A stretch of 58,525 nucleotides of DNA, counting the filler, from Basidiobolus ranarum (lineage: Eukaryota): NCBI GenBank assembly GCA_040143965.1. It is 6 parts of 6 records of this genome, joined end to end, with 100 filler letters (N's around TTAATTAATTAA, not from the genome) between each part and the next. Parts side by side here need not be neighbours in the genome. Positions count along the whole stretch, not along the records: positions 19,596 to 29,273 come from JASJQH010007669.1; 5 more parts are not named here. One strand, 5' to 3'. Of the stretch, positions 1 through 58,525 are shown in pieces. The position numbers and the translations under genes are program-made. The notes under the pieces were generated by a model that did not search any database, was not told the origin of the DNA, and was given only the letters and a program-made list of their open reading frames with translations. How positions within the stretch are numbered: position 1 is the stretch's first letter; every line of letters starts with the position of its first letter.

Positions 1-66
1 TATTTGTGTTGTATGACTTGAGATAAATAAAGATTACACCTTCTGGTGCTTTTCATCCCCCTAATC

Positions 67-201
67 CTTTTTGCAATGGCTGTAACCACTGACTTAGATT
101 GTTGATATGTTGACTCTGGCGCATCTATCCATATTACTCATCATCGGGATTGGTATAATCGCTACAAATTGATACCAGTCAAGAGAGTCTACATGGTTGA
201 T
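67..201 (+). mobile_element. Degenerate Ty1/copia retrotransposon pol fragment (aspartic protease region)
   Basis: The frame of ORF 169 reads LFAMAVTTDLDC*YVDSGASIHITHHRDWYNRYKLIPVKRVYMVD. This matches the copia protease signature W-x-x-DSGA(S/T)-x-H-x-T-x-x-R-x-W(F/Y); the Trp codon has become TGA (103-105). Similarity stops near 200. Confidence 0.8.
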
Positions 202-1120
202 ATATTCTGGATGTGGAGATTTAATACAGTTGTCTTAATGCTAAATCGATCTATGCAATCTTTCAACATGTTAGCTATGCAATCTCCGACAACAGTGACC
301 CTTTATTACCCCAGCGCGACTAATCATGAAATTTCATCTGGTTTGACATGGTACTTCTGATTAGTTACCAGAATACCTTACAGACGCCAAACTCAAAATC
401 AGCCCTTGATGTATATTCTTTCCGGGTTGCAACGCGCTACAGATACTTTTTTTATTTATTAATTACACCCTGAAGCCAAGTAGAAGTATTCCCACAGCAG
501 TGTGCGTATGCGCTACAGCCATAAGAAACTAATATAATGATTGCCTAATATCAATCGGTTGCGTATATTTGAAACGATTTCTTGGTCGTCCTAAGTGAAA
601 ATCAAGACTGAGAAGAGTGTACTTGATTTCTAGTTTTGCAATCACACTGATATCAATATGACATTAATAAATACAAAATGTATTTAGGGAAACCAAGCGG
701 TGTTTTCGGATATCGCAAATTTCCAGCTCCGAATTATTTATTATTATTGCAATGTATAATTCACAAAAAGAACTTGAATGAGACAACCGTTTACTCATTT
801 ACGATACTCACTCATGACAGCCCCAAGACACATGACCTGTATATCACGCCATGGATGTTAATCTATTGTGTGGGTTGTCAAGTGTATGTCTTGTTAGTTG
901 CAACTGTTCGTTTGGAGCATAGGACGCTTCAGCTTATTTTGAACTATTTTATTTCAATTACAATATACATTTTGAAGTCGCTTAATTTACAGAGAGCTTG
1001 GGCAGGTTTGTCCTGGTGCAAGACAAGATTCAGAGTAGTAAAGAAGATTAGATTCGTAGGTGAATGGAGCTTGTTAGATTCACGTATTTCAGAGACCGAA
1101 GTAGAAAATTGGGCTATATT

Positions 1121-1480
1121 TTAGCACATAAGTGGTATATTCAATTCTCCATTTTGGTCCTTTTTAATTTTGATCATGTCAACGATATGCTTACGCTTCA
1201 GCTCACCATAGTAGCAAGGCATGATATCTGTTTCATTCTCAAGTGTGACCTTCTTCCAGCGGATATCACTAGAGATCCATTCGTAATCGATTTTCAACAA
1301 CAAGAGTTCGCGGAAAACGCTGTAAAAATTGCGAATGATCATTGGGATTTGCTCAGGTCGAGCAAGCAAGATGTATCCGGAAAGAACATCATAACCAGTA
1401 GGAGAGACAACTTCATTGCAATCCTCTGACTCGGACAAATAACCTGGGAACACTACTTTGTAGACGGCAACAGTGGACAT
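1121..1480 (-). CDS. Divergent DUF952-family protein (119 aa, intronless)
   Basis: ATG at 1480, with an AT-rich TATA-like run at about 1550-1560. The sequence VYKVV...YDVLSGYILLARPEQIPMIIRNFY...LLLLKID...DIRWK...MPCYYGEL...IV follows the DUF952 layout YKI...D..DGFIHLST.EQ...FF...LVLL.ID...LRWE...FPHLYG.L...V. Confidence 0.65.
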   Translation of the reverse strand: MSTVAVYKVVFPGYLSESEDCNEVVSPTGYDVLSGYILLARPEQIPMIIRNFYSVFRELLLLKIDYEWISSDIRWKKVTLENETDIMPCYYGELKRKHIVDMIKIKKDQNGELNIPLMC

Positions 1481-4400
1481 ATTCGTTGGTTGTTGAGATG
1501 AATGGTGCAGTAATGAATGTGATTGTGGATTCTTTCGATCCAAGCTACGAATATATATACCTATCGCTTATCCGAATTCTCACACTCAACGACCACTTAT
1601 CACGATATCGTCGTTCATCGTTTGTTTCGCTTTAGGTTACATGCAAACTGGAGTCGATTATTGTCAATACCAAGACTTGATTAGAAGGACGCATTTGGCT
1701 TGAATTGCATCAATAACCCCACGAGATTAAGCTCGTTGGGTATAGTTACACTTGGTAAAGTTACATTCACACTCTTGACTCATTGATGTACCTTGGATGT
1801 AATGAATACTATGCCATTCTTGACGGAAATTCTGAAATTCAAGATATTTAGTTCATGATTATTAGTTACAGACTTATATTAATAACTTCGATATAAAGTA
1901 ACTGGTTTTGGTGCAGCTTATACCTTGCGAAAAAGGAAATTGGTGTGCGTCCCAAGTCAAATCGCTTCGCCAGATTAGGTGTCATTACGCTGGGACCTAT
2001 GACAGTAGCAAACGATTGTGGAGTGCACAAGTAATCCGGTTTACTTACTTCTACTCCCATTTGCCGACTTCATTGCCAATGCGCAATAGAGAGAAGGTCC
2101 TAACAAACAAACGAGATGCCACACGAACCACTAGTATGAGACGAGTACAGAGTCTCCTCGTAAAATGGGCTTGCATCAAAGCAATACGCTGTGTTTCAAA
2201 AACGGTGTTCATATTTGAAGTCTGTAACACTACAGCAGTAACCTCCATATTACGAATCAACAATTGCTTGCACTGTTGCTAACTGACCTTCACTAGGTTT
2301 TAGATCTCAATCGGCATTATAGCACTTGAATTGTAGCATTAGAAGGATTTAGTTTCCTTAACAGACATTTGAGAGTACGATGTGACCACCGACTCTACGC
2401 ATCTCCACATCTCATTGGTGTATTTAGAGAGGAATGTGTGAAAGCCCTTGGCTAATCTCATTTTGTCGTATGCAGTTGGACGTGATGTGCATGCGAGTTG
2501 GGTGATAACATCCCGAAGTCAAGATAGGTAAAAGAGTTTCCCAAGACGAGAGGTTGAGGTTCAATAGTTGATGGCTCAAAAACGTTACAATCTTATCAAT
2601 ATCATTGGGTACATTAAGCAAGAAACCTTAACATCCATTCTTTCTGTAGCGGGTTCCATTCGTGATACGTGATTCCTCCTACGGCTCGGAACGCAAGAGC
2701 GAATACAAGTTACTCTAGATAACATGCCATTGTCCTCAGATCACGGATTTTCAAATGTGCTTTCACTCATCATAATTTAAGCATCTGATGTTGTATGGGA
2801 GCTTTCATACAAATGAGACGATTCGATTGGGTTCGTACTATTATGAAGCCCAAAATTACTGGCTATTCTTATTGAAGTGAAACCATGTATTGCCTATGAA
2901 TGCAGCCATTGGACTAGGATTGAAACCATGGCTTGTGTTTTTTGAATCTACCGAGCTCTGATCCTTGTTTTAGACTACTTAGAGGCTACTTAGTTCGTAA
3001 TAGCTGGGATTGCCTGATCACAGGTTGGCACCACCTTGAAACTAACGATTCTAAAAATTGGCATTCGTCATTAAAGAAGATTTGGTCACATCGATTCGGA
3101 GATCCATTTGCCAGCATTTTCATGGCACAGACTGCTAGGGCTAGGGTACTAATCAAGCGATTTTTCCTAATATGGACCTTATAACCTACACAGAATGAAT
3201 GGTTGCCATTTCAAGGTACATAGCAATAGAAAGAAATATGGTGATTTCCCTTCCTCCACGAAACCTTTTCCGTGTCTTCTCTGAAAACCGCGTGCTTGTT
3301 CCTGGTCCAATGGAGTATTGCTCGATAGATTTGTTTGTGTAAAGGCGTGAGTTACACCAGAGCTCCTTGGTGTAAAGTTATTTTGGGTACTATTTGGAGA
3401 CTGTGGTGTTCACCTTTGATTGATAATGTAGCTGGGAAAAGTGCAATTAGTATCACACACCAACCAGTACCTGTATACTGAAGTGAATTGAGTTCGCTAT
3501 AATGGATTAAGCATATATATTGTGTATGTGTAAACCATGATAGTTTTGTGGTCATCTTACGCGCAGTCTGCCCTTTTTAAAGCATAAATACATGAGAATG
3601 AAAGGGATAATTACAGGAAGCTCGTCCAAATGGTTTGCCAACCTCCAAGAGATGATTCGTTACTTCTGCATCACCAATCTCATATTATAATATGCACCCT
3701 AGAATCTATATCATCTCTAACTAGGTTCGTACTAAGCATAAGAACATGCTTAGTTTAAACTCTCTTGTATAAATACCAGCTTAACACTGCTCACATGTGA
3801 TGCTTTCTGGTTAAAAAGCAACATAACCTGGACGAAAACCTGAGCAATAGTGCAATACCGGTCATGGGCAAGAAAAACGCCCACTGTACCATCTGACATA
3901 TTTATATATGGTGTTTGTGTATTTTAGCAGTAGGAAGGAATTCTCATTGTTTTACATCTCTATCAATATGTATGTTTTCTCTCTGATCCCATTGGAAAGT
4001 TGACATCACATACTACCTATCCAGTTACATTGGGGATTCACCCCATTTAACACCAATTCGCAACACCTGTATCACACACGAATCATTTCCAATGTAGAGA
4101 GCATCCAGTATATAACCGATCTTTACAGATGAATCAACGATAATCTTTGTGAGTTCCTTTTCGAAATTAGGGTCCTATGAGCCTGTATCAGGTGTATTTG
4201 TGTATTGACAGAATTATCTGATGTTGGTGTAGGTTTAGTATTATGGAAGATCTTACTTGAGAGGAGTGGTAGAAATGTTGAGATAATTAAATGGGCTGCA
4301 TTTCGGATTACGGTATGCAGCAAGTATCTGCAATGAGCGAAACTATGAAAGTGGATTCCATTTTAAGAAGCTCATTAGATGTTTACCCATGCATCTGGGG

Positions 4401-5884
4401 GACTTTGACCTTGGATTAAATGTGCCAAGAGCCACACTACTCAGCCCTAGAATAGCTCTTTGCAAGCTATCTTTAGCATGGGTTGTGATAGTAGCATAGC
4501 AAATATATGCAATAACAGGAAGAGCCGTAGTATATTATTTTGCTTTCTGGTTGTGGAGTCAGGCCAATTGGTAAAACACTCTTTCATACTTATTACATTC
4601 ACTGCCAAAATAGAAGGGTTAGCATTCATAATATGTATCTTATTGTATTGTCATTACTGTATGCTCGCCCTCTGGGCTTGGACTCCCCATCGTATGAAGA
4701 TATAGATATGTCAAAGCTAAACACTGTGTATATATTTATGACTTGCTGACAGATAGCAGTTGCCTTTTGTTGGACCAAACAGTGCTGTGTACACATGATT
4801 AGTTCTTGTATTTTAAAACTTTGTACAGCCCAATTTATCACAATCCAATACTCTCAAGTATGATCAGCTTGCTAAGCTGTGTTGAAATATATTGAATCAA
4901 GGTCTGACAGCTCAAGAGAAGCAGAATAGGCTTTGAAAGCATTGAATTCACCAGTAACAGCTACTGAGTACATACAAATACGCCGGATTGCCGCTATAAG
5001 AGTGCGCCTTTGTCTTCAGATGTGGGACAATAGTTTCATCAATGATGAAAGTATAATAAATGTTTCTTTATTCAAATCCATTTTTCAACGACTGTCAGTC
5101 TTTTGCTGTCCAAGAGTGAATGTTAGCAGAACTAGAAATCTCTTGTAAATCAATAGCGGGTGGGGCGCAGTCTAATGGATGTTGAAACTACCAAGTAGAA
5201 TATCCAAACTTACCACTTGCACCAAAATATGAATCCCTGATGACATGATAGGAGGATTGAAACGATTGATCTGTCTAGTCAAGATCAATATATTCCAGCA
5301 TCCAGCTTGCGCCCCTCCCTTGTTTAAGAGGTTGGCAAATAATTGGTTGAACTCAATAGAAATGGATATTGGGACAATGATGTATAATGACCGAATGGGC
5401 TTGATGTGGTCTCAGAATTTTGATAATGATTTATACAATAGACTGTATGGTCGGTTTTAAAGAGAAAATCAATACTTGTTCATTAGGAATTGGTAACGAT
5501 AGCGTGACCCAAAATCAAACATTCATGATGTAAGAGAAACAAACATGTGTATAAGACTGATTTGCGGACATTTGTTAGGCTACATTGGGGAAATGGAGGA
5601 GCAGAAGGTCAAACCAAATGGTATATACATTGGAAAAAAATGGACACAAAGTCGAATGTATGCAGTAATAAAGGTCAATATAAAGATTCAACGGTACATA
5701 TACAAATGAATGAAAGTGAAATATGGATAGAATCTTGCTTGAAAGTTCTTTAGATAGCAAAGCATAGGTTCGATCTGTCACGCGGGAAATAGTCTGCTTA
5801 ATACTACACTGTTCTGGTGTCTTCGCGCCCGGAAAAATTGTTCTGCTGTTGGTGGTCAGTAAATTGGTTCATTCTCGAAATGGT

Positions 5885-7093
5885 TCAGTAATCACTACTT
5901 TGCTTTTGCTTCTTCCAGTGCTTCCTTAGCTCCTTGAACTCCGATGGTAGTCTCTTTATCCCATGCTTTTGCATGGTCACATGGGCATTTAGGTGGTTCA
6001 AGGTGCCATAGCTTTTCGTACAACCGGAATGATTGCAGCTGTAAAGCCGTTCAATTTCGTCAAATTTTCTACGAGGTCGTTTCTTTCCATTGACACCGGG
6101 CAATGATACGAAAGAAAACATCCTCTTTTCATCCCTACTATATTCATCCGCACTACCGAATGCCGGTGAATTAGGTAATGGCTGACGGTGATCCATGGTT
6201 AATGCCTCTACCATAGAAGGTAGAATAGGATGCTTGCTAACACCAGTAGAGCTTCCTGGCTTTGCTACCGATTGATAGGGCTGTGAAGCTGGGTGTCGGT
6301 TCATCAGTGGTGGTAATACTTGGGCCACACTTGTTGTCATATGGTTTTCTGATCTAAAAGAGGGGGCTAACGGTGAGATGGCATGTGTGAACTGTGTGTT
6401 CTTTGGTGTAGAAGCACTTTCAGTTGAAGAGACTCCTGATGAAAGTAAGGACTCCTTTGGTGATTCAACGAAGATATTGTTTAGCGTTTCAGAGAGTGGT
6501 GGTAAGGATGGAGGAGGAGTGGTAACTCTTGGTGATGGGGACCAGTTAGATGCAGATGTATATGAAGATGATCTACTTAAGTCACTGCGTTGTGGACTGG
6601 AACAAAGGTTGGTGTTCTCCGAGCTAATTCTAGGCAAATTAAAAGAGGAATCGATTGAGGAACTTCGTAGAGGTGTTGAGTAAACGTTTTCTCTTGTATC
6701 GTACGAATCTACAGAAAGAGAATGGTGTTGCTTCCGAAGGTGAGGGGTCTTCTGGTACCGATAGGATGGCTGTATATAGTTCTCAGTAGACTGAGAGGGG
6801 TTAGTCTTGGGAGCAGGTGTATACTGTGAAGAGATCGGAGAAGTTGGATTCGGCCGAGAAAGCATTGTTTGCTCAGTTTTAGGGAAGCCTGTCCCCGATT
6901 TGGAAGAATTCAAGAATGGTACTCGGGAAATGGTGTCTGGGTAAGTACACGAATGTTTGGCATAATGCGAGTCAGCCAATTCGTGCTTCATCGAGTGTAC
7001 GTGTTGAACTTCTATTGAAGCTTTCTGGTATTCGGTGGAGTAGCTCATACCGTGGCTGTGACTGGAGTGATTGTAATCAAGAGAGAGTGACAT
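5885..7093 (-). CDS. Con7-type single C2H2 zinc-finger transcription factor (402 aa)
   Basis: Long Ser/Pro-rich ORF ending in KRPRRKFDEIERLYSCNHSGCTKSYGTLNHLNAHVTMQKHGIKRLPSEFKELRK, the motif typical of fungal Con7-like factors. Confidence 0.9.
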   Translation of the reverse strand: MSLSLDYNHSSHSHGMSYSTEYQKASIEVQHVHSMKHELADSHYAKHSCTYPDTISRVPFLNSSKSGTGFPKTEQTMLSRPNPTSPISSQYTPAPKTNPSQSTENYIQPSYRYQKTPHLRKQHHSLSVDSYDTRENVYSTPLRSSSIDSSFNLPRISSENTNLCSSPQRSDLSRSSSYTSASNWSPSPRVTTPPPSLPPLSETLNNIFVESPKESLLSSGVSSTESASTPKNTQFTHAISPLAPSFRSENHMTTSVAQVLPPLMNRHPASQPYQSVAKPGSSTGVSKHPILPSMVEALTMDHRQPLPNSPAFGSADEYSRDEKRMFSFVSLPGVNGKKRPRRKFDEIERLYSCNHSGCTKSYGTLNHLNAHVTMQKHGIKRLPSEFKELRKHWKKQKQSSDY

Positions 7094-9707
7094 TTATTCT
7101 GCTACTTACTGGGGATTCACACCAGTATGATATCTATAAATGGTGTGTTGGATGTGTATTTAGTCTACGAGATGTGCTGATTGAAGGTAATAAGCGTGGT
7201 GAAGTTGAGTAATGAAATGGCACTTTAACAAAGGCAAACGATGAACTAATTTGTGAATTCATCGGTGATTCCGTCCTTTATATGCGATTTCCTCCATGCT
7301 GGGCTCTCCTAACATCCATGCAGCCCATCAGGCTGCCAATGAAGAGCTGTACTTGAGAGCTATATAATAGAGCAAATTATTAATACATTGACAATTTATT
7401 CAAGAATCTATTGTAGAATAATGGAAATGAGATCAAAATCAAAGTGATGAACCAATATCAAATCATCCAAAACTTCCCTCTAACCAATTCAAATATAGTA
7501 TTTTGCAACGGGTTTTACAAAAGCGGCCATAGTGCAAGTGCACCGAGTGATAGTTATGCCTGGGCACCAATTTAGATCAGAGTGAAATATACAGAAAATG
7601 GTTACACGCGGTTGTTTGGGGATGAATTAAAATCTAACTAAGGAGAAGGTGGATCAAAGCAAATCAACTGGTACCATTACTTGGTCATAACGTCACTGAT
7701 AAAATGGATGTACGCCCATTGGCCCAATGCTTATTTTGCAACAATTAAAATAACCCTGAGCTCTCACCCGCCTCGGCATGAATACGGAAACTTGAAGAAT
7801 CAATGGCACAACCCTTTTCGTTGCAGTTCAATGAATATCCATCATATCTAGACCGACCACAATGCCGCATTACATTATTGTGGATTGTTAAGGGGATCTA
7901 TTTAGGCAGTATTTCGTAAGAGAGACCTCAGAGAAGAAATCTGGGAAGCATCCAACAGGAGTGTGAGAGAATTGACCAATGCTGATGGAAAGCTGCGGGT
8001 GATACTTTCTCCGTAACAAAGTGACCCAAATGCTACGTTTAGATTGACGTTTACAGGGAAGATCGTAAATCTAGTCGTAAAATCCAACAAAAACACTGCC
8101 CTAAATCATGGGCCATTCTGAAAATATCTAGTTTTATCTACTGATAAGTTTAGGGGGAAATCGCTTGGAGATCCAGCCCACTTCTAAGCAATAAGGCAAT
8201 GCAAATCCATTTACGACTGCTCAATTCGCTTTTTAGAACGTTGCACATTTGAACATTTCAGCAGGTCATTAGATACTGTGTGTCAGTCCCTCCGGAAATA
8301 ATACCGGTTTACACTTGATTCGGCCCTAAGCAGGCTTCACCATCTAAATTGACATCCACTCAAGCTTTCCATACATTTATTTGCTCTATACAAATCAATC
8401 TTTTCAAATACATTTGGCCTTGCAATGTGCTGCATCTTTTATTGACTATGCAGAGTCCGGATCTGGACCGGACAAGCTCCAGATCTGCACGAAAACGCCG
8501 CAGGGCTGACTCAAGCACTGGCAATAGCAATTGAGCTGAAACTCATCTTCTAGTTCTTGTATATCGTCATTATGGACCAAATATTTTCCGGTAATCACCT
8601 GCCTCAGCGACCTCAATCTGTTCTTGAATGCTTATGCTTTGCTAACAAATGAGCGTATAATGGCTGAGTACAACGCAGCACCAAAATGACTTGCAATGGA
8701 AACATCTTATGCTTTCGATTCGACTATCTCTCGCCAACCGCACTCAATATATTAAATTGTTTCCTCACCAGATACGTAGGTAGAGAACCACAATTCCGAG
8801 GAAATACTGCTAGATGATTCATTTCCATTGAATATTGCCACTGATCTATTTTAGCCCGATCTCTCCCCGATATGGGCATATTCTTCGGCACAGCCGAATC
8901 TTATTTGCGCAGCCCACCTTCACAGGTATAGTCAGCAAAACAGCAACATTGATCAGTTTGGATGTTCAGGTGAGGGCTCAAGTGTGATGTCTTTAATCTT
9001 ACAAACATTGCTTTAAATAGCCCTCATCTAATGGACCTCACACTTGGAGAGCCGTCTAAATCTAGACAATGTGTATGTGTATTGTGTGATTCGTTCTACA
9101 GCAGATATCACTTAGCTCTACATCATATGACTACACACTGATTGGGCATCGCACTAGCCCTTGAGTGGTTTGATCCGCCTACTACGCACAATACACATGA
9201 GCTCTGGAAATACTATCCTGACTAAGCCTTTGCCATTGTGAAATTCATGCATAAGAATTCGTTTCAATTAAACATGCCATTGTCAATTGTGGCAATGAGG
9301 CATGTACACCCCCATGTGAAGTATCTAGCAGCCTCCATCCCTACATACAACTTGCTAGTTATGTTTGATCTACTCCGTTATTTTTCATTTGCAGAAAGCA
9401 GCACTCAGCATTCCCGATTTCATAGATAATCAGGTTTACGATCAGGTTTCGATGAACTTTTGAAGCTACCTCAATTATAGCTTGGTTGCGGATTTTCCCA
9501 GATAAAAAGCTTGCAAATGGGAATCTAATGCATGATACTAATTGGTTAATAAATTGAATCGGAGTTTCGCCATGAGGTCATACTTGTGCCTCATCTGTAT
9601 GATGAGCGAATCATCACCTGAATTTTACTCATCTTGATGTTTTAGTAATAGACTGGGTGATACAGAGCTATCGCACCATCCTTGTTTGTTCTCTATGAAT
9701 TAGCTAC

Positions 9708-9807
9708 NNNNNNNNNNNNNNNNNNNNNNNNNNNNNNNNNNNNNNNNNNNNTTAATTAATTAANNNNNNNNNNNNNNNNNNNNNNNNNNNNNNNNNNNNN
9801 NNNNNNN
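9708..9807. other. Artificial contig linker (N44-TTAATTAATTAA-N44)
   Basis: Six-frame-stop spacer flanked by 44 Ns on each side; identical at five positions. Confidence 0.98.
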
Positions 9808-10191
9808 GTAATTGAATATGTTCGTGCTGAAATTGCTGCCAAAAATCCACTTGACCAACTGTGTGAGAAACTGATGACCCATTGCTTGGCGCCAAATTGT
9901 GAGCTTGGTGGTATAGGTTGTGATAACATGACTGTTGTGATTGTTGGAATTCTTCATGGTAAATCTGAAGAAGAATGGTACGAATGGGTTGCCCAACGCG
10001 CTACCAACAATTCTCGCTACTATAACCCTGATGCAGCCGACAAATTCGGGAACAATCCTCCTGCTGGCACACCTACTCCTGCTGTTGTGCAAGAAACCGC
10101 CAACCCTGTGGTAGCCGATGAACAGACAAACTTAGATGCTGGAATTGAGCAAACTGATGTAAGCGTTGATGAGAAACCTTCTGCGCTTTAA
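9808..10191 (+). CDS. Protein phosphatase 2C (Ptc2/Ptc3-like), C-terminal part, 5'-truncated by contig start
   Basis: Open from 9808: VIEYVRAEIAAKNPLDQLCEKLMTHCLAPNCELGGIGCDNMTVVIVGILHGKSEEEWYEWV, containing the PP2C GxGCDNMT motif. Confidence 0.92.
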   Translation, partial: VIEYVRAEIAAKNPLDQLCEKLMTHCLAPNCELGGIGCDNMTVVIVGILHGKSEEEWYEWVAQRATNNSRYYNPDAADKFGNNPPAGTPTPAVVQETANPVVADEQTNLDAGIEQTDVSVDEKPSAL

Positions 10192-13100
10192 CCTTCTCCA
10201 CTCCCTTTCCATTCACTCTATACTATCTACTCTCCCCTCCCTCCCCCTCAACAATCGCTGATTGAATTCTTCAGACTTTTCTACTCTTTTTTTATTAGTT
10301 ACCATAACTAGTTTTACTTTCCTAGAAGTAATGCTCGTACATACCTTTTTTTCTAAATACACATTTCATTCTGCAACCTACAATGGGCCATTCATGGTTT
10401 TCGTTCAATATGAACTGTGAATATCTTATTGAAGCCACCACACCTTATAAGATGTAATTGGTAATGGAAAGAGAATTTGGTCAAAGTGTATTTTGCAGGT
10501 ATATGACATGATGGAAGATATGATGTGGGTGGGGGGAACTTAACGATGAATGTTTTTAAGTTTCTTGAAACTAATATCTCTATCTTTATACCGGTAACTA
10601 TTCTATATATCCAAGCCAAGTAATTTAGTTTATTAGCCAAATGTCACTCAGTTGAACATTGGAACATACATACATGTCAAATATCTGAATTTACAAAGAT
10701 GATTTTACCAAATTTCAAGATACCTCACTTTACTCTCACAATTTTCATGAATACAAAGTCCTCATTGATTTTCTGTGATATATATAATTTTTGGGAAACA
10801 TATCGTGCTATTTTTCTAAGTAAACAGATCATCAACACACACAAGGAAGAACTGATGTGATGAGTAATGATGATCATTATATTTGCTTTGCGATAAACAT
10901 ATTTTCATATATTCATTTTCAACTGTGTTTGTTGAAGTTCTTGGTACTGCATGGCATGTATATGATTATTTGTATTTGTAATACTTTATCTGCTGAAGCT
11001 TACTAGATCTCAAGAATGTGTTTTGAAAATATTCAGAAAAGATACGTATGAGTGTGCACTTCAATACACATGCTTCTAACATTAATGCTCCATCCAGAAT
11101 AATATTAGAAAGAATACTTGAATTTTGATTAACATACAGCTAACATAACACTATTTTCCAGCTACCTGAAAACAGAGCATTTGATAGCACAAGACTTGAC
11201 CAGGACTTGTTGCAATTGTACAAGGATCTAAATACAAGGTATCACATATAGCACTAATGACTGCATTAGTTACTGTCCTTCGTTGGATCTGGACATTTGA
11301 TAGAGGCTAGCTTTTTTGAAATAGTTGAAGTATATTAAGTGTTACAAAGCGGTTTACGCTCCATGGGTACTCTGAAGTTGATCAAGTGCCACACTATTTC
11401 ACGTGCATACATGAATGTCCAGATATGTTGAGTAATGGTTCCTCTGACTGCGGTTCACGATGTGAATACTTGTAGAAATGAATGTGTCATCTTTTATTAT
11501 TGCCATGATTTTAACCATGTGTATTGTCACAAATTCACTGACATACTAATCTTGGGGGGTTTTCAGCCAAGATAATACTCAACTCTATGTAATTTCCATT
11601 CAGAATGCAAGCTTCCTTTTCATTGTTTCCCACTACGATATGCCTAGAACTCTCAAGAGTGCAAGAGGGAATTAACAGTCTTGAGTTGGTAGTCCAATCG
11701 GAGATAACCTAATGAATGGTTACTGATTAACATATACCTGAAATGCCTGATACATCATGCTCATAAAACCCATTTGGTGCGCCAATGAGTTTGGGTTAAC
11801 CATTGTTAGTCTTTCCTTTCCTGGATTTTACAAGCAGCCATTATTCCACTAATATTATGATAGGAGGGGAGTATTGAACTCTCTGTTGCCGAAATGGGAG
11901 TGAGCTTATAGTAAGGTAACACGGACAGAGTTATAAATATACATCATACATCCCTAATCGGATAAAAGCCCGGAAAGTGGGAAAAGCAAGGCGTTTAGAA
12001 GCCCATAGCCCATTGGAAACTATCCAGTGCCGTGATGTAGAGTGCATACTGCTATTAAACTTGAGTCAATGTCATGATACTTGAAACCGTCGCAGGTGGC
12101 AATTAGTGACCATCCATATTACGTCATGCTTGGACTCAATAGTAGAGTAATGTAGCCATGTCTACATTCATCATTTTAGGAGCAAGGTACAATAAGGGGC
12201 GCTGGTTTAATTCTCTACACATGGGGCTTGCGAGATGGTGAGAATATATGATAGAAAGGGCTTGCCATGTGCACCCTAATTTTACTAATAAGTGTACATT
12301 ACCGCTCAACTTCGCATCCTGGTGAAGCGGGCTCCTTAATGTTAGTATAGTTCTAGAGAGCCGTGTGGACATCGGCGTACCAGTAATAAGTTCGGCAAGT
12401 GGATTCTACATGCATACGGTTGAATGGGAATGTGGGAGTGGCCATTATCTCTGGTGAAGAAACTGGTAATTCTCGGATATTACCTATAAAGGGAATTCTA
12501 GAGGTCCGGAGTCCAAAGATACACTTTGTTTATTATTTCGAGCATCAGTAAAGTGGTTCGGAATATCAGCAGAGGAAAATCATGGTATTGGATATGCTTA
12601 AGGCAGGAATCTCACATCCTCACTTGCTAGCAGTTTATGGTAATTTCTATCGCGATCTGTCAAATTATTGCAGTGTAGAGTAGAATCTCCGTATTTTAGG
12701 GTCAGTTCAATATGACAATATCGATACATTCGTTCGGGATTGGTGCTTCGTACAGCAGGAGGTTTAGAGTTGCGATTGGAACTCCATTCTGGCGGTTGAC
12801 AATTTATTCCACAACTGCTATCCATATGGTGGGGATTGAACGCTCTTGCTTCAGACACTGAAATAACAGGTTTTATCAGTTTCAGAAATGCACCTTTCGG
12901 GATAGCAGAAGCGTGTGAAAAGTCTCATATTGTTTCAATGAAATCCGGCAGCCTGTTGTGAGAGTTGGGCTGCTCTGATGATGAAATCATTCAATTCTAT
13001 GCATACACAAACTAAAGTAATGCTGAACTATGTAGTTTGCATGTATCATATAAGGCTGTATGTTTACCGATTATTATGGAAGCTGGGTTTCGAAAAATCA

Positions 13101-13839
13101 CCATATCCACCGCTCAGTCGATGGTTCTGGATACAAATATTCATCATTATTAAATTGTATTGTTAGACTAGTATGGATCTATCGAGGAATGAGGCTCACT
13201 TGACGTATGGGTGGTACATCGATATTGCTCCCCACTCCCGAAGCTAGTGAAATTCAGATGTTATTCTTTGTTTCGAACATTAGCGTCCGCATACTTGGCT
13301 AATTGAAGATGGAAAAGACACACGTTGATATTGAACAGCATGCTAGTCTGTAGGCTTGGCTAGCTCCTCAATACAAGAGGTTTGCTTTCTATATTCTGTG
13401 AGAGGAGTCGTGTGGCTTCTATGTTTCGTTACTGATGATAAACACTTCTTCAAGCCGCCCGTGTTATACCAAAATAGGCCATAACATTAAACTCTTAGGG
13501 AATATTAACAACGAGCGATAGGCAGGAACATTTAAGCTCTACTCGGAATTACTTTTGGGGTTGGCACATCTTCATATTCGCGATCAGAGAGGATCAGTGT
13601 GATCATATTTATTCATCACTAATTTGTTGCTCCAATTGTGGACTGTCAGATTATCTTCTATATAAAGTGCCACCACCTCCACCTGATTTTGACGTCTTGA
13701 GTCTTTTCACTTGATATACTTCTTTTTGCTCTAAGCTTTGGCCCTGTCTTGTAGTTCCAGACTTATTGAAAGGATCACACACGCGGTGCTGCTCACACTA
13801 AAGGAAATCACTGGCAACCGACCTTCCACGTGAATCAAA

Positions 13840-15398
13840 ATGAACGCTACTGTATGTTTAAAGGCATTAAATAGGGGGTTATTGACTCGACTAGCTACCA
13901 CTCCCGTTAATCGTGTCTCCGTAAGTTGTCTCAGGTAGAAATGGAGTTTAAATTAGCTTTGAATTAATTAGAGAACTTTCAGGTACAGCAGATGTACGCT
14001 ATGGAACGGTTTTCACCTGCTAGCTCGTTGCTGGTATCATTGTTCTGCCGGTAAACCTATACTTTTCACATCATTTGTTAGACTGCAGAGAATTTACCGT
14101 TTCATCTAGGGATGTTACTGAAGCCTCGGATAGAGCCAAAATATTGGCTCCAATGGAGTTTCTTCATGCTGAACTTCCGGTCCGTCTCTGTCAAAATTTC
14201 AATCTTCTAAACACTCGACTACGATCAGATTGGGCGGATCACCAGGTGAACACCAAAGTTCATCAGTTAACTCTTAACTTATTGGAAGATATCGAGTAAT
14301 TCAACTAATTACTTCATGTTACTCAACTCTCTTACTAAGTATTTCTTGAATAGCGTACTTGCCGGGTTTCCTGTCCCTACCAAACCCCATGATGTTGCTT
14401 CATTTATTTCTGCACTCAAAGTGTTGCAAGTGCGACAAAACCAAAACTACACATCTTTACGTGAATGTCTAAGTCAAGTAACATCCAGGCAGTTACGGAG
14501 TGGTCAACCGCAGCGGCCACTTATACACGAGAATATGAACGATGTTTTGATGGACTACTTTTCCCTAAATTATGGCACCAACTGGCTGATTGGTAAATCG
14601 ATATATTGACATATTCCATAGCATGAACGAAGTAATACTAAATTTCTATTTCTTATAGCTCAATCTATCAACCAATACAATGGATTTCAGTGCGTACTAA
14701 ATGAGGTATCACCTCACAGTGCAGCTGAACAAGCCATACAGACAGCCAGGCAGTGGTGTAGCCAATATTACAGGTGATCTTTCTCTTTCTTTATAGCCTG
14801 GACCGACGATAAGTGTACTAACCGAGATACTTGGATACATCGTAGTTGTGAGCCGCCGGAAGTGAAGCTGATCAGTAAAAAGACTAATATTGAAGTCATA
14901 GCCACGAATCATTCCATTCAAGATAGCTTGTTTCAAGTCTTGAAACACTCCATCGGCTCAGTTATTGAGCATTCTCAAACTCTAAGAACACGTGCAAGTG
15001 ATATGCCACCTTTAGAAGTTCGCATGACTGAAGGTGAAGAGGATATTTGCTTCAGAGTGAGTGATTTAGGTGGTGGAATTCCCATGTCTTCCATGTCAAA
15101 TATATGGGACCAATTAAGTAACTCAACTGAAAAAACAAAAGGATTATCCATGACACGATCAATTTCTCGTTACTTTGGAGGCGATTTGGAGATTGTCTCG
15201 ATGGAGGGAAATGGCACAGAATCGTATTTGTACCTGGATAGGACTGGCACAATTGGTGAGTGTATCCCATCTGTCAGCATCACTGATGAAGAAGTGGATT
15301 CATTGGTAGATACACTATACTACGAAAAATCCAAAGAAGAAGTGGTTCGTGTATATTCAAATGAGACTTGTACGGAGCGGGTAGCTGTCACAGCTTAA
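13840..15398 (+). CDS. Mitochondrial pyruvate dehydrogenase/branched-chain ketoacid dehydrogenase kinase-like protein, multi-exon, catalytic motifs degenerate
   Basis: Arg-rich presequence MNATVCLKALNRGLLTRLATT from ATG 13840, with donor GTAAGT at 13921. FLHAELPVRL matches the PDK N-domain ELPVRL. The HATPase part reads FRVSDLGGGIP...SRYFGGDLEIVSMEGNGTESYLYL. The 5' exon boundaries are not fully resolved. Confidence 0.85.
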
Positions 15399-17307
15399 AG
15401 CTGCGAAGCGCCCTGAAGAGGCTATCTGAAGTACAATAGTAAGTAAAGGAAAAAGCTCCAACCAGAGGTATCTTGTGGCTGCCATGATTGTGCCCGCGTC
15501 TATATCTACGCCATCCTACCATCTCTAACTCTTGGCCACGCTCTTGGTTATGTTTGATTTTCTGGAAAAAATGCTGAACTCTCAGCTTTATATTATAATG
15601 TAATATCCGCACATTAGCCATAATTTTAGGCACCTATCTCCGTCTCCATATCACCAAGTCGCCTTACTGAAATCCCTTAGAAACATGAGAGTTTTGAGAT
15701 CACAAAACTGCAGGCTGATTATTCACTGCACTTACTAAATTCGGGGCTTGATGTCTAATGAATGCATGCACCTTTCTATCTGATACGTTTAGAATAAATT
15801 GGCTATCTAACTTTGCTTGTGAATAAATGAAGTATCACAAAGGCTTTCGATTGTCCCATCTGTTTCAAAACTTCCGTAAATGGGAGGATTTGACAAGGCA
15901 ACTCAAATTAATAAGCAAGATATCTGACAGTTAGTGAAACCTTTTTCCACATGTAAGATGAGCCACTTTCAACGGCCTCTCATGGTTACACCAAAGAATG
16001 AATCCTATTCTGGTTCTAAGATTGTGGAATATTTGAAAAGCCGCAACCGTGAGAAACTTCTCATCATATACCATTCTTCCAACCGAATTCTTTTACAAAG
16101 TTAACAAAGGTTGTACTAATTTCAACCATACAGTAATCCTCCAAATTGAATCATCATCAACTCGGATTTTGTAGAGTAGGATTTGGTGGTTAAGAAGGAT
16201 CCCAAGCTTTTTAGGCCAAAAGTTTCTGATAATTTATGGTTGAGTTACATTTCAAACTATCAAGTATATAGCCAATGAATTCTGTAGTAGCGATGAGGAA
16301 TTTCATGGAGGTCTCTGAGAGGTTGATTCATCCACATCGGCAGGGTAGTGCCATAGTCGTAATCGGCCATTCCGTTTGTTGCATATCTTTGAATTGGGCA
16401 GTCAAGCAACGCTTGGTAAATAAATCGATGAAGAATTTCCAGAAATCGTTGCTGATGAGTCTGCATATCATGCCTACTCCAGCTAGAGTGACGTGCAGAT
16501 GGATTCTATTAGCCCTGCCTGCTTTCTGGGTACCAATCCATCAGTTGTTGATTGGCATTTGTTTCGTTCCCCTACACTGGTCTTGTGGAAATGGACTGCG
16601 CAACGTGAAGGATTCGGACATAGCATACAATCAATAACTGCGAGGTTTGTGGGCCAAACTCAAAAGCTCAGAATTTGGCAGTCGGCTGGGTGGTATGAAT
16701 TGGTTATGTTGATACAAATGAATGATATACGTCAGACTTTATTGTCGCAGTATGTCCAATCCGGTACGCATGGATAACAATCACGATGCGTACGTGTCCT
16801 CATCCATCCACTTCATTCATTACCCTCTGCCACTCTCTGCCGCCGGATCTTCTTACTGGCTTGTTGAAATATTAATTTTGGTATCAACTACACATCTATC
16901 CCTCTCTCCCTCGACATCTTTATTCTCAGGAACAGATCTGCCTAGGACTCTGAACCAATGGCAGGCGATCATGCTACATTTCTGTCACTGCTTGGAGGAT
17001 CATTAGATTACGGTGTTTAAAGACTATCACATCCTGATTCAGAAGTTCACAGTCGTGGCATAGGTGCGAGATCTCATTCGATTGGTGAGTATATACATGA
17101 AATTCGAGCAAACGTGACTGTGCTGCGGCAAAGAAATCGGATTTCCTTTATAATCCAAATGCCTCTTCCATCTTTTTCAAACTTGGACAGAACCCCTTTG
17201 ACACACCGTCTCATTATCCAAAATACTTCTCTGCGAGTTTCGCGTATTACTATCAGATTTTGTTTGAATATTTGTCATTAATTCTGCCTTTGTTGTCTTC
17301 TCTTAAT

Positions 17308-18567
17308 ATGGCTGTTGATACTATCGAACTTCCTGCCGTCAGACCCGTTCTACTTGCTCAGGAAAACACTCAAACTTCAGTAGCACCCCCACTCAGAGTA
17401 CCCAGAGTCGGTAAAAAGATATACTTTCAACGTGATTCTTTGAAAAGTAGAGAATCACAAGGTAAAGAAGGCAGTCGCCGCCGTAAGCGCTATGACAACG
17501 GTATGTAAGCGAGTCCCTTTAGACAACTGCCTTTCACCTTTCCCCGCTTACTTTTCAAGTCTAGTAAAATTACTGGACTAGATGGCATGGTGGAGAAAAA
17601 GCAATAAGTACGCATTAGCGAGAAATTTCGCGAAGCGGAAGCTTTTACCTCCTCAATGAAAAAGCGAAGTTTCTATCCAAACTTTGTATTTTTCTAAATA
17701 GGCTCAGTTCTTCGATTTTGTCCTCATTTTTTCTTCGGACAAAACTTGAACTGGCTAATGATATTACATTTTATATTGAGTCATGCATCTCATCATTTCC
17801 TCTTCTGTACCTATTATGTATCGAATTGTGTCTCTTCCGTGACTGTCAAATCGCCTTGGAGTAGATCATTTCACACATCTACCACATGCTGTGTTGAATC
17901 CCAAGGACTTGGCTCCTCCTGGATACCCGATGGAAGCTCCCCGCTTCCACTTTAAGTATGATCGGGCTATGCAGCAAGTTCTTCAGCACAATTTTATTCA
18001 TGATATCGACTTACAATCGATGGAAAGAGGCCCTTCTCAACATCCAGAGTCACAAAGCTATATTCATCGCTCAATCCGTCGAGAACTTAAGAAAGCTCAT
18101 GTCTCTGAAGGAGTTGTAGAAAGGCATGAAATCGAATTAATTGAATTTATCAAACAGGTTCTATCGAAGGAAAACAGCCAACTACACAATATGGAAGATG
18201 TCCCGGAAGGAGTCAGTTTCCATGGCAGCATTGATTCGGAGAACGACTCAGATAATGATCCCTTATTGCCTGAATCCTTCGCAAGTCAGCATCATTTTTT
18301 GGTGATGAATATTCAAGACAGACAGATCCGATTTGTTGTCCATGCGATGTGTCAATACTATCATTTGATGTCCTTTAGTAAGTCCAACACCCTTTAGATA
18401 TGATGTATACCCAAGGTCTCATTATTCTATTACATTCATTTACAGGCAAGGATACCAGATGCGGCCGACGCTTAACATATATATGCCATCCACGACTGAT
18501 CTTCCCCAATTCTCACAAATCGCCGGCGCTACGGGAGAAGACATTTTACGAATTTGTATTCCTTTAA
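17308..18567 (+). CDS. R3H-associated N-terminal domain + R3H domain protein (R3HDM4-like); exons 17308-17500, 17865-18377, 18446-18567
   Basis: GKEGSRRRKRYDN|DHF (R3H-assoc motif) and RFVVHAMCQYYHLMSFS|KD (RxxxH). The GT-AG introns keep the frame. Confidence 0.85.
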
Positions 18568-19495
18568 GAATGTAGATCTAATAGTGGCCTTCGTATAGCT
18601 CTCAAATTACAATGTATAGCAAAGCATCTGTGGTTTCTAAGCTCTGGTATGATAATTTATTGCTTACAGATATTATTACCCATGTATATTTATTGGGCTT
18701 AAAGGGGCTAAAGCCGCTTTAGAATAAACATTCAAATACCCATTATTGTATTTTCATAATAATTTCAAGAATCAGTGGAGTGGGCCAGTGCTTTGGCTTG
18801 GAGAGGCCTTCATTGTTGCATATACAAATTGAATGAGTCAAATCTGCCATTAGTTTGTATCTTGGCCTATACTAGACCTTTACCATTTGCAATCACTGCA
18901 CTCCAATGAATTATCACGATTTCACCTTGATCCACTGACGTTTGCTGTACCTTTATATAACGAAACAATATTGATATCTATCTTGTGGAATCTCCCCTCA
19001 GAACATCAACCTTCTAAGAGGACCAATATATATATAATGATTTCTTATCATGATTGCTGTACTCTGTAACCATTTCAAAGGTAACTTTTTTATAGACAAC
19101 TCTATGAAAATTCAATAAATCCTATCTTGGGAACAATTTACGAGTGTTATATTGAATAGTATTCACTACTAAAGACTCTGTTTTTATATGAGGACCACAG
19201 TCGAGTGCAGGTGTACGCGTAAGTTATTTGCTAGGTTGAAATTATTGTCTGTGTTATCTATTGGCTTTACTACTATAGCATTCTAGCATGTGAACTGGGG
19301 ACAACTGTATTACCTAACCAGAATTTAATTTCTACCAATTCACCCAATATTTATGGAGGAGCAAGATATATAATGGAGCGAGTCTAGAACCTAACGCGAA
19401 TCCATGCTAAAGTAATCGGGATTTTATCCCCGAAAAGCCCTGAATGGTAGGAAGAGCACGACATTATATCCGTTAAGGCTATAGTTGGGGATGTT

Positions 19496-19595
19496 NNNNN
19501 NNNNNNNNNNNNNNNNNNNNNNNNNNNNNNNNNNNNNNNTTAATTAATTAANNNNNNNNNNNNNNNNNNNNNNNNNNNNNNNNNNNNNNNNNNNN
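19496..19595. other. Artificial contig linker
   Basis: N44-TTAATTAATTAA-N44. Confidence 0.98.
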
Positions 19596-19624
19596 ACGGC
19601 TAATAACATAAATAATATCCACAG

Positions 19625-19720
19625 GATCAATTCTACACATTTAGTCATACCAAGGCTGAGTACGAGGAATATGGCCCCTCCATTTGTAGACACAATCGTG
19701 TTTTCAACTCAATCTCTTAG
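19625..19720 (+). CDS. ARP3: Actin-related protein 3, last exon only (rest is outside the contig)
   Basis: After a CTAAT branch site and CAG acceptor the frame reads [31 protein letters not shown], the Arp3 C-terminus ([17 protein letters not shown]). Confidence 0.88.
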
Positions 19721-22272
19721 ATGATTGCACCTACACAATATTACTAAAAATAAAACATCCTTCAGCTCAACCGAAATATTTACGGTAAGATACAAGTCAA
19801 CCTCTTGAAGTGTTATTCAAGGACAAACTGTTGTTGCTTATTCTTGACACTAGTACTAGTTTGAGTATTTTTAGCTCAATCTTGCATATTCCCGACTCAT
19901 TAGTATCAAGTATTTCGAACTTCTAGTGCTTTCATATTTTCAACAAGTTGAGTCTAGCGATTAATTCGTAGGAGCATCAACTTTTCGCATTTATTTGCTT
20001 TATTCTTTCAAGCATCGAACATTTCGGAAAATGCTGCACTGGCCACCTCTCGAGTTGAGTGACGCAATGCGCAGTATCCATATATTCAATGAGGCTGCAC
20101 ACTAACTGACTAGTTGACGGATGTAATAGGCGAGATTGTGGATCATATCTGAAAGGCTGAACTAGCCCAACATTTAATCCTGTTATCGCGAATATGACTA
20201 TGTAGTACGTGACACGTTCAAATATACAAGTGGTAGCTTAGAATTAAATGGACTTTCGCATATAACATTGAAACATTGCAGTAATGGCAAAACTGAGATG
20301 AAGGGGGTGGGAGCATGTAATTCGTCAAGAAATAAAGATCAAATACCAAGAACGAAGGGTATCTAAAATCCTTTAGGGGGATGTGAATCATGTACCTTGA
20401 TACGGAGTTTAGAGGTGGGCATAGTGCGCACAAAAATCTGGCTGTGCTTAATAGAGGGTTGTTTAGATCTACAATCCTCATTTATATTGTGTATAAGTCT
20501 GTGAACTTCAAGAATTTCTACTTCCAAAAACCATATACCGTTGGTATTATCCTTAGCAAGTCACATTTCAATCTTAATGTTGACTGAAAATTGATTTGAA
20601 TTTGGTCCGTTTTCACCATGCATTAGCAAGTATCACTTGCAATCACGTTCAAGTGAACCAGAACCATTAGTGGCCTCGAATCATGGAGAATCTCTTGATT
20701 ATATCTGACTCCGATTAGCATTTTACGCTAAATCATCAAGGGATATATCAGGTGTTTGTACATTGCGTGTGCTAGCTCTTGAAATAGGTTAACTAGTTGG
20801 GGATCTTGATCTGGTTTCAAACATATTATCAGGCTGCAACACTAATGAATTGCCAGTTATGCATTATGTTTGAGGTATTGGAGGTGAATGCAATATGCTA
20901 CTTTACTTCGAGGCTCAACCTCGGGTTTTCAATGATCTTTTCTCATGCATATGCTCTTTGAGGCATCTGGCTAATTCTTGGCCCAAACCTTTATATGAAA
21001 CTTGTATCTACATTTGAATGCTACCATCTTTAGTTATCTCCTTTTCTGAGGATATTCCAGAGGTGAACAGTTGCAATTATACCAATTGGTGAAGGTATAA
21101 TCACCAGTTATTCAAACATCTTTTTACGAAGGGTTAGAGATTAAACTGCTGGAGAATTACCATTTCAGCCTTGAAGTTCTTGCTTAATGACTTCGAATTT
21201 AGCGTGACTAATCCGAAGTTACGTCGTTTTTATTCAAATTCTTTTGCAATACTGCTCACCATGCCACTGGCTACAATGAGGAGTTCGAACTTTTGAAGTG
21301 GATCGATGCTTTTATCCTGGCTCACGATGATTTCTAAAACCTACCGAAGGCTTGTTGAGATGAGGATTCATTATGGGAAGTAGCCATTACGGCTTATAAA
21401 TAACATAAATGGTTTATTTCTACACTCTACATTAATTCTAACGCCTCCGTGCAAGTCAAAACTTCAAATACCCCAGCAATATCAAGGTTTTACCATTCTG
21501 TTGAATTAAACCAAATCATCGTGGTCACCACAAACTTTCGAGACCAATTCAGTGCTAAAGCGCTTCAATAATCCTAATTTTATACAGTGAGCTGTTCGGT
21601 TTGAGAGTCTACTTCACTTCATAAAATTTAGATGTATTTGTTTACAAATTGATTTCATGGCTGGAAGCAACGTCAATGTATATCAGCCTAGCTATTCTTA
21701 AAGATATTATCCTCCCAAGAAGCATTGCTGGGTTGGAAGAAATGCATCAAGAAACCTACTGAGGGCAGATAGAGGCGTTTATCCTACAAAGTAAAATATA
21801 CTAACATGTTTATGCCGCCTGATTTCTAAGCTACATACAAGCCACAATTATAGATGGTATGCAACCATGTTTCATGTTGTAGATTCACGTAAAACTGAAT
21901 AGTCAAGACTAGGGGTTCGAGTATCTGCTTCCATAATTAAATCCCTCAAATGTTCGAGCACAATTAAGAATAAATGTAATAAGCGTCTGTGAGGGTCCAA
22001 GGAGTAGAACTTGGACTCTATGTTCGACATTATCAAAAGGTTTCAAGTGAATATCTGTTTAACATATATATTTAAACTAGTGCTCATGCAAGCGACTCAT
22101 AACCCAACATGGAACAATTTAGCTAGAAAATGGATTAATTTGGTATGTAAGCCTCACCCCAGGGTGCCTATTGGCAAACTTGAACAAGCCGAAGCACCCT
22201 TGATGTCTACTCTGTGCCGGACTTATAAGCTCTGGTTGGAATGTTCCCAATACTCATATCTGTACATTGACA

Positions 22273-22605
22273 ATGCTTTCTGACAGTTTACTACGTATTG
22301 CTAAATCTTTCAAAATTACCGGACGTACAAAATCATTTCTGAGCAGAACAAAGTCTTCCAGCTCACAAGTTTCCCACGATGATGTATCGTTCGTGGATTC
22401 TTTACTTTCTGATGGTCAGGATCTGAGTAAGTTGGAAGAGCTGCAAATGCTCTTAAACCCACCAAATCTCCAGCGATTCATTGACCAGGATATTGAACTC
22501 ACACCAGAGCTTGAGTTTGAGCTTGATTTAGCCAGGCTCACTGGGCTCATTGAAAAAGGCGCGTTGCACAGACTTGGAGACCAAGAGTATCCTTTGTTTG
22601 CGTGA
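22273..22605 (+). CDS. Small uncharacterised protein, paralog 1 of 4 (two GoLoco-like R-phi-x-x-Q-[DE] repeats)
   Basis: ATG 22273. Shares the block RFIDQDIELTPELEFELDLARLTGLIEKGALHRLGDQE with three other ORFs on this contig. Confidence 0.8.
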   Translation: MLSDSLLRIAKSFKITGRTKSFLSRTKSSSSQVSHDDVSFVDSLLSDGQDLSKLEELQMLLNPPNLQRFIDQDIELTPELEFELDLARLTGLIEKGALHRLGDQEYPLFA

Positions 22606-22957
22606 GATTTATTCTCGACTTGTCATTTGATCTTGTTAGTTCTGTAAATATGCATTTGCTATTGCCATGGTTGTATTTTAACTTAATCATATCCACCTCT
22701 AATATTATATTGTAACTTTGTGGTCCCATGTATATCTTCTGCTTTGACTTTAACACGCATAATCTAACTCGCCAATATCTAACATCTTAATAATTCCCGG
22801 CCTGCGACAAAGAAATCTTATTGAAAGAATTGGTATCTCTAATTTGGCAAGTAGGCCCAATAAAGCCGAATCTTCACAAACTCCCCCCAAGACATATGTA
22901 TAGTAATTAACAGCTCGCAGGTGGAGAATTTTCCGTGAGAATAACATAGTGATAGTT

Positions 22958-23030
22958 AAAATGAGAACAGAAACCGAAGTTCGGCTGATTTACTCGAGAA
23001 TTTTCACGACATAGTTCATATTATTTTTTT
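22958..23030 (-). ncRNA. Putative Fanzor omegaRNA scaffold (element right end)
   Basis: Directly 3' of the Fanzor stop. Hairpin UCGUGAA-AA-UUCUCGA (22994-23009) and hairpin AGCCG-AACUU-CGGUU (22972-22986) are enclosed by GAAC (23014-23017) / GUUC (22965-22968). The position matches that established for Fanzor omegaRNAs. Confidence 0.55.
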
Positions 23031-24051
23031 AGATGCTTTTAAATTTTGCTTTGTATCGTGACGCCGTATTAGCGAGAAAGATTTGGTTGAATAACAGATT
23101 GGCTACACCCGACAAACCGATTACCAGCGCCAGCGCCAGTGCCGACAAAGTGTCTCTTGGTACAATCGCTTCTTTCTTTGTTACCAGAACACAATTTGGA
23201 TTTCTACATAGAAACGATTCTTTTTGACAGATCATTTTTCCATTTCGTGATCTTACAACCACTGGGTGATTCAGTTTGGAAAAGCAATAATACAAGCTTG
23301 TGAAGCCATGTATACTTGATGCATCCTTGCAATCTTTTCCGATTCAATGAGATAGCTATCGTAGCCAAATACATGGAACGAGTGGGAAACAGCTTTTGAG
23401 GGAACTTGTATATAGTTGCCTGATAGTCAGAAGTTGTATTCATAGAGTCTTGAATTTTCTGAATGATTGTGCTCCTCAAACCTTGATTCCTCCACGAACT
23501 GATTCCACATGACACCATTTCTCTTAGGTGCATTCTTATCCAAGTAGTCACTCAGAAAAGAACGTGTGCAATCAGAAACTTTTGCTACAATAACTATAAA
23601 GACCTCTTGGGAGTGTGTGGTCTTTTGAGTGACTTTTGCTTTAAGTCATTCAGTTTTTTTTCCTAAATTGCTCTTGTTGTCACTTGCTACATTAATCTTT
23701 GATGACATACATAACCGCATAGTTTGCTTGAAGTTAGCTAATAATTTTTCCTCTAAAACAGCTGCAGTACGAGAGCATGTTTTGATGGTGGTGATAGAGT
23801 GAGACCATTCGTCAACAATATCTTTCTCGCGAGATCTATTTCCTTTCGATTTTAAGACAAGTATCATAGTGGTTCTGGCAACATCAAACCTACTTTTTTG
23901 TAGTATTTTTTCTTTTACTCATTAATCGTATAAAAATAGAAGCTATATGTACGAAAAAAGAAAAAGTAAAATGAACTAAAAAAGACAACTTTATATAAAC
24001 GTACTTCGAAATGAAACTCAATTTAGGGGCTATTTCATTGTGGCGACAGTA
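22958..24051 (-). mobile_element. Decayed, internally deleted Fanzor (eukaryotic TnpB-like) element with a Tc1/mariner-type left end
   Basis: The minus strand reads KY/MASQAC-[frameshift]-YCFSKLNHPVVVRSRNGKMICQKESFLCRNPNCVLVTKKEAIVPRDTLSALA..IGLSG. This fits RuvC-II region + CxxC...Cx4C zinc finger + RuvC-III 'RD..SA' of fungal Fanzor1. The left end begins TA-CTGTCGCCACAATGAAATAGCCC (24051-24027), followed by a broken ORF starting MSKRKNTTKK at 23922. Confidence 0.75.
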
Positions 24052-25410
24052 TATCAACTTTGAATGTCAGCTTGAAATAGATTCTCATACATACCGCACA
24101 AATATTCATTATTTTACGAGATCAATGTAATTAAAGTTAGACATATTACGCCGATAGGACCAATCAATCCAATAAAAGTTAAACAAGAACGAACGTAACA
24201 TTAAGACATTATACATCTTGAGTAACAGCGTGAAACCCCTGAAAGAACAAACTTTTTTATTTACTCAAGGAATCGGAGATTAAATCAGCAATAGGCCGGA
24301 TTATTGTATAATAATTAAGAAATCAAGAGCTACCAACCGAAGTAAAACCAAGAGCCATCCTGTCCTCTCCAAAGCTATAAACATCATGCAAACAGGTTGC
24401 CAGATAAAGTAGATATATATTCAGTGAGCACATTCTTGGCGGGTGATTTGTTCCCTAGCCGAATTCTAGTTGAAACATACACTCAGCCTCTGCCTTTATC
24501 CATCCGACTATCTGCTGATTTCGTTATGGAATTGCATTAGCTCCATACATTTCAGAGCATACTCTCTTAATTGGAGTTTCATGGAGATATCAATGTCGCC
24601 TGTATTCATTGATTAAGCAACCCTCCCCTTAAATTGGAGTTCATTCTATCAAAGGAAAGTTACACAGTTGTACATGCCGCTTAGTTGGCCTTGAGCTATG
24701 AGATAACTGTCTTGCATAGGTACACTGTGAAAGCAAACCCAGGCAAATTCGTAAATGGCGTCATAGTATCAATAAGCCACTCCTAGAAACATTCCAGGCA
24801 CGATGCTATGGCACTTAAGCAGCAACATGATATTGAAAGTATTTTACGGGATGAGTTTAATGAATGTTTTCGAAAGATTCATTCGAATATGAAACTAACG
24901 CACAGCATTAATTCGATATTCGTGAGATGAGCTTCATTGACTTCCTGACGGATATTACATTCAGTGCAACAATCCCGAAACCAATTTAATAATACCAAAT
25001 GATTGGCCTGCCTCATCTCTTATATGCCTCTATTTCCGTCAATGAATATAGAACAGCTATACAATCCCTGGATATATAAGTAAACCAATAACATTGGATA
25101 TTTACTTGAAACATCAAATTTACACAGACTCTGGAGGAAACAAACAATGCGCAAGCCCTGGAGTACAGACTCTGAAGCTATGTGTACACGGCAAACGTAC
25201 TGAATACTCATTAAGCCAGTACATCATTAATGCTATTGATCAATCTCTGCTATATTTAGAGAATTCTGAGTTTTCCTCATCCAATAGCTGCACTGTGGAT
25301 ATCAAACTCCTGAAGTAGTTACACCGAAGAGGTTATAAAGTATCAGACACCTCTCTGGTTGAAGTCAAAAAGCAAAGTCTACTGTTAAAGCCGTACTTTT
25401 CTGAATAGTC

Positions 25411-25791
25411 ATGAGAATACCTAAAACCAGCATGCCTTCATTCAACTTTCTCTTCAACTTAAAATCACGCAAGGACTTCAGACAACAGAAATCCGATTCC
25501 AGAGATTCTTCTGATTATGCCCCCATCCCAACCTTGGACACCAACAGCTTGAACACTGATTCGACTTTATCCTTCGATTGTGAAGCTGCTGCTGATGATG
25601 AGATGCTCGATGAGATGGAATTATTCTTAGAGCGTACAATCAGAACCCGATATACCGAACAAGATGTTCATCTGAGCCATGTTCAAGAATTCGACCTTGA
25701 GTTGGCCAAACTCACCGGACTTCTGGAAAGAGGTGAGAAGTACCGCCTAGAGGCTCAGGATTGCAACTCAACTGTTTTAAGTAAGATCTAA
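25411..25791 (+). CDS. Small uncharacterised protein, paralog 2 of 4 (likely start ATG 25432)
   Basis: TATAAA at 25334. Core MELFLERTIRTRYTEQDVHLSHVQEFDLELAKLTGLLERGEKYRLEAQD. Close tandem duplicate of 26539-26904. Confidence 0.85.
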   Translation: MRIPKTSMPSFNFLFNLKSRKDFRQQKSDSRDSSDYAPIPTLDTNSLNTDSTLSFDCEAAADDEMLDEMELFLERTIRTRYTEQDVHLSHVQEFDLELAKLTGLLERGEKYRLEAQDCNSTVLSKI

Positions 25792-26538
25792 AAAACTCTA
25801 GCCCATATGAACATATGTAACCAACATACCTAATTAGCCAATGCTTGCATCTCAATTATATTTTTTAACAAATGTACATACGCCCTACGAGCCAACTTGT
25901 TACAAATTATACATATTTAATGAAAGCTATTTACCATTATACCCTACTTAGCTTGTAGTGAACAATTTTGAGAATAAACTCGATTCAGACTAAATAAAGA
26001 AATTAATAATTTTGCTTAAGCCTTCTCTTCCACAACACACAGAAAATACTTCTGTGTAAGTCCAATCGAGGCTCTCGACCAATCACAATTAGTGAGCAAA
26101 CTTGTTCAATGTTCAAGATATGCAGATCTTTCGATGATAACTCGATTAAAATATGTCAGAAGTTACTCAGGGTCTAAGAAGTTTCATGAAGCCTAGAGTA
26201 TTGCTGCTTGTTACCTATTGATGATTGGTTAACCTTTGACAACATAGCCGGTATCCAGTTCTGCATTGATACGTTTCACAGTGAATATCCACATAATAGA
26301 ACTACTCTGTGAAACTGTGAATGACTGATAATGGTCAACTCCATACACCATTTCACCAAGGTACTGGTGTAACAATATATGTGCTATAGTCTCATAAGCC
26401 TCTTTTTATTTCCCAAACTCGGTAACTTGTAACAGGCAAAGCGCAATGGTGTAACAGAAACTTGGATGGTTGGAGCATACTTAAGCAGCTTATAGGCACG
26501 CAACTTTACTCATTCAAACCACACTCGATTCCTTTGCA

Positions 26539-26904
26539 ATGTATCCTTTCAATATCTTCAACAAATCCGAAACTCGCAAGAGCATCAAGCAGCAGAAATC
26601 CAGTATCAGAAACTCTTCTGACTACGCCCCTATCCCAACCTTCGACACCCATAGCTTGAACACTAACTCAACCTTATCACTCGACTCAGCAGTCACTGTT
26701 AGTGCTGAGGTGTTCGATGAGCTGGAGTGTATTTTGGAGCGCACAATCAGAACCCGTTATACCAAACAAGATGTTCATCTGAGTCCCGTTCAAGAATACG
26801 ACCTGGAGTTAGCCAAACTCGCTGGACTTTTGGAAAGAGGAGAAAAGCGCCGCCTGGAGTCTCAGGATTGCAACTCAACTTTGATTAGTAAAATCAAGCT
26901 CTAA
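26539..26904 (+). CDS. Small uncharacterised protein, paralog 3 of 4
   Basis: Aligns end to end with 25411-25791 (SSDYAPIPT, NT.STLS, LERTIRTRYT.QDVHLS, DLELAKL.GLLERGEK.RLE.QDCNST), with many synonymous differences and no frame disruption. Confidence 0.85.
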   Translation: MYPFNIFNKSETRKSIKQQKSSIRNSSDYAPIPTFDTHSLNTNSTLSLDSAVTVSAEVFDELECILERTIRTRYTKQDVHLSPVQEYDLELAKLAGLLERGEKRRLESQDCNSTLISKIKL

Positions 26905-28467
26905 TTAACCAAGTCAAAGATTCCCAGCAATATACCCCTTGGCCAATGTATATAACAGCCCCCCAAAACTTGGATAGCAACCGATTAAATGTAAATAACC
27001 CAAGTGTGTACTATGTAAAGTAAAACTTACCCTCAATTAACCGCCTTGAAAATTCACCCATAATCAAATAAATCAATCTTCCGATACCTCACATCAGCTT
27101 AAATTGAAGAGTGATTTGGGAAACCCACGATCTACTGCACTTATTATTACCTATTGCACCTGTTTATCACTGACTCTATATTTCTCGTGAATAGATGGTC
27201 AAACTCGAACTACAACGATCCCTGAATGTTGAACTCATTTCCAGGTACCGGAAGACTTCGTGCTTAGCTGTAATTGATGTTGGAAACCAGCACAAGTCTA
27301 TAGGATTGAGCTATATGATAGAACTGAGATTCGATCTAATGCTAGAGATGGATTGACTGATCAGGATTGATAAAGACATCAACAGAGAAAGCTGACTAAA
27401 CGATTCGCATGCGATGAGTAGTGGCCCTGAGTGGTTGTATCCACTCATGTTAAAGCTGCCTATATGCTTCATATCATGACTTTACAGCTGATTCACTCAG
27501 TGATACAGACTGTTCAAGGATCCTTAATGGAACCACTAATGACTAACAATATTTTGTCGAAACTCATTTGAAATGACCAGTTTCCACCAGTAACCCAATC
27601 CACATCACTGATCTCAAACTCGATGTTCCACCTTTTCGGACACAGCGCTAAAATAAGGTTAGTCGAGTTCCAATCCATTTTTCATACAAGCGGTGGCTAA
27701 AACAAATCTCGACCGTAAGCTTTCACGTACGACGAACCTATTGGTCTCCAAGTGAGGTGGCGATCTGTTCAAGCAACTAAGATATATGACAAAGCACTGA
27801 AGGAGATGATTTGTTGATCACATTCAATCTCTGGGTAAAGCACATAAATTTGGTTAACCTATCACTTACACTAATTCATCGATGTGACTAGACCTCGCAG
27901 AATCTACAGATCTATGCTGTCCTATGATCAAACATACCGACAATTGCTAGATTAGGGTGGGTGGTGTAACGTATGCCAAATGGTTCAAACACTTGAACTA
28001 TTCGCAGTCTAAACTAATGCAGCCATTGTGAGAGTTGGAGCCAAAAATAATCCCATTTGAGAAAGATCCTGTCGCAAATGTTGGATTCTATTGGTTATTT
28101 AATGGGTCATTTGTGGGTAAGGCGTTCACGAATTCGGGTTTTCTAGATTCATATGAACATCTTGTGGGCGTAGTACAGATACCGTGTTCACAAAAGATGC
28201 CCTTTCTGGAACAAGTGTCATATTATTGCTGCATAATAATATCGAAATTTAATTGTTCAGTGATTTAAGCCAGTGTTGGAATTCATGTAGGGTGAAGTAT
28301 GAGATCATTGGTGTTTATTAGATTGAATTGAGGTTCTCACGATCAAATATTCATTATAAATAAGTTAAAAAGATGGACGTGCATGTGTATATGTATGAAA
28401 ATTTACATTTTAACAAGGTAAAATACAAAAGTACAGGGGGAATGACACCGAGTAAATTACAGCATCC

Positions 28468-28800
28468 TCATGAGAGTACTGAGAAATCTTGGTAGTCGAA
28501 CCGACGCGTCAGCCCACGAGTAAGTAGCGCCGTCAACGCAGCCAATTCCAGCTCGAGCTCCTTCTCCGGGGTCAGTTCCACATCCTGTTCCTTGTAGCGC
28601 TGCAGACCGGGCCGGTCGAACATCCAGGCAAACTCATCCTGGATATCCTGGATGTTTGAAAGAAGTTTCTCGCTGGGTAAAGGTAGCGTCGAACTCGAAT
28701 TCAATTTGGCGAATTTCTCATTTCCATAGTTAGGATGGGATTTGGTGATGAATTTCGGCAAAGATAGAGATTTAAAGACGAGAAACTTTGGGCAGACCAT
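28468..28800 (-). CDS. Small uncharacterised protein, paralog 4 of 4 (inverted)
   Basis: Core FAWMFDRPGLQRYKEQDVELTPEKELELELAALTALLTRGLTRRFDYQD. A minus-strand TATAAA at about 28858-28863 favours ATG 28800 over 28851. Confidence 0.8.
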   Translation of the reverse strand: MVCPKFLVFKSLSLPKFITKSHPNYGNEKFAKLNSSSTLPLPSEKLLSNIQDIQDEFAWMFDRPGLQRYKEQDVELTPEKELELELAALTALLTRGLTRRFDYQDFSVLS

Positions 28801-29273
28801 ATTCCACAAGATGAGTGCGAGACGAAAAATAACTACCATCGGAATCGACATGTACTATTTATACTAAAATTGCTAGTTCAGTCCCCTCACATGATATCAT
28901 TACTCTTATATTATATAGCTTAATATGAAACTAATTCTTGGCCTGTTCAACCTTACACAAACTTTGGGATGATCAGTAGATCAGGATTGGTGTCCGGATT
29001 TGAAGTGTCAAATGAGTGAAACCTAGCATCGGCACTTGTTAGTGGCCAAATTGGTTTCAACTACTAACCGGAAGAGTTGTTGGACGACTAGAGATGATTT
29101 GAAAGCATTCGATGAACTTTCCTCGAATCGAACACTATACAGAGCTCTGAATTAACTCTTCGTAGTAAATGAAATTAGTTGATTGACCTAAACTCAGGCT
29201 TATTTCGATGGTGACGATGTATGCACTCAAGTGTTGAGGTAACTCAGAAATTTGTCGGCAAGCTGTGCCACGT

Positions 29274-29373
29274 NNNNNNNNNNNNNNNNNNNNNNNNNNN
29301 NNNNNNNNNNNNNNNNNTTAATTAATTAANNNNNNNNNNNNNNNNNNNNNNNNNNNNNNNNNNNNNNNNNNNN
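29274..29373. other. Artificial contig linker
   Basis: N44-TTAATTAATTAA-N44. Confidence 0.98.
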
Positions 29374-31562
29374 ATTCCAAAGCTCGTATTGACTACTGAA
29401 TCGCTGTCCAGTGCTACTTGTTATACTGCCTCCCACTAGATTGATCCGTATGTTTAAATCAATAACTGATCCGCTAACTAATATTATTATACAAAGAACA
29501 TGAAAGTCAGATTCTACCTAAGACATGTAGTAAACAAGTATTTTAACCCAGTCAATTTTCCTGGTCAAGGTTCAAAATGCAAGCAGCAACTTCTCAATTA
29601 CAATACATTACGTAAATTACAAATTAAACAGATTGTAATGGAACATCATATCTTATCCGCATGCATAATATGGCATCATGTCTACTCCGCACCTTCATTG
29701 GTTGTCGCATAAAATAAACTTTTCCGATCTTCTTGGCATCAAATATGTTGGAGCGATCACTGTACCTAGTTATATACGTATATGTATGGACCTAGTGCGC
29801 AGTGCTATATGCGTATATATATGTACTTGGTGCTATAGTATCGCTTGATTACTCTTTTCAGTTTCAATATCTAATCGTGGGTCGTATATGGCGAGCGAGG
29901 CGGCAGTGTTTAGATTGCCTGCAGCACTTAATTACAGACGACACTTGACTTTATCTTATCGAATAGCTGACTTGATAAATGGAGAATCTTTAATGCTTGA
30001 TTTTGATATTGATTTTAGTATTCTATCTGTTATGTACGTCATCTGTACTCCTACTTTTGCCGAACATCCCCAGTAAGCCAATCATCCGTACTTGTGGATA
30101 ATGAAATAACAGTCGAGATTTTCATCCTCCGAAAGCATTCTCTTAATGGGATGTTCTCTAGTGCACAATCACAATTTAGAAAGTTGACTAGACTAAATCC
30201 AAATTTCCATAAGCATAAGGAAATATAGAGTTGGCCTTTTCAAGTGACGAGGCAAGTAATATTGATCGCAGCCTTGTAAAACAACAGATTATCATTAATG
30301 GGTTTGCTGAAGATTGGGCACAACTTGGTAATACAAAGCGCCAAAGTCAAATCCCAGAATTCTTATCGCTCTCTAATTCCTCCTCCTTAATGGTCCATAG
30401 TCGTGTGAGTCAAAACGGATAAATTATGACAAACAGTAGATCTCCTTGTTTGTCTGGTAGATGGTGGATGATGGCCGTCATTTCCATTCCTTGACAGTTT
30501 CTTACAATAGCCACTTGCCCCTCTTTCCATCAATCCATAATGATTGTATGTTGCTGGACTTCATGCGGGCTTCTGTTGATTCGTCGAGTTACTAAGCTAA
30601 GTGTACGATGTACACTGATGATCAGCAATTGTATTTGTTACCTTGGGTTTGACATCATCGATTATGTACAGGTGAATATCTCTAATACAGCTAGCACACA
30701 CAGTTAGCACGCACTACCAATTTCTTATTAGTGTGCTAATTGAACCTTAACTTTTCTTTCCATAAATGGAAGTGCTTCTACCAGCTCACGCTTTACGAAC
30801 CCGCAGAATGAAGAGTCTAGATTCTTCAACGTTGCTCAATGTAACCAAGAAGACAAGAAGTTATTCTGGATTAGAGCTCCAGTGAGATTTCAAATAGAGT
30901 TCTTTATATATATATAAGATACTCATTTAGAATGCTCACTTATATAGTAATAATCTATAACATCCAAATTACCATTACCCCACTGAGCATTTGACTAGAA
31001 AAGAAATAATGGGGCGTTCACTTTAACTATTGGAGCCTATTTTGGTTCCTGAACGATCATGTGTCCAATGAACAATTTCTGATAATGAGTTCTCTCGAAA
31101 TGCGAAATGATTTACAAATTGGATTTCCGGTGGAAGATTCTTTCGAGCCATGTTTCAACCTATACTGAACTATTCTTCTATTCAACGCATGCATAAATGT
31201 ATAACTCTAGTATTGGAGTACAGTTAGTGAATTGATTTTTAGTAAATGACAGTATATATATGTACAAGTGCAAGTGTAAGTGTAAATACAAATGCACTAC
31301 TGGTTGACCTCAATCTGATTCGTATAACTTAACCCTAACTACTTACGAGTCCATTAGAAGAGGTGATCTGAACCCAAATTACTTGCTATTTTGATTGATG
31401 ATTACAAATTGACTTTAATCGAGTTGATTCGTTTAGGTTAGTCTCGATGATATAGAAAGCAACTCAGTTCAACTGATTCGGTTCAATTCTGTGTGTAAAA
31501 GTAAAGTTGATGTAACAGTTCAACTCCCGGTGACATAGTATTTTGGTAACCTTGTCGTTAAG

Positions 31563-31667
31563 AGTACAGAAGTATTCAATCACAATGCGAATATCCTTCA
31601 TTATAGTACAGAGGTATTCAATCGCAACACCGATATGCTTCAATTACAGTACAAACAATTACAGTAC
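31563..31667. repeat. Imperfect ~42-bp tandem duplication upstream of the C2H2 gene
   Basis: AGTACAGAAGTATTCAATCACAATGCGAATATCCTTCATTAT / AGTACAGAGGTATTCAATCGCAACACCGATATGCTTCAATTAC, then partial AGTAC copies. Confidence 0.7.
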
Positions 31668-31938
31668 CGAGTTTTTAACTTCATTTTGTTACGCAAACGT
31701 ATCGAATCCTGGCTAATCAATCAAGTCCATTGGATACACTCTCTTGGATAGATAATTGGGACAAAATTCCTCTTGATTTGCGGATTCTTATTTGTGAAAC
31801 CTTGCCTCGTTCCGCTCTATCTGAGTTCACTATCGAAATTAGATAAAAGGAAGGAGGTAAGCCAACTTCTCATTATTTCATCCTCATTCCACCTGACATC
31901 CTGATAGCTTCTCTACATTCAACGTCACAACAATCATA

Positions 31939-33108
31939 ATGCCGCTCTCACAATCCGGAAACTCCAATTATAATATATACACATCGAAATCACATGATAT
32001 GAATGTTGAGGGCTGGTTTTATACTGGAAGCAACTCACTTTTATCAACAGGTAATAAACATCTTCAAAGATAAAGACAAAGGAAATCACACTGACCTCAT
32101 TCCTATTATTTCATAGACTACTACGAAAAGCAAAACCACGCGTACATCATGAACTCACTTCCACCAGCATACTATAACGTCGATCAAATTCCTTGTTCTG
32201 GCCTAACTGAATACATTGACAAGCCTCGCATGGCTTCTGTCAGCTTTCCCGTCAATGGTTCAGTACCAAATTCTGACACTGGACTACTTAATCAGCCACC
32301 CAGTCGAAAGCGGGCAAGTATGCCCTATTTGAGTCCCCACGAACACTACAGTCACTCCCCGGAACTTGAAATCCCACAACATAACCTCAACACAATATTG
32401 GATACTTCCCTCTTCCTACAACCATCAGAATCGCATAAGAGCAATTCTTTCTGTTTAACCCCAGAATTTAGTTCTAGTGGGTCAGCCTCACCAGACCCAT
32501 CACCACAGTTCGATCCATTCTTTGATCATTCTTCAGTTGGATTTCTTGGAGAAACCAAATTTGCGCATGATATTATAAGCTCAAATTCCAAATCCAATCA
32601 GTTCATCAGTGAAACAGAGCAGTTTATCAAAGAGATGCCAAATCTCAATAGCCCTATCCTTTCATCGGAGTCATATGAACTCCCGACCATGGAACCAACT
32701 CGTAAGATTTCGGCTGACACCGGGCTCGACTCTATTCCTAATAAGATCAAATTCATACATTGCAATCCATCTAAAGGCATTCACTCATCTACGTCCAAGG
32801 CCATTCGCTACTATCCGGGCGCCTTGAATGATCCTAAATTTGGAAATATTTCGAACCTACCATTCAATGTTGTAGATGGCTTAGATTCACAGGACAATTC
32901 AAGGAACTCTAAAGAAAAGAAGGGGCATTTCTGTCCTTACTGTTCTCGTCATTTCCGTCGTAGACATGATCTTCATAGACATATTCGACTACACACTGGC
33001 GAGAGACCTTACAGCTGTGATATTTGTACAAAAGCCTTTTACCGTACAGATGCCCTCAAGAGACATTATCGCTCCGAACATAAAATATCTCTGCCGGTCA
33101 AATCCTAA
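31939..33108 (+). CDS. C2H2 zinc-finger transcription factor (two C-terminal fingers); exons 31939-32050, 32117-33108
   Basis: CPYCSRHFRRRHDLHRHIRLHTGERPYSCDICTKAFYRTDALKRHYRSEH. The upstream exon joins in frame through a GTAATA...CTGAC...TAG intron. Confidence 0.9.
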
Positions 33109-36100
33109 GATCATTGTTAACACTTTGGTTTTATTATTATAATATTGTATGTGTTATTAGATTTTACATGTTTTATTTAGAGAAGCTTTTTACTGTCTGT
33201 TCTTCCTAGTTGCTATGTAACAGCGATGAAAGCTCATCATCGTATTAGTTAGTTCAATTGTATTTTCCAATCTTGAAGTATTATTCCCTGAAGGTTTATT
33301 TGTATTTTGTAAATATCTCTCCAATTATTAAATCATACGTTTTCAATTCTCGCAATCCATCTCTCTTCTCTTCATATCTTGATACCCTTACTGCAAATTC
33401 TTTCATGGATAGAGTTGGGGATATGACATGATCAAACCTGACTTGAACCAACAACTCGCATTCATCGCACACACATGATACACTTCCCACACACTTCCAT
33501 ATATATGTAATGGACATCCTCAATTGTCAATCAATTCGCAAGGAGCCTTGGCGGTGATACTAGGGTCTCTGTTTAAATCAAATCCAGTTTAAGTCCATTA
33601 CACTAAATGAAAATCTGTTAAGTATCACATGATGTCTCAACCTTTATGTTGTCATCTTCAACATCACTCAAATATAGAAGAAACTCCCCAATAGTGAGCT
33701 ATATTGGGCCGGGAATCATGCATGAAAGTTGATGAAATTGGTGCACCATATAATTCGCAATCAAGTACGGCAAGTTCCTAGACTTGACTAAAGCAACTGG
33801 CGGTATATGTGGTTTGGAAATCGAACTCTTAAAAAGTGATAATTACTCGCATTCTATCGTGTCGTACTTGGTTTGACTTTATCTAATTGAATGTTTATTC
33901 TTAATTCTCTACTTCTGCAGTAGAACCTGCACAGAAATTCAATTCAATTGAATGCTCACTCTTGACCAGATTTAGTGCCAAAACGATCATCATGTCTCAG
34001 ATAACATTTCCATCACGTGCGCATGGGAACCCTCTAGCTCTATCACAGGCTGGCAACTAGATCATACCTGGATTCATTGGATGGATAAAAGTAATAAATC
34101 CATCACGTTGACACACTGAAAACTCAAAAGCGGATGTAGTTTGATTGGTATATGCATGCATGCATCAGGCACGCTGACTAAGTAATTACGTCGAGTGAAA
34201 ATGGCCATTATCCCACAAAATCAAGGGGTAAACACGAGGAATTATTTGAGGAGTGGATGACCTCTTATCGGTGAATCATAACTAATTAAGAAAACCCGAA
34301 GCTTGGAACCCGTAGCTCGTAACTTGTAATTATTGTGGAGATATCGTTTGCGCCGCTCTAATGATTTCATTGATATATTAGATTAGTAACCGTGGTTGTT
34401 GAACATATAGTCGTGTGGACCTATTATTGTCAACAGAAATGGACTGAATTTGGAGTGAGCGATATGTCAGTAATCGAATGCGGCGTCGCAAGTGAGCATT
34501 GTACTTGTTGAATTCGCCCAGAGTGTTCATACCCCAAGTTGCGAGACCTAACATTCCTTTATTTGAACGATTGTTTGTTGCACAAAGCCAAACCCATTTA
34601 CTAGCTGCATAAGAAAAGGACTTATTTTCACACGGACCATGACTGAGGCAGAGCTGTAAAACGTATCCATGTGGACATGTCACTAAAACTGACCATATTT
34701 GTATTCGAGTATCCCAATAAGTAGGATATCCCCTGAATGCCTCAAATCCATCACCCATGTAAAATCGTCATGGACAATGGCAAAAGGTATTTCCAGAGAA
34801 TATTTAGATACGGATTTGGATCAGACAGATGAAATTTTCTCTACACATTGAGATTCGGATAATGTAGATAAGGATTATTTCATGAATCATCACTTCTTAT
34901 TGACATGGCGATCCATTCCAGCTTTATATTAGGATATGTAGGGAATACGTTGAAATTGTGGGATAGTCCAATTCTGTTGGATACAAGTTTACTTTATGAC
35001 GATGGTATTTACCGAGATCTGCCACTGGCCACCATTTAAATTGTAAATTTTGAAACCCACGTTCACTCTCCGTTAGTGTCAACTCACTTGACCTTTACAT
35101 CATAAAACCTTAAGTGAAATGACTTAACTGACTTGGCATACTATTTTGATCGTTCCGCAGTATGTAGATTTTACTGTATGTTTTGCTGATGAATCTATAT
35201 TGAAACAACGCATGTTGGGTTAATTCCTTATCATATTTTATTTCACAAAGAAAGTAAATCCATATCCTCAGTATCGTGGGATGTTGAAGAAGCAAGATAT
35301 ACTAGTGTAAATGCAATAGAATTGTGTATTCCATGGAATCACCTTTAGATACATGAACTGTACACCATGGTTAGTCATTTGATCGATTGAATTCCATACA
35401 TGTAGGTATTTCTCCGATGTCAAAGTAAACTCATAAGCCAATATTGTTAGTAGTCCATATGGATAAAGTCTGCAATGCAAAGTAATATGATCTTGGGAAA
35501 GTTGAGTGAATATATGATTTTTAATCTTCAGTTAATCCCGCCAATTCCGACTCTAATATCAAATCAATTCTTATTAGGTGGGATGCAGCTATTTAATTTC
35601 CGGGTGGCTACTTCTACTGTGTAGTCTTGTACATAGAAATTATGCATTCATATGCTTCAATTCCTCTACTCATTGTTTCCACTTTAGTATTTTACTTGGG
35701 TACTTGGCAATATCGTTAGAGTGAACATATCAACCTCGTTTGTGGTGAAAGTTGTCTATTATTAGATTGTGACCTTAGAATTCAGCCCATTTATTATGAG
35801 GCTTTACTGTTTCACAACAGCTTCCTTCATCCTGGGGTTGTGACATATAGCCAGAAGAACTTGAATATGTTCATGATAAATACAAAAAATATGGCATTCA
35901 AGTTGAATACAAAAATGGCCGCGAAACAAAGACAATTCCCTAGTAAAATGGATTCCGAAGATGTGAGACCAAGTTATATACATATTCTATTTGCAATGAT
36001 TCAACCTTTCTCAGGAAAAGCATTAGCACTAATATTTCAAGACTTCGATAGAATTCAAGTCAAAAGATATTTTCGATGAAAGGAACTATATCCGCTTATA

Positions 36101-39034
36101 CTGATGAACAACTTATGGAATGACAGAATCCTACCAACACACTTGTTGGTGTTGTAATCAACATAGTCTAAACACCTATATAGTCATATATAGCTTTGTA
36201 GTTAGTTTTCCATATTTCACTAAGATATCACCCACTATTCTCAAGAGGAATTTACATAGAAGACTTTTCAAACTTGTTCTAGAAGCCCCAAACTTTTCAC
36301 ACATGTTTCTGGGACCTTCCTTAACGCATTCAACATGTTTATTTGCTTACACCTTGACAAAAATATAAGTGGCAATTTTCTACGCAGACAATCAATAAGT
36401 GAAAACCATCAATCCTTCTAGTTCTGCTAACCACTTCCAACAAACTCCTAGACTACTTCAGCAGTCAGTAAATTACAAAGATGATGAGATATAGTTTGAT
36501 TTGCGAGTTAATACTGAATTCTAAGCATACTTTCATATATCGTGTTTCAACTTACAACTCTCTCCAAAATACAGTCAGCCAAGTGCTTTATACATTTGAT
36601 AAGTCAATATGAATGAGCACCTAGTATACTGAGGATAAACTATGAAAGTAGACATTAATCAAATTCTTAAATATGTAAAAGCCCTTGCTGTATCCGTATT
36701 GCATCTAAAAATTAGATGCACTGTCAGCGGTTATTAAGCTTGACTGGGCAAATGCTGATCAAGTATTTGGAATTTCGGATCCAGATAGATCTCGGATATC
36801 GGCTCGTCTTAAAGCCGAAGTTAAAGGCCGATTTATCGCAGAGGTTCTTCACCCACAGTATAAACACAAGTAATATTATCAATATCGAATTTAACTGTTA
36901 GCATTGAATGTGAAATTTGGATGTTGTACTCTGACCATATAATTAATTGAAAATACTTCACATAGGTAATTATGAGGACTTACTACAAAGGACTTCAGAA
37001 ATGAACACATTGTCCAGCGTTTCTTTAAAGCTTACTCAAATACCAAAAGGGTGAACTTGTTTGAGTATATAATGATTGTATTTACATGATTTGATTAAGA
37101 AATCCCACTGATAACTGAGATTGAGTAGCCCAATGGTTTCAGTTAGTATTCACTTAAACTAGAAATAATTATTGAACACAAGATAAGAATCTTACAGATA
37201 CCAATGGATCTTCTCCTACAAGCACCATTTTAAGAATGATTTTGGTTGTTTTCAATAGAATGTCTTGCTGAATTTATTATTATTCCAATAATATGCAAAT
37301 AGAACTCTTCTAAATTGCTGTTAGACATGTATTTTGAATAATTATACATGATCGGATAACTGCTTAAATATACCGCAATTTCTATCTCTCCACTGACAAT
37401 CACATGTACCAGTCCGGATAATTCATGTATAAGTTAATCAGGTTTATGGAATTACTAATAGATCAAATCCCGATTCAAGGTATTGTTCACATCGGTACCA
37501 GCCAGAACAAGATTAATGGTAATACAAATTAGAGTGAAACATATGATTTACCACATAATTGAAATATTGTTTTAGAGTGATAGTTAGCAACTCGTTTTGC
37601 ATTTCATAGGTTAAAGAGATATTCCTCACAGCCAAAGTGAATAGATTTCCATAGGGTGTGGGATGAGCATGAGACCGTTGGATATCATGGCTTTACTACT
37701 TGCATGTATTCACTAACTGTCCTGTAAGTGTTGGTCACATTCCATCTCGCTACCTGACAATCAAGATTATCAACATTCATTCCAGTATCGATTTCCTTAA
37801 TTCTCACGCTTATATCATCAACATTTACGTCAATATTCAAGATCAATGTAATGGTGCCTGTATTGGCTCCTATCCATTAACACTCTAATTTCAAATCCTG
37901 CAAGCCAAGTCGGTATACCATGTATATAGCAAGATTATGACTAATAGATATAGAAAGGTATATGCTGAAGAAGTGGATCCCAGACTTCCGCCAGACTGTG
38001 CTTCGCAAATAATAATACGAACCATCATAAATGTCACTATATAGCGAAGTAATTACAAAACACCACCAAATCTACCAGAATGGGTCTAAACTATAGCTGT
38101 TGTTACTCCTAAATGGCATCATAATAGACATACTACAGTGGCAATGCTATTAATAGATCTCAGTTTACGATTGTAATGGTAAGAGATAGGTATGGTTCAA
38201 GATCTAAAAAGATGGGTTGCCTAACAAGACGCACTACTATAGCTGGTTATGTAGATATTGAGGTGAGTGGACTGGATGAAAGTGTTTGAAATAGTGTTCC
38301 AATTCTCAATTTTTATAAATCAAATGGATACCTTTACCTACTATACTTTAACTTTTCAAAGTGATGCTGCTAACTCTATGCTCCCCATAATTATGCAAAT
38401 CCAACAATCAACCACTTGCACTATCGAATTAATTACTTGCACAAACAAGTTAGTAGTTTATAATATGACTAGACTCAAAGCAGTACCTTCACGGTAACCT
38501 TACCCACTGAAATATGAAAGTAAAAATAAGCATTGCTGTAGGACTGACTAAGTGAATGAATTGTAGTTATAGTTGTACAAACATCTGGGCCAGGCTCTGG
38601 TCACCTTCAATAATGCTTATTGTTAATCAAATAGATCTAAATATGTTGAATATTTATAACTGTTAAATCATCGAAGTATATATTAACTATTATTGGCCTG
38701 GATGATAAAACTGACTGTGACTCTGGATATGTGCAACCGTTATGGGGAGGTTTTTCAAGTGTTACGCAACATCATTAATATACTTTCTAAAGTGATGTCA
38801 TAAGAATATGTAACAGCTTAATATTAAGAACTAGATTGAGATAACTGACTGTCCACCCAAATAATGTTGCTGTTAAAGTATTTTGGGAGCCTGTTGGATG
38901 TGGTTTGGAGAATTAGAGAAATAGGTGGTTTTCACTTATTGATTTATTGAGTATTCAGTTGACATTTATAGTTTTGTCAAGATGTAAATCAACTAATGTG
39001 TTGAATGTGTTATGGAAGGTCCCAGGAACATGTG

Positions 39035-39134
39035 NNNNNNNNNNNNNNNNNNNNNNNNNNNNNNNNNNNNNNNNNNNNTTAATTAATTAANNNNNNNNNN
39101 NNNNNNNNNNNNNNNNNNNNNNNNNNNNNNNNNN
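39035..39134. other. Artificial contig linker
   Basis: N44-TTAATTAATTAA-N44. Confidence 0.98.
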
Positions 39135-40381
39135 TTTCGGCATTGGTTTGGGTATCAACAGTTGATAGCCGTGATGAACTTCCGGAGGATCTTATTGAGC
39201 TTGGGCGCTTATTACTCTTACCCTTATTGCGACGATTAATCCAAGTCTTCAATCTCCTGTAAAAAGAAAAAGAGATAGTGAGTTTTTCTTAGTCTCTGAA
39301 GAAAAAAGGAATAGAATGAACTCACGATACGAATGGTATAATCATGTAATAGCGATTTGTAGATTTGGAAGAGCCTGTGTTTTGAGCTGCTATGTCGTAT
39401 ATGCCAGAATTGCCAGCTTTAGTTTTAGAGGTAGGAAGGTCTGAGATTCGGTGCCAATCTATTTTCTACGCGAAAAGTTTAATATACTCATATCGGCTAG
39501 TTGATCAAAAGCTCTAAATTAACAACTTACGCTAATTTCTTTTCGAGTCAGAGGAACAAAGATGGTACTTTCAGGAATACCAGTAGCAATAAATAACTTA
39601 ATTCTTTGTTCATGAATTACAATCTCAATAAACTGGTCTTCTTCTAAATAGGAGCCAATATCAAAGCCCGTCTCTTCCAACACCTATTAAAACAAAATTT
39701 CGATGGCTATTCTTACAAAAAGGGTCCTAAAGGTAGAAAAAAATTACCTCGCGTATAGCACAAGAAGAATCAGGTTCATCCTTATTGATTTTACCCCTAG
39801 GGAAGCCCCAGCCAGAACGAGAGGTCCAGCCTTTTACCAAAAGACACTATCCATAAAGTGTTACGACTTTTACAATTTGAGAATTCATCCTTGTAATGCT
39901 AACCTTATCTTGAGTTTCATTCAAGATGATGGCACCGCAGACAGGCACGCGAAATTTGTACTGCAAGAAATCGTTAAAAGCTTTTTCGTGCTCATGAGCC
40001 CACTGGTGAAGTAGAGGGCAATGTCTAAAGAGTGAGAAGAGTTAAGGGTATACGGCTACAGAATATACTGAGTTAAACACGTAAAAATAGAAGCAAAAGG
40101 ATATTTTTCGCGGAAAAATTCTTCAAAGTAAAAGTGGGCAGAGAAGTATTGATTTCTCTAATAAAATCTTCATAAAACCAATGAGCTTGTTCAATTTGAA
40201 AACAGATGCGCTCTACTGAAGCAAGCTCTTCATCTGGTACGTTTATAATGAATCGACTTTAAGGGAAAATATTAGTATGCTTACTTTTAACCGTTAGCGC
40301 GTTCAGTTAGATTTATTAAGCATTAGCTAACCTGCACAGATCATCCAAGATGACGGATAAGGAAGCCACCTCAAAATACAT
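39135..40381 (-). CDS. DCP2: mRNA decapping enzyme Dcp2 (Box A + Nudix), at least 7 short exons, 3'-truncated; missed by the ORF track
   Basis: Spliced translation: [48 protein letters not shown]...FSAKIFRHCPLL...[14 protein letters not shown]...CLLVKGW...[30 protein letters not shown]...[13 protein letters not shown]. Confidence 0.95.
40032..40104 (-). other. U12-type (minor spliceosome) AT-AC intron in DCP2, 73 nt
   Basis: 5' site ATATCCTTTT, branch CCCTTAAC about 10 nt from a CAC 3' end. Removing it restores FSAK-I-FRHCP in frame. Confidence 0.92.
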
Positions 40382-40998
40382 CTTTTAAACCAACTGGAGT
40401 TTTTAATCTACTGTGATTATGAATGAAATGTGACTAAAAATGCTGGTATTGCTAATGGTATGTCAACAACAGATGGAGTGTACGTGGTTTGGAAAATTAG
40501 ACGTGTATGAAGGTGAAGTAAGAGAGCGTCAATGAGTAAATGCGAAAAGAAATTTACTTAGAATAAACTTCAAGCTAGCTTTCAGATCCAATTGATGGAA
40601 CTGAATTTCCATCTATTTGAGATCGATTCATTCCAGTATTCTCTCTCCTACTTGCACTTTTCTTAATTGGTCTATTTTATATGGAGTGCAGGTGATAGGA
40701 ATTGCATAGGTAAGTATCCATTCAATGACATACAAATACAACTTTCAAACATTGTGTGCGCAGACATCAACCATAGAAAATACACAACCTCAAGTACAGT
40801 CGAACCAACATTTGATGGCTTTCTACTCTATTGTCAGGTATACAAAAGATGTGATTGAGATCTTTATTGGTAGTGTTCTCCGGGGCTATATAATGATTTA
40901 CCTCAGTATACCTAATCTAAATATTGAAATGCTGCTTGAACTGGTATAGCAACATGCTGATTCTCAAACATTGAGAGGTTCTATACCAACCTAAACTT

Positions 40999-42804
<1,806 letters not shown>

Positions 42805-44059
42805 GGTGTTTGAGATTTGATCAAGTGGAGCTGTAAGGAGTCGTTCAGTTAGGGAGGGTATGAATTTAGATATCTAACATAGGAAAAGTTAGGACTGCAT
42901 TTCTTGTAGCATGCAGATTAGAAAATGCAGATTACAACTAGCCACAAAATCAATTTTCTCGAGTAACTTCGGGGTTCCATTATCCCAAATAACACCATTT
43001 TTGTATTTGAATCCACACCTGTCCTGAACAGGCATAATTTTATCGTATTTGATATTATGTGCAGCTTTTAGTCGATAATTGTTTAACAACAGCTAACAGC
43101 CAGGTGATCAGCCTCTATTCCCTAGAGCAATACCAGCACAAAAAAAGAAAACAGGGGCCAACTGATAAGAAAAAGGATCTGCTTCCCCTATAGCTCTTTT
43201 TATTAAGCCTGCACTGAGCCTGCATCGAACCGGCCGCCTTGGCTATATTCTACGCAGCGACAGCACTGTGTATCGAAACGCATCGAGCCACTCGGCCATG
43301 TCACGCCAGTGTCAAGTGATGTTTCAAGGTCAAACTGTGGCACAACCGCAACCGCAATAGCATATATTACTAATCCTTATAACAGCCTCAACAACGAATA
43401 TTTCTATGGTGCATTTGACCTGAAAGCGATCACTCGAGTCAAAGTTGAGCGTGGGGAGCGGTCATGTGGGGTTAGTACCATCTGCACCATTTGCTATTCC
43501 TGCATCGATCTAAGAAACTGGGTGACTTATTAGGAAATCACCCCAACGCAAGTGATATGTAGAGTGCCAAGATCATTTATTTAACAATTTATGTGTTCTC
43601 TCATTTAATTAATTAGATGGGTCAGCAGCACGTCCGTCATTCGCCAAGAATCTCTTCATACGAAACATCCATTCTTGATCACAGTCAGAAGCCATTGTTT
43701 CGATGACCAGATTAGTTGATTCTCGAATCCTAATATAGAAGTTCCAAGATTGTAACTAATACAATTTCTATCCAATCCAGGCGTTTTCATTGACTTTCAG
43801 TGGGCTTGATTCACTGGTCGATTTCCTCTTACCCTGGCCTTGATGTATATAAATCAATATCTAATGGAGATTAGCCACTTGAGATTCGTTAGGTACCGAT
43901 TTTGTAGCGCTTTCTGTTCAGATTTTCTCTTCGCAGACACCACAGTTAGTTATTGGTGTTTTTCTGCTGCTCATTGAATCTGCGCTTTTCTCTTTGTTTA
44001 TCTTTGCGTATTTCACGGCTCGTGAATTTCTTTACTTCATAATCTAATCACATCTTCCC

Positions 44060-45047
44060 ATGGAGCTACAAATCCAATCCCCTGCTCTCAATACTCCACT
44101 GTCTTTTGATGCAGGCGTATTCGCTGCAGCCGCCGCTGCTGCTGCAGTGAGCATGGACAAAGAGGAAACTCGCAATAGGCTTTCGGGGTACCTTCGTAGT
44201 TCTCCTGTTGGGAGGCTTTCAAAAGCCCTTTATTCTGGAGCTACATGTGCAACCTCCTTCATATTGACTTCCCTGGGCAGTCTATACAAAGGGAAAGTAT
44301 CATTTCCTAAACCTATACCCAGTTTTTCGGCTCCTATTCCTACTACAGAGAAGAAGACATTAGTTCTAGATTTAGACGAGACTTTAATTCATAGCATGAT
44401 GAAAGAAAGTGGCAAACCTCATTTTCAAGTAAACGTCCCTTTTGACAAGCAAAGTTGCATCTATTATGTTTATCAACGTCCGAATGTCTTTGAATTCTTG
44501 CATATGGTTAGTACGCTAAATGTGACTCTGAGAAAGCTACCAAGTGATGACTAAAGTTGATTTGCATGCTAGGTTAGCCAATGGTACACGCTGGTGATTT
44601 TCACTGCCTCGGTTGCGGAGTATGCCGACCCTATTATTGACTGGCTCGAAGACCAAGTTATGGCTAAATACGGATTACATTCGGAAATATTTGCCAAGCG
44701 GTTGTACCGAGAGGTAAATTGAGCTTAGTATTCACGTTGTTATGGGTCTTTAGTAATGGGTTTTCTTCTAGGATTGCACCTACCGCAACGGTGTCTTCAT
44801 GAAGGATCTAGCCATTGTTGACTCTGATCTTTCCAACGTTTTACTGGTGGACAATTCTCCCTTCTCCTATGCTATCAATCAGAACAATGCTGTCCCCATT
44901 AAGACGTGGATGAACGATGACTTGTACGACGAGTGTTTATCTGATCTTATCCCATTTCTTGACGCATTGAGTGGAGTTGAGGATGTCCGTAGCATATTAA
45001 GTCTTAGATCCCCATCCCCTCAATCCACATGCAAATCCGCAATCTAA
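44060..45047 (+). CDS. NEM1: Nem1/CTDNEP1-like HAD phosphatase (FCP1/SCP domain); exons 44060-44506, 44573-44713, 44772-45047
   Basis: KKTLVLDLDETLIHS, YYVYQRP, VSQWYTLVIFTASVAEYADPIIDWLE, KDLAIVDSDLSNVLLVDNSP. Confidence 0.85.
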
Positions 45048-45392
45048 GCCGCGTTATTATACATATATTAGTCTCTCAAAAACTGTATTTATTAATTTAC
45101 TGATCCATCATTCCCGCCTCCATTGCTACTGATACATACTCCTTTTTGACTCTTACCTAATCTTCTGATATTCTCTCCATTTGGTGTTTATATTGGATAC
45201 GGAATGCTCAGTTTTGCCTTCCAATTGCTCTTAAGCTAGTTAATAAAACTAGTGCAGAAACATTGCGATAAATCCCTTTTGGCATCATCCAGTTTCACAG
45301 TAGACTATTGGACAGTTAATACAATAAGTCTCATAAAGCTTGGCTGTTATTACTCCACTTCCACTGGTTGTACTTGACTTTTTACCTTCACT

Positions 45393-45780
45393 ATACTATT
45401 TGAGCAACTGGCGGAAAACCCGATCAACTGGGTACTTCTACTTGGTACTTTCTACGTAATGTATTCTTGTTTATCCAACGAACAAGGGGAACTCTCTCCA
45501 CCAAAACATCCCGAAACTACAGTCTTCAAATCCTACACTCCGAGGGAATTATCAGTATTTGATGGGATTGCAAGTCCAAAGATTTTCTTGGGTGTCAAAG
45601 GAAAAATATATGACGTTACAGCCGGAAAAAAGTTTTATGGGCCTGGTAAGTGCATAGTAAATTCCACGGCACTTTGCCTGTATATCCATGTTTTTGTAGA
45701 CGGGCCTTACGGTAACTTTGCTGGGCGTGATGCTAGTCGTGGTTTGGCCAAACATTGATGAGATGTTTTCTGAAAAGTAT
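45393..45780 (+). pseudogene. DAP1: Dap1/PGRMC1-like cytochrome b5 heme/steroid-binding protein, probable pseudogene
   Basis: TM segment NPINWVLLLGTFYVMY, then YTPRELSVFDG...YDVTAGKKFYGP|DGPYGNFAGRDASRGLAKH and an immediate TGA (frameshift before DEM...), so the C-terminal half is missing. The expected start reads ATA (45393). Confidence 0.75.
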
Positions 45781-46130
45781 TTGTATGTAGGAACCTTAGT
45801 AAATGAAAAATAAGAACCTCAGTAAACTTGAACTATTTCTGATGTTTAGTTCAAGATATATTTATTCTTGTATTCCTTTGCCATATAATCGTGAGGGTAT
45901 CAGTCAATGGCTTATTAATATACTACAAAAATTTGGAAGATTTGTTCGAGATCAAGATGCTCCTTGGATGATATTTGAACTCGCGAGATAACCTGGAGTT
46001 AAATATCTACATGTTGCTACTCGCCTGTAATTTCTCCCTCGAGCCAAACGCGTCTTGTATCTAAAAAGAGGTATATCATGTCCCCTAGCTTCTAGTAGAG
46101 TCGCAGCTGGAACTGCTTTTACCATACTAG

Positions 46131-46560
46131 TATAACAGTTGATTTTATCACCGAGGATGAAGAGTTGATTGCTGTTAAAGCTCCAGAAGAGAAACATCAT
46201 GCGAATTGTTCACAATAACTATATAGATCTTGAACACACTGGTTTCTCCATCTATACTTGTCAAAATAGCCTACATAACAAATCTCCACATCCAGGTGCT
46301 TGTGATTGTTCTCTTGCATGCTCCACATACCACGTGATACTTCCAAAGAAATATTCCATGTTAGAAGACCCGTCCGAAGAAGAAAACGATGCTAGCCTTT
46401 GGGTTAACTGATACGAAAGTGACAGATTCCAATTATCGCTAGAGGCTTGCAGTCTGCTTACACACCGTTGCTTAGCTCTAGACTTGGTTGCCAAATCATA
46501 ACGGGGTCGGAGCTTGATGGGATTATCTGCAAAATACCGTCAGTGACCCGTAGTATTTCG
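46131..46560 (+). pseudogene. YAH1: Mitochondrial [2Fe-2S] ferredoxin (Yah1/adrenodoxin) pseudogene
   Basis: Fragments ITVDFITED..., HNNYIDLE, GACDCSLACSTYHV, EDPSEEEND, AFGLTD and SRLGCQI lie in shifting frames. One ligand Cys is Tyr (46328), the MLDL segment is deleted, and the donor reads GAAAGT (46415). Confidence 0.85.
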
Positions 46561-46760
46561 CAACTTCAATGTTTGTCGTTGTTGGTCATTTCATGTAACT
46601 TTTTCCTCATCAACCCTGCATCCAATGGACCGTGCAGTAGGTTGACAATTGATTTACAATTCAACTGATAATCAGGTATTTACCAAGATGCAGATTAGAT
46701 GGATAATATGCGGATATTATTTATATTGGGGTGGAGTGCTTAGATTCGGAATTTGTCAAG

Positions 46761-47434
46761 ATGTCCAACACAGTTTATGACTTTTCAGCTACTACTGCAC
46801 AAGGGAAAACCATTCATTTTTCCGAATTGAAAGGTAGCGTCGTTATTTTTGTTAATGTCGCCTCCAAGTGTGGTCTCACTCCACAATATGAAGGCCTTGA
46901 GGAGCTTTATCAAAAGCACAAGGAACAAGGACTCATGATCTTCGGATTCCCCTGTAACCAGTACGTATAGTCCGTAAGTTGAACTTTACCGGTGTTGTGC
47001 CTAATCTTTTATACTTGTTGAAGATTCAAGGATCAAGAGCCTGGTTCTGAGGAAGAGATTCAGTCTTTCTGTCAACTCAACTACGGCGTGACTTTCCCAA
47101 TCATGAAGAAGATGTATGGTTCTTCCCTTTACATGCACGTAAAACATATCTAACCACCTTTATATCTATGGAAGTAATGTTAACGGTGACGAAGCCCACC
47201 CCCTCTACAAATTCTTGAGTTCTGGAAAGGCTATTCGTTGGAATTTCGAGGTAAACTACCAACACAACAACACTGTAGAAACCATATTTACTTATGTCTG
47301 TTTGTTAGAAATTCATCATTGATAAAGATGGTAAATTAGTCGCTCGCTTTGATCCCAAGATAAAGCCGGAAGGCATCAAGTCCACAGTTGAATTCCTTCT
47401 TTCTGAGTCAGGAATTCAAAAATCTAAATTATAG
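46761..47434 (+). CDS. Cys-type glutathione peroxidase (Gpx/Hyr1 family), 4 exons, C-terminal SKL
   Basis: [49 protein letters not shown]; ends GIQKSKL*. Confidence 0.93.
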
Positions 47435-47666
47435 AATAGGATTAGATTTCGTTTTAAATAAATCCATCGATTTTGCTATGAATATTTGATATTTCATCTT
47501 GTGACTTCATGAAAAAAAATACAAGATCGTGTCTAAAATTAAACGATTCACTTCAATACGCAAATAAGAATATAATAATTCTTCAAGATACTGGAGTTCA
47601 CTCCAAGCTATACAGAAAAGGGAAACCCTCACCTCACAACTTCTCAATTTTACTCAATTTTTAAAA

Positions 47667-48787
47667 ATGGGAAAGAGTGGTCGTAGTGCAAATCCAACCG
47701 ATACATATCGTAAGTGTTCACCCTAACTGCGCTATCTACTGATCTATGTTGAATGTTGTTTGTTCACAGGGAAGCAAATGAAGCAGAAAGAGCTCAAGCG
47801 TGTAAGTAGAAGGAGTTATATTCACGATCACCTCATCACTCACGTAAATAACTATTTCTCTCCTTTTAGAACAAAGAGGAAAGAAAACGATTACGGGAAG
47901 TTGGCCTTGCTTTAAAAGATACGACAAAGTTGGAGATAGATTTATCCAAATATAAAAAACTAGGTAACTTTAGACATCCCTTGTTATTCCAACCAAGACA
48001 CCGACCAAACAATCCTTGAAATTTAGAAAAGGATGGAAAACTAGATAAAAATGGAAAGAGTAAAATGGCGGAGATTGAAGCTGAGATTAAAAAGATCCAT
48101 GCCGTTAAGAAGGTTTGTTTCTATTCAAGAGAGCTCCTGTTTTTTCTTACCTAACACTACTTTCAGGAACACGGAATTCCGATTAAAAGGTATTTAGAGG
48201 ATTTTTCATCCCTTAGAATTTTCACGTGTATTGAGTCTTGCTAGTCTCCCAAATCCTCAGGATACACCATCTTCCTCTTTTTCACAAACCTCGGGTCGCG
48301 ATCCAACCAAGGCTATATATTATCATCCCACACTCAATCCATTTGGTGCTCCTCCACCAGGTGCTCCATACGTCGAGCATGGTAAGATTTCAGTTCTCTC
48401 TTCCCTGTTCAATCACCATTTCACGAATCTTGACTAATTTTATTCAAGCTAATGAGAACTCCTTATTGAACGTGGATTACAGCGATGGTGAAGAGGACGG
48501 CTCTAATGGCAGTCAACCTGACGAAGATAATGAGGAATCCGACCCCAAGAATGCTCAAAATATAGTTTATCCACCTCCTCCACCCTCTGCTCGTCCACCT
48601 CCACACGCGTTTCAACCGTTCCCTCCACATATGAGACCTGGAATGGTTGTTCCACCACCACCTGGTATAAACATTCATTTGTACTAAACCGAATAACCTT
48701 GATAATGGTCTAACCAATCTTTATTCAGGTCAGTTTTACCCAGGCCCTCCTCCCCCAGGAAGACCACCATTCCCCCCCATGCCACCA
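47667..48787 (+). CDS. WBP11: WW-domain-binding protein 11 (WBP11/NpwBP) splicing factor homolog, multi-exon, 3'-truncated
   Basis: MGKSGRSANPTDTYRKQMKQKELKRNKEERKRLRE (Wbp11 N-terminus), RDPTKAIYYHPTLNPFGAPPPG and a Pro-rich tail. Confidence 0.8.
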
Positions 48788-48887
48788 NNNNNNNNNNNNN
48801 NNNNNNNNNNNNNNNNNNNNNNNNNNNNNNNTTAATTAATTAANNNNNNNNNNNNNNNNNNNNNNNNNNNNNNNNNNNNNNNNNNNN
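48788..48887. other. Artificial contig linker
   Basis: N44-TTAATTAATTAA-N44. Confidence 0.98.
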
Positions 48888-48888
48888 C

Positions 48889-49590
48889 AACAGATTGAAA
48901 CCGTACCGTGAAAAGATGCCTGGTGCCGATATTGGAGAACTTGCCAAGGCTGCCTACTTCGATCGTATTAATCTCTCGGCCAATGGCTTCTACAAAACAC
49001 CAGATATTGGACACGATTGGGATACGAATGAGGGCTTGATGTACTTCTACTTTACCCTTGGTATAGCTGTCTCTGAAGTGGAAATTGATGTACTTACTGG
49101 TGATCATACAATCATTAGCACGGATATCCTTATGGATATTGGTAAATCACTCAATTACTCAATCGATCTTGGTCAAATAGAAGGCGCATGGCTACAAGGT
49201 GTAGGCTGGTCTACAATGGAGGAAACTCTCTTTTTTCCTAATGGAATGCTCTTTACACGTGGCCCTGGCACATACAAAATCCCTGGTTTCCGTGATATAC
49301 CCCAACGATTCCGCGTTGACTTGTTGGATGGAGTTGAATATAAGCAACTAAAGACCATTCATGGCAGTAAAGGCATTGGTGAACCACCTCTATTCCTTGG
49401 TGCATCTGTATACTTTGCTATACGAGATGCGACAACAGCAGCTCGTAAGGATAATGGAAATACTGAAAAATTCACACTTCCGCACCCGGCTACTGCTGAA
49501 CAAATCCGAATGTCATGTGTCGATCAGATCGCCACTATGTCAAAAATTCAACGCAAAGAAGGAGAGAAACCTTGGGCTGTTCGTGTCTAG
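48889..49590 (+). CDS. XDH: Xanthine dehydrogenase, C-terminal Moco-domain fragment (5'-truncated)
   Basis: SEVEIDVLTGDH, DLGQIEG, RGPGTYKIPG, SKGIGEPPLFLG, PATAEQIRMSC. Clearly diverged paralog of the minus-strand copy. Confidence 0.95.
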   Translation, partial: NRLKPYREKMPGADIGELAKAAYFDRINLSANGFYKTPDIGHDWDTNEGLMYFYFTLGIAVSEVEIDVLTGDHTIISTDILMDIGKSLNYSIDLGQIEGAWLQGVGWSTMEETLFFPNGMLFTRGPGTYKIPGFRDIPQRFRVDLLDGVEYKQLKTIHGSKGIGEPPLFLGASVYFAIRDATTAARKDNGNTEKFTLPHPATAEQIRMSCVDQIATMSKIQRKEGEKPWAVRV

Positions 49591-50118
49591 TACACATAAT
49601 GTAATTATTCAAATCCCTACATAGTTGCGAGTATATATGGTTGTTTTCAACTAACTGACAGTAAATTTAACCAGCAAATCATGCAGTATATAAGTATTTG
49701 TTTCCTTAAACTATTCAATAAAAAGGATATTCTGTAGGTACTTTGGCTGCTAGATGGATTAATACCATTTCTACACTGCTCAACTTACTAATATCAATTA
49801 TTAAACAAATATAATAACCACAAAAAATTAAATACTTGTCTAAACCACCATATGCCCCATTATGATCCTTAAAAGCTTAAGGATCGTCTATAGATTTCAC
49901 ACACCTTTATTTAACTTCAGTTGAAAAAATAATATCTAATAGAATTATACTTGAGAAAATGGTGTAAGTGTATAAACAAGACAAATATGTTAGCCGGTGT
50001 GATCACAAATATTAGTTACGCTGTCTTCCTGCTTCCTGAAATAACTGGGAAACGTGGATAGGTTGTAGAGTACATAGGGAAAATGCGCTATTTGGATATA
50101 CTTGCTCCGCAAATATAT

Positions 50119-53100
50119 TTACACTCGAATGGCCCAAGGCTTCTCCCCTTCTTTGCGTTCGATCTTAGACAGAGTTGCAATCTCATCCACACACGACATA
50201 CGGATCTGTTCTGCGGTGGCAGGATGAGCAAGTGTAAATGATTCGGTGTTCTCATTGTCTCTACGAGCTGCGCCTACGGCATCCCTAATAGCATAGTAAA
50301 CTGAGGTGCCGAGGAAGAATGGGGGCTCACCAATCCCTTTGCTACCATGAATAGTCTTCAGTTGTTTGTACTCCACTCCATCCAACAGATCAACTCGGAA
50401 GCTTTGAGGGATATCACGGAATCCTGGGATTTTATAGTTACCTGGGCCACGAGTGAATAGCATACCATTCGGGAAAAAGAGGGTTTCCTCCATGGTGGAC
50501 CAACCAGCTCCTTGCAACCAAGCACCCTCGACTTGGCCGAGGTCGATGGAGTAGTTGAGTGATTTGCCAACATCCATAAGAATGTCAGTACTCAATATGG
50601 TGTGATCCCCAGTGAGAACGTCAATCTCCACCTCGGAGACAGCAACACCCAGAGTAAAGTAGAAGAACATCATGCCTTCATTCTTGCCCCAGACATAGCC
50701 AATGTCAGGAGTCTTGTAGTAGCCGTTGGCAGAGAGATTGACACGATCGAAATAGGCAGCCTTGGCAAGTTCCCCAATGTTGGCATCAGGCATCTTCTCG
50801 CGATACGGCTTCAATCTATCAGCTACTTGCTCACATGCTGCTTTCACTGCTTGTCCATTAAGGTCAGAGCCAGCAGAAGCCGCTGTGGGACTAGTGTTGG
50901 CTACAGTGTTGGTGGCCGTTTCATTGATGTAAACCTTCTCCAAAGGTACATTCAGAGTTTCCGCAGCAATTTGAGCCATCTTGGTATGAATGCCTTGTCC
51001 CATCTCAATACCACCATGAGTCAGAAGAATCGAGCCGTCGGTATAGACATGTACAAGTGCTCCCGCTTGGTTTAGATGGTTCACCGTGAAAGAGATACCA
51101 AACTTGGTGGGAATAATGGCAAGACCTCTCTTCTTATGCTTGTGAGCTTTGTTGAAGTCATCAACAGCACGACGTCTAGCATCATATTTGGAGCTTTCTT
51201 TTATCTTGCTCCACATCATAGGGATGTGCCAGTCGATAAGCTCTTGGTGGTAGTGAGTTTTCTGCCCTTCAGTGTACATATTGATCTCACGGAATTTATC
51301 CGACGATATATTGAGCTTTTCAGATATCTCCTGAATCCAGTTTTCACAAATGAGCATACCTTGTGGCCCACCAAAACCCCGGAAAGCTGTATTAGAATGA
51401 ATATTAGTTCTACAAGCCTTCCCTGATACTTCCATATTAGGTATCCAGTAACAATTTTCACTATGAGTAATAGCACGTTCAATAACCGCCAAGGTTAAAT
51501 CGGTTGAGTACCCTGCATTAGCATAGAGATCAAGTTTCAAGGCTTGAAGTTTTCCGTCCTTATTTACCCCAACCTTCCATTTTCCAAGGAATGAATGCCT
51601 TTGGCCAGAAAGCAGCATGTCTTCATCACGATCGAGCATACAACGAATTGGTTTTCCCAAGTGATATGCTGCTACAGCCAAAGGAGCAGAGAGTACTACT
51701 GATCGTGATTCTTTACCTCCGAATCCACCACCTAATCGTTTGGCTCTAACTACTACTCTATTTTGTGGGTAATCTAAAACTTGGGCGATAATTTTTTGGG
51801 TTTCTGTTAGGTTTTGAGTACTACTGAAAACCTCTATCTCATTGTCCTCTTTTGGAACAACAAGGCAGGCGTTAGTCTCAAGGTAGAAGTGCTCCTGTCC
51901 TCCAACTTTACTTTCCCCCTCATAGATTAAGTCACAATTCTCAAATCCCTTTTGGACATCCCCACGAGCTAATTGGCGTACATCAGGGATATATGACTCT
52001 TTCTCAATTGCCTCCTCGATAGTAAGGATGTGGGGCAGTTCTTCATAGTCAACTGTGACCATTCTAGCTGCCGCTTGTGCTTCGTTTTGAGTCTTGGCGA
52101 CAATGATTCCGATGATTTGTCCTACGAAGAACACCTCATCACTAGCGAAGATCTCTTCATCATGTATTACCGGCCCCCAAGTATTGGATCCAGGAACATC
52201 CTTAGCTGAGTAGAAACCCACCACCCCCTCAGACTCCAACGCATTCGTAGAATCAATTCTCCGGATCTTGGCGTTTGCTTTCTTGGAGGGGTCCATAGCG
52301 CCGTATAACTCACCACTGTATGATGGCATATCATCCACATAGATGGCTTCGCCAGTCACCTGCTTAAGTGCACTCAAATGGGCCACCCCCTTTCCGACTA
52401 CACTCTCAGGACGGGATGGCATCGACTGTGAAGCCTGGGAGACCTCTCTTTCGATATCCTCCACCTCATCAGCAATCTTTGCTTCTTCAGTGTCAAGACC
52501 AAGCTTGTTCGACACGTTACACCAGAACTTGTAGAAGAAACTGGCTGCAAGGGCCTTACGATACTCCGCCATTCCACCTGGAGACGAGTACTGGATGGGG
52601 AGATCAAAGTTAAGTCTCTTGACTACCTCCAAGAAGTCCTCCCTATATCCCCACTCTTTCCCTGTGATATACTCCATGGCTGACTGGGCCTGCAACGTGG
52701 TAGGACCCATTCCGCCGAATGCAAACACTGCATCTGTGACCAAGAGTTTATCATCCTTCTTCTCCAACTTCACTCGAAGTCCTCCATTGGCGATGGCAAT
52801 GTCATCGTCTTTTCTTTTGGCTTGTTTGAAAGCTTGAGTATACTCGTGCTCACCTGTGAATGGGATGAACAATGAGACCACTACTTCTCCTGGACGGAGA
52901 GCGGTCTTGCGGTAACCAAGGAAGAATTCTGTCATCTTGATAGAGCGTAGACCACCTTCCTTCGATCCAATGACCATGACTGCTCGTGAGGCAACGAAGA
53001 CAGGATTGAGATCGGAAATAGGCGATGCTGTGACAATGTTTCCACCGATCGTACCAACGTTACGGATCTGACGGCCTGCAAACCAGCGCAAATTACTGAG

Positions 53101-53732
53101 ATATGCTTTGAAGTTCTCAGTCTTTGATGGCTCATACTCCTTCACCGCTTGCTTGAGTACTCTCTCAAAGCTGGATAGAGTGATATTAGCTCCAAATGTA
53201 ATCCCCTCTTCACTGTACTCTACTTTCTTCAACTCCTCGATGTCACTCACATAAATCATCACTGGATAGTAGATCTGCTTGAATTTGGTCTCAATCCCAA
53301 CTTCAGTATTACCAGCGACAATTTTTGCATCAGGATATTCAGCTTTGAGTTGAAGAAGCTCTTCAAGCTCAAGGGGACGATACCATTTGTACTTGTTATT
53401 TGAGAAGGCCAATGGCTTGAATCCACTTTCATTCTCTTTCTCGCCACGGGCGTACTTCATGAGGCCTGGTGGGAATATGATCTCTTGGGAAGGATCGTAC
53501 TTCTTGATCTGAACTTTCTCGAACTTGTCGTTGTCAACGGCAAAATTCAGCTTGTCATCGTACGCTTGCTTATCCTGACAGCATCCCCCTTCTCTCCCGC
53601 ATCCTTTTGTCGTGACTTCCACCTCCTTTTTCTCTGCTTCTTCCTCCTGACAGCAGGATCAAGATTTTGCAGAACAACGCGAGAGCCATTGACGTAAAAT
53701 GTAAGAGCGGTGGAGTAGCGTTGTACGGACAT
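50119..53732 (-). pseudogene. XDH: Xanthine dehydrogenase with both [2Fe-2S] domains deleted and a resulting frameshift; FAD and Moco domains still open for 1167 codons
   Basis: ATG 53732 gives [26 protein letters not shown], which joins the linker CCQEEEAEKKEVEV out of frame at 53656-53654. Downstream GNTEVG, FAGRQIRN, GGGFGGKES, AFRGFGGPQG and GIGEPP are intact. Confidence 0.8.
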
Positions 53733-55878
53733 GTTTGGAAGTGACATAAAAATAACTATTATGCCTACTATAACTAAATACAAGAAATAATGAAACGAAT
53801 GAACTAGTTTGGTTTGTCACGCAACTGAAGTTCAGTTATATATACGGATTCAGTTCTTAATACGCTCTTTTTGATTATCAGTGACAATCTAGTGAATATC
53901 TATTTTATTCCTTTCTGGTTTTTTGCTCCACAGCTCCACAATTTATATTTTTAGCCTATCGCATAGTTTTACTCTCTACTTGTGAATTACTACAAGTTCT
54001 CACGGTTTGAAGTCGCAGATAATTCACTTGCTTGTCGCTAGTAGTGTTACATCCTTTGATGAGTAAAAGTCAAATGAGAATGTTTACTGTTGAACTTCTC
54101 AATAGTGCCACTCTTGTTTCGTACTGTTTGAGTTACTAAACTCTATATTGTGTTACAAAAGGAAGGTTAGCAGTATTTTCTGAAGACATTTGAGCATTCG
54201 CCAAAATAAATGTTCCATTGATACAACAGTAGCTAAGCCTCTGGATCTTACTTCAGTTCTGATAAGTACATCTGCGCAGTAAATCCTTTCGTCTGTTCCC
54301 AAATCGGAAACATCATTGATAATAATCCCGTGTCCTGAGCACTCGATTTTGGTAAAAGGGACAGACTTGGTAACTTTGGAGAAGTGATATACAGACTCAA
54401 ACATCGGATTTCGACTCATGTGATGTCACCGGACAACGGAATGTGAATATGAGTACTGTGTACGCCACACGGAGGTCTTATTGAAGTTGTTTTGAATGTT
54501 TCCTAATTCGGTGCAGTTGATATTCGTTATAGATTATCATCAGTTAACAGTTCCCACAATTTGTTTGACCCTTTTGGCTATAAAAATTTCAATTAATCGT
54601 CCCGTTGTTACCGATTACTTGATCACTAGGTCAATGAATCAGTTACTCTCATTCACTAGAAAAGTCTCGCTTCACCTTTGACATCAGTGTTCGGATACCC
54701 CTGAATATCCTGGTACACCGTAAATCAAATATCATGCAAGATTTTCTAAGCATTTCATTATCAGGCAAACTTAAGATAGTAACATGGTTGTTAGACATAT
54801 AGAAAACAGCCTGTAGAGGATGCAGGCCTCATTATAGCTTTGTGCCACTGCACTCCGCTGTAGTTTGTGGTCTGGATATCTTAATGAGAGTGATTTAGAG
54901 CTGCAAATATTTGAGGATTGGATGAACTTTGAAGATTTTATATTCTTGTTGAAACTTCGTTCTAAGCCACAGTTTTATTCATTGATGCAAAATGCTATTC
55001 AACTCAACACTAGATATAAACTTGCTCGTTATAGATGTTGGAGCTATTTAGCAGGTGGATTGGGTAACACACTATCGCGGAATATGCATTTCTTGAAGTT
55101 GGTGTATGCCGCCTTCGCTACACATCTCATACTACGTGCGGTGATTTTGCGAATCCTTATTACGCCATGATAGTAAATTCCTGTAATATTACACCACAGA
55201 TGAATTATTTAGGCATGTTCAAATGGCTTTTACTACAACCAAGTTACCCCTTTGTTAGTAATGTAATTACGCCACATTTATTGTAATGTGAACCTCCTAG
55301 CATCATATGTACCATGCATACTTTAGGTTTTCGTTGGACTTATTTCAATAATCATTTTACAATTCATGAGCGCTGAAAGCTACGGAAATAGCCCGAACGT
55401 ACAGAGTAATTGCGGGGTATATGTGATAAGCAGTAATCTTTGGGTAGTAACGTACATCGATTCGAACATCTAGTTCTTTCACAGAAACTAGGTTTTAATC
55501 ATCAGATTTTGTAATCCATCGTCGATCTTCAATTCTTTTAAAACCATCAAGTCATGTACACCTTTGAGCATGCCTATCAAAAATGGAATTAATTCTAATT
55601 GAGATGGAACGAATAATATGTACTTATATAAATTTTCTACTACGACATATTCAAATGTAGTTACATTTCTTGATCTTATTTTGTAGGTTAAGAAATGTCC
55701 GGCTTACCCCTTACATCAATAACCTTAATCTTTTGTCCTCATCCTCATTCACTCATCTGGCGGTATAAAACGGCTATCTTTTCCAGAAACAGCTTACTTA
55801 GTAGACTACATTTCTTTCCTATTTCTTATAGCCGCTTCTATCATTCAGGAACTTCCAGCAATTGAGTATAGACCTTTA

Positions 55879-56943
55879 ATGACGCCCTTGAAAGATAAAC
55901 TTGTTATCATCCGAGCTTCAATAATCCAAAACTCTGACCAAGAAACTTGGCGTACTGTCCTTGTTCCTGGTGCTTTCTCTCTTCTACAGCTTCATGTTGC
56001 TCTACAAAATTTGTTCGGTTGGAAGGAGACTGGTTGCTCATTTCATTATTTTGCCCAGGGGCAAAGCAAAGAATCTGTAGACGTTGGTGACAATCTATCT
56101 TTTATCTGTAATTATGATGGAAATCCCGAAATTATCTATCAAACTATTTATCTGGATGAATGCGATGGCTGGGTGAAGCCAATAGCCCCAGGTGCATATA
56201 TTGGTACGTTACCTATTTTTTACTTTTCCTGAATAAACTGTCTATTAAATATTGTAGCGTTAGAGCATACACATCCTCACGATCCAGCTCCATTATTCGC
56301 TGTGAATCATGAAATGGCCTTAGCTAATGATGAAGTGACTACGCGAGTTCTTCGTGACGAACGACTTTATCAAGTACAGCATGCATTTAGTCATTCTTCA
56401 CAACTCTTCTACGAGTTTGATCACGGTATGGACCTTATCCCTACTCTTCGACTTGCTTTATCTTATGAAGAGACTATCGTTCCAACGCCTGACGAGTACC
56501 CGATAGACTATCAGCTCTTCCCAGTCATCTTGGATGGAAAAGGGGTGTGCTCGACGCCGTTCGTGCAGCAAGATACGTTTCAATTGCCTGTGATACAGAA
56601 ATTACTCAACAATGCCCACATGGAGCACAAAGAAGGAAGCATAAAAAAATGCTATCTGTGTCATTGGTTCGAGTTCGACTGCTCTAAAGCCAGTACTCAA
56701 TGTGCTCAGTATACAGCCGATATGTGTTGTGAGTATTGCATGTGTAATCCTGAATTTCAGAATATTGAACCATACGACGAGGTTTTCTGTTTGTTGGCTT
56801 GGGAACAGGGATTGATTGGATTAAACTCCGAAAGAAGGAGATTCCTTGAGGCACTGAGTAATAAGGATACTACATTCAAGTGTGACTGGATTGAAAGCGA
56901 CGGTCGTTCTTGTGTATTCTGTCATAATGGTTATTTCAAGTGA
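55879..56943 (+). CDS. pRiA4b ORF-3-like (PF07929-type) protein with Cys-rich C-terminal extension; intron 56204-56257
   Basis: WRTVLVPGAFSLLQLHVALQNLFGW...FHYF, RDERLY, FYEFDHG and FPVILDGKGVC follow the family pattern WRR..VP...L..LH..IQ..FGW...HLH.F / DE / Y.YDFGD / YP.C..G...C. A 54-nt GT-AG intron fuses the two ORFs in frame. TATAAA at about 55764. Confidence 0.7.
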
Positions 56944-57785
56944 ATTAGAGCTTGAGTTGCGCACAGAACACTTGGATACTTGTCCACAACTAATTAGATA
57001 TTTATAGAAAATATGTCTCGCACATATGTAGTCTTAATTCCGACCATTAGATTACTTTCCTAGAATAAAAATAAATGTCGAAAGTCAAAAAGCATGGTAT
57101 TTACTAACCAAAGCTTGTAAATGCATCCGGTACTTTAGTAAAAGTTTCGTTTCATTCCGTTCCGTTCCGTTGCATCGAAGTCATTAATTTCTACTCTAGT
57201 GAAGATACCTCCAATTAACTGTTTCGTACAATTAGTGATTGTTTCCTGTGATCAGAATTGGCATCTATCAATCAAACTAGAGTGATGGTACAACACGTCA
57301 TATGAGCATAAAAATTTGTAACCAATGCTTCCAAAAAAGTCAGCATTCAAGTAGCAATAATTTATGTTACTCAAATGACAATATATATGGAGGGAAACCA
57401 CACGGAATACTGCCTATCTAAAACGAGAGAACCGTGTGTAAAGAGGCTTCTATAAATGGTCCCGATTATCTTTCGTATGGCAAATATAGTAGCATTCTAA
57501 GAAATATACTCGATATGATTGGGTGCATGGTAGATCTAATCACGCTCAAACTGAAATTTGTATGGATGTGTGCTATATACGTAAAGTTGAAAAATCAATT
57601 GGGTAGAAAAGTACATCAAATGATCCGGGGTTAAACGGGGCATTATATACAGCTCACCAAGAGAGTACTTATAAATAGAGAGAGCTCCACCGCTATTGCT
57701 TTCAGGCTAAAACTCACATTCTCAATTTCTACACTGTAAATTAGTGCATTCGAACTTATTAACCCAGAAGCTGTAAATTATAAAG

Positions 57786-58525
57786 ATGTCCGTTCAAAGC
57801 TATTCCAACACTCTTACATTTTACGTCAATGGCTCTCGCGTTGTTCTGCAAAATCCTGATCCTGAGATGACACTGCTCCAGTATCTCCGCAGCACCGGTC
57901 TTACTGGTACCAAACTCGGTTGTGGTGAAGGTGGCTGCGGTAAGTTTACACAGAATTCATAATCTAAATCAAGTGCAATTCAAATTCAAACAGATTCACC
58001 GTTGCTAATCCTATATTTTTCGCTTGATTTTGCGATTCATTTTCGAATGGTCACTAGGTGCTTGCACATTGCTAGTCTCTTCCTATGATCCCAAGACGAG
58101 AAAAATCTCTCACACATCTACCAACGCATGCTTAGCACCACTGTGCGCAATGGATGGCAAACATGTCATCACCATTGAGGGCATAGGAAACTCCAAGAAT
58201 CCTCATCCTGTTCAGGAAAGAATCGCCTTTGCTCATGGCTCACAGTGCGGTTTCTGCACACCAGGAATCGCTATGTCCCTCTATGCATTGCTGAGAAATA
58301 ACCCCAACCCAACTGAACACGATATTGAGGAGGCATTTGATGGGAACTTATGTCGGTGCACTGGCTACAGACCTATCCTGGACGCAGCCAAAACCTTTGC
58401 TGTGCCATCCGGTGGTTGTTGTGGTGGCAAGAAAGCTGGTGGGGGCTGGTTTCAGGAGGAAGAAGCAGATAAAAAGGAGGTGAAAGTCACGACAAATGTA
58501 TGCGGGTGAGAAGGGGGAAGCTGTC
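57786..58525 (+). CDS. XDH: Xanthine dehydrogenase, N-terminal [2Fe-2S] domains, 3'-truncated by contig end; intron 57940-58057
   Basis: FYVNG...[24 protein letters not shown]...NACL...[11 protein letters not shown]...[12 protein letters not shown]. Confidence 0.95.

Follow-up and report, generated by a model that had tools for sequence, protein, structure and literature searches.

The closest described relatives of the sequence reported here are the Fanzor1 elements ROr-4 (Rhizopus oryzae), PBl-3 (Phycomyces blakesleeanus) and MCi-4 (Mucor circinelloides), which were published by Bao and Jurka in 2013 (PMC3627910). These elements are 4.5-5.2 kb long, with genes for proteins of 1165-1245 aa, terminal inverted repeats (TIRs) of 31-42 bp and target-site duplications (TSDs) of 9 bp, and their imperfect TIRs resemble those of confirmed MuDR elements. 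The group motifs also occur in MCi-4 to MCi-7, and rows of Supplementary Table 1 of Saito et al. (PMC10432273) label similar-looking Mucorales proteins FZ1. The closest solved structure by profile is SpuFz1 (PDB 8gkh, 9ceu-9cez), which together with PpFz1 (PDB 9cf0, 9cf1) is also the closest by the fold of a relative. A literature search for Fanzor together with Basidiobolus returned no paper. We find that a stretch of the Basidiobolus ranarum genome is very probably a dead, internally deleted copy of a transposon family whose large Fanzor1 gene belongs to the ROr-4/PBl-3/MCi-4 type. The protein group is one already known since 2013, and there is no Mariner/TA signature at the relic. What the relic adds is Basidiobolus as a former host of that group.

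The window, by which we mean the whole stretch of 58,525 nucleotides that was analysed, consists of six contigs joined by spacers. The relic lies on the minus strand of contig G000:C7669, between two of four small paralogous ORFs, and alignment to other copies in the genome gives it a span of about 24258-22999 (-), or ~1.26 kb. The original prediction had set the limits at 24051-22958, which is wrong at both ends, and had taken TA-CTGTCGCC at 24051 as the start of the element. This motif is internal, since it falls within a stretch (24142-23695) over which the C7799 copy is 77% identical; it has no inverted partner at the 3' end, and sequence common to three other copies extends to ~24258, where four left ends align. 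The features are as follows.

24259..24269 (-): left copy of the flanking direct repeat, a candidate target-site duplication of 8-11 bp; 10/11 identical to 22998-22988, 8 exact, null p ~0.001
24215..24258 (-): left end of the element, common to C7715, C7950 and C1221
24251-24238 (-): acceptor-like pyrimidine tract and CAG in the left end
24235-24215 (-): left arm of the imperfect inverted repeat; inverted match of 20/22 to the right end of C647
23923..24214 (-): upstream non-coding part, including TA-CTGTCGCC; aligned to C7799 across 24051
23433..23922 (-): N-terminal coding remains, with a frameshift after the first codons and stops
23315..23458 (-): mid-gene piece, before the RuvC domain; DNA match to C8672
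23314..23315 (-): internal deletion junction (~435 codons), where the C8672 match stops and the C647/C7063 match starts
23072..23314 (-): C-terminal remnant with zinc finger and the RuvC-III RD at 23157-23152; profile E 9e-20
22999..23071 (-): decayed 3' end, the expected omegaRNA region; aligned to C647, C7715, C7950, C8672 and C7453
22988..22998 (-): right copy of the flanking direct repeat
22273-22605 (+), 25411-25791 (+), 26539-26904 (+) and 28468-28851 (-): four small paralogous ORFs of 110-127 aa with a C-terminal motif

The microprotein cluster in which the relic had been said to lie is real. The C-terminal motif of its four ORFs is ~55 aa long and 38-67% identical among them; no Pfam family matched them, and for one there was no usable Atlas match. 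Elsewhere the window contains what we take to be xanthine dehydrogenase-like genes at 48916-49590 (+), 50119-53460 (-) and 58150-58509 (+), two of which stand tail to tail and are 78% alike.

The assignment to Fanzor passes through relatives, because the window fragment alone matched no Pfam TnpB family, no solved Fanzor structure and no longer homolog (0 of 370 candidates). The fragment does match five other places in the genome, including a better-kept gene on C7102 whose protein has a database entry as a hypothetical protein of Basidiobolus ranarum. The frame of this gene matched 420 library proteins at E <=0.001, and the named relatives among the 20 that were looked up come from Basidiobolus (1), Mucorales and, with one protein, Mortierellales. 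A profile of this Mucoromycota protein family, built from 37 of the best 150 of the 420 proteins, matches the window at 23289-23029 (-) with an E-value of 9e-20, the next best place in the window having an E-value of 3.1. The same profile matches SpuFz1 (8gkh) at E 3.8e-5 across RuvC-II, the zinc finger and RuvC-III. PpFz1 was not matched by the family sequence profile, and single-sequence PDB searches with the relatives missed Fanzor, which was found by profile and by fold only. By fold, the AlphaFold model of P0020, a relative of 713 aa (pLDDT 76.7), has chains of PpFz1 and SpuFz1 as its six best Foldseek matches (E 2e-6 to 2e-5), at low TM-scores of 0.16-0.35 and 12-14% identity, and Atlas places P0020 near Cas12f1-like TNB clusters. 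A search for longer homologs of the C7102 N-terminus found none among 3738 candidates. With the family profile on the window, the profile match to SpuFz1 and the fold matches of the relative, the Fanzor call holds. The resemblance of the C-terminus to Mucorales proteins, which had been put forward earlier, was also found: its best matches are the Rhizopus microsporus KAL4211382.1 cluster (59% identical over 73 aa) and Helicostylum pulchrum KAI9273552.1 (53% over 73 aa).

The coding remains described earlier are present, with some corrections to their reading. The broken ORF MSKRKNTTKK starts at 23922 and runs into a stop after ten codons, and the frame common to the C7799 copy is the neighbouring one, not that of MSKRKNTTKK. 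This N-terminal piece (23922-23433) scores higher than any other place in the window against an N-terminal profile of four sequences, if weakly (domain E 0.022). At the other end of the gene SQAC and YCFSKLNHP..CRNPNC..PRDTLSALA..IGLSG are split by a one-base shift near 23291, which divides the first cysteine pair of the C4 zinc finger; the second pair is intact and the RD of RuvC-III follows. The duplication reported near this place exists at 23139-23128, but its size is 12 bp, or four residues, rather than 6 bp.

What lies between these pieces is mostly lost. The frame of C8672, which matches the middle piece (23458-23315), maps to residues 93-188 of P0020. In P0020 numbering the middle piece lies before about residue 163 and the C-terminal piece does not begin until about residue 598, so that ~435 codons are gone. 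P0020 has the RuvC-I motif GTDNG at 394 and the RuvC-II glutamate at 597. The deletion at 23315/23314 removes RuvC-I with its aspartate, the lack of which had rightly been noted, together with the RuvC-II glutamate; the latter, in a rearranged position about six residues before the zinc finger, falls at the junction, where the window reads V. The copy is therefore dead, as had been thought from its frameshifts and stops, among other signs. The RuvC-I aspartate is retained in the family copies C7715 and C7052, the RuvC-II glutamate in C647 and in relatives, and the RuvC-III aspartate in the window, so the three catalytic positions survive separately across copies. Given the length of the published proteins (1165-1245 aa), we infer a second large loss between the N-terminal and middle pieces. 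Additionally, ~80 bp are missing at 23072/23071, and the hairpin, the donor-like site and the right arm of the inverted repeat are damaged, this arm being partly deleted.

Eleven loci in the genome share DNA and ends of this family, with local matches that are 67-90% identical, which agrees with a transposable element in several copies. Each retains different pieces, and none of the ten copies other than the window's is whole. The searches turned up no intact gene, every match in the genome being a fragment with a longest open frame of 279 aa, which in a fragmented assembly of 13,754 contigs is a lower bound. The suggestion that an intact family exists or existed in this genome holds for the past, since it follows from the relics; for the present no such family was seen in these searches. 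Searches with the end patterns gave no new copies beyond chance-level extras. In the C647 copy a separate repeat (L010, 2224-2546) is inserted, which also occurs on C8084 and C8672.

Two further families of the same group are present. One is the gene on C7102 (L034, 2402-5418), which is near full length, has frameshifts and apparently lacks the RuvC-I stretch; just downstream of it is what we assume to be a GATA-type zinc-finger gene. The other consists of L089 (C8160) and L049 (C10525), which are 80-86% identical over ~2 kb and are both broken. A PF07282 search of the genome returned 13 places (L021-L033), none of which overlaps the family of the relic and which are probably other Fanzor groups.

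The relationships of these sequences were examined in an unrooted tree of 59 C-terminal rows, which were drawn from 169 stored proteins by a motif filter except for six chosen by hand. The window, C647 and C7950 form one clade (98/93), which has Helicostylum and Rhizopus microsporus proteins as its neighbours (92/85 and 90/80), and the five rows from the Basidiobolus genome fall in three separate places. Such a tree would fit more than one acquisition from Mucorales, and equally an old diversity that was later lost in part. Given that the window row fills only 49% of the columns, that the tree is unrooted and that an Atlas cluster with a similar structure consists mainly of Zoopagomycota, we treat transfer from Mucorales as a possibility.

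The 3' ends of the relatives, where the omegaRNA is expected, have signals of another kind. An 8-bp hairpin is present in C647 and C7715, the whole regions of which fold with z-scores of -1.9 and -0.9, and Rfam gave no match in five loci. Of 14 relatives (12 metagenome loci, C7102 and C8160, the last being the one miss), 13 have a donor-like G|GT in the interval that runs from 1 base ahead of the stop to 30 bases past it, compared with 6.8% of random 51-base windows; the motif sets were picked after viewing the data and the loci stand for about eight lineages, and an initial count using a different motif set found 10/13. Six of 18 metagenome loci were excluded, five without a usable 3' end and one a near-duplicate. 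Also excluded, because they had been located through the donor-like site, were the four copies of the relic's own family that have it; the window, C7799 and C8672 are without it. G|GTAAG at or just after the stop is often accompanied by branch-like and acceptor-like signals. Loci L106-L109 and C7102 (L034, 5416-5540) have two regularly spaced donor-plus-branch-like modules and a shared ending TACC..CAG-TA; in L106-L109 the first branch-like site is at +31 to +34, the second donor at +78 to +89, the second branch-like site at +113 to +125 and the final CAG at +168 to +176. In L107 and L109 no acceptor follows the first branch site. The modules might represent introns of a nested or recursive kind within the omegaRNA region. 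In five other loci (L114-L116, L119 and L120) an intron-like stretch 3' of the stop lies between ATATG and the complementary CCATAT, the splicing of which would join a short hairpin, with an inconsistent gain in energy.

Published elements have similar sites. As far as the accessible text of PMC3627910 goes, one follows the coding end in ROr-4, PBl-3, MCi-4, MCi-6 and MCi-10 and none does so in MCi-5, 7, 8 and 9. The published ROr-4 protein ends exactly at the donor-like site, which suggests that its authors spliced there. These observations led us to a speculative reading, which we think rather unlikely. The omegaRNA region of this Fanzor1 group would carry signals that the spliceosome uses (a donor at the stop codon, two donor-plus-branch modules in some members, and at the right end or close to it an acceptor), splicing by the host would build or destroy the omegaRNA, and the Basidiobolus family, which may derive from Mucorales, would keep the fossil of this arrangement. 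A structure built by splicing is unsupported, since folding the spliced RNA with the best acceptor per locus gave no consistent gain and mostly stayed within the control range. The donor-like motif may be a plain scaffold motif, because the two Parasitella omegaRNAs that Saito et al. (PMC10432273) recovered from yeast still contain AGGTAAG in unspliced form, and a conserved last intron can be ordinary. In the open-access literature that was searched, no Fanzor omegaRNA is described as having a spliceosomal intron. The relic is of little weight alone, being no source of a working nuclease or of a TAM, and the splice-like signals of its relatives are the only lead with more promise. If they are used, guide RNA design must account for splicing, and host splicing would be a point at which a eukaryotic RNA-guided nuclease is controlled; this would be a eukaryotic counterpart of the bacterial IStron conflict.

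How the element came to its present place is best approached from its ends. C647 and C7715 have the inner 22 bp once more, inverted, at their right ends, and in C7715 the inverted repeat extends to ~45 bp at ~60% match around a better-matched inner core. When the left end was fixed from the alignment and random pairs were used as the null, the direct repeat of the window copy (24269-24259/22998-22988, 10/11) was equalled by 4 of 3000 random pairs. C7715 has a repeat of 10/12 (p 0.018), and C7950 has none (p 0.46), so direct repeats flank two of the three two-ended copies. The original prediction had assumed a Tc1/mariner-type element carrying the same dead gene and inserted at a TA starting at 24051. 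Mariner-borne Fanzor1s do occur in Mucorales, according to PMC3627910, several relatives (L106-L109 and C7102) apparently have CAG and then TA at their end, and the inner inverted-repeat arm begins with CTGT, so that an ancestral TA-CTGT..ACAG-TA unit can be imagined. However, none of the three two-ended copies has TA on both sides, position 24051 lies inside sequence shared with other copies, as described above, and the family protein carries the motifs of ROr-4/PBl-3/MCi-4, with their MuDR-type ends, and not those of the Mariner-borne ROr-1, ROr-2 and MCi-1. We regard a Tc1/mariner carrier as very unlikely. Placement by a non-DDE route, through copying during break repair or through rolling-circle events at one end, is a better candidate, though still an improbable one. 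It would give variable duplications of 8-13 bp, as in MCi-2 or CRe-1 to 3, and the best-scoring repeats here are indeed 11 and 12 bp rather than 9 bp; MCi-2 has duplications of 11-12 bp and the CRe elements of 7-19 bp. Yet the window copy and C7715 retain both ends with an inverted repeat where MCi-2 has no TIRs, the long CRe duplications accompany 5' truncation, and a 9-bp reading fits too (8/9 and 7/9).

We therefore return to the preferred reading of a deleted ROr-4-type element. From the published relatives (PMC3627910), the ancestor would have been a non-autonomous element of ~4.5-5 kb with imperfect TIRs and without a transposase of its own. A cut-and-paste transposase would have moved it in trans and made the flanking direct repeat, with the MuDR type as the most likely source, at roughly an even chance. 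The window copy showed no transposase frame. A MULE search across the genome returned no candidate, and neither this search nor those with the end patterns gave a MuDR partner. By analogy with characterised Fanzor1s (PMC10432273 and PMC13565253), the protein would have bound an omegaRNA from the 3' end of the element and, under the restorative-homing model of the same papers, would have cut empty donor sites and so helped to restore the element. Guided cutting is put conditionally because this large-protein group is absent from the nine fungal rows of the Saito et al. assay table. The family would then have died out, leaving a window copy that makes neither nuclease nor normal omegaRNA. A last alternative has the dead locus still functional, with its 3' end giving an omegaRNA or the relic regulating the neighbouring small genes. 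Ghost loci of Spizellomyces with working omegaRNAs (PMC10432273) offer a precedent and both ends survive in the window copy, but the loss of ~80 bp in the 3' region, its disrupted hairpin and partly deleted right arm, a window 3' fold of z -0.64, and the lack in the genome of an intact group protein to load an omegaRNA make this hardly credible.

Some smaller observations concern the same ends. The TAM, which was to be deduced from the left flanks, could not be, because the four flanks share nothing firm. Helitron2-type ends were set aside because, judged by eye, the right arm is not followed by a terminal hairpin and the element has a flanking repeat. TCCGA occurs 12-21 bp outside the four left ends, in C7715 inside the direct repeat, and might mark a longer end. 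All four left ends have the acceptor-like pyrimidine tract with CAG|G (24251-24238 (-) in the window), one of them reading CAG|T, and this signal could splice host transcripts into the element.

Compared with known systems, the nearest proteins by sequence are the Rhizopus microsporus cluster and the Helicostylum pulchrum protein, which are fragments without described ends and come from a different phylum, Basidiobolus being placed outside Mucoromycota. SpuFz1 and PpFz1 resemble the family in having a glutamate just before the zinc finger and RD after it; the identity to them in structural alignment is only 12-14%, and they are active, with an IDP-type RuvC-I in related proteins, whereas the window copy is dead. 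A hairpin followed by AGGTAA is shared by the better-kept family copies and the two Parasitella omegaRNAs given by Saito et al. The closest comparison is with ROr-4, with PBl-3 and with MCi-4. From these the window copy differs in its length of 1.26 kb, its loss of RuvC-I and RuvC-II, its flanking repeat, which may be anything from 8 to 11 bp, and its host. By eye it is like them in the GTDNG of RuvC-I (in the family), IGD.G, the T.E..S.TC..C zinc finger and RD..SALAIGL, as well as in similar N-terminal motifs, short imperfect inverted repeats and no transposase seen.
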